A DNA stretch of 64,000 nt from NCBI GenBank assembly GCA_015661515.1, contig DQVX01000016.1, positions 7-64,006 of the forward strand, in the 5' to 3' direction. Source of the DNA: Nanobdellota archaeon (GTDB lineage: Archaea > Aenigmatarchaeota > Aenigmatarchaeia > Aenigmatarchaeales > SZUA-1535). The notes below the pieces were generated by a model. The model was not told where the DNA came from. It saw only the letters and a list, made by a program, of their open reading frames with translations, and did not search any database. Positions 1 to 64,000 of this stretch are shown here, one piece after another. The position numbers were made by a program, and so were the translations under genes. Position 1 is the stretch's first letter. Every line of letters starts with the position of its first letter.

Positions 1-2
1 CT

Positions 3-506
3 GAGCACAAAGGAGCAAATGCTATGATAACAGGGATAATTCCAAATTATCGCTACATTATACTAACTCATGCTCTCTTAAAAAACTTCGATAAAGAAGA
101 AATAAAAGCTATAATTGCTCATGAGATTGGACATATAAAAGGAAAACACCTTTGGATAAACGCTTTTGTAACTATCTCTTGGTTCCTTTTCTGGTTTGGA
201 ATAGTTTATGGCGTTTCGAATATTGGAGTTAATATATCTTCATCTCCTCTAATCTTTTTTATAGTATTATCCTTTGCAATACTTTTCTGGAATTTAGTAA
301 TACAGTCGTGGATAATAAGGAGAAATGAATTTAAAGCAGATGAATTTGCCGCAAAAATATGTGGTAAAGAAGTTACTATTAGAGCTCTAAAGAAACTAGC
401 TGAAATAAATTTAATTCCTGAAAAAACAGGCAAATGGTTTGATGTTCTAAGTATGCATCCTTCTATTGATGAAAGAATAAAACATTTGCAAAAGTTATTG
501 ACCTAG
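3..506 (+). CDS. M48/HtpX-like Zn metallopeptidase, C-terminal part (5' end lies outside window)
   Basis: Frame is open to the window edge. HExxH motif 'AHEIGHIKGKH' is followed by hydrophobic TM segments, typical of HtpX/M48 membrane peptidases. Confidence 0.5.
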   Translation, partial: EHKGANAMITGIIPNYRYIILTHALLKNFDKEEIKAIIAHEIGHIKGKHLWINAFVTISWFLFWFGIVYGVSNIGVNISSSPLIFFIVLSFAILFWNLVIQSWIIRRNEFKADEFAAKICGKEVTIRALKKLAEINLIPEKTGKWFDVLSMHPSIDERIKHLQKLLT

Positions 507-510
507 AAAT

Positions 511-1173
511 TCATTTCTTTGCAATAATAAAGCCATGATCTTTTTCAAAAGGATCTAGCATACGCCATTCTAAAATTTTCCAGCCTGCTTGAGAAAGTTT
601 TTCAACTTCTGCTTGACATATTTTTTTTGGTTTTTGCGTTACATCTATGCTTCTTGTTTTTATAGCAAGGAAAAGTATACCATTTTGCTTTAAAAATTCA
701 TCTGCATTGCGCATTGCTATTTCTGTAGCATCTGGTTGAGCTATATCAACGTAAAGTGCGTGTACTTCTTCAATCCAAGAATATTCTTCTGGTTTTCTAG
801 CATCTGCAAAAATAGGAGCTATATTTTTTCTTTCTTTACATACTGGCAAAAGCTCTTTGAAACAGCGGTCAGAAAATTCAACAGCATAAATAAAACCATT
901 GCATAATATGTCAGAAACATAGCTTACTGTATAGCCATGAGCAGCTCCTAAATATAGCATAATCCAATCACGTTTTTCAGGGAAAGGCAAATGCTCAAAA
1001 CCTTTTGCAACAGCTGCTGCAAGCTTTGAGCGGAAAGGATTAAATTCTCTATATTCAACCCCTTTGATTTTTATTATTTTTTCATCAGAATACCGAAAAC
1101 CTTTTACAAGATTTTCTGTATAAATTTCTCTTCCTTTTACAAAAATCCCAGGAAATTTTTCTTTTAACTGCAT
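511..1173 (-). CDS. flpA: fibrillarin-like rRNA/tRNA 2'-O-methyltransferase
   Basis: 220 aa. N-terminus 'MQLKEKFPGIFVKGREIYTENLV' and the SAM-MTase core match archaeal fibrillarin over the full length. Confidence 0.9.
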   Translation of the reverse strand: MQLKEKFPGIFVKGREIYTENLVKGFRYSDEKIIKIKGVEYREFNPFRSKLAAAVAKGFEHLPFPEKRDWIMLYLGAAHGYTVSYVSDILCNGFIYAVEFSDRCFKELLPVCKERKNIAPIFADARKPEEYSWIEEVHALYVDIAQPDATEIAMRNADEFLKQNGILFLAIKTRSIDVTQKPKKICQAEVEKLSQAGWKILEWRMLDPFEKDHGFIIAKK

Positions 1174-1207
1174 TAATAAAAAAAGGAAAAATAAGTTTAA
1201 AAAATTT

Positions 1208-2128
1208 TCATTTTGATTTAAGCTTGCGCAGGAAAAGTGTTTTAGCTTGATTTAAATAATCTTTTTTAATAACATTTGGTTTATCTAAATCGCTATGATA
1301 AAAATTCCATAGCTTTTTCATTTTTGAACTAAGTAAAAACATTTTTTCTTCCCATTTTTCTATATTTTTTAAAGGTAGTGCTTCTACGAGAAACTCTTTA
1401 CTCAATATAGGTTTATCGAAGCCTATACAATCCACAACAAAAATTTTCTTGCAATTTTCAAGTATAGCTTTGTATTCTTCTTCAAATATTCTATACCCTA
1501 CGCCCCAATAAATAGGTTTATCAAATGATAACTCTTCAGAACCTGAAAAAATAAAAGCATTCTCTTTAAGAAGTTCTGGTTTTTCTTTTATTATGCTTAT
1601 AAGCAAAGCTACACCAGAAGCGTTATCTACAGCACCTTTTTTTACTGTATCATAATGCGAAAAAATAACAAATTTTGGATTTTCTAAATTTCCAACAATA
1701 AGATTTTTTGAAGTATATTTTTCTTTTTTAACTTTTACTCTCCCTTCTATTTGCTCTGCCTCAAGAATATGCTTCACATTCTTTTTTTCTATAGCTATGG
1801 AAGGCGCAAAATAAAATGTTGCTAAGCTTATAACTTTGCAATATGGATTGAAATTTATGTTAGGAAAATTGAAAAAACGTGCAGAAATATAAATAGAAGG
1901 AATTAATACCTTTTCATCTATTTTTCCTGAAATAAAAGCTGTTGCTTCACATGGTATATTGTTTCCATCAGCTATGAGTTTTGCTTTTCCTATTGGTATA
2001 GCATTTTTGAATTTTTGTTCATAAATATCTATACCAGAAAGTTCATCTTTAATTATTTTTACTGCTTTCTTTTCATTCTTTCCTTTTCTCGGAGATACAC
2101 TTTCTAATTTTTTTATTATTTCAAGCAT
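1208..2128 (-). CDS. M28-family Zn aminopeptidase-like protein
   Basis: Motifs 'SHYDTV', 'VDNASGVA' and 'GSEE' match the M28 metal-ligand signature (H-x-D, D-N-x-S-G, EE). Confidence 0.6.
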   Translation of the reverse strand: MLEIIKKLESVSPRKGKNEKKAVKIIKDELSGIDIYEQKFKNAIPIGKAKLIADGNNIPCEATAFISGKIDEKVLIPSIYISARFFNFPNINFNPYCKVISLATFYFAPSIAIEKKNVKHILEAEQIEGRVKVKKEKYTSKNLIVGNLENPKFVIFSHYDTVKKGAVDNASGVALLISIIKEKPELLKENAFIFSGSEELSFDKPIYWGVGYRIFEEEYKAILENCKKIFVVDCIGFDKPILSKEFLVEALPLKNIEKWEEKMFLLSSKMKKLWNFYHSDLDKPNVIKKDYLNQAKTLFLRKLKSK

Positions 2129-2373
2129 TTTAAAAGCACCTTGGCAACAGTTTCGGAAATGTTATATATAGGTGTGTTATTATTTATTTCTATTTCTTTT
2201 TCCACATCCTTAATTATTTTTTCTTCCATTTCTTCTATTCTTTCTCTTTCTTCAGAAATATAAAGCCATTCAGGATATTTTGCCAATTTCTTGTAATTTT
2301 CATCTTTTCCGACATCATAAAACGGAATTTTCATATCCCTTCCTTGCAATTTTTTGTATTTTTTCATCCTCAT
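2116..2373 (-). CDS. hypothetical small protein (85 aa)
   Basis: ORF only. Overlaps the upstream 137-aa ORF by 59 nt, which suggests coupling. Confidence 0.3.
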   Translation of the reverse strand: MRMKKYKKLQGRDMKIPFYDVGKDENYKKLAKYPEWLYISEERERIEEMEEKIIKDVEKEIEINNNTPIYNISETVAKVLLKCLK

Positions 2374-2728
2374 TTTCCCAAGGTGTTACCATAAGCTCAA
2401 TAACTTCTTCTTTAGTTAAGGTTTCACAAAGTTTTTGTGAATAATAGCACTTGTTTTCTTTATCCCAGTCAAACGGATATTCTTTAACTATACCATTATT
2501 TTCTTTTTGTATCCAAACTCTTTCAGTAATATTTCCTGCATTAAGATATTCGGCTAAAAACTGAGAAAACATGTATGAACAATCCTTAGGATTAAGCTCA
2601 TAAATCTTCCAATGATATTCTGGAAGTTTTTCACCAGAAGTTGTTATTATTTCTCTCAAAACTTCTTTTTCTTCAGGTTTTGCTATTTTCTTTCTTTTTA
2701 TACCTTTTAGTATTCTTTTATTAACCAA
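2315..2728 (-). CDS. hypothetical protein (137 aa)
   Basis: ORF with plausible composition; no recognisable motif. Confidence 0.4.
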   Translation of the reverse strand: MVNKRILKGIKRKKIAKPEEKEVLREIITTSGEKLPEYHWKIYELNPKDCSYMFSQFLAEYLNAGNITERVWIQKENNGIVKEYPFDWDKENKCYYSQKLCETLTKEEVIELMVTPWENEDEKIQKIARKGYENSVL

Positions 2729-3142
2729 ACTTGCTTTATATGGATTAAAAGATACATATCCATCAGCCGTAAAACTTAAAGGAGTATAATTCCTTCAATG
2801 TTCTTAGTCGGCACTTGCCTTGCAAGACCTATATAAATTTCTTCATTTTCTCTTTCTTCAAATTTTAAATGTGAAGTAATTTCATCTATATCTATGCCAT
2901 ATTCCCGAAGATAATTCTTTCTTATTCTATCTCTTGTTTCTTCTATTTTTCTTTTTTTCTCTTTTATTTCACTAATAGAAGTTGCATAAGGAAAACTCCA
3001 TGTAAGGAGGAGAGCGGTTTGGACTTAAAAGGAAAGCAGGAGCATTTGCCCCCGATCTCCTCCTAAACCTGTGAAAAATATAAACATAAGGAAAATTACA
3101 AATATCCAAATTTAAAAATTAAAAAAGAAAAAGAAATAAACT

Positions 3143-3289
3143 TCATTTTCTAAAGTTTTTATGTTTCTGAAAACACTCTCTACAATATACAGGTCTTCCT
3201 TCTTTTGGTTTAAATGGAACTGTACATTCCTTTCCACAATCGCTGCATATTGCTTTATGAAATGTTCTTTTTTGGAATCTCCTATTCAC
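3143..3289 (-). CDS. small CxxC-x17-CxxC zinc-ribbon protein (48 aa), not in ORF track
   Basis: GTG start sits 6 nt after a 'GGTGG' SD-like element. Protein 'VNRRFQKRTFHKAICSDCGKECTVPFKPKEGRPVYCRECFQKHKNFRK' has the conserved C-x2-C-G-K-E...VPF-x-P...RPVYC-x-x-C zinc-ribbon pattern of a widespread small-protein family. The antisense 67-aa ORF 3161..3364 is rejected in its favour. Confidence 0.6.
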   Translation of the reverse strand: MNRRFQKRTFHKAICSDCGKECTVPFKPKEGRPVYCRECFQKHKNFRK

Positions 3290-3422
3290 TTCTTTCCACC
3301 TTTTAAGCCTCGGAGAAAGAGATCAAAAACCAAACTCTTTCTCCAAGGACTTACTCTTAATTAAGGGAATTAATAGTATTTAAAGGTATGGGTCTCATTG
3401 AATTAAGAGTTTTGTCTAACAC

Positions 3423-4601
3423 TTACACCAAAGGTCCGAAAAAGCTGTAAAGAAGTATGGAAAGTATAAAAAACGAAATTATTTTTGTTATTTTAATAGC
3501 TTGTTCTTCGCTTAACTTTTCTTCTAGAATAGCTTTAATCATATGCCCACCATCTAAAGGATAAAGAGGAAGTATATTAACTACAGCTACAGCAAAACTT
3601 AAAAGTGATAAAATTGCAAGAAATTTAAATAAAAATTCAAAGCCATTGCATTTAGTTCCAACAACAATGCCTATAAAAGGAGCTTTCTCTATTTGTGGAT
3701 GTTCTCCCAAAGTTACAGTAAAATTGCCTTTATCCGTTTCTATTACTATACTATCTCCAGGTTTAAAAGTATAATTAGAAAAACTCCAATTAGTTAAAAT
3801 TCCTACTAAATAAATTCTTGCTGCAACATCTTCTGGATTTTGTTTTGCTAGCACAAAATTTGAGTAAAAACCAAAATCGAAAAATAGTTCTTTCCCATTA
3901 ATGCTTTTTATTATCATACCTTCTTTTATTCCGGCAAGCTCTGCAGGAGAATTTTCAACAACTTTTTTTACATATACTCCATCTACCAAGAAAAACCATA
4001 AATGAGATGCTAATAGAAATACTAAGAATGATACTACAATATTTGCAAAACTTCCTGCTGAAAAAACTCTAAGCTTTGCTATAAGTTTCTTTCTTTTTAA
4101 CTGCTTTTCATCAGGCTCTACAAATGCTCCTGGAAAAATTAAAAAAAGTAATAAACCTACAGATTTTAATCTTATTTTCTCAACCCTTGCCATTATTCCA
4201 TGAGCAAATTCGTGTGGAAACAGAATAAAGAAAATTGTTAATATCCATATCCAAAAAGGAAGAAATATATGAGCATAACCTATTTCAGCATTTTTTACAG
4301 GAGCTGGAAGTACAAGCTTTATTCCTGATTCTTTTATTTCATCTTTTGCAACTCTTACAGCATTTTCTATAAGGTAAAAAACTCCAAAAAACATGAAGTA
4401 AAAGCATATAATTATACTAATAATTCCTATTATTTTCCATGCACGCGGAGATTTTTTAGCAATTCTATCTATTATTTCAATAAATCTTTTAGTTTTATAA
4501 AGAACTACTAGACCTTCAACTTCTATTTTTTCTCTTTTTTTCCATATGGCAATTCCAACAAAAACTATAAAAGCTATAATTGAAAGTGTGTGAAAATCCA
4601 T
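3423..4601 (-). CDS. site-2 protease (M50 family, RseP/S2P-like) with PDZ domain
   Basis: HExxH sits in a TM helix ('FPHEFAHGIMA'). The second metal-ligand motif 'LPLYPLDGGHM' is present. Multiple TM segments. Confidence 0.8.
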   Translation of the reverse strand: MDFHTLSIIAFIVFVGIAIWKKREKIEVEGLVVLYKTKRFIEIIDRIAKKSPRAWKIIGIISIIICFYFMFFGVFYLIENAVRVAKDEIKESGIKLVLPAPVKNAEIGYAHIFLPFWIWILTIFFILFPHEFAHGIMARVEKIRLKSVGLLLFLIFPGAFVEPDEKQLKRKKLIAKLRVFSAGSFANIVVSFLVFLLASHLWFFLVDGVYVKKVVENSPAELAGIKEGMIIKSINGKELFFDFGFYSNFVLAKQNPEDVAARIYLVGILTNWSFSNYTFKPGDSIVIETDKGNFTVTLGEHPQIEKAPFIGIVVGTKCNGFEFLFKFLAILSLLSFAVAVVNILPLYPLDGGHMIKAILEEKLSEEQAIKITKIISFFILSILLYSFFGPLV

Positions 4602-4605
4602 ACAC

Positions 4606-5841
4606 TCACCATTTTACTTTCTCTATTTTTATTACATCAAGCTCAACCACTTTTGCTGGAACTCCTAAAATCTCTGCTACACTTGGACGAGTTCTTCCAT
4701 TATCTCCTGAAACCAGCTCTTTTACATAAAGTCCTGCAGAACATTTTATTATAAGCTCTACTGTTTTTGAATTTATATATTTCCATTTTATAGCTTTTAC
4801 TTCTCTTTTTCTAAGCTTATCAGCCCTTCTATGAAGAACTCTTTCAGGAGTTTGCTGGTTTATAACTCCAATAAGTTTTCTTAGTTTTTTAAGCTCTTCT
4901 TTTTTTACAGGTTTTTCAAATTTTACAACCACTCTATATGTTTTATCCGGAGAAGCTTCTTTAACTTTTCTTACCATTTCTCTTTCTACAAGTTTAAGTC
5001 CTTTTACTTTAACTTTTTTAGAAGCATTTATTTGTTTTGCAATTTCTTTAAGGTTTATTTTTCTTTTTTTAGGTTCAATTATTTCTATAACAAATGCTCT
5101 CCAGGCAAGGCATCGAGCATCTATATCTTCTCGACCCATTCCGTGAAATTTTGTATCTTTACCTTTAGTTGCTTTAAGCAAAGGTTTTGCTATAATTTGC
5201 TCTACAGAAGTTTTATATTTCCCTGGTGTTCCCCATTTGCATTGCGGAATTCCTCGAACTAATTTTTGATAATAACCAAAAATAAAGAGAGAAGATATTT
5301 GAATTTCTATTTTTGGTTTGCCTTTTTCCCAGTCAAAAAGTATAACAACTTCTGGCTTTTTTAATTCAGCTGTTTTTTTCATTTTCTGAGAAATTAATTT
5401 TCCTAACTCTCTGTTAAGCTCAGCCTTTAAAGGTTCGCAATAATCCATTCCTGCCAATTTCCACATTTCTTCTTCCTTTTCCAACATTTCTTTTGAAGGT
5501 CGATTTCCTACTAAGAATGTATTAAACTCTATTTTTTCAAGTTTTTTGATAGCCTTTTCAGCTATTTTTTCAAGTTTTTCAAATATATTTCCGCAAAAAT
5601 AACAATTAAGTTTTTTCTTAGAAGAGGTTTTTTTAGTTAACCTAAAATTATATTCATTGAAATTTTCTTGAGCAAAATTCTCAAGCTCTTGTGCTTCAAT
5701 AAGAAATGCTGCAAAATCTCTTATAATTCTACCTCTTTCTTTATTACTCATTCCACTAAGCATTTGAGCAAAAACTCTTCCTAAACAATTATCGCAAATA
5801 GGTTTTTGGAGTAAATTTTTTATTCTTTCAATTAACTCCAT
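4606..5841 (-). CDS. pus10: tRNA pseudouridine synthase Pus10 (psi54/psi55)
   Basis: 411 aa. N-terminal 'ICDNCLGRVFA' zinc-binding start typical of archaeal Pus10; THUMP-like middle; basic C-terminal catalytic domain. Confidence 0.6.
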   Translation of the reverse strand: MELIERIKNLLQKPICDNCLGRVFAQMLSGMSNKERGRIIRDFAAFLIEAQELENFAQENFNEYNFRLTKKTSSKKKLNCYFCGNIFEKLEKIAEKAIKKLEKIEFNTFLVGNRPSKEMLEKEEEMWKLAGMDYCEPLKAELNRELGKLISQKMKKTAELKKPEVVILFDWEKGKPKIEIQISSLFIFGYYQKLVRGIPQCKWGTPGKYKTSVEQIIAKPLLKATKGKDTKFHGMGREDIDARCLAWRAFVIEIIEPKKRKINLKEIAKQINASKKVKVKGLKLVEREMVRKVKEASPDKTYRVVVKFEKPVKKEELKKLRKLIGVINQQTPERVLHRRADKLRKREVKAIKWKYINSKTVELIIKCSAGLYVKELVSGDNGRTRPSVAEILGVPAKVVELDVIKIEKVKW

Positions 5842-5878
5842 GGTTTAAGAAATCAAAGAAGATTTATAAATAATTTTC

Positions 5879-6451
5879 TTAGTCAGATTTTTTCAAAAAC
5901 TCAAGCACTTCTTTTTCTACTTGTTCCGGGGTTTTTTCATCTGTTTCTACAATAAGATCAAAAACTTCAAGATCCTTTCCAAGTTCATAACCATAAAGAT
6001 TTTTGTAAAGTTTTATATTTTCTTCATCTCTTTTTTTCACAATTTCTAAAGCTTGCTCATAGCTTATACCATCTCTCTTAGCTATTCTTCTAGCTCTTTC
6101 TTCTTGAGAAGCGTTTAGCCATATTTTTATAGCATTTCCCTTAAAAATCCAAGGAAGAGCCCAAGAAGTTATTACACAATTTCCTTGTGAAGCATATTTC
6201 ATAAGCTTTTCATCTAATTTTTTATCATACTCAAAATTTTTTTGTCTTTTCTTTAAAAACTCCATTCCTTCTTTTGTTTCCCACCAATTTTCTGTTGGGG
6301 AATAACCTTCTTCTTTTGCTATTTCTTTAAGTACATCTCCACCGCAAATATATTTAAGCTTCAGCTTTTCCGCTAGTTTTTTTGCTAAAGTACTTTTTCC
6401 GGCTCCGGCTAATCCACTTATTATTATTGTAACCATGAAAAATAATAGCAC
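5879..6451 (-). CDS. cmk: cytidylate kinase (archaeal type)
   Basis: P-loop 'GLAGAGKST'. 'KIWLNASQEERARRIAKRDGISYEQA' matches the archaeal CMP kinase LID/C-terminal region. Confidence 0.8.
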   Translation of the reverse strand: MLLFFMVTIIISGLAGAGKSTLAKKLAEKLKLKYICGGDVLKEIAKEEGYSPTENWWETKEGMEFLKKRQKNFEYDKKLDEKLMKYASQGNCVITSWALPWIFKGNAIKIWLNASQEERARRIAKRDGISYEQALEIVKKRDEENIKLYKNLYGYELGKDLEVFDLIVETDEKTPEQVEKEVLEFLKKSD

Positions 6452-6487
6452 AAGAATTTTTTAAATGTTTAAACTCAATAAATTTTC

Positions 6488-7159
6488 ATGGATTTTATTT
6501 ATAAAAAACCGGTAATTTCGCTAAGCGGAAGTTTTTTTTCCAATACTAATTTAATAAAAGCCTATGCTAAAGTTGTCAAAAAAATAAAAAACAAACTTGA
6601 ATTTATTTGCATAGTTACTGGTGGTGGAGAAATAGCAAGAAAGTATATTTCACTTGCAAAAGAACTTGGACTATCGAGAAAAAAACAAGATGAAATGGGA
6701 ATAGCAATAACAAGAGTTAATGCCCTTCTTTTTGGCATGCTTTTTAATTTCACAGAGATTCCAAAAACTTATGAACAAGCAGTTGAAATTATTAATAAAT
6801 ATAAATTCTGTATTTGTGGAGGTATGGTACCTAAGCAATCTACAGATAAAGTTGCTGTAGATATAGCTGTAATGTGCAATGCAGATATAATGATAAATCT
6901 CACAAAAGTTGAAGGTGTATATAATAAAGATCCTAAAAAACCTGGAGCAAAACTTTTGAGATCATTGACATATAAACAATTGAGAGAAATTCTTAAAAAT
7001 ACTTCTCAAACTCCTGGTAATTATCCGCTTTTTGATCTAAAAGCAATAAAAATAGCAGAAAAAAATTCTTTACCTATAATTATAGCTAACGGTACAAAAC
7101 CTGAAAATTTAATAAAAATACTTAAAGGAGAAAAAATAGGTACATTTATTTCTTTTTAA
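6488..7159 (+). CDS. pyrH: uridylate (UMP) kinase
   Basis: Amino-acid-kinase fold. 'IVTGGGEIARKYI', 'PKQSTDKVAV', 'VEGVYNKDP', 'LFDLKAIKI' and 'ILKGEK' align with archaeal PyrH over 223 aa. Confidence 0.9.
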   Translation: MDFIYKKPVISLSGSFFSNTNLIKAYAKVVKKIKNKLEFICIVTGGGEIARKYISLAKELGLSRKKQDEMGIAITRVNALLFGMLFNFTEIPKTYEQAVEIINKYKFCICGGMVPKQSTDKVAVDIAVMCNADIMINLTKVEGVYNKDPKKPGAKLLRSLTYKQLREILKNTSQTPGNYPLFDLKAIKIAEKNSLPIIIANGTKPENLIKILKGEKIGTFISF

Positions 7160-8000
7160 CTTCAAAAATAGGATAAACTATGTTTGTTCTTCCTCTTCTT
7201 TCAAGTCTAACTAATCCACGCTCTGCAAGTGATTTAAGAACTTTCGACACCTTTCCTTTGGAATAATTAGATTCTTTAACTATGATTTTTTGATTTACTC
7301 CTTTAGGATAACGAAGTATTATTTCCATTATTTTCTTTTCATCTTCTTTTAATACAGGTAAGATTATATCCCTTACTCGTTTTTTCTTTCTCCAAAGTAT
7401 AAACCATAATGCAAAACCAATTGCCGAAAGAAGGAATAAAAATAATGCTATTGAAAAAAGAGCAAAACTTTGTTTTTTTGGTGGAAACTCATAAAATATT
7501 TTTACTCCTTGTATTTCTCCTTCTTGTAAATTTTTTCTTTCCCAAATTACGAAAATTCTTCTACCATCAGTTGCTATTGTTCCATACAAAGGAAAAAATT
7601 TTGTTTGATTTTCTGGAAGAAGAGCGCCTTCAGGAAGCTTTACAAGAAATACACTTCGTTCAACAACATCAAAAACTCTTATATTTTTTTCGAAAGTAAA
7701 TCCTTTTTTATACTTTTCAACATGTGAAATTTCCGAAAATATTGTTTTTTCTTTTTCTAAACGACATTTTATTATTTCTTTTTCAATTCTTTTACAATTT
7801 TCAGGAAGAATAAATTTACCAGGTTCTTCAATAAAAATTTTTACATTACTTACATTTTTTGAAATTATAGTATAGTTTATTATAACATCTCCTTTAGGAG
7901 AAATTTCCATATAAGCTTCTATATAATATATTTTTCCATGTACTGCACTGAAAAACAAAAATAAAAAAAATATCACAGCAAATTTATTCTCTTTTAACAA
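7146..8000 (-). CDS. membrane-anchored protein with N-terminal signal peptide, extracytoplasmic domain, one TM helix and C-terminal winged-helix DNA-binding domain
   Basis: 'MLKENKFAVIFFLFLFFSAVHG' is a signal peptide; 'FALFSIALFLFLLSAIGFALWFILW' is a TM helix; the C-terminus 'NQKIIVKESNYSKGKVSKVLKSLAERGLVRLERRGRTNIV' is a MarR/PadR-like wHTH. Confidence 0.5.
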   Translation of the reverse strand: MLKENKFAVIFFLFLFFSAVHGKIYYIEAYMEISPKGDVIINYTIISKNVSNVKIFIEEPGKFILPENCKRIEKEIIKCRLEKEKTIFSEISHVEKYKKGFTFEKNIRVFDVVERSVFLVKLPEGALLPENQTKFFPLYGTIATDGRRIFVIWERKNLQEGEIQGVKIFYEFPPKKQSFALFSIALFLFLLSAIGFALWFILWRKKKRVRDIILPVLKEDEKKIMEIILRYPKGVNQKIIVKESNYSKGKVSKVLKSLAERGLVRLERRGRTNIVYPIFEVKKK

Positions 8001-8403
8001 CTATACCACCTATTCTCTCAGCTAATCTATGCATTATTCCTCCTAAAGTATTCAATATATCTTGTGCTTCATTAAGTTCAATTTCTATTCTTTCAGGCTC
8101 TAAAATTTCGCAAGCAGAAGGGCCGTAGATAAGCACCAAATTAATTAAATCCCTAAAATTTTTAGATAAAAATTCTACTTCACATATAACAGAAAAAAGC
8201 GTTTTTCCTTCAATTTGGATTTTCTCAACATTTGAAAATTCTTTCTTATAAACTTCTGTTCTATTATCTTTCTCAAATTTTTCTACATGTTCTTCAATAG
8301 CTTTTTTAACTATATCTTCTGCTGTACCCATAACTTCAAAAGTCATCCAAACACGAAGATAACCTTTTTTAATTTTTTTCTTAATTTCTTTTTCAGAGAG
8401 CAT
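7984..8403 (-). CDS. hypothetical protein (139 aa), co-transcribed with the wHTH membrane protein
   Basis: ORF overlaps the downstream gene by 17 nt; no motif recognised. Confidence 0.4.
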   Translation of the reverse strand: MLSEKEIKKKIKKGYLRVWMTFEVMGTAEDIVKKAIEEHVEKFEKDNRTEVYKKEFSNVEKIQIEGKTLFSVICEVEFLSKNFRDLINLVLIYGPSACEILEPERIEIELNEAQDILNTLGGIMHRLAERIGGIVVKRE

Positions 8404-8439
8404 TACAACACCTCTCTAAAAATTAATTTCTTGTAAAGT

Positions 8440-9444
8440 TTATAAAAACTCTATCGGTATTTTAGCTCCACAATAAGGACAAAGAGAATTTTTAAGATTT
8501 ATTTTTGTTACATAAAAGCCTTTTCTTTCTATTAAAAGCTTGCCGCATTCATGACAATATGTGTTTTCATAACTTCCAAGAACATTACCAAGATAAACGT
8601 ATTTTAACCCTTCTTCTTTGGCTATTGTAATACATTTTTCCAAGAATTTTATAGGTGTTGGTGGCAAATTAAGTTTATATGAAGGAAAATACCTTAAAAA
8701 ATGCACAGGGGTAAATTCCCCGAGATTTTCATATGTCCATTTACAAAAATTTCTCACATCCTTTTCACATTCCCCGTATTGGGTAACTATAAGATTTGTT
8801 ATTTCTACCCATACCTTGTTTTTAGCATATTCAAGAATTGCATCAAAAATTTTTTCGCTATATGGAGCATGAGAAAGTTTTAAATAAGCTTCTTTATTTC
8901 CAGAATTTTTCAAATCTATTACCACAGCATCCATATATTTAGAAAGCTCTTTAACAGCTTCTACGCTTGTATATCCATTTGTTACCATAGTATTGTATAA
9001 TTTTTCCTTTTTTGCAAGCTTTGCAATATCTAAAATAAATTCTATCCATATACTAGGTTCTGTATAGGTATATGAAATTCCATGTGCTAATCTTTTTGCT
9101 TTACTAACAATTTCTTCTGCTGTGATTTGTTCTCCTAAATAGCTCCATTCCTGAGAAATTTCAAAATTACAACAAAAATCACATGAAAGGTTGCATCCAG
9201 CACCAGCTATTGAAAACGCTATCGAAGCAGGAGCAAAGTGATAAAAAGGTTTTTTCTCTATTGGATCTATAGCAGCTGAAATTACTCTTCCGTAGCTTAG
9301 GGAATAAAGTTTTCCTTCTATGTTTTTTCTAACTCTACAAAATCCTGTTGCGTTATTTGTTATTACACAATTTCTTGGACAAAGAAAGCATTGAACTTTA
9401 GTATTTTTCTTTTTATAAAATAGCGCTTCTTTCATTTTTCTCAT
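8440..9444 (-). CDS. radical SAM enzyme, AmrS/PflA-like (AmmeMemoRadiSam-system type)
   Basis: N-terminal Cys motif 'CFLCPRNCVI...GFCRVR' plus radical SAM 'CNLSCDFC' (Cx3CxxC); 334 aa. Confidence 0.7.
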   Translation of the reverse strand: MRKMKEALFYKKKNTKVQCFLCPRNCVITNNATGFCRVRKNIEGKLYSLSYGRVISAAIDPIEKKPFYHFAPASIAFSIAGAGCNLSCDFCCNFEISQEWSYLGEQITAEEIVSKAKRLAHGISYTYTEPSIWIEFILDIAKLAKKEKLYNTMVTNGYTSVEAVKELSKYMDAVVIDLKNSGNKEAYLKLSHAPYSEKIFDAILEYAKNKVWVEITNLIVTQYGECEKDVRNFCKWTYENLGEFTPVHFLRYFPSYKLNLPPTPIKFLEKCITIAKEEGLKYVYLGNVLGSYENTYCHECGKLLIERKGFYVTKINLKNSLCPYCGAKIPIEFL

Positions 9445-9719
9445 CTTCCCAAGCCTATATTTTTTGCTGAATTAATTAATAAAGCAAATGAAATAGAGAG
9501 AAGAAATATAGATAAAGAAAGAAAAACACTTGAAAGTATTTTGTTTCCAAAAAGATTAAAAATCGAAGCATGTATCATAAGTACAGAAGCTATTATAGAA
9601 ATTTTAAATGCTGTTTTAAAGGTTTTTAATTTAAAACTCAAAAAAGCCCATGTAGAAATGAATAACAAAATTCCGCCTGAAAAAAGTTGAAGCCACATGA
9701 AAAAAATTTCTAATAGCAT
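9441..9719 (-). CDS. small membrane protein (92 aa)
   Basis: Three predicted TM helices; 4-nt overlap with the radical SAM gene. Confidence 0.4.
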   Translation of the reverse strand: MLLEIFFMWLQLFSGGILLFISTWAFLSFKLKTFKTAFKISIIASVLMIHASIFNLFGNKILSSVFLSLSIFLLSISFALLINSAKNIGLGR

Positions 9720-9781
9720 AAATTTAAAGAATCTTTTAATACTTAAATATCTTAACTTTATCTCCTTAACTCTTGCTATAA

Positions 9782-9892
9782 GCCCCGGTAGCTCAGCTGG
9801 TTAGAGCGGTCGCCTCGTAAGCGACAGGTCGAGGGTTCGAAAATAAGTATAATATTTTCTAGAATTTTCAGAAACTCCCTCCCGGGGCTCCA
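9782..9892 (+). tRNA. tRNA-Thr(CGT) with a non-canonical ~34-nt intron in the T-loop; CCA encoded
   Basis: Acceptor 'GCCCCGG/CCGGGGC'; D-arm 'GCTCAGCTGGTTAGAGC'; anticodon arm 'GTCGC CTCGTAA GCGAC' (anticodon CGT); T-stem 'GAGGG...CCCTC'. The T-loop 'TTCGAA' is interrupted by 9842..9875 before T60. Confidence 0.8.
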
Positions 9893-9893
9893 T

Positions 9894-11078
9894 TTAAAAA
9901 TTATTAAGAGTTTTTTGTGTAAGTACCATGCTAAGCTTTAAGTAATATTTTAAAGGCACTTTTAATCTTTTTTCAATTGTGGCTAAAGCTTGTTTTAAAT
10001 CTGAAAATTTTTCGGGTTTTTGTTCAAAAGCTCTTCTTATTGTTTCGCGAACTTCCCATACACCTACTGGAAGTACATAGCTTTCATAAATTTCGCGAAA
10101 AACCACTACACATGCTTGTTTTCGCATTTTTTCAAGTTGTTCACAAATTGCTAGACGTGCAGCATAATAGCCGCCACCCTGTTCTATTGCATAACATGTT
10201 CTATCTCTCCAAATTTCGCGTTCCACAGTGATTTTAAGCTCTTTTCCAGCCCAAACACTTCCAGCTGACCAAGCTTCAAAAAGTTCAAAACTCCAAGGTT
10301 TTGGAATAAATAAAATTTCGAAATGATTGCCTAAGTGTTCATTATTCCATACTAGGTATTCATTAATCAAAGAATATCCTCGAATTTTTTGTAAAAGTTT
10401 TTTGGCTATTATATCATCTACTGCAGTAATGCTCCATCTAGTTGGTACAAGCTTTTTTTGTTTTCCTAGTATTCCAGTAGAAAATAGACGAGTAATAGAA
10501 TAAACATCTTCCCCGCTTTTATAAAGCATATAAACTTGTTCACTAGCTTTAATATCATCTGAAATTATTTTTTCAGTTTTTTGTGGAATTTTGGGAGTAC
10601 TTGCAATTATAAGCTTTTTTATTTCTCCACTTGGTCCCATGGGTTGTAGAAATGAAGAAAAGGAAATTTTTGGAACTAATTTTTTAAAATAAGCTTCTAC
10701 ATATACAGGCTTTTCGGAAAGAACAAGTTCTTTTATATTTTCATGAAATTTTTCTGGTTGTTTTACATTTATAGTTTTTTTAATTCTAAGTAAATAAGCT
10801 CTAAAATTTATTATTTCTTTATAATCTTTTCCATACCATTGTGAAGGATTATCTAGAATTTCAAGATTTTGATTTTCTAAAAGCGAAACTAAAGGACCTG
10901 CATATACATAAGGATAGCCTATTCTTCCAACAAATACAGAAGGCGGAGTAGGTGAATAAACCTGGTTTTTCAAAATTCTTTTTACACTTTTTTCAGCAAA
11001 TCTTACAACATTTAAAGGGCAATAATTTCTTCCACATAAGAATTTTCCACCTTTACATCGTAAACATAAGCTTGGCAT
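9894..11078 (-). CDS. nreA: NreA-like archaeal DNA repair protein (N-terminal C4 zinc finger, C-terminal PIP box)
   Basis: N-terminal 'CLRCKGGKFLCGRNYCP' C4 finger; 394 aa; C-terminal 'QKTLNNF' fits the QxxLxx(F/Y) PCNA-interaction motif typical of Nre-family proteins. Confidence 0.5.
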   Translation of the reverse strand: MPSLCLRCKGGKFLCGRNYCPLNVVRFAEKSVKRILKNQVYSPTPPSVFVGRIGYPYVYAGPLVSLLENQNLEILDNPSQWYGKDYKEIINFRAYLLRIKKTINVKQPEKFHENIKELVLSEKPVYVEAYFKKLVPKISFSSFLQPMGPSGEIKKLIIASTPKIPQKTEKIISDDIKASEQVYMLYKSGEDVYSITRLFSTGILGKQKKLVPTRWSITAVDDIIAKKLLQKIRGYSLINEYLVWNNEHLGNHFEILFIPKPWSFELFEAWSAGSVWAGKELKITVEREIWRDRTCYAIEQGGGYYAARLAICEQLEKMRKQACVVVFREIYESYVLPVGVWEVRETIRRAFEQKPEKFSDLKQALATIEKRLKVPLKYYLKLSMVLTQKTLNNF

Positions 11079-11199
11079 GTATTTTTTATTAAACCGCGAT
11101 TCTTATAAATCTCGAGTTGAATCTATTTCCAATTAAGAACAGGTAGAAAATTGGTTTTATTAAGTTTTATTAACTCTTTTATCTTGTTTATCGCATTTC

Positions 11200-12033
11200 T
11201 TACTCTAAAAGTTTTTCAAAAAAAGCTTTTGCTGGTTTTTCTATATCTTTTGCGTAACCTCCTTCTAAAACCATGAAAAATTTTTTAGCAGTTTGTTTAA
11301 AAGGTTTTACAAGCAGTGCTATTTTTTCAAAATCTTTTTCTTTAAGTAATAATTGAGAAAGATTATCTTTTTCATAAGTATCAAATCCCAAGGAAATAGC
11401 AAAAATATCAGGTGAAAATTTTTCTACAATTTTTAAAGCTTTTATAAGCACTTTAATGTAAAATTCTCCTTTTGTATATGGAGGTAGTGCGAAATTTATA
11501 CAATTTTTTCTACTTTCTTTTCCTGTCCCAGGAAAAAGTGGATATTGATGCAAAGATATGTAAAGCACATTTTCTTTACCAAAGAAAATATTTTCTGTTC
11601 CATTCCCATGATGCGCATCTATATCTAAAATTACTGCTTTTTCTTCTTTCTTTTGAATACTTTTTAGTGCTACTGCTATATTATTTAAATAACAAAATCC
11701 TCCTAAGAAATTTTTTCCTGCATGATGCCCTGGTGGCCGTGAAAGGGAAAAACCATTAACTTTTGCTGCTTTAACAGCGCAAGATACAGAAGAAAGAATA
11801 TAATCAAAATCTAATTTTGGAGTATCTAAATCAAAATACTCTTTGTTTTTTAGTTTTTTTATGAATTCTTTTTCATGAACTTTTAACAACAAAGTTTCAT
11901 TTATTTTTCTTGGTTTGATAAAGCTTGCTCCTAATTCTTCTAAAACCAATTTTATTTTTTCTACTCTTTGAGGATTCTCAGGATGAAAGGGAAAAATATA
12001 ATTTAAGCATTTTTCATCAAACACAACTTTCAT
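11200..12033 (-). CDS. histone deacetylase/acetoin-utilisation (AcuC)/acetylpolyamine amidohydrolase family protein
   Basis: 'GFCYLNN' and 'DIDAHHGNGTE' motifs of the arginase/deacetylase superfamily. Confidence 0.8.
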   Translation of the reverse strand: MKVVFDEKCLNYIFPFHPENPQRVEKIKLVLEELGASFIKPRKINETLLLKVHEKEFIKKLKNKEYFDLDTPKLDFDYILSSVSCAVKAAKVNGFSLSRPPGHHAGKNFLGGFCYLNNIAVALKSIQKKEEKAVILDIDAHHGNGTENIFFGKENVLYISLHQYPLFPGTGKESRKNCINFALPPYTKGEFYIKVLIKALKIVEKFSPDIFAISLGFDTYEKDNLSQLLLKEKDFEKIALLVKPFKQTAKKFFMVLEGGYAKDIEKPAKAFFEKLLE

Positions 12034-12037
12034 AAAA

Positions 12038-13228
12038 TTAAATTACTTTCGTCTTATAAAGAATTAGTACTACCAAGACCCCTGAAATAAGAGTAGTGGC
12101 GCCAAGTACTAACAAAGCCTGTGTAAGTGTATAAACATCAGCGATATAGCCTATGACTGGAATTATAGAAGCGTAGAAAAGTTTTGTTAATAAAGACTTG
12201 GCGCTTAGTAGAGTAGCACGTATTCTGGAAGGTGTTAAAGAGTTTATGTATTCTGTTATTATTGGTTCTGAAAAACCTCGAATAAATTGTTGAATAAAAG
12301 CAAAAATAAATGCAAAGGAAAACACGAATTTGCCCATTAAAAAGTAGCTTATAGACAAAATAATCGGAAGTATAACAAGAGATCTAGTTTTTCCTATTTT
12401 TTCTTCGATGACATAAGCATATTTTGAAGAAAGAGCCGCAATAATATTGAACAAAGCAAAAATAAATCCAAAATATACTATGTCAATATTAGAAAGATTA
12501 AAGTAAGGTTGATATAACCAGAGTACAGCATTTGTAAAAGCTAGTAGTACAGCTGAATAAAGTATCAGTGCTTTTATCTGTGAGTGTTTTATGATATATT
12601 TTTTTATTGTAAAGAAAAAATCTTTGATATAATCCTTTTTTACTATTCTTTTGTAAATTCTTGGTTCTTTGAGACTGAGTGAAATTAGAAGTAAAATGAA
12701 GAAAAATGGTACGCATGCATAAAAAGTTAGGCGGAGATTTATTTTCCCTATAAACCCACCAACCACACTTGAAATAATTGCAGCTATAAAAGAATAAGAT
12801 ATAACACTTCCAGAAATTTTTTTATACTCCTTTTCCTCTCCTAAATTTTTTAAAGTATCATAAAGCAAGGCTAAATTCGCACCAGATAAAAAACTCGCTG
12901 ATATACCCCAGAGAATCTCTGCTACTAGAAACTGGAAGAAGTTATCACCAAGACTGTAAATGATTATAGCAAAGAATAGACTCAAGCTTCCTATTACCAA
13001 AGAAGTTTTTCTTCCATATAAGTCTGCGAAATAGCCTGAAGGAAGTTCAAGAACCACTATAGTAATAGAAAAAATAGATTGAAGTATCATAACTTCTGTT
13101 AAATTCAAACCATTATCCATCCAGAAAAGTACAACGACAGGAACAGGAAAAACCAAATTCGAAAGAAAATGTATGGCTTTTAATTTCCAGATATTGCTCT
13201 TAAGAGCTTTAGCTTGGGAAGAATGCAT
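12038..13228 (-). CDS. MFS transporter
   Basis: About 12 TM helices; 'GYFADLYGRK' motif-A-like loop between TM2 and TM3. Confidence 0.7.
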   Translation of the reverse strand: MHSSQAKALKSNIWKLKAIHFLSNLVFPVPVVVLFWMDNGLNLTEVMILQSIFSITIVVLELPSGYFADLYGRKTSLVIGSLSLFFAIIIYSLGDNFFQFLVAEILWGISASFLSGANLALLYDTLKNLGEEKEYKKISGSVISYSFIAAIISSVVGGFIGKINLRLTFYACVPFFFILLLISLSLKEPRIYKRIVKKDYIKDFFFTIKKYIIKHSQIKALILYSAVLLAFTNAVLWLYQPYFNLSNIDIVYFGFIFALFNIIAALSSKYAYVIEEKIGKTRSLVILPIILSISYFLMGKFVFSFAFIFAFIQQFIRGFSEPIITEYINSLTPSRIRATLLSAKSLLTKLFYASIIPVIGYIADVYTLTQALLVLGATTLISGVLVVLILYKTKVI

Positions 13229-13573
13229 ACATTTTTAATTTCAAAAATACTTATAAACCTTTTTTTCCAAAAACTTTTCATGCTTTGCGTATTTTATCTA
13301 GAAAAATATGGGAAAAAAGCAGAAGAAATTTTGAAAAAAGACGATATTTGTTCAAGACAAAGCATTGCTTTAAGAGAGGCAAAAACTCTTGGAATAGATA
13401 AAGAAGGTTATTTTCTTTTCTTTGAAGGTAGCGAGCAAGCATGTGAAAGAGCTAAAGAACTTTTAAAAGAATTTGTTAAAGAAGTTGAAGAAGAAGTCCT
13501 GGAAAAAGTAAGAAAAGCTTATGAAGAAGAAAACGAAAAAGCCTTACAAGGTTTTGGAGGAATTTTTGGATAA

Positions 13574-14869
13574 TTATTTTTTTCTTTCAAACCTTTTTAC
13601 TATTCCACAACAATTTTTTTCGGGGCAAATACCAATTTTACACTTAGGTGCTATTAGATTCTTAAGTTCTGGAACAGCTTTGGTTACATTTTCTGAAATT
13701 TTTTCAGCAAATCTACGAACTTCATAATGTGTAGTAGAGCAAGATCTTATCCCTATAAATCCAAAGGGATCAAGTAAATTATAACCATCTAAAATTAATT
13801 TAAACTTGACTTTAAGTGCATGTGGAATAATATATAAAGCATGCTTTTTTTCAACACCACTTTTTATAAGTTTTTCATAAAATGCTATTGCATTATGAAA
13901 AGCTTCTTTATAACTTTTTCCTGCGTTTGGAGGAATGTGAAAATATTCTTCTTTTGGATTTTTAAGGTATCGTTCTATTGCTTTATATATAGGCTCTACA
14001 AATTGCTTAACAGTTCTATGCCTTTTTATTTCATTCCAACCAGCTAATGAAATAAAAGAAACTACTTTTACAAATATTTCTAATTGTGCATGTTGTGAAA
14101 TTTTTTTCCAGTCAACACTTTTGTTATAAAGTTCTAAAATTTTTCTTATATCCCCTTTATAAATTACTTCTACACATTCATTTTCTAATATTTCATAATC
14201 TCCAAAAATATTTGGAAATGTATATCCTGTTTCATAAGCTTTTTCTGAGTTTTTAAAAATATAGGAAGTTTTTAGTTTTAAAATTTTTTCAAATTCGTTA
14301 GAAATTATTTTGAGCTCCTCTGGAATAGCTTTATTTCTTTTACATTCATTTATGCATGTTAAAATTGTTTGAGCAGGGAAAGAAAAAAAGCCATAAGAAG
14401 TAAAGCCTAAAGGTAAAATATTTCTTGCTTGATCATATCCGAACTTAAGTAAGTTTTTATATTCTTTTAATAACTCTTTGCAAATTTTTTCGTATTCGTT
14501 TTTATATTCCGAATTTTTAATAGCATCTGGAATTACTATATTATCCATAGAAATTTCTATTCTTCTTGAGCTAAACATTAAATAAGAACCAAAAGGAAAA
14601 GATGTAAGAAAAAAATCTATAACTCTACTTCCTTCTATCCAGAAATAGAAAATAGGAGTAGTCAATAAGCTTGCATGTCCTCGTTTTGTTGCTTCTTCAT
14701 GAAATTTTTTTACAGCATTTTCGCTTAAAGATTCAAGCATTTTTGTGAAATCTCCTTTTTTTGCTGTAAGAATTCCTGAAACTGCTAAAATTTTATCAGG
14801 AATAAAATTTTTATATACTGGGCCATAATCTATAAGCTCAACTTTTATACTTTCTGTTACACTCTTCAT
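13574..14869 (-). CDS. protein with two degenerate ThyX (Thy1)-like repeats and a C-terminal Cys cluster
   Basis: 'RGHASLLTTPIFYFWIEGSRVIDFFL' resembles the ThyX 'HxSV...FTFxIxGxSRA' block but lacks RHR. A second block 'IKRHRTVKQF...ERY' follows. The protein ends 'CKIGICPEKNCCGIV'. Confidence 0.3.
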   Translation of the reverse strand: MKSVTESIKVELIDYGPVYKNFIPDKILAVSGILTAKKGDFTKMLESLSENAVKKFHEEATKRGHASLLTTPIFYFWIEGSRVIDFFLTSFPFGSYLMFSSRRIEISMDNIVIPDAIKNSEYKNEYEKICKELLKEYKNLLKFGYDQARNILPLGFTSYGFFSFPAQTILTCINECKRNKAIPEELKIISNEFEKILKLKTSYIFKNSEKAYETGYTFPNIFGDYEILENECVEVIYKGDIRKILELYNKSVDWKKISQHAQLEIFVKVVSFISLAGWNEIKRHRTVKQFVEPIYKAIERYLKNPKEEYFHIPPNAGKSYKEAFHNAIAFYEKLIKSGVEKKHALYIIPHALKVKFKLILDGYNLLDPFGFIGIRSCSTTHYEVRRFAEKISENVTKAVPELKNLIAPKCKIGICPEKNCCGIVKRFERKK

Positions 14870-14904
14870 AAAATATTTAAATACAACATTAACTAATAAT
14901 TTTT

Positions 14905-15177
14905 ATGCCGCTAATTGGAGTTGTTATAGTAAATGTAATTATTGCTTTAATATTGTTTTTAGTGGCTTTTCGAACATATAAGTCTTACAAACTAAGAATT
15001 TTTAAAAATGCTTGGTTAATCATAACAATTGGTAGTGTATTATGGCTAATTGGAACTTTATTATTATTAGTAGGAGAAGTAGGAGTAATTCATACTGCTT
15101 TATTTACAATCTTTATAATTTTATTAACAATTGCGCTTTATTTATTATCAAAAGTAGGAGAAACCTTAGGTGTTTAA
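14905..15177 (+). CDS. small membrane protein (90 aa)
   Basis: Three hydrophobic helices; lies immediately upstream of glyA. Confidence 0.4.
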   Translation: MPLIGVVIVNVIIALILFLVAFRTYKSYKLRIFKNAWLIITIGSVLWLIGTLLLLVGEVGVIHTALFTIFIILLTIALYLLSKVGETLGV

Positions 15178-16440
15178 ATGCTAAATAAAGTTTTAGAAGT
15201 AGTAAAAATGCAAAATTTGTGGAGAAGGAAACAATGCTTAAATATGATAGCAAGTGAAAATGTTCTCTCTCCTTTAGCAGAAAAGCTTTATATTTCTGAT
15301 TTTGAAGGCCGATATAATGAACATGATGAAGAATGCCACTACCAAGGCACAAAATATGCTATGGAAATAGAAAATATTGTTAATAAAATTTTTGGAGAAA
15401 AGTTTTCAACACCTTTTGTTGATTGTAGACCAATAGCAGGAGCTATAGCAAATCTTTGCGTATATCATGCTTTTCTTAAGCCTGGTGATGTTTTTATAGC
15501 CCCAGGCTTAACAGCAGGTGCTCATGTTTCTTCTACAGAATACGGAATAGCAAGTGTTAAAGGATTAAAAAGTATTTCAGCTTTTTTTGACTTCGAAAGA
15601 TTTGTGCTTGATGTAGATAAAACAGCTTTACTTATAGAAAAGCTCAATCCAAAACTTATTATGCTTGGTCGCTCTGTTTTTCTTTTTCCCGAGCCTATTA
15701 AAGAACTTAGAGAAATAGCAGGAGATTCAATAATAGTTTATGATGCTGCTCATGTTTTTGGATTAATTTATGCAAACGAGTTTCAATCTCCTTTTGAAGA
15801 AGGAGCTGATATAATTACAGCATCCACTCATAAAACATTTCCAGGTCCACAGGGGGGAATAATACTTGCTAAAGCAGATTTTGATGAACAAAAATGGAAA
15901 AAAATACAAAGAGCTATATTTCCAGGAGTAATTAGCAATCATCACATTCACCGCTTACCTGCTCTTGCGGTTACAGCTTTAGAGATGAATGAATTTGGAG
16001 AAAGTTATGCCAAGCAAATAATAAAAAATGCTAAATGTTTTGCACAAGCTTTATATGAGCTTGGATTTAATGTGCTTTGCGAAGAATATGGGTTTACAAA
16101 TTCACATCAAATTCTTGTTGATGTTAAAAATCTTGGTGGTGGAAAAATAGTAGCAGAAAAACTTGAAAAGGCTAATATTATTACAAATAAAATTGCTTTG
16201 CCATGGGATAAAGATAAAGATGCTACCCAAAACCCTTCTGGTATTAGAATAGGTGTACAAGAACTTACAAGATGGGGAATGACACAAAGCGAAATGAAAG
16301 AAATTGCAGAATTTTTCAAAAAAGTTTTAATAGATAACCAAGATCCAAGTAAAGTAAAACAAGAAGTCATAGAGTTTAGAAAGAATTTCCAAGAAATTAA
16401 ATATGCTTTTTCTTTAGAAGGTGAAATTTATGAAGTATAA
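15178..16440 (+). CDS. glyA: serine hydroxymethyltransferase
   Basis: 'MIASENVLSPLAEK' and the PLP-lysine region 'TASTHKTFPGPQGG'; 420 aa. Confidence 0.9.
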   Translation: MLNKVLEVVKMQNLWRRKQCLNMIASENVLSPLAEKLYISDFEGRYNEHDEECHYQGTKYAMEIENIVNKIFGEKFSTPFVDCRPIAGAIANLCVYHAFLKPGDVFIAPGLTAGAHVSSTEYGIASVKGLKSISAFFDFERFVLDVDKTALLIEKLNPKLIMLGRSVFLFPEPIKELREIAGDSIIVYDAAHVFGLIYANEFQSPFEEGADIITASTHKTFPGPQGGIILAKADFDEQKWKKIQRAIFPGVISNHHIHRLPALAVTALEMNEFGESYAKQIIKNAKCFAQALYELGFNVLCEEYGFTNSHQILVDVKNLGGGKIVAEKLEKANIITNKIALPWDKDKDATQNPSGIRIGVQELTRWGMTQSEMKEIAEFFKKVLIDNQDPSKVKQEVIEFRKNFQEIKYAFSLEGEIYEV

Positions 16441-17155
16441 ACAAAATTTCTTTCCAAATGAATGGCTAGTATGTGATTTTCATATTCATACAACTTTTAG
16501 TGATGGTAAACTACCTCTTAGGGAAGTGGTTGATTTATATGGACAACATGGAGTAGATGTTATTGCAATAACAGATCATGTTTTGGATAAATATACGCTT
16601 AAAGAAAGAAAAGAAAAAGGCCAACCTATTAATGCAATAGAAGAAGACAATTTTAAAGAGTATTTAAAGCACTTATGGAAAGAACAAAAAAGAGCATGGG
16701 AAAAATATAAAATGCTTTTAATACCTGGAATAGAAATAACTAACAATCATAAATTATACCATATTCTTGGAATAGATGTAAAAGATTATGTAGATCCTAC
16801 TTTAACTGTAGAAGAAATTGTTAAAGAACTTAAAGATCAAAATGCATTAGCTATAGCTGCTCATCCAGATAAAAAGAAAACTGACGAAGAACATTTATCA
16901 TGGTATCTATGGAAAAACCAAGAAAAATATAGAGATTTATTTGATGCTTGGGAGGTTGCTAATAGAGATGATCTGTTTAATTCAATTGGAGTAAAGAAAT
17001 ATAATTACGTTGCAAATTCTGATTTTCATGAAAAAGAACACATTTATTCTTGGAAAACATTAGTTAAATGTGAAAAAAATATTGAAGCTATAAAAGAAGC
17101 AATAATAAAAAATGAAGATGTGGCAATTTATTTAATGAGAAAGAAATACAAATGA
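16421..17155 (+). CDS. PHP-domain metal-dependent phosphoesterase
   Basis: 'CDFHIHTTFSDG' PHP motif I plus downstream His/Asp ligands. Confidence 0.7.
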   Translation: MKFMKYKQNFFPNEWLVCDFHIHTTFSDGKLPLREVVDLYGQHGVDVIAITDHVLDKYTLKERKEKGQPINAIEEDNFKEYLKHLWKEQKRAWEKYKMLLIPGIEITNNHKLYHILGIDVKDYVDPTLTVEEIVKELKDQNALAIAAHPDKKKTDEEHLSWYLWKNQEKYRDLFDAWEVANRDDLFNSIGVKKYNYVANSDFHEKEHIYSWKTLVKCEKNIEAIKEAIIKNEDVAIYLMRKKYK

Positions 17156-17176
17156 TTTTTAATTTAGGCTGATCAA

Positions 17177-19744
17177 ATGATTACATATATAAATACAGGG
17201 CTTTCAGAAAAAGAAGCTGAAAAAAGGTTAAAAAAATATGGGTATAATGAGCTGAAAGAGAAAAAAATAACTGCTATAAAAATTTTGCTCAGACAATTTT
17301 CCAATTTTATTATTTATGTGCTTCTTGCTGCAGCAATAATTTCTTTATTGATTAAAGAACACCATAGCTTTTTTGTTATTCTAGCAATTATAGGTATTGT
17401 AATATTTCTTGGGTTTATTCAAGAATATAAAGCAGAAAAAGCTATGCAAGCTTTAAAAGAAATAATAGTGCCTATGACTACTGTTTTAAGAGATGGTGAA
17501 ATTAAAAAAATACCTACAAGAAATATAGTACCGGGCGATATTTTAATTTTAGAGGCAGGTGATAAAGTTCCTGCTGATGCAAAAATTTTAGAAGCTTTTA
17601 GTTTAAAAGTAGATGAATCTATTTTAACTGGGGAAAGTATCCCAGTTGAAAAATCTAAAGGAGATTTGATTTTTTCAGGAACTACAGTTGTTCATGGAAA
17701 ATGCAAAGCTTTAGTGAAAGCTACTGGAATGCAAACAAAAATAGGAAAAATAGCTCAACTAATTCAAGAAATCGAAGAAAAAACACCGCTCCAAATTAAA
17801 ATTGAAGAGCTGGCAAAAAATTTAGCTACAATTGCTTTAATTGCTTGTGTTATTGTTTTTTTAATAGGTATTTTGAAAGGAGCTCCTATAGGAGAGATGC
17901 TTGTAATAGCTTTGGCTTTAGCTGTTGCATCTGTTTCAGAAGGATTACCATTAACATTAACATTAACCTTAGCTTTTGGTATGCATAAAATGGCTAAACA
18001 TAATGCTATAGTAAGAAAAATGCTTGGTATAGAAGCTCTTGGAAGTGTAACAGTAATTTGCACAGATAAAACAGGAACATTAACAAAAAATGAAATGACA
18101 GTAGAGAAAATTTTTGTTAATGATAAAATTATTACTGTAACAGGCTGTGGATATGAATTAAAAGGTGAATTTTTTATAAACGGTAAAAAAATCAATGTAA
18201 CAAAACAAAAAGATTTAATTATGCTTATAAAAGCATGCGTGTTGTGTAATAATGCAGTTCTTAAAGAAAATAAAACAATTGGCGATCCTACAGAAATAGC
18301 ATTATTAGTTTTAGGTGAAAAGGCAAATTTATCTAAAAAAGAATTAGAAAAGGAATATAAAAGAATAGATGAAATAGTTTTTACACCTGAAAGAAAACTT
18401 ATGACAACTGTACATAAAAAAGGGAATAAAATAGTAATTTTTAGTAAAGGTGCACCTGAAGTTATTTTGGAAAAATGCAAATATATTCAAAAAAATGGTA
18501 AAATATTCAAACTTACCAAAAAAGAAAAAGAAAAAATTTTAAACTTAAATAAAAACTTTGCAAGAACTGGATTAAGAGTTTTAGGAGTTGCTTATAAATT
18601 TGCTAAAAAGATAGAGAAAGAAAATTATGAAAAAAATTTAATATTTCTTGGATTAGTTGGAATGATAGATCCACCTAGAGAAGAAGTAAAACAAGCCATA
18701 GAAGCTTGTAAAAAAGCAGGAATAAAAGTTATAATAGTAACAGGAGATCATCCTGAAACTGCTAAAGCTATTGCAGAAAAAATAGGATTAAATGTCAAAA
18801 ATGGAATAATTACAGGAGAGAAATTAAAAAAGCTTAGTGAAAAAGAGCTTGAAAATATGATTGAAAACATAGTTATTTTTGCGAGAATAATGCCAGAGCA
18901 AAAGTTAAAAATTGTTAAAATATTAAAAAACAAAGGTCATATTGTAGCAATGACAGGTGATGGAGTTAATGATGCTCCTGCATTAAAAAAAGCTGATGTT
19001 GGTATTGCAATGGGTATTAAAGGTACAGATGTAGCTAAGGAAAGTGCTGATATAATTTTACAAGACGATAATTTTGCAACAATTGTTGAAGCTATAAGAC
19101 AGGGTAGAACAATTTATGATAATATAGAGAAATTTACTTGTTATTTAATTTCAAGAAATTTCACAGAATTAATTTTAATTTTTTTGGCTATTATTTTATT
19201 AGGATTTGAGTTTTTGCCTTTGTTAGCAATACATATTTTATTTATAAACACCTTTGATGAAATTCTACCTTCATTAAGCTTAGGTTTAGATCCACCACAA
19301 AGTCATGTGCTTCTTAAAAAACCAAGAAATCCTAAAGAAAAAATTTTAAATAAAAGAAATTTAATTTTCACTCTAAGCGTGGCAACATTTATAGCTTTGG
19401 CTTCGTTTTTTGTATTTTTATCTTCAATAGATAATATAGAAAAAGCAAGAACATTAACATTTGCTACTATTGTTAGCACAATATTATTTTTACCTTTTGG
19501 TTTTAGATCTTTAGAAGATTCTATATTAAAAATTGATATTTTCACAAATAAATTAATGATAATTGGTGTAATATGTACATTTTTAATTACATTAAGCATT
19601 ATGTATATTCCATTTTTCCAAAATATTTTTGAGTTAGTACCTTTAAGCTTAAAAGATTGGAGCATTGCTCTATCTGTTGCATTTTCTTCATTAATTTTTG
19701 TAGAAGTGATAAAAGCAAAAATTTTTAAACCCTGGAGATCTTAA
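17177..19744 (+). CDS. P-type cation-transporting ATPase (type II, Ca2+/cation)
   Basis: 'ICTDKTGTLT' phosphorylation site; 'MTGDGVNDAPAL' hinge; about 10 TM helices; 855 aa. Confidence 0.9.
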   Translation: MITYINTGLSEKEAEKRLKKYGYNELKEKKITAIKILLRQFSNFIIYVLLAAAIISLLIKEHHSFFVILAIIGIVIFLGFIQEYKAEKAMQALKEIIVPMTTVLRDGEIKKIPTRNIVPGDILILEAGDKVPADAKILEAFSLKVDESILTGESIPVEKSKGDLIFSGTTVVHGKCKALVKATGMQTKIGKIAQLIQEIEEKTPLQIKIEELAKNLATIALIACVIVFLIGILKGAPIGEMLVIALALAVASVSEGLPLTLTLTLAFGMHKMAKHNAIVRKMLGIEALGSVTVICTDKTGTLTKNEMTVEKIFVNDKIITVTGCGYELKGEFFINGKKINVTKQKDLIMLIKACVLCNNAVLKENKTIGDPTEIALLVLGEKANLSKKELEKEYKRIDEIVFTPERKLMTTVHKKGNKIVIFSKGAPEVILEKCKYIQKNGKIFKLTKKEKEKILNLNKNFARTGLRVLGVAYKFAKKIEKENYEKNLIFLGLVGMIDPPREEVKQAIEACKKAGIKVIIVTGDHPETAKAIAEKIGLNVKNGIITGEKLKKLSEKELENMIENIVIFARIMPEQKLKIVKILKNKGHIVAMTGDGVNDAPALKKADVGIAMGIKGTDVAKESADIILQDDNFATIVEAIRQGRTIYDNIEKFTCYLISRNFTELILIFLAIILLGFEFLPLLAIHILFINTFDEILPSLSLGLDPPQSHVLLKKPRNPKEKILNKRNLIFTLSVATFIALASFFVFLSSIDNIEKARTLTFATIVSTILFLPFGFRSLEDSILKIDIFTNKLMIIGVICTFLITLSIMYIPFFQNIFELVPLSLKDWSIALSVAFSSLIFVEVIKAKIFKPWRS

Positions 19745-19771
19745 ATATTAAATTATTGGGGTGATGGCTTA

Positions 19772-21310
19772 TTGGAGAAAAAATCTGCAAAATCATTTAT
19801 TCAGGAAATAGCAAAATTTTGTAAAGAAAAAGGTTTTGTATTCCCTTCTTGCGAAATATATGGAGGTTTTTCAGGATTTTATGATTACGGACCTTTAGGA
19901 GTAGAGTTGAAAAAGAATATAAAAGATGAATGGTGGAACACTTTTGTAAGACAAAGAGATGATGTTGTTGGAATAGATGCTTGCACAATAACACATGCAA
20001 TGGTATGGAAAGCTTCTGGACATGTAGAAAGTTTTACAGATCCGCTTATAGAATGTAAAAAATGTCACAAACGTTTTAGAGCAGATCATTTTATAGAAGA
20101 TTCTTTAGGAATAAGTGTTGATGGTATAACAATTGAGCAGATAAATGAAATAATAGAAAAACATTCATTAAAATGTCCTTATTGTAAAGGTGAGCTTACT
20201 TCTGCAAAAGCATTTAATTTAATGTTCAAAACTTTTGTAGGAGCTGTAGAAGATGAATCAAGCATAGCTTATTTACGACCTGAAACAGCTCAGCTTATGT
20301 TTACAAATTTCAAGCTTGTAATGAAAGCTTCAAGGTTAAAACTTCCATTTGGAATAGCACAAATTGGAAGAGCGTATAGAAATGAAATTTCTCCACGTGA
20401 TTTTCTTTTCAGAATGCGAGAATTTGAGCAAATGGAAATAGAATATTTTGTACATCCTGATAAGCTTAACGATTGTCCTTACCTTAACGAAGAACTTTTG
20501 AATTTTGAGCTTAATGTATATTCTGCTGAAATGCAAAAAAAGGGTGAAAAACATAAAAAAATGAAGTTAAAAGAAGCTTTAGAAAAAGGTATAATAAAAA
20601 CAGCGTGGCATGGTTATTGGCTCGTACTTATGTATAAATGGTTTGTAGATCTTGGAGTAAATCCAGAAAAACTAAGAATAAGACAGCATTTACCAGAAGA
20701 GCTTAGCCATTATGCTTTAGACACGTGGGATATAGAATATGAATTTCCATTTGGGTGGAAAGAAATACATGGCATGGCTAATCGCACAACATATGATCTT
20801 GAAAGACATATGAAATTTAGTGGAAAAGATTTAACGTATTTTGATGAAGAAACAAAAAAGAAAATTGTTCCTTATGTTGTTGCAGAGCCATCGCAAGGTG
20901 TGGATAGAGCATTTTTAGTTTTTATAATAGATGCTTATACAAAAGAAAAAGATCGCATAGTGCTCAAACTTCATCCAAGACTAGCACCTTATAAAGTTGC
21001 TGTATTTCCTTTAGTAAAAAGAGATGGTTTAGATAAAAAAGCAAAAGAAATTCATGAAATGCTTAAAAAAGATTTTACAAGTTTTTATGATGAAAAAGGA
21101 AGTATAGGAAGAAGATATGCGAGACAAGATGAAATAGGAACACCGTTTTGTATAACAATAGATTATCAAACTCTTGAAGATGATACTGTAACAATTAGAG
21201 ATCGAGACACAAAAGAACAGATAAGAGTTAAAGTTTCTGAGCTTAAAAAGATATTATATGAGCTTATCTATAATGGAGTAAAATTCGAAGAAATAAAAAA
21301 GAAACTTTAA
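19772..21310 (+). CDS. glyS: glycine--tRNA ligase (archaeal/eukaryal-type dimeric GlyRS)
   Basis: N-terminal 'FVFPSCEIYGGFSGFYDYGPLGVELKKNIKDEWW' and class II motifs; 512 aa. Confidence 0.9.
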   Translation: MEKKSAKSFIQEIAKFCKEKGFVFPSCEIYGGFSGFYDYGPLGVELKKNIKDEWWNTFVRQRDDVVGIDACTITHAMVWKASGHVESFTDPLIECKKCHKRFRADHFIEDSLGISVDGITIEQINEIIEKHSLKCPYCKGELTSAKAFNLMFKTFVGAVEDESSIAYLRPETAQLMFTNFKLVMKASRLKLPFGIAQIGRAYRNEISPRDFLFRMREFEQMEIEYFVHPDKLNDCPYLNEELLNFELNVYSAEMQKKGEKHKKMKLKEALEKGIIKTAWHGYWLVLMYKWFVDLGVNPEKLRIRQHLPEELSHYALDTWDIEYEFPFGWKEIHGMANRTTYDLERHMKFSGKDLTYFDEETKKKIVPYVVAEPSQGVDRAFLVFIIDAYTKEKDRIVLKLHPRLAPYKVAVFPLVKRDGLDKKAKEIHEMLKKDFTSFYDEKGSIGRRYARQDEIGTPFCITIDYQTLEDDTVTIRDRDTKEQIRVKVSELKKILYELIYNGVKFEEIKKKL

Positions 21311-21344
21311 AAAATCCGTAAACTAATGTAAATATGGTGATATT

Positions 21345-22235
21345 ATGATATGGGTAATAGGTCATAAAAATCCTGATACTGATAGCATAGTTTCAGCTAT
21401 TGTTTATGCTAAAAAAATAAATGCAAAACCAGCAAGAGCAGGAAAGCTCAATCCTGAAACAGAATTTGTCTTACAAAAATTTGGAATTGAAGCACCTGAA
21501 CTTAAAGAAAAAATAGAAAAAAATGAAAAAGTTGTTATTGTAGATACAAATAACAAAGAAGAGCTTATACCAATAGAAGGCGAAATAATTGAAATAATAG
21601 ATCATCATCGTCTTTTTGGAAATCTTAGCACAGCAAATCCAATAGAAGTTTGTATTAAACCAGTTGGTTCAACTTCTACAATTATAGCAGAAAGATTTAT
21701 TAATAATCTTACTAAAGAAGAAGCTGGATTGTTGCTAAGTGGAATTCTTTCAGATACAGTAATTTTTAAATCACCTACAACTACTGAAAAAGACAAAGAA
21801 ATAGCAAAAAAACTTGCTGAAATAGCTGGTATAGAGAACATAGAAAGTTTTGGAATAGAACTTAAATCAAAAGCCTCGCAGCTAAGTGATAATCCAAAAG
21901 AAAATGTTTTAAGAGATTTTAAAATAACAGAAATAAATAACACAAAATTTGGTATAGGGCAAGTAGAAATAATAGGTTATGAAAAAGTAATGGAAAGAAA
22001 ACAAGAATATCTTGAAGCAATGGAAGAGATAAGAAAAGAAAAGAATCTTGATTTTGTACTCTTTATGGTAACAGATATAATTGATGAAGGAACTAAACTT
22101 CTTATTGTAGGAGAAAATCCAGAAAAAATAGCAAAAGCTTTTGAAAAAGAGCTTAAAGATGGCTATATATATCTTCCGAAAGTGATGTCAAGAAAAAAAC
22201 AAATAATGCCAGTGCTTTACGAAAAATTCAAATAA
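21345..22235 (+). CDS. ppaC: manganese-dependent inorganic pyrophosphatase (family II, DHH)
   Basis: 'VIGHKNPDTDSIVSAI' and 'IIDHHR' DHH motifs plus a DHHA2-like C-terminus; 296 aa. Confidence 0.7.
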   Translation: MIWVIGHKNPDTDSIVSAIVYAKKINAKPARAGKLNPETEFVLQKFGIEAPELKEKIEKNEKVVIVDTNNKEELIPIEGEIIEIIDHHRLFGNLSTANPIEVCIKPVGSTSTIIAERFINNLTKEEAGLLLSGILSDTVIFKSPTTTEKDKEIAKKLAEIAGIENIESFGIELKSKASQLSDNPKENVLRDFKITEINNTKFGIGQVEIIGYEKVMERKQEYLEAMEEIRKEKNLDFVLFMVTDIIDEGTKLLIVGENPEKIAKAFEKELKDGYIYLPKVMSRKKQIMPVLYEKFK

Positions 22236-22253
22236 GCATAATGTTACCAAATG

Positions 22254-23543
22254 TTACTTTCCTATTATATTTACATTTTTCATTAAAATAGGGGGGAAAC
22301 AAAGATTTTCGTGCCATTCTTGATTTTTACATATTTCTATTCTATTTTTTATTATATCAAAAAAATCATCATATACAATCCCACCGCTTACAGGAATTAA
22401 TTCTTGATCTGTTTTTATAAACCCAAAAGCTATGTTAAAGCTCATAATACCTTGAGTTGGGTTAGAGAGTTTTGAACCTATAATTTTATATACAAAAATA
22501 CAATTATTCAATTCTTCAATATCAATATCACCTTCTTTTAAAATAATATTATTTGCTTTTACTTCAGGAAGCGAATTATATTTTCTATATGAATTTCCTG
22601 TAGTTTCGACTTCTTCTATATGTGCTGTATAATAATTATGAAGAAAAGATTTTAGTACACCTTTTTCTATTAGTATTGTTTCTCTCGTTTTCAAGCCATC
22701 GCCATCAAAAGCTCTCGATCCAACTCTATGTGGTATTATACCAGAATCTATAAGTGTAAGATTTTCTTTAGCAATAGCTATTTCTGTTTCTTCAAATGCA
22801 CTTTTACCTTTTTGTACAGCATCTGCATATAATTGTTCTACAAGCATTTTCATAAACACACTCCCTGCTATTTCTGGTAAAAGCACTATATCCCATTTCC
22901 CACTTTTTACAGGTTTAGGGTTTTTAAAATTTTTCAAAAGTTGTGTTCTTTTTGAAAAAGTTTCAACATCTTTCAAAAATTTTTCAAAAGTTCTTGAAGA
23001 AAATGTTTTTCTAAAACTTTTTTCTCCACATTTTAGTCTCGCTTCAGCTGAAAGCGTAGTAATTTTTTCATTAATTTCTTGGTTAAATGAAAAAAGAAAT
23101 ATCTCTGAGCAAATAGTTTTTATATTTCCTTTTGGTATTTCCATCTTTGTTATATCAATAATAGAATTTTTGATATCTTTTATTTTTTCCAAATTCATTT
23201 CTTCTATTTTTTTATCATATAAGCATTTCACATTACTTTTCTCATATTTTTCAGGCAACCCAGGAAAAAAATGATCTGGTTTAGAAAGCTTAGCTATTTT
23301 ATATGCAATTCTAATTCCATGTTTAAGCATATTTTCACCTATTCCTGTAAAAGAAAATTTTCCTTGTTTTTTTCCTATTATTACTCTAATACCAACTCCT
23401 GTAAAATCTGTTGTATTTACTATTTCTCTATTTTCTCTCCAAGAAAGCTCATTTATTTTGTCATGTTCTACCCAGATTTCAATATTTTCTACTCCTAACT
23501 TTTTTGCAAATTTAAGAGCTTTTTCAATTTTTTCATAAAACAC
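22254..23543 (-). CDS. pmbA: TldE/PmbA-family metalloprotease modulator (peptidase U62)
   Basis: 429 aa U62-type protein lacking the HExxxH of TldD; overlaps tldD by 11 nt. Confidence 0.7.
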   Translation of the reverse strand: MFYEKIEKALKFAKKLGVENIEIWVEHDKINELSWRENREIVNTTDFTGVGIRVIIGKKQGKFSFTGIGENMLKHGIRIAYKIAKLSKPDHFFPGLPEKYEKSNVKCLYDKKIEEMNLEKIKDIKNSIIDITKMEIPKGNIKTICSEIFLFSFNQEINEKITTLSAEARLKCGEKSFRKTFSSRTFEKFLKDVETFSKRTQLLKNFKNPKPVKSGKWDIVLLPEIAGSVFMKMLVEQLYADAVQKGKSAFEETEIAIAKENLTLIDSGIIPHRVGSRAFDGDGLKTRETILIEKGVLKSFLHNYYTAHIEEVETTGNSYRKYNSLPEVKANNIILKEGDIDIEELNNCIFVYKIIGSKLSNPTQGIMSFNIAFGFIKTDQELIPVSGGIVYDDFFDIIKNRIEICKNQEWHENLCFPPILMKNVNIIGK

Positions 23544-24927
23544 CTATCATCACCTTATTAACTCTGACATGCGGACCCCCGAAACCCACTTTAACTCTTT
23601 GGCCTTCTTTTTTACATCCTAAAAAAATATTAAAATGTAGAGAAAAATCATTTGCTATAGCATCTATAGAGCTAAGAGCTTCTGTCACAAATCCACTTAT
23701 TGGTATTTGAGCAAGCTGTTTTTTTATTTCTCCATTTTCTATCAGATAACATACTCCAGAAGTGAATGTAAAATAGCCTGTAGAAACATTAGTTTCTCCT
23801 CCTTTTGCTCCTATCCCTGAAACATATATTGCTTTTTTTGTATCTTCTATAAGCTCTTCTAATTTATAATCTCCTGGAGACATGAAAAAATTTGTTTGTC
23901 TAACTAATGGAAGCATAAATGCATTTTCAGCTCTTGCATTTCCTGTAGAAGTTGTTGAAAATTTTGCAGCTGTTTCTCTATTATGAAGAAATGATTTAAG
24001 TACACCATTTTTTACAATTTCTGTTTTTCCTTTTTTTACACCTTCATCATCATATGGAACAAAAACTCCATTTTCTTCTACACCACTATCATATATATTT
24101 ACACTCTCAGAAGCTATTTTTTCGCCTAGCATATTTTTTAACAATGAACTTCCAGAAAAAACTAAATCAGCTTCGCATGCATGCCCTAGAGATTCGTGAA
24201 GTAATAAACCTATAGATTTAGGATCTAGAATTACAGGAATTTTTTCTTTTGGTGGAAAGGAAGAATGGAGCATTTTCTCGGTAAGAAAAGATATTTTACG
24301 AACAAATTCACTCCAGTTTTCACTATAAACAAATTCATAGCCTCCTACATTGCTTTTTGTTTCAGAAAGTTTTTGTATTCTTCCATTTTCTTTTGCTACG
24401 GATGTTTGTTTTATTCCTGTGCTTATAAATTTAGTAATAATATCAGCACCGTCTGTTGAAGTGAAATATCTTATTTCTTCCATTTCTCCTAACCATGTTT
24501 CAGATACTTTAATTTTTGCTGAAGTTATAGAAATTTTATTAAGTTCTTCACATATCAAAATTTTTTCTTCAAGAGGAAATTTACATGGATGAAGTTTGAA
24601 GTTTGAGCAAACTTCAGCTTTTTCAGGCTTTCTTTCTGCTAATTCAAAATTAGTACTACATGCTTTTAAAGAAGAAAAGGCATTAGAAATAAGCTTATCT
24701 AAGGATTTTTTATTAAATCCTGTGATACTTGCAAATCCTATTTTTCCATTTTGCATTACTCTTAGCGCTACTGAATATTTTTCTTTTGCTTGTATTTCTT
24801 TTAGTTTTCTATTTTCTGTTTTAATAACAAGAAATCTAAACATATGAACTCTTACATCTGCATAGCTTACAAAGTTTTCAATTTTTTTAATTACATAATT
24901 TCCTATTTCTTTTACTATTTCTTTCAT
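23533..24927 (-). CDS. tldD: TldD-family metalloprotease (peptidase U62)
   Basis: 'LHESLGHACEAD' HExxxH motif; 'GGPHVRVN' Gly-rich C-terminus; 464 aa. Confidence 0.8.
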   Translation of the reverse strand: MKEIVKEIGNYVIKKIENFVSYADVRVHMFRFLVIKTENRKLKEIQAKEKYSVALRVMQNGKIGFASITGFNKKSLDKLISNAFSSLKACSTNFELAERKPEKAEVCSNFKLHPCKFPLEEKILICEELNKISITSAKIKVSETWLGEMEEIRYFTSTDGADIITKFISTGIKQTSVAKENGRIQKLSETKSNVGGYEFVYSENWSEFVRKISFLTEKMLHSSFPPKEKIPVILDPKSIGLLLHESLGHACEADLVFSGSSLLKNMLGEKIASESVNIYDSGVEENGVFVPYDDEGVKKGKTEIVKNGVLKSFLHNRETAAKFSTTSTGNARAENAFMLPLVRQTNFFMSPGDYKLEELIEDTKKAIYVSGIGAKGGETNVSTGYFTFTSGVCYLIENGEIKKQLAQIPISGFVTEALSSIDAIANDFSLHFNIFLGCKKEGQRVKVGFGGPHVRVNKVMIGVL

Positions 24928-24936
24928 AGCTTTACT

Positions 24937-26538
24937 TTACCTCATTTCTCCTTTTTTCCATTGCTCAAGTCTACCTTTTTCTAAAGCAATTCTACTTAAA
25001 AATGTGTGATCTTCTTCAGGAATAGAAACCAAACCTTTTATAGGATCTAAAGCATGTTGCAATATTATTTGCCTTTGTCTTATTACTTCTGGTTCATCTA
25101 TTTTAAATCCATAAAATTCTGGAGGAAGTTCTTCAGGAGGAGTATCTTTTTCTAAGAATTCTTTAATTTTTCTTAAAACTATAATTGTTTGTTGTATAGG
25201 TGCTGAACCACGTTCATATATTATCCAACCATCTTTAAACCCTTTTTGTCTAAGAATGTATAGCAATTTATATACATATTCTTGAGCTTCAGAACCTAAA
25301 GGAATTGGATAATGGGAAGGATTTAAAGGAGAAGGATAAGTTATATGTACAACTTTTAAATATTTTCCAGCGTCTTCAGGAAGATTTTTTATAGCCTCTT
25401 CGGGATCTATACCACAGCTAAGTACATGCTCTATATCAAGTGCCCATGCAGCATAAGGTGTGCCTAAGTTCTTTGCAAGATAATAAAGCTCTTTTGGATG
25501 AGCTATTCTCATCATCCCCTCTTGTCCTTGAGCTGCCATTTGAGTTTCGAAAACTATGTACATTTTATATTTTTCCAAAATAGGTTTAGGATCTTCATGG
25601 ATTCGAGGATTAAAATGTCCCCATATATATTTTGTAGCAACAGCTCCTACCCAAAGCTCAGGATGTTTTATAATTTCTTCATCACTTAACTGCCTTCCTA
25701 CTATACCCATCCATATAGGGTCTTTTTTCTCATTAAGATACTTTGCAACAACATAATAAGCAAATCTTTCTGGACCATAATGAAGATCATAAGAATCAAT
25801 TACCTTAAGACATTCGTTTTTGTAATATTCGATGGCTTTTTCTATAGCTTCTTTTTGGAGTTCTAATTTTTTTATTTCCATTTTTAAATTAGTTTTTTCA
25901 TTTTCATTCTTTTCTTTTTCAAGTTGTTGTTTAAACTCAAGTATTGTTTTTTCTAAAATTTTTTTCTCTTCTTTTTTTCTATCTAATTGGGAAATATGAT
26001 AAGATCTTTCAAATCCCCAAAGAAACTCTTTTATTTTTTCTTCGCTTTCAAAAACAAATTTTTCTAAAAACTTTTCGCTTTCTATAAGCTCTTTTATAGG
26101 TCTTCCCCAAAAATCAACAAGTTTGCTTGGCTGAAATTCACGGAAAAGCATTTGGAATGGTGTATTTTCAGAAGCATGGAAAAGCACATATTTAGCTCCA
26201 AGCTCACCTGCATTTTTCAAGTGTTCTATTAAGCGTTGGTGTGTCATATCGTAAATATCTTTTATTGCAGAATCAAGCATTATAACTTCTCGGCTTGTTG
26301 TAGCAAGCGTTTCTCCATGAAAACCAAAACTTATACCAAAGCGTTTTAGTTCTTCTATACCTTTTCTTAAAAAAGGGTCTTTAAACTCTGTAACAGTATC
26401 TATATCTATTTGTGTAAATGTTACACCATAAGTTAATGCTTGATATCCTTTTCTTACAATTCCAAAAAATTCTTCTTTTTGTCCGCCTGCTCTCCATAAA
26501 CCAGAGCTTATTCCTAATACATAACCCATTTCTCTCAC
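24937..26538 (-). CDS. xylose-isomerase-like TIM-barrel (sugar phosphate isomerase/epimerase / AP-endonuclease-2 fold) protein with a ~100-aa coiled-coil insertion
   Basis: N-terminal half has 'GISFGFHGE' and 'KYVLFHASE'. A Lys/Glu-rich coiled coil follows ('KKEEKKILEKTILEFKQQLEKEKNENEKTNLKMEIKKLELQKE'). The C-terminal half has 'ALDIEHV' and 'VVHITYP', the second set of metal ligands. Confidence 0.4.
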   Translation of the reverse strand: MREMGYVLGISSGLWRAGGQKEEFFGIVRKGYQALTYGVTFTQIDIDTVTEFKDPFLRKGIEELKRFGISFGFHGETLATTSREVIMLDSAIKDIYDMTHQRLIEHLKNAGELGAKYVLFHASENTPFQMLFREFQPSKLVDFWGRPIKELIESEKFLEKFVFESEEKIKEFLWGFERSYHISQLDRKKEEKKILEKTILEFKQQLEKEKNENEKTNLKMEIKKLELQKEAIEKAIEYYKNECLKVIDSYDLHYGPERFAYYVVAKYLNEKKDPIWMGIVGRQLSDEEIIKHPELWVGAVATKYIWGHFNPRIHEDPKPILEKYKMYIVFETQMAAQGQEGMMRIAHPKELYYLAKNLGTPYAAWALDIEHVLSCGIDPEEAIKNLPEDAGKYLKVVHITYPSPLNPSHYPIPLGSEAQEYVYKLLYILRQKGFKDGWIIYERGSAPIQQTIIVLRKIKEFLEKDTPPEELPPEFYGFKIDEPEVIRQRQIILQHALDPIKGLVSIPEEDHTFLSRIALEKGRLEQWKKGEMR

Positions 26539-26539
26539 C

Positions 26540-28084
26540 TTATTTCACTCCAAATTTATCTAATAAAAAGCTTCGAATATCTTCGAAATCACTTCTTACT
26601 TTCGGAAACATATGTTTTTCAATTTGCTCTTTAAATTGGGTTATATAAGGACCTCGCTTTAGTGGATTAGCAATTTTTATTTCAGGAAATATTCCTTCTT
26701 TTTTCTCTTCTTCTTTTTCTTGTTCTTCTTCTGACGCTTCTTTTTTTGTTCCTATTATTTCTTCAATATATTTTTCAAATTCTATTTCTCTACATTTTAA
26801 TTCAAGCATTTTAAGTAGTAAAATATTTTGTGATATAAGATACATTTTGATATCAAAAGTTATATCTTCTATTTCTCCTCCAGGTAATTTAAGTCCAGCA
26901 CGGGCAACATCAATTTCTAAAAACTCATAATACATAAAGTTTGGATTCCAACCGTTCCTTCCATTTAACCAATCTTTAACAATTTCATCTGCAAGCTTAT
27001 CTGCGTATCTTGCATCATTTATAGGAACTATTTTTGCTTTTACTACCTCAAGTTCTTTTGCTTCATCTTTTGGAAGTTTTTTTCTCAAAAAAGGATAAAT
27101 ATCTGCTAATGGTGAAATTTTTAGTTTTTTACCATATAGAATTATATCCCTAACTACAGGATCGTAAGGATATACAAGCTCTTTAAGAGGCGCTCTCTCT
27201 ATAAATCCTAATTCAAACACTCTTAAATTCAACCAAGCCCAAAGCTTAATACAATTAACAAAAGTTGCTTGACCAGAAGATTCAAAAGTTGAAAATGGCA
27301 TTGCTATTCTTTCCGATGGTATTTCTGATCTTAATTTAAGCATTTTATATCGAGCGATATAAGGTTTAAGCCAATTTCTGTATTCTTCTACAAGTTTTTT
27401 TCTTGAATTAACAAGAGCTTGTAATCTTTCATATCTTTCTATAACTTCTCTTCCAAAAAGCTCTTTCCATTCTTTGTAAAGCTTGTTTTTTGTCGCAAGA
27501 ATAACAGCTTCTGCTTTAGATACTTCAAGCTTTTTCGCAATTTCATCAGGATTTTCTTCATCTCCTAATTTCATAAAGTCATAAATTATAGTCGGCCATC
27601 GTGAAACAATTGATCTTAGAGAAACTCCTTCGCCTGTATGAACATCTACTTGATCTACAAAAATAGCTCTTAATCTATGTTCATCATTTCTTTTCAAAGC
27701 ATCTACTATTTCTTTATATTTTCTTAAATCATGAAGTAACATTTCATATTCTCCAACTATTTGAGCTGCTGTAGCAATTCCAACTCTTATTTTTTCTTCA
27801 AGTGTACTTTTTTGAGCTTGAGTTAATTGATAATATTGTGCATGTGTTGGAGAAACTTCAATCCATTCATCCACTTTTTTAACCACCCAATCATCTTTAG
27901 GTAACCAGAATATGAATGAATAAAAAATCCCGGTTGCAGAACCAATAGAGCCTGTGAAGTTTAAAGTAGAAGCGGTACCTATGCTACCTTTTCCTGGTAC
28001 CCAACAATGAAACCATTCAAGCCATTTACTTTTTGGCTCGCTTTTTATTTGTGAGAGATCAAATATAGGCTTTTCAACAACCAT
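26540..28084 (-). CDS. hypothetical all-alpha protein (514 aa), translationally coupled to the TIM-barrel gene
   Basis: Long ORF with no recognisable motif. A 1-nt gap separates its stop from the next start. Acidic 'EEEQEKEEEKKE' stretch near the C-terminus. Confidence 0.5.
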   Translation of the reverse strand: MVVEKPIFDLSQIKSEPKSKWLEWFHCWVPGKGSIGTASTLNFTGSIGSATGIFYSFIFWLPKDDWVVKKVDEWIEVSPTHAQYYQLTQAQKSTLEEKIRVGIATAAQIVGEYEMLLHDLRKYKEIVDALKRNDEHRLRAIFVDQVDVHTGEGVSLRSIVSRWPTIIYDFMKLGDEENPDEIAKKLEVSKAEAVILATKNKLYKEWKELFGREVIERYERLQALVNSRKKLVEEYRNWLKPYIARYKMLKLRSEIPSERIAMPFSTFESSGQATFVNCIKLWAWLNLRVFELGFIERAPLKELVYPYDPVVRDIILYGKKLKISPLADIYPFLRKKLPKDEAKELEVVKAKIVPINDARYADKLADEIVKDWLNGRNGWNPNFMYYEFLEIDVARAGLKLPGGEIEDITFDIKMYLISQNILLLKMLELKCREIEFEKYIEEIIGTKKEASEEEQEKEEEKKEGIFPEIKIANPLKRGPYITQFKEQIEKHMFPKVRSDFEDIRSFLLDKFGVK

Positions 28085-28121
28085 ATATAAATTTAATATT
28101 CTTCAGAATAATAAAATTTAC

Positions 28122-28730
28122 ATGCTTGAACTTTCAAAAGGTGCAGAAGCTATAATTTACAAAAGTGGAAATAAAATAATAAAAGAAAGAATTAAAAAAT
28201 CTTACAGAATACATGAATTAGATGTAAAGCTTAGAAAATATAGAACAAAAATAGAAGCAAAACTTCTAAATGAAGCAAGAAGAGTGGGAGTTAATACACC
28301 AAGAATATTAGAAATTAAAGATTTTTCTATAGTGATGGAATTTATCAATGGAAAAAAAGTAAAAGATATTTTAAATAAAATCAGTCCTGAAGAAAGAGAA
28401 GCTATTTCATTTGAAATAGGTAAAAACATTGGTAAATTACATGCTTATGGAATAGTTCATGGAGATCTTACAACTTCTAATATGATTCTTTCGAAAGGAA
28501 AAGTTTTTTTCATAGATTTTGGTTTAGGATTTTTTTCTAAAAGAATTGAAGATCTTGCTACAGATCTTTCGGTATTAAAAGAATCTTTAAAAGCCACACA
28601 TTATAAATATTTAAATGAGATATGGAATAAAATAATTGAAGGGTATAAAATTTCGAATCCTCAATGGAAAGAAGTTTTAGCTCATTTAAAAAAGGTGGAA
28701 ACACGTGGAAGATATATTAAAAGAAATTAA
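28122..28730 (+). CDS. bud32: Bud32/PRPK-type atypical Ser/Thr kinase (KEOPS subunit)
   Basis: 202 aa; 'GAEAIIYK' Gly loop, catalytic 'IVHGDLTTSNMIL', 'FIDFGLG'. Confidence 0.7.
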   Translation: MLELSKGAEAIIYKSGNKIIKERIKKSYRIHELDVKLRKYRTKIEAKLLNEARRVGVNTPRILEIKDFSIVMEFINGKKVKDILNKISPEEREAISFEIGKNIGKLHAYGIVHGDLTTSNMILSKGKVFFIDFGLGFFSKRIEDLATDLSVLKESLKATHYKYLNEIWNKIIEGYKISNPQWKEVLAHLKKVETRGRYIKRN

Positions 28731-28938
28731 AAAATTATTTGCAATTAAAGGAAAAACTCTAGAAGAAACTCTTGAAAATATAAGTTTCCTTATAATAGTT
28801 TTTTCGGCTATTTTAGTTTCCATAGGTATAGCTCTGGGAAGTTTTTATAAAGGTGTTATTCTTTTAGCAAGTTTAGGTTCATTTACTTTGCTTATAGGAA
28901 TAATAATTTTTGTAATTGCTGAGGTTATGAGAGAATAG
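28705..28938 (+). CDS. small membrane protein (77 aa)
   Basis: Two hydrophobic helices; overlaps the bud32 3' end. Confidence 0.3.
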   Translation: MEDILKEIKKLFAIKGKTLEETLENISFLIIVFSAILVSIGIALGSFYKGVILLASLGSFTLLIGIIIFVIAEVMRE

Positions 28939-29425
28939 TTTTTACTCTTTTTGTTTCATAATATAAAAGCTTTTCTTTGAAATCTTTTCCGAAAGGAGTA
29001 TAATTTCCTATGGTTTTATCTTTTCTTATTACTCTATGACAAGGAATAATGATAAGCATAGGATTATAAGTAAGAGCTTTTATTACTTGATAAATATTTA
29101 ATTTTGTTATATTTGCAAGTTCTGAATAAGTTATTGTTTTTCCAGGCTGTAATTTAAGAAGTGTAGCATATACTTGGTTATATTTATAGCGAGAAACATC
29201 AACTAAAACTTTTTCTCCTTTTAAAACCTTTTCTATTATTTTTTCAAGTTTTTTATCAAGTTCTCTGTTTTCGACTATTTTTGCTTTCAAAGAGTGAAAT
29301 TTTCTTATTTTTTCTGCTCTTGAAATCGCTTTTTCGCGTGTATAATGTAAAGAATATGCTATAGGTTTTTTCTTTTTATAAACGAGCCATACACATTCAA
29401 GTTTATTCCCTAATATTCTTATCAT
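28925..29425 (-). CDS. ogt: methylated-DNA--protein-cysteine methyltransferase (O6-methylguanine-DNA methyltransferase)
   Basis: 'IIIPCHRVI' active-site PCHR motif; preceding HTH 'TYSELANI'. Confidence 0.85.
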   Translation of the reverse strand: MIRILGNKLECVWLVYKKKKPIAYSLHYTREKAISRAEKIRKFHSLKAKIVENRELDKKLEKIIEKVLKGEKVLVDVSRYKYNQVYATLLKLQPGKTITYSELANITKLNIYQVIKALTYNPMLIIIPCHRVIRKDKTIGNYTPFGKDFKEKLLYYETKRVKTILS

Positions 29426-29688
29426 TTTTTATACACACACTTCAGTTTTATTTTGAGAAGTTTATAATTAAGAATTAAATGTATGCATCCTAGAACACTC
29501 ATTAAAATTCCTGCATAGAAATGCACTGTTTTTAATGTTGTTTTATCCATGGCAAAATAATCCCAACTACTTATTTTTGCAATTTTGCCTGAAGGTGATA
29601 TCCACAGCCCTATACCTGTAAATATGAGCATAAAAAATATTACTACAAGTAATAATGAAATAAAAGCTCTTACTTTTTCTATTTCCAT
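29422..29688 (-). CDS. small membrane protein (88 aa)
   Basis: Two TM helices; 4-nt overlaps on both sides give an operon context with the radical SAM gene and ogt. Confidence 0.4.
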   Translation of the reverse strand: MEIEKVRAFISLLLVVIFFMLIFTGIGLWISPSGKIAKISSWDYFAMDKTTLKTVHFYAGILMSVLGCIHLILNYKLLKIKLKCVYKK

Positions 29689-29691
29689 TTA

Positions 29692-31275
29692 TTACACCGA
29701 TATTTTGCTTACATCATAGAAACTTTTATAATCTATCATTTTCTCAAGCTTTTTAATATCTCTTTTGTAGAAATCTTCTTTAAGTTTTCTTTTCTTTTTT
29801 CTTTCCCATTCTTTTATACTCATTGAATATTTCTTCTGTATTTTATCCCTATACCATTGAGGAATCACATTAAATGCACAGAAAGGTACTATTTTTCCAT
29901 CAGGTTGTGCATAATGTATTGTGCATCTTTGTACTCTAGCTATATCATAGTTATAAAGATCCATAAAGTGCATTAGCCCTATAAATAGAGCTTTATGATG
30001 AATATCTCCCAAGGAGCGGTAATCATGTTTTATTATTGCTTTGAAAAGCATTTTGGCAAAATCTAATCCTTTTGGTTGAGATTTTTTATCAATAAAGCTT
30101 CTTAGTTTCCAAAGCACTTTAAGTGCTACAAGAATTTTTGATTTTCCTTTTTCTATTTCTTCTGTTTTTTCTTCAAGATATTCAAGCAAACCTTCGACAT
30201 CAAGAAATCTTGGAAGAGGTATTATTTTACCATCTTTACCTTTAAATAAATATGTTGCCATGCCACATGCAAAATGTGAAGATAAGTAATATTGTGGTTT
30301 TCCTGTAAAAACTTCTATGAAGCGAGAAAGAGCATGTGGTGTCGGAACAGGATAAAAATCTTCTGGCTCTACTATACCAGTTTCGGCTAATTTTTCTATT
30401 ACTTCTGGAATAGTTATTCTATATTTCTTAACCTCTGCTTTAGTCAATTTCCCTACCAATGAAACAGGTTGATAATTAATTCCTCTTACTATATCCATGT
30501 ATTTTATTCCAAATTTAAGTATATTTCCAACTTCATGATCATTGAAAGTTTTTACAACAGTCGGAACAAGCACTATTCCCAAACCTGCTTTTCTGCAGTT
30601 TTCTATTACAAGAGGTATTTCCCAATAATTTTTGAAATTTGTTTTTGGGCTAAGACCATCAAAACTAAGATAAACAGTATTAACACCAGCTTTTCTAACT
30701 TTTATTGCAAACTCAGGATCTAATGCAAGTCTTATACCATTTGTATTTAATTGTACATGGTCAAATCCTTCTTCTTTGGCTATCTCAATTATTCTAATTA
30801 TATCATCTCTAAGCGTTGGTTCTCCACCTGTAAATTGCACAGCTTTTGCTGGAATAGGTTTCATTGCTCTTAATTTTCTAAGCATTTTTCTTATTGTTTT
30901 TAGATCTGGCTCATAAACATAGCCCATGGCTTTTGCATAGAAAAAGCAATAAAAACATTGCAAATCACAGCGATTTGTAACAACAATATTTGCTAAAGCT
31001 GTATGCGACTTGTGTCTTGTACATATTCCACAATTTTTTGGGCAAGGATATTTTGGTTTTATACCATTTTTCACTCCTTTGCCATCACGAGCAAATTTCA
31101 TTGCCCTTAAATACATTTCATAGCTTGCATAGTAAAGATCTTCAAATTTTCCATGCTTAGGACAAGTTTTTCGAATATATACTTTTCCTTTTCTTTCAAA
31201 AATTACAGCTGGAAGGATTCTTAGACATTCAGGACAAAGGCTTTGAGTTTCAGCTATTTTTTTCATGTGAATCAA
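29692..31275 (-). CDS. radical SAM protein with N-terminal Zn-ribbon (527 aa); possibly tetraether-lipid-synthase (Tes/GDGT-MAS)-like
   Basis: 'CPECL...CPKHG' N-terminal ribbon; 'NRCDLQCFYCFF' Cx3CxxC; long C-terminal extension without SPASM or B12 motifs. Confidence 0.6.
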   Translation of the reverse strand: MIHMKKIAETQSLCPECLRILPAVIFERKGKVYIRKTCPKHGKFEDLYYASYEMYLRAMKFARDGKGVKNGIKPKYPCPKNCGICTRHKSHTALANIVVTNRCDLQCFYCFFYAKAMGYVYEPDLKTIRKMLRKLRAMKPIPAKAVQFTGGEPTLRDDIIRIIEIAKEEGFDHVQLNTNGIRLALDPEFAIKVRKAGVNTVYLSFDGLSPKTNFKNYWEIPLVIENCRKAGLGIVLVPTVVKTFNDHEVGNILKFGIKYMDIVRGINYQPVSLVGKLTKAEVKKYRITIPEVIEKLAETGIVEPEDFYPVPTPHALSRFIEVFTGKPQYYLSSHFACGMATYLFKGKDGKIIPLPRFLDVEGLLEYLEEKTEEIEKGKSKILVALKVLWKLRSFIDKKSQPKGLDFAKMLFKAIIKHDYRSLGDIHHKALFIGLMHFMDLYNYDIARVQRCTIHYAQPDGKIVPFCAFNVIPQWYRDKIQKKYSMSIKEWERKKKRKLKEDFYKRDIKKLEKMIDYKSFYDVSKISV

Positions 31276-31806
31276 CTTTTAATACTTTTTAAATATTTAA
31301 AAAGTTTAAAAAATTATATAAAGCTTGTGGTCGGAAAAACTTTAGAAGAAATAGAACGTGAGATATATTCACTTTTTGCAGAAGTAGCAAGAGCTCTTGG
31401 ATATAGTGAGATTCACGGAAAAATTATTGCAGCCCTTTTAGTTAAAGGCGGAGAAGCTTCTCTTCAAGAGCTTGCTAAAAGTACAAAATACTCTCCTTCA
31501 ATGATTTCACTTTCCTTAGATTTGCTTGAATTTTTTGAAGTGATTAAAAAAGTTAAGCATACTGGCGATAGAAAGTTATATGTAAAGCTTCAAGGAAGTT
31601 TATTGGATAGTTTGAAAAGAGCTTTTATCATAAAATTACAGAAAAATGTAGAAAATTCTCTTGCAAAATTCGAGGAATATAAAAGAGAGCTCAGAAAAAG
31701 TAAAGAAAAAGATGCAAAAAAGGTAATGAAAACCTTAGAAATATTAGAAAATGAACTTAAAAGATTAAAGAAGTTTTTAAATATTGCAATGAACATAAAA
31801 TTTTAA
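31243..31806 (+). CDS. winged-helix transcriptional regulator (probable true start near 31320, TTG/GTG)
   Basis: 'ASLQELAKSTKYSPSMISLSLDLLEFFEVIKKVKHTGDRKLYVKL' wHTH followed by a coiled-coil tail. The first 30 nt overlap the divergent radical SAM start. Confidence 0.5.
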   Translation: MSFSYFFHVNQLLILFKYLKSLKNYIKLVVGKTLEEIEREIYSLFAEVARALGYSEIHGKIIAALLVKGGEASLQELAKSTKYSPSMISLSLDLLEFFEVIKKVKHTGDRKLYVKLQGSLLDSLKRAFIIKLQKNVENSLAKFEEYKRELRKSKEKDAKKVMKTLEILENELKRLKKFLNIAMNIKF

Positions 31807-31808
31807 TT

Positions 31809-31937
31809 ATGCTTGGAATATGCGCTGTTTGCGGTAAGCCTGCAAAGCTTAGATGTAAAGTTTGCGGTGCAGTTGTATGTGAGAACTGTATTTTAAGTTA
31901 TGGATGTAAGCTTTGTAAAGGAATAATTAATTATTGA
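31809..31937 (+). CDS. 8-Cys mini-protein (42 aa, four CxxC pairs), not in ORF track
   Basis: 'MLGICAVCGKPAKLRCKVCGAVVCENCILSYGCKLCKGIINY' is a double zinc ribbon. It starts 2 nt after the regulator's stop. Confidence 0.5.
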   Translation: MLGICAVCGKPAKLRCKVCGAVVCENCILSYGCKLCKGIINY

Positions 31938-31943
31938 TAAAAT

Positions 31944-33848
31944 TTATCCAAACCACCAATACCCTGCCCAGGGCCATGGCATTTGAAATGCTATATCTGC
32001 TGTTCTCGCTGTTGAGCTTCGGACACAAAAATTAAATGCAGAATTTTCTTGGAAAGACATAAATTTACCTTCTTGGAGCGAAACCCATATACATTGTCTG
32101 CAGCAATCCACTTCATTTTTACATTCTCCAGTCTCATCATACCATTTTGAACAAATATTATCGCATATTTTTGTTGGATCTTCGCAATCTCCTATCCAAA
32201 ACTGAGCATAAGCAAAACAAGGAGAAGCTAAGTAAAAATTATGCATTCCCGTTTCTTTAAAACCGCGATAAAAAAACTCTAATTTTCTATTCGCATTCAT
32301 TACTTTTATTCCGCATATTTTTGAGTTCTTCAAAGCATCCATGAGCTCTTTTTTCTTATAAGTTTTAGGAGCCATACCTGGACCTTTTATGCATATAGCA
32401 TTCCTACATTTTTCAGCTTCTCCTTTCACAGTTTCATATTTTGCTTCAAGTGTGTGAGCAATAAAAATAGGTGCGAATGTTACAGAAACTCCGTATAAAC
32501 AATTTTTGACTGTTCTTTCTTTCAACTCTTCATTTTCTAAAATTTCTTTTACTTTTCCAAGAGGTTTAGCTTCAATTTTTCCTGTATTTGGGTTATAATC
32601 TATTTCATATACTATCCAGTCTTTCATGTTTTTTGATGTGATATCCATTAAATCAACTTCTTGAATACTGTATCCTGTTGGAGATGAGGGGTCTTTCTTA
32701 AGTAAAAGCGTTTTTATTTTTGTTCTTCCGTTTTCTGTAACTTTTTTTAGTAAAAGAGACCATGCAGCGGTTTGGGTAATTTCTTTAGCAATTTCAGTTC
32801 CATCATTAAAGTAATAATATTGAGCATCTTCATCGGTTATATATCCAGCATTTTTCAAAGTTTCTATAATTACTTCAGGAGAAGCTATTCCCAAAGCAGC
32901 ACCGCTAAAAGAGCATATCCATGCTTGGTTATTCTCAATAAGAATTTTTAGTTTTTGGAAAAATATTGGTGCTCTTTTTTTAAGTTCTGTCGAAGCTTTT
33001 TTAATATTAGTTTTCGAAGGAAGAATAAAAGCCAAATTCTTAACATTAAAGTACTTTTTTGCTTTTTCTGTATAGTCTTTTAAACTTTGTTTGAATTTGT
33101 CAATCCTTTTAGCAGCTTCTTTATCCCCACCTTTTTCTAATCCTTTCGCAATCTCATCTAAGGCAGAAAGCATATCGTCTCCAGTTTCAGCTCTAATCAC
33201 ATATAATTTACCATCCTTTACCATAGGTTCTTTAACTTTTTTCCCACCAATTTTAATTGAGCCTCCAGTAAAATGTATTACTGCTTTTCCAAGTTTTGTT
33301 GTACCCCTTCCAAGTAGTTTAGCTGCTTCTGTTGCAAGTTTTATTCCAGTTCCGTATTTGAATATAAGCTTTCCAGCTATTTTCCCACCTTTTATTATAC
33401 CTTTACTGATTGGCCCACCAAGAAATATAAGTGCAACATCTAAGTAAAACCACCCGCTCCACGCATCACTTTCGACGTTTTCATATCTATCCCAGTAAAT
33501 TATATATTTAGGGTCTCCTAAAGCAGGGAGAGCTTCTTTTGAAATCATATTAAGTTCTTGTGGAAGAATAATCGGAACTCCACATGGCTTTTTTTCTAAA
33601 TAAGGAACTTCACATATTACAACATCTCCGTTACTCTTTCCTCCATATCTGTACGAATAATTATATTCTTCATAATTTTTTGCCACTTCAATAAAAGCGT
33701 CAACTAATCTTTTCTGTGTATTTAAAGCTTCCATTTTCATAAGAAAATCTTTTCCAAAAAGCAAATATGCAAGACCAAAAACAACTAAAGCAAAAACTAT
33801 TATTCTAACTAAAAATTCTAAATTAAGAGATAGAGCTTTTCTTATCAT
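31944..33848 (-). CDS. large signal-anchored extracellular protein with Cys-rich, aromatic C-terminus
   Basis: N-terminal TM 'IVFALVVFGLAYLLF'. The C-terminal 100 aa carry about 14 Cys ('DCEDPTKICDNICSKWYDETGECKNEVDCCRQC') and end 'WPWAGYWWFG'. Confidence 0.5.
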   Translation of the reverse strand: MIRKALSLNLEFLVRIIVFALVVFGLAYLLFGKDFLMKMEALNTQKRLVDAFIEVAKNYEEYNYSYRYGGKSNGDVVICEVPYLEKKPCGVPIILPQELNMISKEALPALGDPKYIIYWDRYENVESDAWSGWFYLDVALIFLGGPISKGIIKGGKIAGKLIFKYGTGIKLATEAAKLLGRGTTKLGKAVIHFTGGSIKIGGKKVKEPMVKDGKLYVIRAETGDDMLSALDEIAKGLEKGGDKEAAKRIDKFKQSLKDYTEKAKKYFNVKNLAFILPSKTNIKKASTELKKRAPIFFQKLKILIENNQAWICSFSGAALGIASPEVIIETLKNAGYITDEDAQYYYFNDGTEIAKEITQTAAWSLLLKKVTENGRTKIKTLLLKKDPSSPTGYSIQEVDLMDITSKNMKDWIVYEIDYNPNTGKIEAKPLGKVKEILENEELKERTVKNCLYGVSVTFAPIFIAHTLEAKYETVKGEAEKCRNAICIKGPGMAPKTYKKKELMDALKNSKICGIKVMNANRKLEFFYRGFKETGMHNFYLASPCFAYAQFWIGDCEDPTKICDNICSKWYDETGECKNEVDCCRQCIWVSLQEGKFMSFQENSAFNFCVRSSTARTADIAFQMPWPWAGYWWFG

Positions 33849-33915
33849 AATAATAAAATCTTAATTTCTTAATTATTAATAAGTTTTATATTTTTCAGTT
33901 CTAAAATTTTTCTTC

Positions 33916-35577
33916 ATGGATTTAGAAAAAAAAGTTAGTGAAGTAGCAAAAAAATATGCTTTACTAAATGCTTTAGAATTTGGAAAAGCTAATGAAAAAG
34001 CTGTTATAGGAAAAGTATTTGCAGAACTTAAAGAAGCCAAAAATAAAGCTAAAGATATTTTGAAAATAGTTAAAGAAATTGTTAATGAAGTAAATTCTCT
34101 TTCTCATGAAGAGATAAAAAAGCTTTGCAGTCAACTTGAATTGTTAAAAGAAAGGGAAAAAAGAAAACAACAAAAAACACTTCCAGAACTTCCTGTTAAA
34201 ACTAAGCCTGTATTTCGTATAGCACCAAATCCTAATGGACCTTTGCACATAGGACATGCAAGAATGGTTGTGCTTAATGATGAATATGCAAAAAAATATA
34301 ATGGAAAACTTATTCTTCGTTTCGATGACACAGATCCCAAGAATCCTGCAAAGCGAGCTATAAAAGAAGCTTATCAAATGATACGAGAAGATCTAAAATG
34401 GCTAAATGTAACTTGGCATGAAGAAATTATAGCTTCACAACGCTTAGAAATTTACTATAAATGGTTTGAGAAATGCATAGAAAAAGGAATAGCATATATA
34501 TGCACATGCGATGCAGAGGAATGGAGAAAAAAAGTAAGAGAGCAAAGAATTCCTTGTGAATGTAGAAAGAGAAGTATAAATGAAAACTTAGAATTATGGA
34601 AAAAAATGCTTTGTTATGAATTTAAAGAAAATGAAGCTGTTGGGAGAATAAAAACTTCTTTACAAGAAACCGATCCTGCAGTTATAGATTGGGTTGCATT
34701 TCGTATAGTTGATAATCCTCAACATCCTCTTTATCCTCAAAACCCTCCAAAAGTTTGGCCTACATTAGATTTTGCTTCAGCAATAGATGATAAATTATGT
34801 GGAGTAACTCATATATTAAGAGGAAAAGATTTAGCTATTTGTGAAAAAAGGCAACGAATATTGTATAAAGCTTTTGGTTGGGAATATCCAAAAGTTTTTG
34901 TTTTTGGAAAAATTTTTTCAGAAGAATATGTATTTTCTACAAGTAAAATTCGTGAGCAAATAGAGAAAAAAGTTTTTTCTGGTTTCGATGATCCAAGATT
35001 ACCAACACTTAGAGCTTTTAAAAAACGAGGAATTACTCCACAAGCTATAAGAAATTATATAATTTCTTTGGGCTTAAATGAAGCTGAAACAAAATTTGAC
35101 CCAAAAATACTTTATGCAGAAAATAGAAAAATAATAGATCCTATAGCAAAAAGGTTTTTCTTTGTTGAAAATCCAGTAGAAATAGAGCTTAGTGAAATAC
35201 CGCTTGAAAAAGTTAAAGCTCCTTTATATCCTGATAAAAGCCAATATAGAGAAATAGAAATAAGTGAAAAAATTTTTGTAGAAAAACAAGATTTCGAAAA
35301 ATTAAAAGGTAAAGAAGTAAGACTAATGCATTTTTGCAATGTAATATTAGATAAGAAAGCTGAAGTTACAGGAATAGAGAATAAAGATATTCCCAAAATC
35401 CACTGGGTTAGTGAAAAAAGTTATGTTGAAGCAAGATTAATTTATCCTGAAAAAAGCGTTAAAGGATATGCAGAAAAGAATATTGAAAATGTAGAAAAAA
35501 ATGAAATTGTTCAATTTGAGCGTGTTGGTTTTGCAAGATGCGAAGAAAAGTTATTGTTCTTTTTTGCTCATAAGTAG
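33916..35577 (+). CDS. gltX: glutamate--tRNA ligase (archaeal, likely non-discriminating)
   Basis: 'RIAPNPNGPLHIGHAR' HIGH motif, 'VFSTSK' KMSKS-like motif, 553 aa with the archaeal anticodon-binding C-terminus. Confidence 0.85.
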   Translation: MDLEKKVSEVAKKYALLNALEFGKANEKAVIGKVFAELKEAKNKAKDILKIVKEIVNEVNSLSHEEIKKLCSQLELLKEREKRKQQKTLPELPVKTKPVFRIAPNPNGPLHIGHARMVVLNDEYAKKYNGKLILRFDDTDPKNPAKRAIKEAYQMIREDLKWLNVTWHEEIIASQRLEIYYKWFEKCIEKGIAYICTCDAEEWRKKVREQRIPCECRKRSINENLELWKKMLCYEFKENEAVGRIKTSLQETDPAVIDWVAFRIVDNPQHPLYPQNPPKVWPTLDFASAIDDKLCGVTHILRGKDLAICEKRQRILYKAFGWEYPKVFVFGKIFSEEYVFSTSKIREQIEKKVFSGFDDPRLPTLRAFKKRGITPQAIRNYIISLGLNEAETKFDPKILYAENRKIIDPIAKRFFFVENPVEIELSEIPLEKVKAPLYPDKSQYREIEISEKIFVEKQDFEKLKGKEVRLMHFCNVILDKKAEVTGIENKDIPKIHWVSEKSYVEARLIYPEKSVKGYAEKNIENVEKNEIVQFERVGFARCEEKLLFFFAHK

Positions 35578-36228
35578 ATAAGGTAAGATGTGTGAGCTGA
35601 TTTCTCAGCTATGTGAATACATTACCGAGAAAGAGCCAATTTCTTTACCTTTAGATAGAAAAATCTGCGAGGAGATTTACACCGATAATCTTTCTTTAAG
35701 AGAAATAAAAAGAATACGGAGAAAACTCCCAGAAATATGTAAAAACTTCTTTTACTAAATTCTCATTAATTTTCTAAAAAAAGATGAGAATATAAAATTA
35801 GAGATTTGTGAATTTAAGAAAAAAATAATAAACGAGCAAAATTGAAAGAATTTATAAATATTGAAAATGTAGCTGCAAAAGGTTTGGAAAAACTTCTACA
35901 ATATGAAGAAGCTGTAGAAATAGCCCAAAAACAAAATTTTTCTGCTGAAAAAGCAAAAGAACTTTTCCTTTACTGGCTTTAAAATTTTTCTTAAAAATTG
36001 TAAAAATTGGTGTTGCCCATTGCCGTGCTCGGGTCCCAGAACATTTAGTGATAATTCAAATGAAAAATTTTACTGAAGTTCTTGTTGAAGAATGTATGAA
36101 AGCTAAAAAATTGGAATATCTTAATGCTTTAATTGATATGCTCTTTATCAATCTTGTAATGATACTTTTTGGGTATAAATATACTCAGCTTAAATGTATT
36201 AAAAAATCTGGAATATCTTTTTAATTTT

Positions 36229-36927
36229 TTATATCCTATGGCTTAAAGCAGATTCTTCATGAGGAAAAACAACAATACCTTTTTCTGTTATTTTATAAGG
36301 GTGTATTCTTTGAGAATGGTTTGTATAACGCATTTTCCATATTGTAAGGGCTCTTGCAAAATATGTATTAACCCGCATATAATAATAAACTATTACTCCA
36401 TCTGCTAAAAATTCTTCTACTCCGAATCTTGAAAGCTCTGATTGATTTGGAAGTATTTCTGAAGTTAAAATTGTTGTGCATCCAAGCTTGTAAATATTTG
36501 ATACAAGAAGATATATACTTCTTCTAACTTCTGTAGGATCACGAATATACATTCCTAATGCAGAAATAGAATCTATTACAAGCCTTTTTGCATTTATTTT
36601 TCTTACAGAACTTACAATTATATCTATTACTTCTTCAACATGAAACGGATCATAACGAAGCATAATAATTTTTCCTTGTTTTTCGGCTGTTTCAAAATCC
36701 CAACCAAATTGTTTAGCATTACTTTTTACTTGTTCTACAGGCTCTTCAAAAGTTATATATACACCATTTTCTCCATGTTGTACTCCATACCACAAAAACT
36801 GTAAAGAGCTTAATGTTTTACCAGTTCCACATGTTCCACTAAGAAGAATTACAGATCCTTTTGGGAAACCACCTTCAATTAATTCATCTAACCCTGGTAT
36901 ACCCGAGGACACACGCTCCATGCTCAC
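36229..36927 (-). CDS. flaH: KaiC/RecA-like ATPase, FlaH(ArlH)-like
   Basis: 232 aa; 'LLSGTCGTGKTLSSLQFLWYG' Walker A in the KaiC-type context; lies directly downstream of the FlaI-like ATPase. Confidence 0.6.
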   Translation of the reverse strand: MSMERVSSGIPGLDELIEGGFPKGSVILLSGTCGTGKTLSSLQFLWYGVQHGENGVYITFEEPVEQVKSNAKQFGWDFETAEKQGKIIMLRYDPFHVEEVIDIIVSSVRKINAKRLVIDSISALGMYIRDPTEVRRSIYLLVSNIYKLGCTTILTSEILPNQSELSRFGVEEFLADGVIVYYYMRVNTYFARALTIWKMRYTNHSQRIHPYKITEKGIVVFPHEESALSHRI

Positions 36928-36945
36928 ACCTTATAATTTTGAGTT

Positions 36946-38559
36946 TTAAATTTTTATACCAGCCTTTTTTATAACATCTTCAGGATTTTTATAATACTCT
37001 GAAATTATTTTAGAAACTTCATCATATTTTTTAATACCCTTTCTACTCATCCAAAGAAGAATTTGTTTTCTTATTTCCATTTCTTTTTCAAGCTCTGAAG
37101 GAGTTAAACCTATTTGTCTTGAAATCTTATGTAAAATCCATAAATATGCATTTTTTTCAAATTCATCAGAAGCAGGAAGCCAAGAAAAAGCTCTATTTAT
37201 TCTTGCAGCCCCTGTTTTAGGATCAACACTTTGTAGCTCATCAATTTCTTTAACTCTTCTTGCCGCTTTTCCTTTTTCTGCAGCATGAACCATGAAAATT
37301 AAAAGATCTAAAGTTTCTATAAGAGTTGGAGATAATTCTATTGGCGGAGTTTCTAAACGATAAATTACGTCTTCAACTTTACCAGCATGCATAGTACCAA
37401 AACAACTATGTCCAGAAGCCATGCCTTGAAACATTACATATGCTTCTTTTCCTCTAATTTCTCCGACTATAACATAATCTGGATTTTGTCTAAAACTTGC
37501 TTTAAGTAAATCAAACATCGTAACTTCTCCATATTTTCCACCTTCTTTTGTTAATATCCCAAAACCTGTTCTTGTAACTGCAGGAATCCAATTTTCATGA
37601 GGTAAATAAAGTTCTCTTGTATCTTCTATACTAACTATTTTTGCTTCAGGAGGAATAAAAAGAGAGAGAGCATTTAAAAGTGTTGTTTTTCCGGTAGCAA
37701 CACCACCGCATATAAGAAGAGAGCATTTATGTTCTATAGCTAACCATAAATAGGCAAGCATTTCTGCTGAAAGTGTATTTAGCTCCATTAGCTCTACAGG
37801 AGAAAATGGGTTTTTTCTAAATTTTCTTATTGAAAAAGTAGGTCCTCGAGTTGTTACATCTTCTGCTAATGTAGCTTGAACTCTTGAACCATCTGGGAGA
37901 GTTCCATCGAGTAAAGGCTCTGCATAAGATATATATCTTCCACATCTTTCAGCAAGCTTTATTACAAAATCTTTAAGTCTTTCTTTATCTCTGAAAATTA
38001 TATTTGTTCTCATAGATCCAAAACGTTTATGAACAACATAAATAGGAATATTAACTCCGTCACAACCTATGTCTTCTATATAAGGATCATGGAAAAGCGG
38101 TTCTATTTCATTTAATCCTACAAAATCTCTGAAAATATAATAAAGTATTTTCAAATATGTTTGTTTTTTAAGTTTTAAATTAAGTTCTTTAATTACCTTT
38201 TTTACAAGATTTTCAATATAATGCGCTACTTCTCCACTACCTTTTATTTTAGAAAGACCTACATCAATTATTTCTAGCATTGCATTTTGAATTTTTTCTA
38301 AAAGCTTTTTTTCCTCTTCACTAAGCTTTGGTTCAACCACATTATAAACAAGAGTTTTAAGATTATCATCCCATTTTATTCTTGCATACGCATATGGAGG
38401 CAATAAAGGATATCTTATATCTACTTCTTTTAAGTTTTTATAGGTGGGAAGAAAAATAAATTTGGGTTTAAAAATTTCGAATTCGGGGTACTCTTCTTTT
38501 TCAATCCCTTTAAGAGCTAAATAAAGTGCTCCTCTAAGCTTTTTTATTGATTCTAACAT
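36946..38559 (-). CDS. flaI: type IV filament (archaellum/pilus) assembly ATPase, FlaI(ArlI)/TadA-like
   Basis: 'LICGGVATGKTTLLNALSLFIPPEAKIVSIEDTRELYL' Walker A and Asp box, plus 'GEIRG' Walker B and His box. The start is taken at the internal Met (MLESIKKL) 5 nt after the rps26e stop; the ORF track extends it to 38640. Confidence 0.7.
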   Translation of the reverse strand: MLESIKKLRGALYLALKGIEKEEYPEFEIFKPKFIFLPTYKNLKEVDIRYPLLPPYAYARIKWDDNLKTLVYNVVEPKLSEEEKKLLEKIQNAMLEIIDVGLSKIKGSGEVAHYIENLVKKVIKELNLKLKKQTYLKILYYIFRDFVGLNEIEPLFHDPYIEDIGCDGVNIPIYVVHKRFGSMRTNIIFRDKERLKDFVIKLAERCGRYISYAEPLLDGTLPDGSRVQATLAEDVTTRGPTFSIRKFRKNPFSPVELMELNTLSAEMLAYLWLAIEHKCSLLICGGVATGKTTLLNALSLFIPPEAKIVSIEDTRELYLPHENWIPAVTRTGFGILTKEGGKYGEVTMFDLLKASFRQNPDYVIVGEIRGKEAYVMFQGMASGHSCFGTMHAGKVEDVIYRLETPPIELSPTLIETLDLLIFMVHAAEKGKAARRVKEIDELQSVDPKTGAARINRAFSWLPASDEFEKNAYLWILHKISRQIGLTPSELEKEMEIRKQILLWMSRKGIKKYDEVSKIISEYYKNPEDVIKKAGIKI

Positions 38560-38564
38560 AAGCT

Positions 38565-38849
38565 TTACCTTTCTAGATGCTTTTTCCTTACCGTTTTTCC
38601 TTTTTGAACAATACCATGGAACCTTGCACAAGATGGACAAACATATATTTTTTGCTTGAATAAGTGTACCATTCTTTTATCAACAGATTGAAGGATTAAA
38701 GGATCTGTTATTCTAAATCCTCTATATGTCACTATGGTTTTATATCTCGGGACTTTTTTTCCACAAAAACCACAAAGTACAGTGCTTTCTCTACCTCTTC
38801 TTTTTGTATGTTCATATTTTCTTGTATAAGGAGCTACACTTATAGGCAT
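38565..38849 (-). CDS. rps26e: 30S ribosomal protein S26e (eS26)
   Basis: 'TKRRGRESTVLCGFCGKKVPRYKTIV...VCPSCARFHGIV' matches the eS26 pattern (RC-x2-C-x-R-x-VPKDKAI ... YC-x-SCAIHSK). Confidence 0.6.
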   Translation of the reverse strand: MPISVAPYTRKYEHTKRRGRESTVLCGFCGKKVPRYKTIVTYRGFRITDPLILQSVDKRMVHLFKQKIYVCPSCARFHGIVQKGKTVRKKHLER

Positions 38850-38921
38850 ACTACCACCTCCTTTTAATTATTTAAACAAAGATAAATAAAAAATTTAAAT
38901 ATAACAGCGTGATAGAAAATT

Positions 38922-39239
38922 ATGGAAATTTATTGTGAAAAATTTGTAAAATATTACCTATCAGCAATAAGAGCAATAATAGCAAAACTTCTTTTAGAAA
39001 AATATGATTTAACACAAAATGAAGTAGCCAAAAAAATGAAAACTACACAACCTGCTATTTCCCATTATATCCGCGAAGTTCGAGGAAAAAAAGTAAAAGA
39101 AATAGAAAATAATGAAGTTGTAATTAAAAAAATAAACGAATTTGTAGAAATGCTTTATAATAAAGAGTTAAGCGAAGAAGAGTTCCAAAAATTTTTTTGT
39201 GAAATATGCAAACTAATTTTAGGTGATAAAACTTGCTAA
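38922..39239 (+). CDS. small HTH-domain protein (105 aa)
   Basis: 'LTQNEVAKKMKTTQPAISHYIREV' helix-turn-helix; C-terminal 'CEICKL'. Confidence 0.4.
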   Translation: MEIYCEKFVKYYLSAIRAIIAKLLLEKYDLTQNEVAKKMKTTQPAISHYIREVRGKKVKEIENNEVVIKKINEFVEMLYNKELSEEEFQKFFCEICKLILGDKTC

Positions 39240-40084
39240 GATTAGGACCTGCAGGCATACCATTAAGCTGTAAAAAATGTGATACCATAAAAGGTGTTGA
39301 AAAAGTAGCAGAGCTTGGATTAAATGCAATGGAAGTAGAATTTGTTCGGGGAGTTAATCTAAGTAAAGAAAAAGCAAAAGAATTAGGAAAAGTAGCGCAG
39401 GAATTAGATGTAGCTCTTTCAGTTCATGCTCCTTATTATATAAACCTTGCATCTGAAGATGAGCAAAAAGTTAAAGCTTCTATGCAAAGAATTATAGATT
39501 CCTTAGAAAGAGCTGCTTTAATGAAAGCAAAAGTTGTTGTAGTGCATGCTGGGTATTATGGAAAGGATAAAGAAAGAGCTGAAAAAATGATTTTTAATGC
39601 TTGTAAAAAAATCTCGGAATATATTTCAAAAAAGAAATGGAAAGTTTTTTTGGGTTTAGAAACTACAGGAAGACAATCGCAATGGGGCACTTTAGATGAA
39701 ATAATAGCTTTATGTAAAAAGATAAAACATTGTATACCTGTTATAGATTTTGCGCACATATATGCAAGAAATGGCGGAAAAATAGATTACTCTGAGATAT
39801 TTGATAAAATTTCGGAATTAAAGCTTGAAGAAATACATTCTCATTTTTCTGGAATAAAATTTGTAAAAACTTTAACAGGTGGTGATGAAAGACAACATTT
39901 ACCAATTCGTGAATCAAAAGGCCCTGATTTTAAAAAACTTGCTAAAGGAATTTTAAAAAGGAAAATAAATATAACAATAATTTCCGAAAGCCCTATTCTT
40001 GAGGAAGACGCTCTTTATATGAAAGAGATTTTTGAAAAGCTTGGTTATAAATTTACAAAAACTAATAAAAATGATAGCCGTTAA
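39233..40084 (+). CDS. AP endonuclease family 2 (endonuclease IV-like) TIM-barrel protein
   Basis: 'VHAPYYINLAS', 'VVHAGYY', 'IDFAHIYAR' and 'HSHFS' metal-ligand blocks characteristic of Nfo-like enzymes. Confidence 0.6.
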   Translation: MLRLGPAGIPLSCKKCDTIKGVEKVAELGLNAMEVEFVRGVNLSKEKAKELGKVAQELDVALSVHAPYYINLASEDEQKVKASMQRIIDSLERAALMKAKVVVVHAGYYGKDKERAEKMIFNACKKISEYISKKKWKVFLGLETTGRQSQWGTLDEIIALCKKIKHCIPVIDFAHIYARNGGKIDYSEIFDKISELKLEEIHSHFSGIKFVKTLTGGDERQHLPIRESKGPDFKKLAKGILKRKINITIISESPILEEDALYMKEIFEKLGYKFTKTNKNDSR

Positions 40085-40117
40085 TTATTTAAATTCTTTT
40101 ATTTATAATTTCTTTAC

Positions 40118-40705
40118 GTGATTTTTATGAGCGAAATATATTTGCAAGCAGGAGCGCACATAGGTTTAAAGAGTAGAACAAAGGATATGAAAAAATTTAT
40201 ATTTCGTATACGCCAAGATGGGTTAAGCATAATAGATGTAAGTAAAATAGATGAAAGAGTAAAAGTTGCTGCTAAATTCCTTGCAAGATTTAATAAAATA
40301 ATGGCTGTTTCAAGAAAACCAAATGGACATAAAGCTGTAAAGATGTTTGCAGAAATTGTTTCTGGAAAAGCTATTATAGGTAGATTCCTTCCTGGAACTC
40401 TTACAAATCCTAATTTTGAAGAATATTACGAGCCTGATGTTGTTATAGTTACAGATCCTATAGCAGATAAACAAGCAGTAAAAGAGGCTGTAAAAATGCA
40501 TATTCCTGTAGTAGCTCTTTGCAGCACTTCTAATACACTTAGAAATATAGATTTAGCAATACCTTGTAATAATAAAGGTAGAAAATCTATTGCAACAATT
40601 TATTACATGCTTGCAAAAGAAGTTTTAAAAGCAAGAGGAGAAATAAAAAGCGATGAAGAGTTTAAGTATAGTGTTGAAGATTTTGAAATGAAAATAAAAT
40701 CATAA
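40118..40705 (+). CDS. rps2: 30S ribosomal protein S2 (uS2)
   Basis: '[34 protein letters not shown]' uS2 signature; 195 aa. Confidence 0.9.
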
Positions 40706-42019
40706 CTTTAATCCAAATTTTCTTAAAAACTTTATCATACCTCTACCTCTTATCATTTTTGCTATCTTTTTTGCTTGCTCATAATGTCTTAAAAGTTCTC
40801 TGACATCTTCTTCTTTTGTTCCAGAACCTTTGGCTATTCTTTTTATTCTTGAAGAATTTATTATTTCAGGGTTAGCTCTTTCTTCTTTTGTCATTGAATC
40901 TATTATAACACACCATTTCTTTATTTTCTCTTCTTCTTTACTTAAGTCAATACCTTTAGGCAGAGCCATACCTAATCCAGGAATTGCTTCTAAAATACTT
41001 GAAAGAGAACCCATTTTTCTTAAAGTAAGTAATTGTTCTTTAAAATCATTCAAATCAAATTTTCCGGTTTCTAATTTTTCTTGAAGTGTTTTTGCTTTTT
41101 CTTTAGAAATAACTTCTTTAGCTTTTTCTAAAAGGGCTTCGATATCACCCATTCCTATTAGTCTTGAAATAAACCTTTTTGGGTCAAAAACATCAAAAGC
41201 ATCAAGCTTTTCCCCAAAACCAATAAACTTTACAGGTGCTCCAGAAGTTGCACACGCAGTTAGTGCACCACCACCTTTTGCTGTACCATCAAGCTTTGTA
41301 ATAACTACTCCAGTTATACCTACAAGTTTGTGGAATTCTTCTGCTTGTTTTTTTGCAACTTGCCCTAAGTCTGCAGGAATTATTAAAAGAACTTCATCAG
41401 GGTTTATAGCTTGTTTTAATCTTTTAAGCTCTTCAGCTAATTCTTCATCTAACGCATCTCTTCCTGCAGAATCAAAAATTAATACATCAGCTTTCTTAAG
41501 TTTTTCTATACCTTGCTTAGCTATTTCTACAGCATCTTTTAGTTCTCGGGAAATGAAATATGGAACAGAAATTTGTTTTGCTATTTGCTCAAGTTGATCC
41601 ATAGCAGCTGGTCTATGGATATCACAACCTACTAATCCTGGTCTTAAACCGCGTTTTCTATACCAAAGTGCAAGTTTTCCTGCTGTAGTAGTTTTTCCTG
41701 AACCAAAAAGACCTATAAGAAGAATTTTACATGGTTTTAACAAAATTTCTTGTTTTTCTCCCACAAGCTTAACTAATTCATCATAAATTACTTTTATTGC
41801 ATGTTCTCTTTGTGTAAATCCAGGTAAAGGCTTTTCTTTAAGTATTCTTTCTTTAATTCTTTCTGATAATTTAAAAACAAGCTCTATATTAACATCTGCT
41901 TCTATTAAAATTTTTTGAAGATCTTTTATAATTTCATTCACAACTTTTTCATCTATATGCCCTGTACTAAGAAGTTTTTTCATTAACTCTCTTAAACCTG
42001 AAGCTAATTTTTTAAGCAT
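40700..42019 (-). CDS. srp54: signal recognition particle protein SRP54
   Basis: N domain, G domain ('[16 protein letters not shown]', 'DSAGR', 'TKLDG') and Met/Gly-rich M domain ('[12 protein letters not shown]'); 439 aa. Confidence 0.9.
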
Positions 42020-42074
42020 GAAAGGAGTTTAAACAAAAATATTTAAATATTTTGATAAAAAACTTTACTCATAT

Positions 42075-42171
42075 AGCGGGGTAGGGCAGCCAGGAGTGCC
42101 CGCCGGGCTCATAATATATTATTTAATGAGACACCCGGAGGTCGGTGGTTCAAATCCACCCCCCGCTACCA
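42075..42171 (+). tRNA. initiator tRNA-Met(CAT) with canonical 19-nt 37/38 intron; CCA encoded
   Basis: A1:U72 acceptor pair ('AGCGGGG/CCCCGCT'); three G-C pairs at the base of the anticodon stem ('CCGGG/CCCGG'); loop 'CTCATA|A' split by intron 42114..42132; T-arm 'GGTGG TTCAAAT CCACC'. Confidence 0.85.
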
Positions 42172-42172
42172 T

Positions 42173-42682
42173 TTAAACAACTACTATTTCAATAGGTTTT
42201 TCAAAAATTGTTTCTACAACTTGTTTTACTAAGTTTTCATCTATTCTTTTAACGTAGCTTTCAGGAATTCTTATTTTATATTTTATTTCACCATCTCTTT
42301 TATACAAAATATTAATACCTTCTATACTTGCAGGAAAAACTAAATTATTTAGAAATTCTTTAAGATCTTCACTAAATTCAATTACTTTTACAGGTTGTTT
42401 AAATTCTTTTGAAAGAAGTTTTGCTATTGTGCCGTTTCTGCCTATTATTTTAGAAGCATCTCCTTTACGCGCTATTATTATTATGTTTTCATTTGTTTTT
42501 ACTACTTTATAAATTTGTGCATCTTTAAGTACTTTGAATTTTTCTTTTAAAGATTCTAAAAATTTTGCAACTTCTATGTCTATTTTTTCAAGCTTACCTT
42601 TTCTAAGTTTTTCTTCACAAACAGGACAAAATACTTCTGATTTTAAACATATTTCACATATTTCTTTATGAATCGACGGCAT
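42173..42682 (-). CDS. RNA-binding protein with N-terminal C4 zinc ribbon and KH domain
   Basis: 'CEICLKSEVFCPVCEE' ribbon; 'KIIGRNGTIAKLLSKEF' KH GXXG loop; 169 aa. Confidence 0.5.
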   Translation of the reverse strand: MPSIHKEICEICLKSEVFCPVCEEKLRKGKLEKIDIEVAKFLESLKEKFKVLKDAQIYKVVKTNENIIIIARKGDASKIIGRNGTIAKLLSKEFKQPVKVIEFSEDLKEFLNNLVFPASIEGINILYKRDGEIKYKIRIPESYVKRIDENLVKQVVETIFEKPIEIVVV

Positions 42683-42740
42683 GAACTTTATTAAATATTA
42701 AAAGTTTATAAAAATTTAACCTAATAAAATCAAATAAGGT

Positions 42741-42917
42741 GCCGAGGTAGCTCAGCCTGGTTAGAGCGCCAGACTCATAAGCTTTGCTTATGAGTGATGA
42801 GTTTGCCGAGTAATGAGGCAACGATGAATAGCAGGCTGAGAACTGAGATATCTGGAGGTCGCGGGTTCAAAAACTACAGCCCTTAAACAAAGCTTGAAAC
42901 TCCCGCCCTCGGCACCA
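42741..42917 (+). tRNA. tRNA-Met(CAT) (elongator or Ile2-type) with two introns: 70-nt canonical 37/38 intron and 29-nt T-loop intron; CCA encoded
   Basis: Acceptor 'GCCGAGG/CCTCGGC' (G1:C72); D-arm 'GCTCAGCCTGGTTAGAGC'; anticodon arm 'CCAGA CTCATAA ... TCTGG' with intron 42781..42850; T-arm 'GCGGG TTCAAA[42872..42900]T CCCGC'. Confidence 0.8.
42794..42846 (+). ncRNA. box C/D sRNA embedded in the 37/38 intron of tRNA-Met
   Basis: C 'GUGAUGA' (42794-42800); 13-nt guide; D'-like 'UGAG' (42814-17); C'-like 'CGAUGAA' (42822-28); 14-nt guide; D 'CUGA' (42843-46). The spacing matches archaeal C-12-D'-x-C'-12-D architecture. Confidence 0.6.
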
Positions 42918-42943
42918 TTTTATTTTATTCCTTGCGCCGGTAG

Positions 42944-43068
42944 TCTAGTGGTAGGACCCCGGCTTCCCAAGCCGGTGACCCGGGTTCGAAAGAAAACAAA
43001 AATATAAAATAGAGATTGAAGTAATTTTTCCTTTATCTTTTTGGCCGAATCTCCCGGCCGGCGCACCA
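42944..43068 (+). tRNA. tRNA-Gly(CCC) with ~61-nt T-loop intron; CCA encoded
   Basis: Acceptor 'GCGCCGG/CCGGCGC'; anticodon arm 'CCGGC TTCCCAA GCCGG'; T-arm 'CCGGG TTCGAA[42991..43051]T CCCGG'. Confidence 0.75.
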
Positions 43069-43079
43069 TTTAATAGAAA

Positions 43080-43517
43080 TTACCAATGATACCTTGTTTC
43101 ACGTTTTTCTATTTTTTTCTTTCTTTTTTTCCAACCTTCTATAATTTTTTCAACAATATCTATAATTTCATATTTTGCATTATTCCAGAATTCTTTAATT
43201 TTTGCTAACCATTCGGCTTTCTTTTTATCATTCATTTCTATACTTATCAAAAACTCTTCATTTAAAAGTACTTGGAGTTCTCGATAAAGTTTAGAAACAA
43301 TTTTTTTATCTTCTTCTGAAAGAAACGAGCGTTCAACAAAAGTTTTATAAGATTCACCTAAAAGCAAAGCTTCAAAATAATCTACAACTTTTTTAAGTTT
43401 GTTATTAACAGCTTTTATAACATCTTCCACACTATTACCTTCTACTTCAAAATTTTTCTTTATCCACGCAAATTCAGGAGCTTTAGGATATCTTTTTCTA
43501 AAAGTTTCATATTTCAT
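43080..43517 (-). CDS. hypothetical protein (145 aa)
   Basis: ORF only; helical, Lys/Glu-rich. Confidence 0.4.
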   Translation of the reverse strand: MKYETFRKRYPKAPEFAWIKKNFEVEGNSVEDVIKAVNNKLKKVVDYFEALLLGESYKTFVERSFLSEEDKKIVSKLYRELQVLLNEEFLISIEMNDKKKAEWLAKIKEFWNNAKYEIIDIVEKIIEGWKKRKKKIEKRETRYHW

Positions 43518-43552
43518 GAAATTATTAATTAAATCAAAACCTTATAAACTTC

Positions 43553-44035
43553 ATGCATTTTTATTCAAAAATTTACAAGGAATGGATGGAAAAAACACAA
43601 CAAGAAAAAATAAGAAAAATACTAAAAATCTCTAAGCCATATGGTAAAATTCTTGATGTAGGCTCTGGCTTTGGCGTGCTTGAAAAGTTTATAAAAGCAA
43701 TAGCAGTTGATATAAATGAAGAGTATTTAAAAATTGTTCCAAGCAAACACAAAATAAAAGCTTCAGGTGATGCATTACCTTTTAAAAGCAATAGCTTTGA
43801 TTTTGTTTTTTGTATAGATACAATTCATTTGTTGAAAAGTCTAAAAGAAATTAAAAGAGTTTTGAAAAGACATGGAAAGCTTGTAGTATCGATTTTTTGT
43901 TTTGCACAAAATATTGAAGAAAAAGCTGAATGGCTTGAAAATATTGTAAAAAATAGTGAAATGAAAATAAAACATAAATTTTTAGTAAAAACAGAAAAAG
44001 AATGGGATTTTGTAATAATTGCAGAAAAGGTTTAG
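43553..44035 (+). CDS. class I SAM-dependent methyltransferase (type 11)
   Basis: 'ILDVGSGFGVL' motif I; 'FDFVFCID' motif II/III; 160 aa. Confidence 0.7.
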   Translation: MHFYSKIYKEWMEKTQQEKIRKILKISKPYGKILDVGSGFGVLEKFIKAIAVDINEEYLKIVPSKHKIKASGDALPFKSNSFDFVFCIDTIHLLKSLKEIKRVLKRHGKLVVSIFCFAQNIEEKAEWLENIVKNSEMKIKHKFLVKTEKEWDFVIIAEKV

Positions 44036-44799
44036 TTCAAAATTTCTTCAATAGATTTTAAAACAAGCTTAGGCTCATTTATTCCACGTGCTTTAAGATA
44101 TTCTATTGTGCTATCTTTTCCTGTTGTAACAAGCACAGTAGTATAGCCAAGCATATTTCCAAGTGCTATATCAGAATCGCATTCATCACCAAATAAAACA
44201 GTTTTTTTAGGATCGAGATTAATGGATTCAAAAACCTCGACCATATACTTTGAAGGAGCACCAAGAAGTTTAGATTTTTTTCCTGTAGTAAGCTCTATAA
44301 CTTTTGCAATAGCTCCTGTTCCAGGAAGAATTTTATTGCCATTAATAAATATATTGCTTTTTGATGTTTTAAAAAATGATGCGCCTTTCATTATAAATTC
44401 TACTGCCATAGAAAGCTTTTCGTAATTTACAGTTCTGTCCATTCCTACAAGCACAACTTCAGGATTAGAGCTTGTAACCTTTATTCCCGCTTTCCTCAAA
44501 TCTGTTATAAGTCCTTCCCCTATGCAGAAAACTTTTTTATTTTTCAAAATTTTTGTTGCTGGAATAGAAGGGTTAATTATATGGTTTGGTTTAACATCTA
44601 TTCCAAAATTTTGAAGTTTTTTTGCATATCCATCTCGCGTAAGCAATGTATTATCTGTTACAAAATATACTTCTTTTCCCAAGCGTTTCAAAATTTGATA
44701 AACTTTTTCAAAACCTTTTATAAGCTCTGTCCATTTCCAAACAGTGCCGTCTAAATCAAAAATAAAATTTTCAAAATTCATAAAAAATTTTTTAAGCAT
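44032..44799 (-). CDS. HAD-IIA family hydrolase (NagD-like sugar phosphatase)
   Basis: 'FIFDLDGTVW' motif I and 'VLFGDECDSDIALG' motif IV; 255 aa. Confidence 0.75.
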   Translation of the reverse strand: MLKKFFMNFENFIFDLDGTVWKWTELIKGFEKVYQILKRLGKEVYFVTDNTLLTRDGYAKKLQNFGIDVKPNHIINPSIPATKILKNKKVFCIGEGLITDLRKAGIKVTSSNPEVVLVGMDRTVNYEKLSMAVEFIMKGASFFKTSKSNIFINGNKILPGTGAIAKVIELTTGKKSKLLGAPSKYMVEVFESINLDPKKTVLFGDECDSDIALGNMLGYTTVLVTTGKDSTIEYLKARGINEPKLVLKSIEEILN

Positions 44800-44846
44800 A
44801 ATTTTAGTTTCAACTCAAAGAATTATATAATTTATTTTTCAAAATT

Positions 44847-45929
44847 ATGATTATGATTAGTGATTTATCTTTGCTTCACGGAATTGCAGAAAAAATAAAA
44901 AAACTTGAAACAAATAGAGAAAAGTTGGGGATATTTCTTAAAGAGATAAAATACGATGTTGACATTTCTGGTGGTGATGTTCTTGAAAAGAAAATTTCTT
45001 ATCCTATTAAAGAATTTAAGGGAAGAATAAAAATATGTGCTACTGATGGTGGAAGTATTCAAAATTCTTATCATGGTTTAGATATAATACTTGTAAGAGC
45101 TGTAAGTGTAATAGCAGAATATTCTCAAGGAAAACTTGAAAACATAGCATATTTTCCAAATGCTTTTCCTCAACCAGATATAGAAATAGTTTTTGATCCT
45201 TTTACAGATGAAGAATTTCTTTTAAAATCATCTCTTATAAGACAAAAAAAGGAAATACTTACTACTATAGAAGCTGTTAAAAGATTTAACCCTGATATAG
45301 TGCTTCTTGACGGCTCTATAGTTCCACATCCTTCTTCAAAACCACAAAAAAATTCTGTGCTTTATCAAAACTATTTAGAAGTAATAGAAAACCTTGAGAA
45401 ACTTTACTCTATTCCTTTTTTAGCTGGTTGTTCAGAAGATTCAAGAGGAAGAAAATTTTGTGAAATTATTTCTGAAAAAATACTTTCTTGTATAGAAAGC
45501 CCTTTAGTACCAGAACTTAAAAAAATATTAAAAGGTACAAGAGATACGAATTTGTTATATCATGTTTTAGATGTAGGAGAAAGAACGTGTGTGTTTCGAT
45601 ATGGAGATTCACCTGTAATAAAAGATATTGGAGAAAAAGGAAAAAACATTTATACATTCTACATGAAACCTGCTGAATTTGATAGACCTTTAAGAATAGA
45701 TTTTTATGCAGAAAAAGATGTGATTAAAACAGCAGAAAAATTAGCTTCAATAATTCATATGCTCTGTTGTCATTCTTCATATGCTTTTCCAGCACCTTTA
45801 GTAGAAGCGGATTTAAGAGCAAAGCTTAAAGAAATAGATATAGAAGTTGTACATAAACATTTAGTAGATATTACAGGTTTATTACCTTCACTAATGAAAC
45901 TTAGAAGGGAAACTAGACCTTTTAGATGA
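44847..45929 (+). CDS. nurA: NurA 5'-3' DNA nuclease
   Basis: 'ICATDGGS' and 'IVLLDGSIV' acidic motifs of the RNase-H-like NurA fold; C-terminal 'PAPLVEADLRAK' is the NurA signature. Confidence 0.65.
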   Translation: MIMISDLSLLHGIAEKIKKLETNREKLGIFLKEIKYDVDISGGDVLEKKISYPIKEFKGRIKICATDGGSIQNSYHGLDIILVRAVSVIAEYSQGKLENIAYFPNAFPQPDIEIVFDPFTDEEFLLKSSLIRQKKEILTTIEAVKRFNPDIVLLDGSIVPHPSSKPQKNSVLYQNYLEVIENLEKLYSIPFLAGCSEDSRGRKFCEIISEKILSCIESPLVPELKKILKGTRDTNLLYHVLDVGERTCVFRYGDSPVIKDIGEKGKNIYTFYMKPAEFDRPLRIDFYAEKDVIKTAEKLASIIHMLCCHSSYAFPAPLVEADLRAKLKEIDIEVVHKHLVDITGLLPSLMKLRRETRPFR

Positions 45930-45935
45930 AACTTT

Positions 45936-46268
45936 TCATATATCAAAAATTTTATAAATTATTTCTATTACTGCTTTTTTTCCGCACTGAATTATTTCTT
46001 CCGCAAATTTATTTTTCTTAGTATCATCGATTTCGTTTAATTTTTCATCTAAAACTCTGATAACATCTTTAGTTCTATCGCTTTTTACACCAATTTTTCC
46101 TAAAATTTCTCTGTTTTCCTTTCTACTGAGAGAAAATATTACTGAAGAAACAATAACCTCTTCAGGTGTGTAACCTTTAGCAAATTTTTCCAATTTTTTC
46201 AATTGTTCTATAACTTCCTTTACAATTTTTCCATCCATATAATTAACCAAAAGAGATATATCATACAC
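45936..46268 (-). CDS. hypothetical protein (110 aa)
   Basis: ORF only. Confidence 0.35.
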   Translation of the reverse strand: MYDISLLVNYMDGKIVKEVIEQLKKLEKFAKGYTPEEVIVSSVIFSLSRKENREILGKIGVKSDRTKDVIRVLDEKLNEIDDTKKNKFAEEIIQCGKKAVIEIIYKIFDI

Positions 46269-46458
46269 ATCCTTTATAGCTTTTGCTCCTCTAAATCTTG
46301 AAATAAAGTTCCTATTTCCTCCAAAGGATAGTTTTTAGTATCTTTATTTTCAACAATTTATAATACGTTTTTTATTTAACTCAAGTTTTTCACATGTTTT
46401 TACCAATTTATAAACATTGGAAATAAACTTTAAGTAATTTTTTGTTTTATTTTTTATC

Positions 46459-47421
46459 ATGCTTCCAGTAAAAGATCTTGAAGCAAAAAAGCACATGCAA
46501 ATTAGCGAACTTTTAAAACAATTTTCTGTTTGTGGAGGTTTTACAGCAAAAAAGCTTGCAGATGGCTTAGAAATTATGAAAAAAATGCTTTCAGAAAAAG
46601 ATTGTACAATTTTTCTTTCTTTTCCTGCTTGCATAGTTGCAACAGGTATAAGAGGTGTGCTTAAAGAAATTATTCGAAGAAAATTTGTAGATGTTGTTAT
46701 AACAACATGTGGTACCTTAGATCATGATCTTGCAAGGATTTGGAAAGATTATTACCACGGTTCTTTTGCTTTGGATGATGTAAAATTAGCTGAACAAGAT
46801 ATTCATCGCATAGGCAATGTAATTGTACCGAAAGAAAATTATGGTGAAATTCTTGAGAAAAAACTTCAGCCTATGTTGAAAGAAATTTATGAAGAAAATA
46901 AAAATTTAGCAACTTATGAATTAGTTTGGGAAATAGGGAAAAGAATAGCAAAAGAAGAAAATGCGAAAGAATCTATAATTTATTGGGCATGGAAAAATAA
47001 AATTCCTATAATAATTCCAGGTATAACCGATGGTGCTGTTGGTGCTCAACTTTGGATTTTTTGGGAAAGCAAAAGAGATTTCGTAATAAATATAATGAAA
47101 GATGAACATTTGCTTAGCGATATGATATTTACTTCTAAAAAAACAGGAGCTCTAATTATAGGTGGTGGTATAAGTAAGCATCATACTATATGGTGGAATC
47201 AATTTAAAGGTGGGCTAGATTATGCTGTATATATTACAACAGCAGTAGAATGGGATGGCTCTTTATCTGGAGCACCTCCAAGAGAAGCTATTTCTTGGAA
47301 AAAACTTAAAGTAGAAGCAAAATATGTACAAATAGAAGGAGATGCAACAATTCTTTTGCCTTTACTTTTTTATGCACTTATCGATGAAATACCAGAGCGC
47401 TTGAGGGAAAAAACAAGCTAA
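46459..47421 (+). CDS. dys: deoxyhypusine synthase
   Basis: 'CGGFTAKKLADGLEIMKKML...CTIFLSF...GIRGVLKEIIRRKFVDVVITTCGTLDHDL' and 'REAISWKK...ATILLPLL' match archaeal DHS; 320 aa. Confidence 0.8.
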   Translation: MLPVKDLEAKKHMQISELLKQFSVCGGFTAKKLADGLEIMKKMLSEKDCTIFLSFPACIVATGIRGVLKEIIRRKFVDVVITTCGTLDHDLARIWKDYYHGSFALDDVKLAEQDIHRIGNVIVPKENYGEILEKKLQPMLKEIYEENKNLATYELVWEIGKRIAKEENAKESIIYWAWKNKIPIIIPGITDGAVGAQLWIFWESKRDFVINIMKDEHLLSDMIFTSKKTGALIIGGGISKHHTIWWNQFKGGLDYAVYITTAVEWDGSLSGAPPREAISWKKLKVEAKYVQIEGDATILLPLLFYALIDEIPERLREKTS

Positions 47422-48117
47422 AAATCCTGCGACAAATACAAAAAGTTTGTTAGAAAATATAATTATAATAGACATTATACTGACTGATAAAATAAAATTT
47501 AATATTCTCTTTTTTACTGTTGTTTGCTCTTTTAAATTTAAAAAATGCACAAAAACATGTGCTAAACCAAATCCTAAAAAAGCAGAACCTATTAAAGGAA
47601 GTTTAAAAATTAAATAAGGTGAAAGAAAAACAATTATTAAAGTTCCTATAGCAAGGGTTTTATTTTTCTTTTCTTCTTTGAGATTTTTTATTTTGTTATC
47701 AAGGAAATAAAAAATAAGAGCCAATGCTAATCCAAGCAATATTCCTACAATAATATCTTGTATATAATGAACTCCTAAAATTACTCGAGAAACAGCTACA
47801 AGCAATATTATAACTGCTGAAATAATATAAAATAATTTATTTTTGAGGTTTAATGCTAAATAGCTCCAAAAACTACTTGCACCAGCTGAATGGCCGCTAG
47901 GAAAACTATAGCCTTCTGCTTCTATTTTCCACAGCTCTTTTGGTGGTCGAGTAATTTTGAAAAAATCTTTTAGTACTTGCACAATTACTCCTGTGAGTAC
48001 ACTTAAAAGAAGAATTTTCCATCCTATTTTTCTGCTTATTATAAAATAAACAAACGCTACTAAAAAAATATATGTTTCACTATTCCCTAAGGTTGTTATT
48101 AATATCCAAAAATCCAT
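47362..48117 (-). CDS. PAP2-family (type 2 phosphatidic acid phosphatase-like) membrane phosphatase
   Basis: 'KITRPP', 'PSGHSAGA' and 'SRVILGVHYIQD' are the three PAP2 motifs; 6 TM helices. Confidence 0.8.
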   Translation of the reverse strand: MDFWILITTLGNSETYIFLVAFVYFIISRKIGWKILLLSVLTGVIVQVLKDFFKITRPPKELWKIEAEGYSFPSGHSAGASSFWSYLALNLKNKLFYIISAVIILLVAVSRVILGVHYIQDIIVGILLGLALALIFYFLDNKIKNLKEEKKNKTLAIGTLIIVFLSPYLIFKLPLIGSAFLGFGLAHVFVHFLNLKEQTTVKKRILNFILSVSIMSIIIIFSNKLFVFVAGFLACFFPQALWYFIDKCIKK

Positions 48118-48180
48118 GGAAAACTTTTTAAATTAAAAGTATTTATTTATTTAAAGATTAAGAAATATTAGAAAAAGCAT

Positions 48181-48339
48181 GGGCCCGTAGCTCAGCCTGG
48201 TAGAGCACCGGGCTTTTAGCGTTGAGCTAAAAGCTCGCTAAGCCGTAAGGCGATGGCGAAAGCGGAAGATACCCGGGAGTCGCGGGTTCAAAATTAAAAG
48301 TGGAAAAATTATTAAATGAAACTCCCGTCGGGCCCACCA
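48181..48339 (+). tRNA. tRNA-Lys(TTT) with two introns: 52-nt 37/38 intron and 30-nt T-loop intron; CCA encoded
   Basis: Acceptor 'GGGCCCG/CGGGCCC'; D-arm 'GCTCAGCCTGGTAGAGC'; 'CCGGG CTTTTA[48219..48270]A CCCGG'; T-arm 'GCGGG TTCAAA[48293..48322]T CCCGT' with a G:U closing pair. Confidence 0.75.
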
Positions 48340-48349
48340 ATTATGTTAG
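48298..48349 (+). repeat. direct repeat copy A (overlaps tRNA-Lys T-loop intron, 3' T-stem and acceptor)
   Basis: 'AGTGGAAAAATTATTAAATGAAACTCCCGTCGGGCCCACCAATTATGTTA' recurs at 48486..48537, with divergence confined to the acceptor/CCA-equivalent 7 nt. Confidence 0.8.
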
Positions 48350-48369
48350 CAGAAAAGGAGGTGAAAAAA

Positions 48370-48507
48370 ATGTGCAGATATAAGTCGATATATAATGGAA
48401 AATGCGAAAATACCTATTCACCGTATTATGGTAAAAAATGTAACGACTTTTTAGAAGCTGTATGTATTTATAGATGTAAAATTGATAGTGGAAAAATTAT
48501 TAAATGA
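48370..48507 (+). CDS. Cys-rich mini-protein (45 aa) between the repeats
   Basis: Strong RBS 'AAGGAGGTGA' 7 nt before the ATG; 'MCRYKSIYNGKCENTYSPYYGKKCNDFLEAVCIYRCKIDSGKIIK'. Confidence 0.45.
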   Translation: MCRYKSIYNGKCENTYSPYYGKKCNDFLEAVCIYRCKIDSGKIIK

Positions 48508-48537
48508 AACTCCTGTCGGGTGTAGCGATTATGTTAT
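48486..48537 (+). repeat. direct repeat copy B (degenerate copy of the tRNA-Lys 3' end)
   Basis: 'AGTGGAAAAATTATTAAATGAAACTCCTGTCGGGTGTAGCGATTATGTTA'. It is followed by an in-frame single-TM mini-ORF (MKLLSGVAIMLLEIITVIALILTASLIWF...). Confidence 0.8.
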
Positions 48538-48646
48538 TGGAAATAATAACCGTAATAGCTTTAATACTTACTGCAAGTTTAATATGGTTTATCAGGGCAG
48601 ATAAAAAACTAAACAAAAAACTCAAAAAATTAATTGAAAAATTCGG

Positions 48647-49117
48647 GTGCTGTTCGTGAGTAAAAGAGAAAAAAAGTTCTATAATTACAATATAAGGAAT
48701 ATACTTACAAATCTTCTGCAGGCAGAAGAGCACGCAAAAGCAATGAACACAATAAACTTTATAGAAGGTGAAGGAAGCTGTTATTTAAAACACCTTCTTT
48801 TTGTTCGCGGTGAATTAAGTGAGTTAATTTCTCATTCTACTGCTCTTGAAAAATCTTCAAAAACATATGAAAGACTTTTAAAAAAGATTGAAAATTTTTT
48901 AGATAAAGTAGAAAGTGGTGCTAAGTTTACAAAAAGAGAACTTATATTGTTTGTAAGAGAGATAAGAAAAGAAATTGAAAAAGAACATAAACCTTATGCT
49001 ACTTTTAACTGTGCATGCTTACATGCAATACCTTATTTAAAAATTTTGCTTATATTTCTTGCAGGAACAGGTTTTGGTTTAACGCTTTATTTTATTTTTA
49101 AGTTTATAGGACTGTAA
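48647..49117 (+). CDS. hypothetical tail-anchored membrane protein (156 aa)
   Basis: Helical soluble part plus C-terminal TM 'ILLIFLAGTGFGLTLYFIFKFIGL'. Confidence 0.4.
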   Translation: MLFVSKREKKFYNYNIRNILTNLLQAEEHAKAMNTINFIEGEGSCYLKHLLFVRGELSELISHSTALEKSSKTYERLLKKIENFLDKVESGAKFTKRELILFVREIRKEIEKEHKPYATFNCACLHAIPYLKILLIFLAGTGFGLTLYFIFKFIGL

Positions 49118-49139
49118 AAAAGGTGAGGAATTTCTTAAA

Positions 49140-49965
49140 AAATACGGGTTTGGAAAATTCATAGCTCTTATGACTGCTACAGGCTTAATAATTTTCAGCT
49201 AAAAGGCGAAGCTGAAATATACTATAGAAAATTTGAAAGTAAATGTAACATGCAACTGGACAGAAAATCATACTGTATTAAATATTAGTGTAACTTTGTT
49301 AAGGAGTATATCAACATCACCTTTACCGCTGCTAATTCAAGTGAGCTAGAGAATGTAAGTGAAGTGCTAGTGGATATAAATTACACCAATATATCCGATG
49401 CCCCACCATTGGTGTTTATGTACAAGAAGCAAAATTGGTATGATGTAACTAATTATTCAAAAGTCAATGCAGCTGGCAAAATAATAACTCTCAATTTAAC
49501 AGCAATAGCTAATGGATTATGTATCAGCACCAGATTTAACAAGTGATGTAAATGTACCTTCTAAAGTAAAAGTAGGTAGAAAATGTTTGATTAAAGTAAC
49601 AGTTAAGAATGTTGATAATGAAGATGCTGACCAATTTACAGTAGCATTATATATAGACGGTAAATATATAGATAGCAAATCAATTAACCAATTAATAGCT
49701 GGTGAAAGCGGGCTTGTAACATTTGAATTGGTTCATATGATAAACTCACTGAGTTAGATGAAGCAAACAATATTAAAAATGCTAAAATAAAAGTTTTTAG
49801 GCCAAGTAAAAAAATATTACTACTGATATCAATCCTGAAATGTCAGTAAATCTCTCTAAGACATCGGCAAATAAGTCTATTAGTGAAGAGCCTCCAATTA
49901 TACCATCTGAGCCTAAATTTGAACAAGATTCTACTCAAGATTCCAGAAACAAAACCGTTGGATAA
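49140..49965 (+). pseudogene. frameshift-disrupted surface protein gene with CARDB-like domain
   Basis: The domain reads 'PDLTSDVNVPSKVKVGRKCLIKVTVKNVDNEDADQFTVALYIDGKYIDSKSINQLIAGESGLVTFEL ... LTELDEANN' and is spread over at least three reading frames (ORFs 49364..49546, 49512..49757 and an unlisted frame), with extra stops upstream. Confidence 0.6.
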
Positions 49966-49981
49966 AACAGTTTAGCAGGAA

Positions 49982-50536
49982 TTATAATAGTAATTGATAT
50001 TTTGAAAGCACTTCACTAACAAATTTTACCCTTTCTTCTAAATCTTTTTCTTTTATTTCAATGTAGTTTATATTTCTTTCTCTAAAAAACTTTTCAAACA
50101 TTTTATCTATTTCCCTTTGAGCTTTTCTATCAAAAACATCAATCTGCCTAAAGCTATTAACTTCTATTACAGGTCTAACAAAAAATATTAAGGAATATCT
50201 TTCTTTACCAACAGTCTCTACTATCGCTTCTATTATGCTATATTCCTCTTCTGTTATCAACCCTTTCTCTTTAAGCCATGCACTATAAACAAGCATATCC
50301 CAAACACATCTATCCGCGATTATAATTTTTGTATTGTTATTTTTCAACACTCTGTTCTCTTCTCTTATTTGCTCAAAAACCATTAAAAGCTCTTTATGGA
50401 AATACCCCATTTCTGGATAAAGCTTATGTATTTTTTCAGCAACTTCGTTCACTACAGGCAATCTAAACCTTTTCTTTAGCTCATTCACTAATGTTGTTTT
50501 TCCTACTTGATGCGACCCAGAAAATGCTACTATCAT
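49982..50536 (-). CDS. P-loop NTPase (AAA_28 / NadR-kinase-like ATPase)
   Basis: 'VAFSGSHQVGKTTLVNEL' Walker A; 'IIIADRC' Walker B-like; 184 aa. Confidence 0.55.
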   Translation of the reverse strand: MIVAFSGSHQVGKTTLVNELKKRFRLPVVNEVAEKIHKLYPEMGYFHKELLMVFEQIREENRVLKNNNTKIIIADRCVWDMLVYSAWLKEKGLITEEEYSIIEAIVETVGKERYSLIFFVRPVIEVNSFRQIDVFDRKAQREIDKMFEKFFRERNINYIEIKEKDLEERVKFVSEVLSKYQLLL

Positions 50537-50560
50537 ATGTCATACCTCAGTATTTTTTTA

Positions 50561-50908
50561 TTAAATATACATTTTCTTATTTTCTTTTATTTTTTCTTCA
50601 ATTTGTTTTTTGAGAGTTTTTCCTGTTCTAATCATTCCCGGTGCTCCTGTTCCATCTAAAAGAAAAATTACTTCATCTTTAACAAGCTCAGCTTCTTTAA
50701 GCAAAAATTTATCATAAGCAATAAGCTCTAAAATTTCTTTCATTTTCTCTTGAGCATATTTTTTTGTAGCTTCGTTTGAATTTTCTGAGAGTTCTTTGTA
50801 AAAGTTATATAACTTTTTATGCGTTTCTATTCTTTCTTTAATTATTTTCTTGAATTCCTCGTATTCTATTATTTTATAATATTCGTAATGTTCCATCATC
50901 ATTATCAA
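50561..50908 (-). CDS. hypothetical protein (115 aa)
   Basis: ORF only; helical. Confidence 0.35.
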   Translation of the reverse strand: MIMMMEHYEYYKIIEYEEFKKIIKERIETHKKLYNFYKELSENSNEATKKYAQEKMKEILELIAYDKFLLKEAELVKDEVIFLLDGTGAPGMIRTGKTLKKQIEEKIKENKKMYI

Positions 50909-51068
50909 AATTTAAATTTTATTATACTAATTTTTTATTAGAGCTTAAAAAATTTTATAGGTTGTAACACATGAGTTTGCAAAAGGCTAAGAAAATACTA
51001 CTAATGTTCTTTTCTAAGTTCTTGACAGGTAAATTTAGCTATAAAAAAATATTTGGGGGTGGTGACCC

Positions 51069-51566
51069 ATGAAAAGAAAAATGACTGTAAGCGAAATAAT
51101 AACAGTGTTATATTATTTATCCTATTATTTAAATTCTTTAACGGGTAAATTCTCTTCTAACGCATTTTCACAAAATCTAGAAACTGGTAACAAGATACAT
51201 AAAAAATTAGGATATTCTCAAGATAAATATATTTTTCAAAGATTTGTTGAAGTTGATGGAGAATATTGGCAAATTATAGGAAAACCAGATGAAGTTAATG
51301 AAGAAGAAGGATACATCGGTGAACTTAAAACTTATAGAAATAAAAAGAAAAAGGAAAAGATTAAGGAAATTGCAGAAACACAAGCTAATATTTACTGCTT
51401 TTTAAGCGGTTTTCCAAAATTTAAAGTATATCTTTATGATGCTTTAGAAGATAAAAAAACTTATGAAAAAGAATATGAAGCGAATTATAAAAAAGCTGAA
51501 GAAGATATTAAAAAAGCGGTTAGAAGAAAGAAAAAAGCACATAAACTGCTAAAAAAATTAAAATAA
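51069..51566 (+). CDS. small PD-(D/E)xK nuclease-fold protein (Hjc/restriction-endonuclease-like) with Lys-rich tail
   Basis: '...ETGNKIHKKLGY...IIGKPDEVNEEEGYIGELKTY' gives an E ... D-x13-E-x-K arrangement compatible with the Hjc-type active site. Confidence 0.35.
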   Translation: MKRKMTVSEIITVLYYLSYYLNSLTGKFSSNAFSQNLETGNKIHKKLGYSQDKYIFQRFVEVDGEYWQIIGKPDEVNEEEGYIGELKTYRNKKKKEKIKEIAETQANIYCFLSGFPKFKVYLYDALEDKKTYEKEYEANYKKAEEDIKKAVRRKKKAHKLLKKLK

Positions 51567-51567
51567 A

Positions 51568-52101
51568 TTAATAAATTACTGTACAACCTTTTGTTTTACA
51601 GGTATTAATAAGATAATCTATTGCATATTTATTGCCTAATATAACACCAGTAGGCAATTCACAAAATTTATAATCTCCATTTATCATTATTTTTTCTCCA
51701 TTCATATTTTCACAAATCTTTTGTTCTTTTTCCTTTCCAAGAAAATATCCATTTTTTTCCTGACCTTTAGCAGGATAACCTTGAATTACAATAAGAGTTT
51801 TATTCTCTATAATTCCAAAAAGAAGTGGAACACCACCATCCCAAGAAAAATTAAAGTTTTTATAAAGATAACTTAGATATTTTTTAGGCTGTGTAGTTTT
51901 TACAATTTTAATTTCGTTTTCATAATTTTTAAGATATTCTATCATAGCGTGACAATGAGGACATGCTGGAGAATATATTAAATATACCACATTTTCTTTA
52001 TTTTCATGAATTTGGTTTGTATTTTGGTTTTTTTCTTCTTGCATTATGCATGCAGAAAACAGAACAAGTGCAAAAATAAAAAGAAAATAAACTTTTCTCA
52101 T
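51568..52101 (-). CDS. secreted thioredoxin-fold thiol:disulfide oxidoreductase
   Basis: Signal peptide 'MRKVYFLFIFALVLFSAC'; 'SPACPHCHAM' CxxC active site. Confidence 0.7.
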   Translation of the reverse strand: MRKVYFLFIFALVLFSACIMQEEKNQNTNQIHENKENVVYLIYSPACPHCHAMIEYLKNYENEIKIVKTTQPKKYLSYLYKNFNFSWDGGVPLLFGIIENKTLIVIQGYPAKGQEKNGYFLGKEKEQKICENMNGEKIMINGDYKFCELPTGVILGNKYAIDYLINTCKTKGCTVIY

Positions 52102-52104
52102 GCA

Positions 52105-52758
52105 TCACACCGTTAAGAAAACTCCTAACAATAATAATCCTGCAATAAGATGAAGCTTTTTTATGTGTCTTTCTTTCCAATCTAAAATTTTCTTTGGAGA
52201 AGTACCAAAAGCTACTATTAATGTTATTGCAATCATTGGTAAAATGAAAATAAAGTTATAATAAAGAAGAATTGCGAGTTTTTCTAAAGAGCTTTGAGCT
52301 AGAAGCATTAATGCACTTAAATAAGGTCCTGAAGAGCATGGGAGTAAAAGTATAGAGCAAAGTGCAGCAACAGGAATTGCTGTATACGGATTTTCTACTG
52401 AAGCTAAAAGTTTTTTTGCGTAAGGCCTAAACTTTAAGGGCATTTCTAAGGAGCGAAAACCAGGTTTGTAAGATAAAACAGCATAAAATTCCATTATTAT
52501 CATAATTCCTAAAAGTACTTTCAAAACAATTCTGAGAATATTTTCTATTCCTAAAGTATACAATACTTGAAGTATACCTAAACCATAAAGAAGATACATA
52601 AAGTAAATTGTTCCAAAGAAAAATACTCCTCCTAAGAGTGCATTTTTTCTACCTTTAGTTATTAAAAGAGCTGAAAGTAAAAGAGCTTGAACAGTTAATG
52701 TACATGGATTTACAGCATCAACTAAAGCCAAACTTGTTATATGAATTATATCTGCCAT
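52105..52758 (-). CDS. ccdA: CcdA/DsbD-family transmembrane disulfide electron transporter
   Basis: Six TM helices; conserved Cys in 'DAVNPCTL' and 'LLLPCSSGPYL'. Confidence 0.7.
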   Translation of the reverse strand: MADIIHITSLALVDAVNPCTLTVQALLLSALLITKGRKNALLGGVFFFGTIYFMYLLYGLGILQVLYTLGIENILRIVLKVLLGIMIIMEFYAVLSYKPGFRSLEMPLKFRPYAKKLLASVENPYTAIPVAALCSILLLPCSSGPYLSALMLLAQSSLEKLAILLYYNFIFILPMIAITLIVAFGTSPKKILDWKERHIKKLHLIAGLLLLGVFLTV

Positions 52759-52811
52759 AAATAAATAATGAGAAAAAAATCTTATATAAACTTAATCTTG
52801 AATTTTGAAGT

Positions 52812-54122
52812 ATGGGACTTAAAAGAGAGTTAGGACTTTTTGAAATAACTCTTTATGGAATTGGAATGATAGTGGGTGCAGGAATTTATGCTTTAATAGG
52901 AAAAGTTGCTGGTTTAGCTGGAAATGGTGTGTGGCTTTCCTTTCTTATATCTTCTTTTCTTGCTATATTTACAGGGCTAAGCTATGCAGAGCTTTCAAGT
53001 ATTTTTACTAAGGATTCTGCAGAATTTGATTATGTTAGACATGCTACTAAAAGTAAATATCTCAGCTATATTGTTGCATGGTTTATGTTAGCAAGCATGA
53101 TTATTTCTGCAACTGTTGTTGCTTTAGGATTTGGAGGGTATCTTTCAGCTATTTTAGGCATAGCCAACGCTGTAGTTTTTGCAGCTTTATCTATTTTTAT
53201 TTTTACTTTGATAAATTTTGTTGGAATAAAGATTTCTGCTAAAATAAATAATGTCGCAACAATTTTAGAGGTGTTAGGACTAGCTCTTATAATCTTTGGA
53301 GTAATAGCTATAGTAGGATTAAATCCTAACTATACTAAAGTTAAAATAGATTATTTTGACTTTTCACTTTCTGGTGTAATTTCAGGTGCTATTTTAGCAT
53401 TTTTTGCATATATAGGATTTGGAAGTATAGCAAAAATGGGAGAAGAAGTAAAAAATCCTGAAAAAACACTACCTAAAGCTATATTACTTTCTATTTTTAT
53501 CACAACACTTCTTTACATAGGCGTTGCAATAGCTTCTATAACAATAGCTTCTCCTCAAGAATTATATACTTCATCTGAACCAGCAGCTCTTATAGCTGAA
53601 AAAATACACCCTAATTTAAAACTAATTCTTTCTATCATAGCTCTTTTTTCAACAGGAAATACAATTCTCCTTATTTTAATTTCTTCTTCACGCATGCTTT
53701 ATGGATTAGCTTCTCAAAAAGTTTTCCCTCCAATATTTTCTAAGATAAATAAATTTACACATACTCCGCATTATGCAGTCTTAATAACAGGAATTATAGC
53801 TACAGCTCTTTTAATATATAGTGATATAAAAATTGTTGCAGAAGTGACAAATTTATGGATTTTTATATGCTATTTCTTTGTAAATCTTTCTGTAATATTG
53901 CTTAGATATAAAAACCTTGAAAAAGAAAGAAGTTTTAAAATACCACTTAATATAGGAAAATTTCCTTTACTTGCCTTTTTTGGTGTAGTAACTTCGTTAT
54001 GGATGATTTTTGAAACTATAAAAGAAAGATTCTTTTTAGAAGATCCTGCTATATATCTTACTTTACTTGTTTTATGCATTGCAACTATATTTTATTTGTT
54101 TGAGCGGTTTAAAAATTTATAA
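52812..54122 (+). CDS. APC-superfamily amino acid permease
   Basis: 12 TM helices; 'GAGIYALIGKVAGLAG' N-terminal consensus of amino acid/polyamine transporters. Confidence 0.8.
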   Translation: MGLKRELGLFEITLYGIGMIVGAGIYALIGKVAGLAGNGVWLSFLISSFLAIFTGLSYAELSSIFTKDSAEFDYVRHATKSKYLSYIVAWFMLASMIISATVVALGFGGYLSAILGIANAVVFAALSIFIFTLINFVGIKISAKINNVATILEVLGLALIIFGVIAIVGLNPNYTKVKIDYFDFSLSGVISGAILAFFAYIGFGSIAKMGEEVKNPEKTLPKAILLSIFITTLLYIGVAIASITIASPQELYTSSEPAALIAEKIHPNLKLILSIIALFSTGNTILLILISSSRMLYGLASQKVFPPIFSKINKFTHTPHYAVLITGIIATALLIYSDIKIVAEVTNLWIFICYFFVNLSVILLRYKNLEKERSFKIPLNIGKFPLLAFFGVVTSLWMIFETIKERFFLEDPAIYLTLLVLCIATIFYLFERFKNL

Positions 54123-54152
54123 AATAATGGTTTTGAAAATATTAATAATAAG

Positions 54153-54809
54153 GTGAGTGCCATGAAACTTAGTTCTGGATATATAATAGTTGGTGCATAT
54201 GCCGATAAAGTACGACGCATATTATTTGCTCAATTAAAAGATTATATCAAAAACAAAGAAATTAGCTCGCAAGATATTGCTAAAGCCTCTGGAGATTTAA
54301 ATAAGTTATTATATGAAATATTTGTAAACAAACTTAAACTTGATAAGGGCGATGTAGTTAGAATAATGGTAGAGTATGAATTGGTTAATAATAAAATAAA
54401 TTGGAAACTTGACACATTAAATATAGAAGTGTTTAAAAGAATGCCAGAAGAAGAAATTAAACCCGTTATAACAGATGCTATTAGTAGAATTGAAGAACTT
54501 GAAGAAGTTGAACAAACTAAATTTAACATTGAAAAAGCCGGTAAAACTGAGCTTGGAGATATTGTATATTTTGTAAAAGTAGAAGGTGAATTTGTCGGAG
54601 CTTTAATATTAACACCATTAAATGGCGAAGGTTTAGTTAGAGGGGCTATAATAAAGCCTAATCCTATTGCTATTGATAAAACAAAAATAAAAATAACTGA
54701 AAACATTGAAAGAACGCTTAGTGAATTAGTAGAACAAAAAGGGAGAGAAATTGACGAAGCAACAGCTGAAAAGATTGTAAATGAAATTAAAGATATGCTA
54801 GTTGAATAA
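54153..54809 (+). CDS. hypothetical soluble protein (218 aa)
   Basis: ORF only; no motif recognised. Confidence 0.4.
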   Translation: MSAMKLSSGYIIVGAYADKVRRILFAQLKDYIKNKEISSQDIAKASGDLNKLLYEIFVNKLKLDKGDVVRIMVEYELVNNKINWKLDTLNIEVFKRMPEEEIKPVITDAISRIEELEEVEQTKFNIEKAGKTELGDIVYFVKVEGEFVGALILTPLNGEGLVRGAIIKPNPIAIDKTKIKITENIERTLSELVEQKGREIDEATAEKIVNEIKDMLVE

Positions 54810-54844
54810 TTTTAAAAGTTTAGTTATACTAAACTTATTATAGT

Positions 54845-54967
54845 GCGCCGGTAGTCTAGGGGTAGGACACTGCCCTGCCACGGCAGAGGCCCGGGTTCGA
54901 AATATAACTAATATTAATATCACAGCTCTTTACTATACCTTGTTCGAATTTCCCGGCCGGCGCACCA
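54845..54967 (+). tRNA. tRNA-Gly(GCC) with ~49-nt T-loop intron; CCA encoded
   Basis: Acceptor 'GCGCCGG/CCGGCGC'; D-arm 'GTCTAGGGGTAGGAC'; 'CTGCC CTGCCAC GGCAG'; T-arm 'CCGGG TTCGAA[54902..54950]T CCCGG'. Confidence 0.75.
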
Positions 54968-54971
54968 TTTT

Positions 54972-55139
54972 ATGAAAAGAAAAACAAGAAAAATTCTTGA
55001 AAAAAAGTGGAAAAGAATTGCTAAAGAAAGAATAGCAATTCTTGAAAAAATGAAAAAAATAAAACCAGAATTTGCTCAGCGTTATGATGAACTTATTTAT
55101 CTTATAAAGAAAAAATGTAGACTTCTCCCTAAAAGATAA
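54972..55139 (+). CDS. small basic protein (55 aa), not in ORF track
   Basis: 'MKRKTRKILEKKWKRIAKERIAILEKMKKIKPEFAQRYDELIYLIKKKCRLLPKR' lies immediately 3' of tRNA-Gly. Confidence 0.35.
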   Translation: MKRKTRKILEKKWKRIAKERIAILEKMKKIKPEFAQRYDELIYLIKKKCRLLPKR

Positions 55140-55172
55140 ATTATATATACTTCTCTTCTCTTTAAACTAAAT

Positions 55173-55547
55173 ATGTCAGGAGAAATATCTCTTCCTCCTG
55201 AAGCACAACAAGTTATTGCACAACTTCAAACATTTCAACAGCAATTACAAGCTAGTATTCTTCAAAGAGATTCCTTAAATTTACAAAAATTAGAAATTGA
55301 AAAAGCCTTAGAAGCTTTAGAAAAAGTTAAAGAAAATGAAAGCGTATATAAAATTACAGGACCTGTACTTATTAAAACTAAAAAATCTGAAGTTGAAAAA
55401 GAGTTGAAAGAAAAATTAGAAGAAATAGAAGTAAAAATAAAATCTCTTGAAAAGCTTATTAAAAAACTTGAAGAAAAAATTAAAGAAAAACAAGAAAAAA
55501 TTAAAGCATTTTTTGAAGGTTCTATTTCTTTTGGAGGTGCGCAATAA
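55173..55547 (+). CDS. pfdB: prefoldin beta subunit
   Basis: 124 aa coiled coil. 'QQVIAQLQTFQQQLQASILQRDSLNLQKLEIEKALEALEK...VYKITGPVLIK' matches the GimC beta pattern. Confidence 0.75.
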   Translation: MSGEISLPPEAQQVIAQLQTFQQQLQASILQRDSLNLQKLEIEKALEALEKVKENESVYKITGPVLIKTKKSEVEKELKEKLEEIEVKIKSLEKLIKKLEEKIKEKQEKIKAFFEGSISFGGAQ

Positions 55548-55560
55548 AGATTTTTTATTT

Positions 55561-55911
55561 TTACAGTTGAAGAAGAAAGAAGAAAGGCTTGTATATTTCA
55601 AAAAATGTGTGAGTAACAAAACAAAGAAAACCTATTATAATTGCATGAGAAAAAGAAATATCTCTAAAAACAAGTTTTATTAAAACTATCCAAAATAATG
55701 CAGGAATTATTATAAACGGGTTCCATATATTTATCCCTAACCTTAAGAAAAAACCTATTATCAAAGGAATTATATAGTTTTGGAAATTTGCTATAGAAGC
55801 AACAATAAGTATTTTTGGTATATTTACATATTCATGAAATATTTTAAGCCATATATAAATTATTGCAGAAGTAAAAATTATTGGCAATATAATATTATTT
55901 ATAACTTCCAT
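55561..55911 (-). CDS. small integral membrane protein (116 aa)
   Basis: Four hydrophobic helices; 2-nt gap to the upstream 431-aa ORF. Confidence 0.4.
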   Translation of the reverse strand: MEVINNIILPIIFTSAIIYIWLKIFHEYVNIPKILIVASIANFQNYIIPLIIGFFLRLGINIWNPFIIIPALFWIVLIKLVFRDISFSHAIIIGFLCFVTHTFFEIYKPFFFLLQL

Positions 55912-55913
55912 TT

Positions 55914-57209
55914 TTATTCACCTAATTCAAGTTCCGCATCGCTTATAATTATCCAGCCATCTCCATATGTTTCAAACTTTATTTTATTCTCTCCAATTGA
56001 AAGATCATCTTTTGTAAGTTTTATTTCATATTTTTCCCCTTCTTTTATTATACCATGAATAAGTATTCTTTTTTCTTTTCCATCACTTTTCACAACTTTT
56101 AAAGCAATAGATATGACATCTCCATAAATTTTTTGAATAGTAAAGGAAAGAGTAGCATTTTTCTTTAAAAGCATGTTGTATTCATCTTCTGAAATATTAA
56201 AAGTAAAAACAGGGCTTTCTTTTTCTCTATAAAAAAGTACCGCATTAACTTTTTCTATATAAAATGAAGTATTTTTTTCTGTGTAAAATTCGAGAAGATT
56301 TACACCTTTCTTTATTTCTATTTTTTCAGGTTCTAAATCTATCATAGGAGCTTTTTCTCTACCACGATATATTTCTTTTCCATTAAATTTTACTATTAAA
56401 TTTCCTTCTCCTTCTATTTTTTCAACTGTCCATAATAGTCTCAAAAGTCTTAATGTCTTTATTTCATCTCCTATATTGAATGGTAGTTCTTTTTTCTTGA
56501 GATCAAAAAAGTAAAGTGTAACATTGAATGAAAGAATATATGTAGTCGGGGCCCATAATCTCCAACCAGAAGAAGTTGCAAAAATCATTATTTCATTTCT
56601 TTCTTTAAGTTTTGAAACATTAAGATCTATTACAACTTTTCCACGTCTTGTAAGATTTTCATAAATAAGTTCATTGTTCAAAAATACTAATAAATTTCCA
56701 TAAAGATTTGTATCATGTACTTCAATTTCTATCTTTGCTTTTTCTACCATTTCAGGCCAGAATATATAAAATGTATTCTCATAAGCCTTTCTACCTCCAA
56801 AACCATTTTTTACTGTTATATTGCTTTCTGAAAGAGCAATTTTTTCATCTGCAGTAAAGCTAATAATAACATTTTCAGCAATTGTTATGTGTTTTATTTT
56901 TTCATTTATTCCAACTTCAAATATTTTTATTACACTTTTATTTTCTGTTTCTGGAGGAGAAGGATAAGAAATATAAGTTACTTGATTTTCTTGAGGAGAA
57001 ATAAAAAATCCTTCTTGAAAAGTAATTACAAAAAGTCCTGCAAGAAGTAATATAGCTACTGCCATTACTCTCTCAAAATCTGACATAAAGATATTAAGTT
57101 TTCTAAATAATAAAAAGTTTGTGAAAATGTGGTATAACGTAAAGGAAAAGGCTGTGAAGCTTAGAATAGAGGCTCCAGAAGAAATATTTTTTATAAAGCA
57201 TTTTATCAC
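55914..57209 (-). CDS. signal-anchored extracytoplasmic protein (start probably the internal Met at 'MSDFERVMAVAILL')
   Basis: TM 'AVAILLLAGLFVITF' followed by a ~390-aa beta-rich domain. Confidence 0.45.
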   Translation of the reverse strand: MIKCFIKNISSGASILSFTAFSFTLYHIFTNFLLFRKLNIFMSDFERVMAVAILLLAGLFVITFQEGFFISPQENQVTYISYPSPPETENKSVIKIFEVGINEKIKHITIAENVIISFTADEKIALSESNITVKNGFGGRKAYENTFYIFWPEMVEKAKIEIEVHDTNLYGNLLVFLNNELIYENLTRRGKVVIDLNVSKLKERNEIMIFATSSGWRLWAPTTYILSFNVTLYFFDLKKKELPFNIGDEIKTLRLLRLLWTVEKIEGEGNLIVKFNGKEIYRGREKAPMIDLEPEKIEIKKGVNLLEFYTEKNTSFYIEKVNAVLFYREKESPVFTFNISEDEYNMLLKKNATLSFTIQKIYGDVISIALKVVKSDGKEKRILIHGIIKEGEKYEIKLTKDDLSIGENKIKFETYGDGWIIISDAELELGE

Positions 57210-58116
57210 CCCACATAGCTATGTTACTGCAGAAACTATAAGATCAAAAGAAATTATAAGAGATGGTAGAAAAATTAAAGTAGGAAAAGAAAAAATAAAG
57301 CTAACTATTGAAGTTGAAAAAATAGAAATAAAGGAAAATGGACTTAAAATTCTTGGAAAAATTGTTGAAAGTTCAAAAGAAACAAAAGGTTATCATTCTT
57401 TAGTTCTTTCTGTTGGTTCAGAAGCAATAATAAAAAAAGACTGGAAAAATTGGGAAATAGAAAAGCTTAGAAAATTAATTAGGCCTTGTGAAAAAGTGCT
57501 TGTTTGCGTAATGGATGAAAAAGAAGCTGAAATATTTATTATAGGAGATGTTATAGAAGAAAAAGGAAAAATTTATTCTGGTTTTTTCAAAGCTCATGAT
57601 TCTTCGCTTAAAACAAGATTTTTTTCCGAAATTTCGAAAGCCATAAAAGACTGGGAGGGGAAAATAATATTAGCTGGACCAGGTTTTGCAAAAGAAGAAT
57701 TTTTCAAATATCTAAAAGAAAATTTATCAGAAATAAAATCAAGAAAAGTTTTTGTGGATTCTATTTCGCATACAGGAATGGCTGGGGTAAATGAGCTTTT
57801 AAAAAGAGGTACTTTAAAAAGAATTTTAAAGGAAACAAGAATTTCTGAAGAAGCAAAAGAAATAGAAAAGTTTTTTGAAGAAATAGCAAAAGAGGGATTA
57901 GCAGTTTATGGAGCCCAAGAAGTTAAAAAAGCTATAGAGTTAGGTGCTTTAGAAAAACTTTTGATAAGCACAAAGTTGATAGAAAAGTATAAAGAGCTTT
58001 TAGATCAAGCAGAGAAAATAGGAGCAAAAATCATGCTAATAAGCGATTCTCATCCTGAAGGAGAAAGATTTTATCATTTCTGCGGAATAGGAGGGTTTTT
58101 GAGGTTTAGAATGTGA
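57121..58116 (+). CDS. pelA: Pelota/Dom34 (mRNA surveillance, eRF1-like, no GGQ)
   Basis: 331 aa; eRF1 domain 2/3 architecture; C-terminal 'FCGIGGFLRFRM' resembles the 'GGIGAILRY' terminus of Pelota; no GGQ motif. Confidence 0.7.
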   Translation: MKMWYNVKEKAVKLRIEAPEEIFFIKHFITPHSYVTAETIRSKEIIRDGRKIKVGKEKIKLTIEVEKIEIKENGLKILGKIVESSKETKGYHSLVLSVGSEAIIKKDWKNWEIEKLRKLIRPCEKVLVCVMDEKEAEIFIIGDVIEEKGKIYSGFFKAHDSSLKTRFFSEISKAIKDWEGKIILAGPGFAKEEFFKYLKENLSEIKSRKVFVDSISHTGMAGVNELLKRGTLKRILKETRISEEAKEIEKFFEEIAKEGLAVYGAQEVKKAIELGALEKLLISTKLIEKYKELLDQAEKIGAKIMLISDSHPEGERFYHFCGIGGFLRFRM

Positions 58117-58251
58117 TGTGAAATAACTGCTGGAAAATAAAAGGTGATAAATATTATTATATCTTCGATTTTTTCGTATTTTTGTTCATCCTCTATAAAA
58201 TAGCTTATGAATCATGTTAATCATAAAAAATAAAAAAGGCTTAATTGTATT

Positions 58252-58758
58252 TTATAGCCGTACATTGTTTTTGTATTCATCGTAGAACTTTATGTTTATT
58301 GGTGTAATTCCAAGTCTTGCAATTTCTATTTCATTGCCTAAATCTCTTACATAGTAATGTATTTTTGAAACAAAACGGGAAACTTTTGTGCCTGTTATTC
58401 TTTTGTCATATTCACCATTTGGCTTTATGCTTACATAGTATAAGTCCTGTAATGAATTAAAACTTGGTTCTCTGCCGAAAATATATTCCTTTCCTTTTTT
58501 TAAAGATGATCTGAAATGTCCGGAATACATTACTTTTGGATAAAAACTTGCCAAAATTCTGTCGTCCACGCTTTTAATTACAAAAGGCTCTTCTTTGCTG
58601 ACATACGCTGTTTTCCACTCTTCTTTATATTTCTTGACATAGTCTAGATCTGTTGGTAGCGGTATTCCCATTTTCTCTACTTTTTCTTTTAGTTCCTCAA
58701 ACCTATCAAATCCCAACTCTATTTTCACTTTCATAACTATATAGTAGTAAATTCTCAT
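58252..58758 (-). CDS. hypothetical protein (start probably the internal Met 'MKVKIELGF')
   Basis: ORF only. Confidence 0.35.
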   Translation of the reverse strand: MRIYYYIVMKVKIELGFDRFEELKEKVEKMGIPLPTDLDYVKKYKEEWKTAYVSKEEPFVIKSVDDRILASFYPKVMYSGHFRSSLKKGKEYIFGREPSFNSLQDLYYVSIKPNGEYDKRITGTKVSRFVSKIHYYVRDLGNEIEIARLGITPINIKFYDEYKNNVRL

Positions 58759-58819
58759 ATAAATACTTTTCGGTAGGATTTAGAAATTTTTTAATTTCTA
58801 ACGTATCGAATTTAGTAAT

Positions 58820-59572
58820 ATGAGGAAGAGAAATAGAAAAATAAAAGCACTGGGTCAGCATTTTATTATAGATGAATCTATATTTGAAAGGGAATGTAAG
58901 TACGCTTTGTTAAATAAAAAAGATGTTGTTTTAGAAATAGGAGCTGGAGATGGTAGATTAACAAAAGTTATTTCTAAATATGCTGGAAAAGTTATAGCAA
59001 TAGAAAAGGATAAAGATCTTGTTGAGCTTGCGAGATATAATACAGGAAAAAATGTAAAAGTAATTCATGCAGATGCTCTTGAAATTAAATTTCCAGAATT
59101 CAGTAAAATAGTTTCAAACATACCATATTCAATTTCTTCAAAGATACTTGAAAAAATTTTTAAGTATAAATGGGAAGTTGCTGTGCTTACATTTCAAAAA
59201 GAATTTGCGCTTAGATTTTTTGCAAAACCAGGTGAAAGAAATTATTCAAGATTAACAGTAATGGTTAATTATTATTCTATTCCAGAGCTTTTAGAAATAA
59301 TTCCAAAAAGTAAATTCTATCCTAAACCACAAGTGGATTCGGTAATAGTTAGACTAAAAAGAAAAAAAGTGCCAGAACTTCCACAAGATTTTTGGGATAT
59401 GCTTAGAATACTTTTTACTCATAAGAAAAAGCTCGTAAAAAACTCTTTTGAAGATGCAAAAGTCAAAATTTCTCTTCCTAAACATCTTGCCTATAAGCGT
59501 GTTTTTCAATGCACAATAGAAGATTTTCTTGAAATATATAAATATTATAAAGCTATTCTTCCTCCTCCATGA
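58820..59572 (+). CDS. ksgA: 16S rRNA (adenine1518/1519-N6)-dimethyltransferase KsgA/Dim1
   Basis: 'LGQHFIID', 'VLEIGAGDGRLTK', 'VVSNIPYSISS'. Confidence 0.85.
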   Translation: MRKRNRKIKALGQHFIIDESIFERECKYALLNKKDVVLEIGAGDGRLTKVISKYAGKVIAIEKDKDLVELARYNTGKNVKVIHADALEIKFPEFSKIVSNIPYSISSKILEKIFKYKWEVAVLTFQKEFALRFFAKPGERNYSRLTVMVNYYSIPELLEIIPKSKFYPKPQVDSVIVRLKRKKVPELPQDFWDMLRILFTHKKKLVKNSFEDAKVKISLPKHLAYKRVFQCTIEDFLEIYKYYKAILPPP

Positions 59573-59768
59573 GATAAGAAGCTGCTGAAATCCAAAACAT
59601 ACCACCTATTAATATAAGAACAAAAGCTATTACATAAGAAATTATAACTCCAGTAGAAGTAGCACCTAAAACATATGGATCTACAGCACCTGCTATTAAA
59701 CTTCCTAAAAATACAAAAATACTACCAATAATCCAAAAGCCTATAGTTTTACTATAGTTTGTTGGCAT
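59553..59768 (-). CDS. small membrane protein (71 aa)
   Basis: Two TM helices. Confidence 0.3.
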   Translation of the reverse strand: MPTNYSKTIGFWIIGSIFVFLGSLIAGAVDPYVLGATSTGVIISYVIAFVLILIGGMFWISAASYLMEEEE

Positions 59769-59861
59769 TTAATTAAATTGTTTAAGAAAACTTTATAAAC
59801 TTTTTTAAATAACTATTCCTAACAATTAGTTCAATATTAACTATGCTTACTTGGTGATACT

Positions 59862-60320
59862 ATGGCAAGAATGTATGCTAGAAAAAAAGGAAAATCTGGT
59901 AGTAAAAAACCTTTAACAAAAGCTACATGGGTAGAATACACTCCAGAAGAAGTTGAACAATTAGTTGTTAAATTAGCTAAAGAAGGTTATTCTTCTGCGA
60001 TGATAGGGCTAATACTTCGTGATCAATATGGTATTCCTTCTGTGCGGGATATAACTGGGAAAAAAATAACTAAAATTCTTGCTGAACATGGATTAGCTCC
60101 TAAAATCCCTGAAGATTTATTTAACTTATTGAAAAAAGCTGTGAACTTAAGAAAACACCTTGAAGTTCATCGCAAAGATAAGCATTCTCGCAGAGGTTTA
60201 GAGCTTTTAGAATCTAAAATTAGAAGGCTTGCTGAATATTATATAAGAAAAGGTAAGCTTCCAAAAGATTGGAAATATGATCCTGAGAAAGCAAAGATTT
60301 GGGTACAAACAGGTGGTTAA
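59862..60320 (+). CDS. rps15: 30S ribosomal protein S15 (uS15, S13e-type)
   Basis: '[17 protein letters not shown]' N-terminus and C-terminal S15 fold '[18 protein letters not shown]'. Confidence 0.85.
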
Positions 60321-60905
60321 ATGGCGAAAAAAAGGCAAAAAAGTGCACAAAGAAAATGGAAAGGAAAGGAATGGTATACAATTTATGTTCCAAAATGGCT
60401 TGGAGATATTGTAGTAGGTGAAACTCCTGCAGGAAGTAAAGAAGCTGTTATAGGAAGAACAGTAGAAGTGAGCCTTTTTGAGCTTACAAACGATCCTATA
60501 AGATATTATCTTACTTTAATATTCAAAATAAATCAAGTAAATGGAACAAATGCTTATACAATTTATCATGGCCATTATTGTACAAGAGACTTTATTGCAA
60601 GAATTGTACAAAAAAGAACAACAAGAATAGATACAAACGAAGTTTTTCAATTTAAAGATGGAAAATTAAGAATAAAAACTATTACTATTACTAATGGAAG
60701 AGCTTGTTATAGAGTACAAAAAACAATAAGAAAACTTATAAACAGCTTTCTTGAAAATTATTCCAAAGATAAAAAAATAGAAGATTTTGTAAAAGATATG
60801 ATTGCAGGAAAACTTCAAGAAAAAATTCTAAAAGAAATAAAAACTGTTTACCCAATAAAAGTTTTTGAATTTAATAAAACTCATGTTATTGAATATTCTT
60901 CCTGA
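60321..60905 (+). CDS. rps3ae: 30S ribosomal protein S3Ae (eS1)
   Basis: 'KGKEWYTIYVPKWLGDIVVGET' N-terminal block typical of archaeal S3Ae; 194 aa; start abuts the rps15 stop. Confidence 0.75.
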   Translation: MAKKRQKSAQRKWKGKEWYTIYVPKWLGDIVVGETPAGSKEAVIGRTVEVSLFELTNDPIRYYLTLIFKINQVNGTNAYTIYHGHYCTRDFIARIVQKRTTRIDTNEVFQFKDGKLRIKTITITNGRACYRVQKTIRKLINSFLENYSKDKKIEDFVKDMIAGKLQEKILKEIKTVYPIKVFEFNKTHVIEYSS

Positions 60906-61804
60906 AGATTTTTTATAAGTTCTATAATTTTTGTGCCTGTATATAGCTCTTGCACAGTAGCACCAGCAGCAACTTTATGACCACCACCATTAAGCATTTC
61001 TGCTATTTTCTTTACATTAACTCCTGTTTGTGTTCTTAACTCTATTTTAGTGCTAACACCTTTTTCAGAAACTCTATAACAAATAACAGCTATTATATCA
61101 AAAGGTGCTTCTTCATGTTCAGAGAGTTTTTCAGTAATAGCATATACAGGAAGGAATTTAGTAGATTCATATATAGCTATTTTCATTCCATTTATACTTT
61201 CTATTTTTATTTTTTGCACTACTTCATTAAGCGAGTTTTCTATAAATTCATTAAATTCTTGAATTAATTTTGCATAATTTTCATTTGTTTGCATTTCTTC
61301 TATTCCCTTAAATGCTATTTCTTTTGAAATTTCTCTTAATTTAGAATTAAGTTCCTTTTTTCCATTAAATTTCCATTTTATTGCGCCTATAAGATTTCTA
61401 AGAAATTCTGCTTCCGAAGATTTTATTGAGTTTGTATCTATTTCATTAGCTATTTCTATAATTCCATCCTTTATACCAAAATACTCTGCCACAACTTGTG
61501 TTGCAGAAGGATAAGGTTTAATAATTATCTCCATGTTTTCAAATTTATCTTCAGGTTCCCATGAATGGTGATCTATCCATACTACTTTTTTCCATGCAGA
61601 TGCTATTCTTACTGTTTCTCTTGTTCCTGCAAGATCGAAAATATAGAGCTCATCTAAAGCTCTTTTTATCATGCTTCTGCATAAAGTATCTTTTAAAGCA
61701 GCCGGAGAAGTAAAAATTACTGGGATTTTTGAATTTTGTTTAGCTTTATAAAAAACTGCTACAGAACAAACACCATCTGCATCTCCATGAGAAAGTATTA
61801 ACAT
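60881..61804 (-). CDS. DHH-DHHA1 phosphoesterase (NrnA/RecJ-like nanoRNase)
   Basis: 'LILSHGDADGVCS' motif I, 'DHHS' motif III, C-terminal 'GGGHKVAAGA' DHHA1 motif. Confidence 0.65.
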   Translation of the reverse strand: MLILSHGDADGVCSVAVFYKAKQNSKIPVIFTSPAALKDTLCRSMIKRALDELYIFDLAGTRETVRIASAWKKVVWIDHHSWEPEDKFENMEIIIKPYPSATQVVAEYFGIKDGIIEIANEIDTNSIKSSEAEFLRNLIGAIKWKFNGKKELNSKLREISKEIAFKGIEEMQTNENYAKLIQEFNEFIENSLNEVVQKIKIESINGMKIAIYESTKFLPVYAITEKLSEHEEAPFDIIAVICYRVSEKGVSTKIELRTQTGVNVKKIAEMLNGGGHKVAAGATVQELYTGTKIIELIKNLQEEYSIT

Positions 61805-61856
61805 AATTTCTTTTAGAATGATGAAGTTTAAATATTTGAAAAACTAAAACAATCAC

Positions 61857-62261
61857 ATGGTGTATTTTTCAGAAGTTAGAATAAAAACACAACCTAAGAA
61901 TTTTTATGTTTTAACACATAAAATCCAAGAAATTGTTGAAGAAAGCGGTGTTAAAGATGGTTTATGTATTTTATTCCTTCCAAGTACAACTTCATTTATT
62001 CTTCTTCAGGAAAATTGCGACTTACTTAAAGAAGATTTTAAAAAACTTTTTGAAAAATTAGCTAGCGAAAATAAAATTTATGAGCATCCAGACAATGCAC
62101 ATTCTCATTTGCTTACAGGAATTTTCGGAGGAGAAAGAATAATTCCGATAAAAGATGGGCGATTAGATTTAGGAACATGGCAAGATATTATTTTTTATGA
62201 AGCTGATGTAAAACCGAGAGAAAGAATAATTAAAGTCATAATCATCGAATTAGAACTATAA
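61857..62261 (+). CDS. yjbQ: YjbQ/UPF0047-family protein (secondary thiamine-phosphate synthase-like)
   Basis: 134 aa; 'HSHLLTGIFG' and 'DGRLDLGTWQDIIFYEAD' conserved blocks. Confidence 0.75.
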   Translation: MVYFSEVRIKTQPKNFYVLTHKIQEIVEESGVKDGLCILFLPSTTSFILLQENCDLLKEDFKKLFEKLASENKIYEHPDNAHSHLLTGIFGGERIIPIKDGRLDLGTWQDIIFYEADVKPRERIIKVIIIELEL

Positions 62262-63146
62262 AATTATTTTCATACCATCCTTAGCTACTGTTGCTTTTGA
62301 AAAATATTTTTTTGCTTTTTTTACGAGCTCAGAATGGTTTTTATATCTTTTACTTATATGCGTGAGAATAAGCTTTTTTACTTTATATTTTTTTGCAAGC
62401 TCACAAACTTCTTTAAAAGAAGAATGTGCTCTACCTTCTACTGGCTCAACAAAAGTAGCATCATGTATAAGCACAGAATTAGAAGCTTTTTCAAATAATT
62501 TTTCAACAGGTAAAGTATCTCCAGAATAAACTATTCTCCTCCCCTCTATTTTTCTTGCTACTTCACTAATTTCAATAATTTTTCCATCAATTTTAATTTT
62601 TCCTTTTTCTTTTAGTAATTGAATTTTGTCTTCCGGTATTCCAAGTTTTTTAATTTTAGAAGGAATTATTTTCCAATGATCTTTTTCTTGAAATATATAT
62701 CCAACTGCAGGAACTGAATGAACAACAGGCAAAGAAAAAATTTCATACTTTTTTTCTTTAACAATTTTTTGTTCTTCTTCTATGGAAACATCAATAGGTT
62801 TTATTTTAAATCCAAAACTCCAATAGCTAAGTTCTAAAATTGTTTCTACAAACCTTTCTGCTTCAGGAGCATATATTTCAAGCATTTTTTTCCTTCCAAG
62901 CATGTGTAAGGTTTCTATTAATGGTATTAGCCCAGCAAAATGATCTGCATGCCAATGAGTTATAAATACTCTTTTTATTTTCATTGGTGATATACCTGCT
63001 TTTTGCAAACCTAATTGGGCGCATTCTCCACAGTCAAAAAGCATATAATCGCCTTCATATTTAATAAGAATTGCAGGATGCTTCCTTTCTAAAGTAGGTA
63101 TTGCAGAACCGCTTCCTAAAATAATTATTTCTATTGGTACAGGCAT
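62256..63146 (-). CDS. rnz: ribonuclease Z (tRNA 3' endonuclease, metallo-beta-lactamase fold)
   Basis: 'ITHWHADHFAGL' HxHxDH motif, 'VVHSVP' and 'LTHIS' downstream His ligands; 296 aa. Confidence 0.7.
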   Translation of the reverse strand: MPVPIEIIILGSGSAIPTLERKHPAILIKYEGDYMLFDCGECAQLGLQKAGISPMKIKRVFITHWHADHFAGLIPLIETLHMLGRKKMLEIYAPEAERFVETILELSYWSFGFKIKPIDVSIEEEQKIVKEKKYEIFSLPVVHSVPAVGYIFQEKDHWKIIPSKIKKLGIPEDKIQLLKEKGKIKIDGKIIEISEVARKIEGRRIVYSGDTLPVEKLFEKASNSVLIHDATFVEPVEGRAHSSFKEVCELAKKYKVKKLILTHISKRYKNHSELVKKAKKYFSKATVAKDGMKIIL

Positions 63147-63182
63147 AATAAATATATGAAAAAAGGATTTAAAGAAATTTTA

Positions 63183-63974
63183 TTACTCATCACAGCTTCT
63201 TTGAGAGACTATTATTCCTAATGGATTAATTAAAACTGCTGTATCTCCCTTATTGTTCCAAGTAATTCCTGTTACACTACTATCAAATTTTATACTTTCT
63301 CCTGGTTTCAATATGATATCTTCAAATTCATAAGACTTTGTATTAGTACCTTCCATATCCTTTAGTACATATCCTCTAAGGTTAACAGGTACAATGCCTG
63401 TGTTTGTTATTTCTACATATTCTTTTTCTTTACTTCCACTACAATTAAGATATGTAATTTCAACTTTTCTAACACCTGTGATTTCTTCTGTGGAAATTTT
63501 AAGCAATTCTACTTCTTGATAAAGTATTTGTTCACTTTCTCTTAGTATTTCAATTAAAGCATTCTTAGGCAAATATCCAGAAATTTGAGTTGAATTTTTC
63601 CCGTCTTGAGAAATAAATGTTATACTTCCATAAGGTGTTTTCAAATAACTTTCTATTCTGAAAGGAGTTGTATTTATCTTAAGATATTTTTCAGGTTCCC
63701 AAAGCTCATAAACTTTTTCTGAAGAAGAATACATAACCTTAACTTTTCTTCCTATTCTAAAAACTTCTCCTTCAAATTTTTCTGGAGAAATAGAAAATGT
63801 AAATTTACCATAAGGAGTTAAATATGTATAAACAACTTTTTCTCCAAGATGTTCTTTTTTAATTGAATAATAATCGCTATAATTATTTTCTACAAAACTT
63901 GAATTCAAAGAAAAAGCTAAACCTGAAATATCTCTATTATCTAAAGTTATATTTCCTGAAATTAAAGGAATCAT
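63183..63974 (-). CDS. secreted protein with C-terminal lamin-tail (LTD) domain
   Basis: 'YVEITNTGIVPVNLRGYVLKDMEGTNTKSYEFEDIILKPGESIKF' matches the LTD consensus (yVEl.N.g...vdLsGw.L.d.....y.fp...l.pG). The N-terminus may extend past the window edge. Confidence 0.5.
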   Translation of the reverse strand: MIPLISGNITLDNRDISGLAFSLNSSFVENNYSDYYSIKKEHLGEKVVYTYLTPYGKFTFSISPEKFEGEVFRIGRKVKVMYSSSEKVYELWEPEKYLKINTTPFRIESYLKTPYGSITFISQDGKNSTQISGYLPKNALIEILRESEQILYQEVELLKISTEEITGVRKVEITYLNCSGSKEKEYVEITNTGIVPVNLRGYVLKDMEGTNTKSYEFEDIILKPGESIKFDSSVTGITWNNKGDTAVLINPLGIIVSQRSCDE

Positions 63975-64000
63975 TATTAAGCTAGATATAACAAAAGCTA

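Follow-up and report, generated by a model that had tools for sequence, protein, structure and literature searches.

A small insertion, apparently specific to one lineage, between two copies of a tRNA-Lys 3' end and operon start in a Nanobdellota archaeon

In a Nanobdellota archaeon (assembly GCA_015661515.1), the junction between a tRNA-Lys gene and the operon that follows it is present twice. The species appears to carry a fixed, lineage-specific 188-bp insertion at this site, composed of 122-129 bp of orphan DNA and a duplication of the junction. The insertion is placed in this species because the corresponding site of its closest relative, L013, is uninterrupted. The analysis covered a window of 64,000 nt (contig DQVX01000016.1, positions 7 to 64,006), to whose numbering all positions refer, and it followed up a preliminary description of the same DNA. 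Rather than a new system, the locus is a modest variant of a footprint already well known, being small, fixed and lineage-specific. Its features are listed in Table 1.

Table 1. Features of the tRNA-Lys locus, in positions of the window
Feature	Position	Strand	Remarks
tRNA-Lys(UUU) gene, CCA encoded	48181..48339	+	exons 48181-48218, 48271-48292, 48323-48339
Intron 1, 52 nt, canonical position 37/38, GC-rich	48219..48270	+	~94% identity to L013
Intron 2, 30 nt, T-loop position 59/60, AT-rich	48293..48322	+	hBHBh' motif with T arm
Repeat copy 1: intron 2, 3' exon, CCA and ATTATGTTA...	48290..48355	+	functional tRNA 3' part, then duplicated first codons of the TM gene
BRE/TATA-like element AAAATTATTAAATG	48305-48318 (copy 1); 48493..48506 (copy 2)	+	ends 24 nt before ATG 48343 / ATG 48531
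Unique insert, orphan DNA, 30% GC	48356..48477	+	122 nt; counted from 48349, with the repeat ending at ATTATGTTA, 129 nt
Shine-Dalgarno GGAGGTG	48357..48363	+	6 nt before ATG 48370
Cys-rich mini-ORF	48343..48507	+	54 aa from ATG 48343; 45 aa from Shine-Dalgarno-led ATG 48370 (48370-48507)
Repeat copy 2: dead tRNA 3' half fused to the true start of the TM ORF	48478..48543	+	T-stem C>T; acceptor/CCA CCCACCA>TGTAGCG
Small membrane protein (TM) ORF, 42 aa, ends ...KFGCCS	48531..48659	+	ancestral ATG 48531
153-aa conserved protein	48656..49117	+	GTG start overlaps TM stop (GTGA, 48656-48659)
CARDB/dNK/nuclease-like block, 2.45 kb	49117-51566		separate lineage-specific insertion beyond the host operon

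The tRNA-Lys is a BHB-spliced archaeal tRNA with introns at positions 37/38 and 59/60. Once both are removed in silico, 77 nt remain, in which ARAGORN recognizes a tRNA-Lys(ttt) whose T arm is canonical (GCGGG-TTCAAAT-CCCGT), in agreement with the two introns of the preliminary description. The unspliced gene was missed by ARAGORN and by Rfam at the gathering threshold; a permissive Rfam scan found its 5' part as a partial tRNA match of 25.3 bits. Orthologues of the gene are present in five related loci (L004, L009, L013, L014 and L034). In the MFE fold of intron 1 the anticodon loop pairs with the intron (GCUUUUAGC/GCUAAAAGC), but no strict BHB appears; one drawn by hand would have a CUUU/GAAG helix and the bulges UAG and AUA. 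For intron 2 and the T arm, the MFE fold (-8.3 kcal/mol) consists of a 5-bp T stem, a 4-bp UUCA/UGAA helix and an outer h' helix, with two 3-nt bulges, AAA and ACU, and the splice sites after the second nucleotide of each. Intron 2 is homologous neither to intron 2 of L013 (19/39) nor to the GC-hairpin introns of L004, L009, L014 and L034. At least five tRNAs of the window have an intron at position 59/60, thus intron 2 itself is normal for this genome. In both the window and L013 the CCA of tRNA-Lys is followed by ATTATG without a T-run terminator; in all other tRNAs of the window TTT or TTTT stands directly after the CCA.

The 3' end of tRNA-Lys was described as duplicated 188 nt downstream, and this is confirmed by a 66-nt direct repeat with 83% identity (11/66 mismatches) and a spacing of 188 nt. 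The repeat had been put at 50 nt; its actual length is 59-66 nt, covering the T-loop intron, the 3' exon, CCA and the 9-16 nt past CCA, which reach into the first codons of the next gene. It contains a perfect run of 27 nt (48299-48325 and 48487-48513), AGTGGAAAAATTATTAAATGAAACTCC, and a 26-nt core occurs exactly twice in the window where no occurrence is expected. Divergence is not limited to the 7-nt acceptor/CCA stretch, as had been proposed: five of the 11 mismatches fall there and the rest at repeat positions 7, 9, 37 and 60-62. Under random placement, the clustering of mismatches around the identical run has P = 0.019. With a 50-nt core definition of the repeat, the mismatches come down to one point change and one 7-nt cluster. 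Between the copies, the TATA core and ATTATGTTA are exactly what has been kept; the spacer has decayed.

Only copy 1 serves the tRNA. The 3' splice site, T stem, acceptor strand and CCA all come from it, and it is copy 1 that the 5' acceptor strand pairs with when the whole region is folded. Against the same 5' strand, the acceptor of copy 2 gives G:U, G x G (G2 x G71), G:U and then four Watson-Crick pairs; its tail reads AGCG instead of ACCA, and no 5' partner lies upstream of it. Copy 2 could still form a BHB with the T arm (-6.1 kcal/mol, vs -8.3 for copy 1). Despite this, it is a dead tRNA 3' half because of the acceptor mismatch and the missing CCA.

The unique DNA between the copies holds the Shine-Dalgarno sequence and codons 1-36 of a Cys-rich ORF. 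It is not present in L013, L014, L004 or L034, and no second copy was found elsewhere in the window, in any same-species contig or in the compared loci. Its GC content of 30% is host-like in an AT-rich window of ~29% GC. The insert has no similarity to the TM ORF (z = -0.95 global, 0.17 local) or to the 5' part of the tRNA (z = -1.05 and 0.71). A simple tandem duplication, one of the origins first suggested for the locus, was rejected on this ground, the interiors being unrelated in both registers.

The strong ribosome-binding site and 45-aa Cys-rich ORF reported between the repeats are both there. The GGAGGTG heptamer occurs four times on both strands of the window, correctly placed ahead of an ATG in two of the four cases. 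An earlier ATG (48343), located 3 nt past the CCA, is in frame with the ORF, whose stop (TGA, 48505-48507) and last nine codons lie inside copy 2. The 63-aa call from ATG 48316 (NCBI HIQ49736.1) starts inside the tRNA intron and is unlikely as a start. The insert is open throughout in one frame (P = 0.010), and five of the 45 residues are Cys, an enrichment with P = 0.002 against shuffles and P = 2.5e-4 against the genome usage of 1.25% Cys. Given the open frame and the Cys enrichment, the insert looks like real coding DNA. The Cys-rich ORF is an orphan. Among 1.84e9 representatives its own cluster alone matches, no paralogous protein was found in 15 billion predicted proteins that include this species' metagenomes, and there was no Pfam or PHROG match. 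Two weak matches to the peptide turned out to be unrelated repeat proteins. In a 90% cluster table the 54-aa form is grouped with 452-aa ABC ATPases to which it has no BLASTP similarity, so this grouping is a clustering artefact. L013 has a small Cys-rich ORF too, on the opposite side of its tRNA, but the two are unrelated (E = 1.9) and no convincing repeat flanks that of L013. The AF2 single-sequence model of the peptide has a pLDDT of 64.5, too low for structure searching.

The genes downstream had been taken for parts of a degraded integrated element, an interpretation that the comparison with relatives does not support. In 14/14 related loci a membrane protein of 40-44 aa, with the C-terminus ...(F/L)xCC(S/G), stands ahead of the 153/156-aa protein. 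The 153-aa protein, which has invariant His/Cys motifs and a C-terminal TM helix, has 16 homologues at 49-99% identity in Aenigmatarchaeota. Because the pair is conserved across relatives, the two genes are a host operon of Aenigmatarchaeota rather than element cargo. TM orthologues start at the equivalent ATG in 14 relatives, and ATG 48531 is therefore the ancestral start of the TM gene. From ATG 48504, a 51-aa TM form is obtained that overlaps the stop of the Cys-rich ORF (ATGA, 48504-48507). This is the 'MKLLSGVAI' extension; the 'MKLPSGPP' start lies at 48316. Both ATGAAACTCC starts noted in the preliminary description are present; they are by-products of the UGAA element that the 3' side of the BHB requires. 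The CARDB/dNK block is a separate insertion. It is not bracketed by the repeat, and no phage or integrase signature was found in it with Pfam and PHROG.

Comparison with relatives at the tRNA-Lys locus, which had been proposed as a check, identifies the inter-repeat segment as an insertion with an empty counterpart in L013. The tRNA-Lys gene lies upstream of the pair of TM and 153-aa genes in L004, L013, L014 and L034. The spacer between them measures 510 nt in L004, where the opposite strand carries an HTH gene; in L034 it is 190 nt long, in L014 50 nt and in L013 just 3 nt. The relative closest to the window species is L013, with 86% identity in the 156-aa protein and ~94% DNA identity in intron 1 and the TM ORF (94% for the TM ORF). 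The site reads ...TCCCGTCGGGCCCACCA-ATT-ATG-ATG-TTG-GAA..., which places the operon ATG 3 nt past the CCA, and contains neither a Cys-rich ORF nor a second copy. No duplication at the junction of tRNA and operon was found in L013, L014, L034 or L004. Both copies in the window hold the tRNA 3' end together with ATTATGTTA, and therefore the abutting arrangement predates the event. The empty allele can be reconstructed as ...CCCACCAATTATGTTA joined directly to TTGGAAATAATAACC. The direction of the event is based on a single close relative. In principle, recombination between the repeats could have removed the insert from L013, and the differing intron 2 of L013 counts against such a loss.

The insertion may go back to integration-type recombination, in which a small DNA entered, or a larger element of which nearly everything was later deleted; we give this reading about an even chance. 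Before the event, the operon ATG would have stood 3 nt past the CCA of tRNA-Lys, as in L013 today. The incoming DNA would have carried an imperfect, att-like copy of the junction that crossed over with the chromosome, in the topology of attB x attP integration at archaeal tRNA genes. Such a crossover would have brought in the 122-129 bp of orphan DNA, with its perfect Shine-Dalgarno and Cys-rich mini-ORF, and left the 59-66 bp junction on both sides of it as a direct repeat. A precedent is found in Caldiarchaeum, where integration of an element left a tRNA fragment, changed the intron and passed on mismatches between attP and attB; the integration model there includes a direct repeat over the tRNA 3' end, the classic integration footprint (Sugahara et al., 2012; PMC3293823). 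Three observations support an imperfect att-like donor. The copies differ at 11/66 positions, vs ~6% for DNA orthologous to L013; the 27-nt identical core has diverged arms, with the P value given above; and the fast-evolving intron part is the best-conserved part of the repeat.

The footprint of integration that the preliminary description saw in these repeats is upheld as far as an insertion is concerned, by the empty site in L013 and the topology of the repeat, whereas the element itself is not found. By domain search, neither the inter-repeat segment nor the genes up to 10 kb on either side encode an integrase or recombinase, in line with the first impression. The 64-kb window has only two copies of the repeat, on which ground a larger element with a third copy as its boundary was rejected. 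Neither core nor insert had a match in viral contigs, phages, plasmids, GTDB genomes or JGI metagenome contigs, in searches by exact pattern (GTDB, JGI and viral contigs, 0 matches) or BLAST (phages and plasmids) that a diverged donor could escape. Nothing remains of an autonomous mobile element at the locus. The insert is far too small for an element and its peptide has no homologue, so that there is no tie to any mobile-element family. The repeat also includes host-specific operon codons, which fits endogenous duplication too, and a crossover in the 27-nt core implies that the displaced host 3' exon later took on six changes within 18 nt. Moreover, the mismatches reduce to ~4 clustered events, which makes the argument from excess divergence soft.

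For these reasons (no integrase, third copy or donor; host codons in the repeat; ~4 clustered events), a duplication-insertion without any mobile element is a serious rival, even if we place it on the unlikely side. By template switching or break repair with captured filler DNA, the 59-66 bp junction would have been re-copied and ~125 bp copied from elsewhere in the genome inserted, with later changes in copy 2 that were few, clustered and possibly selected. This route readily accommodates the host-specific sequence past the tRNA end (ATTATGTTA and the TM ORF start), the host-like GC of the insert, the failure to find an integrase within +-10 kb or a donor in viral, phage and plasmid collections, and the single point change and 7-nt cluster of the 50-nt core. 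However, it calls for a source copy, and none is present in the 64-kb window or same-species contigs, nor is there a paralogue among the 15 billion predicted proteins. New duplicates should also begin identical, yet the copies differ more than orthologues do. It is highly improbable, by comparison, that copy 2 is a functional alternative or split tRNA 3' half, or that an assembly artefact or a generic repeat family accounts for the whole pattern. The possible BHB with the T arm speaks for a tRNA half, but the G x G mismatch, the two G:U pairs and the absent CCA leave the 7-bp acceptor stem unformed, and the fold of the full transcript pairs the 5' acceptor with copy 1; an alternative half is ruled out by acceptor pairing. 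Contigs from five independent samples are identical at the locus (0 mismatches over 550 nt) and all filled, so it is not an assembly artefact, and strain-level polymorphism was likewise rejected. The 99%-identity strain contig L011 stops within the repeat and is uninformative on the filled or empty state. A generic repeat family, which would have undercut the initial reading, is contradicted by the count of two core copies in the window and none in the scans of GTDB genomes, JGI metagenome contigs and viral contigs.

A further reading concerns present function and is compatible with either origin. The 66-bp repeat might be a module of promoter, start site and start codon whose duplication was under selection, such that the new gene (with copy 1) and the old operon (with copy 2) each kept a promoter; this we regard as doubtful. 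At its centre is the proposal, which we think rather improbable, that the T-loop (59/60) intron doubles as the BRE/TATA promoter of the operon 3 nt after tRNA-Lys. The candidate element AAAATTATTAAATG scores 5.96, the 99.70th percentile of the window, under a PWM built only from relatives' promoters, and ends 24 nt from both ATG 48531 and ATG 48343. In the relatives the TATA box ends 22-24 nt upstream of the TM ATG, a leaderless geometry, and TATA-like boxes in the window peak 19-24 nt before ATGs. A stronger site (99.99th percentile) lies in the non-homologous intron 2 of L013, and relatives with a promoter in the spacer have GC-hairpin introns without such a site. Introns of tRNAs that abut an ORF rank 1, 3 and 4 among the 11 tRNAs with a T-loop intron (one-sided P ~0.02), although these are only three cases, two of them orthologous loci. 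The conservation of the TATA core and ATTATGTTA between the copies, next to a decayed spacer, fits as well. The counter-evidence is substantial, and it is because of the spacing in L013 and the tRNA-Gly cases that the intron promoter is held to be improbable. In L013 the distance from site to ATG is 45 nt, which does not suit a leaderless start; no good site is found in tRNA-Gly(GCC), although an ORF abuts it, and tRNA-Gly(CCC) has a site at the 99.86th percentile although no gene follows it on the same strand. The two tRNA-Gly genes indicate that chance alone gives AT-rich introns good scores. Transcription reading through from the promoter of the tRNA would explain expression without an internal promoter. 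If true, a duplicated promoter in the intron would account for the perfect conservation of the fast-evolving intron part within a dead fragment of the tRNA, and for the wholesale replacement of intron 2 between close relatives according to whether the tRNA and the operon adjoin. A spliced-out tRNA intron would then be the control region of a neighbouring gene in an extremely compact DPANN genome and, if confirmed, this would give non-canonical tRNA introns in compact archaeal genomes a functional reason.

Judging from the sequence, the locus may at present work as a single unit. Transcription of tRNA-Lys would run on into three cistrons, the Cys-rich, TM and 153-aa ORFs; read-through is plausible because no T-run terminator follows the CCA. 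The ATGA and GTGA stop/start overlaps suggest that the three genes are translationally coupled. Copy 1 would complete the only functional tRNA-Lys, and copy 2 would act as the 5' region of the displaced operon, keeping the AT-rich TATA-like box and the ATTATG start context. In copy 2 the change CCC>TGT creates a GGTG ~8 nt before ATG 48531, a possible Shine-Dalgarno for the now-internal TM cistron.

Archaeal tRNA genes used as att sites, of the SSV and pNOB8 types, likewise have a partial tRNA repeat beside a reconstituted tRNA (Sugahara et al., 2012; PMC3293823). They share with the present locus inserted DNA between the copies, an uninterrupted site in a relative and imperfect copies. In the Caldiarchaeum tRNA-Thr case an intron also lies in the recombining region and differs between close lineages (PMC3293823). 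In contrast, archaeal integrative elements measure kilobases, and the insert here 122-129 bp. They come with an integrase, whole or split, and a free element, neither of which was found here, where the sole cargo is an orphan ORF of 45-54 aa. The repeat also differs from those of tRNA integration in running on beyond the tRNA and taking in the opening codons of the host gene that follows. Like multi-intron archaeal tRNAs, those of Thermoproteales and DPANN among others, this tRNA-Lys combines a 37/38 intron with a non-canonical 59/60 BHB intron. Unlike in models of intron gain and transposition, the intron was duplicated together with the 3' exon outside the tRNA and not into another tRNA, and this is not transposition.

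As a filled species beside an empty relative of ~94% identity, the locus offers a clean, polarised example of DNA entry at an intron-bearing DPANN tRNA. Recombination at the tRNA 3' end was not prevented by the T-loop intron, a point of relevance to the proposal that tRNA genes are shielded from integration by their introns. Within an operon that already existed, the event created a new mini-gene, which is led by a Shine-Dalgarno, Cys-rich and orphan; on a small scale this is gene gain. The window and L013 also resemble dicistronic tRNA-mRNA units and leaderless archaeal mRNAs in having an ORF 3 nt past the CCA and no T-run, with the difference that co-transcription or an intron promoter is here deduced from DNA sequence. 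A second tRNA abutting an ORF is tRNA-Gly(GCC), which is followed by an ORF of 55 aa.

Comparison of the tRNA-Lys sequences shows that the T-loop intron of this gene has been swapped wholesale and not changed by gradual mutation. This second intron cannot be aligned across the window and the loci of close Aenigmatarchaeota relatives (L013, the closest, with L004, L009, L014 and L034), and intron 1 together with the flanks retains ~94% identity between the window and L013.

Introns at the same T-loop position, 59/60, are found in at least five tRNA genes of the window, all of which encode CCA. None of them is detected by ARAGORN in the window, where the sole tRNA match at the Rfam gathering threshold is a single-intron tRNA (42075-42168). 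Under standard annotation, the tRNA count for the source genome would be too low. One of these genes, tRNA-Met(CAU), has two introns, and its canonical one (about 42781-42845) contains a C/D-box sRNA-like sequence, GUGAUGA ... CUGA. Rfam sR11 matches this intron at 42790-42840 with 27 bits, under the gathering score of 39. Archaeal pre-tRNA introns can house guide RNAs, which this sRNA-like sequence recalls. The tRNA-Gly(GCC) gene provides a second tRNA/ORF abutment in the window (54845-55139): the ATG of a 55-aa basic ORF lies 4 nt past the CCA, at 54972, and prefoldin beta comes after this ORF.

T-loop introns, tRNA genes carrying them and operon-upstream palindromes in the window and in loci of relatives (L numbers)
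Feature	Locus	Position	Description
tRNA-Lys intron 2	window	48293-48322	AT-rich 30-mer
tRNA-Lys intron 2	L013	813-849	37-mer, sequence differs from that of the window
tRNA-Lys intron 2	L004, L009, L014, L034		GC-rich hairpins
tRNA with 59/60 intron	window	9782-9892	
tRNA with 59/60 intron	window	42741-42917	tRNA-Met(CAU)
tRNA with 59/60 intron	window	42934-43068	
tRNA with 59/60 intron	window	48181-48339	tRNA-Lys
tRNA with 59/60 intron	window	54845-54967	tRNA-Gly(GCC)
Palindrome TGAAAC-N15-GTTTCA	L004	about 5320-5350	minus strand
Palindrome TGAAAC-N15-GTTTCA	L017, L018, L019, L021, L027		immediately 5' of the TM ORF

The closest relative carries a lineage-specific ORF of its own, a 63-aa Cys-containing frame (L013 459-650) inserted between PAP2 and tRNA-Lys. 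It lies on the opposite side of the tRNA from the orphan Cys-rich ORF of the window, to which it has no sequence relationship. In the protein cluster table at 90% identity, the Cys-rich ORF in its 54-aa form shares a cluster with 37 ABC-type ATPases of roughly 452 aa; similarity is undetectable, and this kinship was rejected as a clustering artefact.

A separate lineage-specific insertion is the 2.45-kb block at 49117-51566, which is flanked by two convergent conserved genes. The block is missing in L013, L014, L004 and L034, and these loci hold no homologues of it. Besides CARDB-domain fragments, it contains a gene resembling dNK/AAA_28 kinases and two ORFs, one of 115 aa and one of 165 aa, the latter with weak similarity to PD-(D/E)XK nucleases.

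The conserved pair 3' of tRNA-Lys (48531-49117) consists of one gene for a membrane peptide of roughly 42 aa that terminates in CC(S/G) and another for a 153-aa protein, in which a C-terminal TM helix accompanies invariant His/Cys motifs. In more distant relatives, the TATA box of this operon is spanned by a palindrome, sometimes as two tandem copies, that probably serves as a transcription-factor site; both the window and L013 lack it. A thioredoxin-like protein (CPHC) adjoins the pair, as does a membrane protein resembling DsbD/SfLAP (51568-52758), and together these form an uncharacterised, Aenigmatarchaeota-specific thiol/metal-related neighbourhood.
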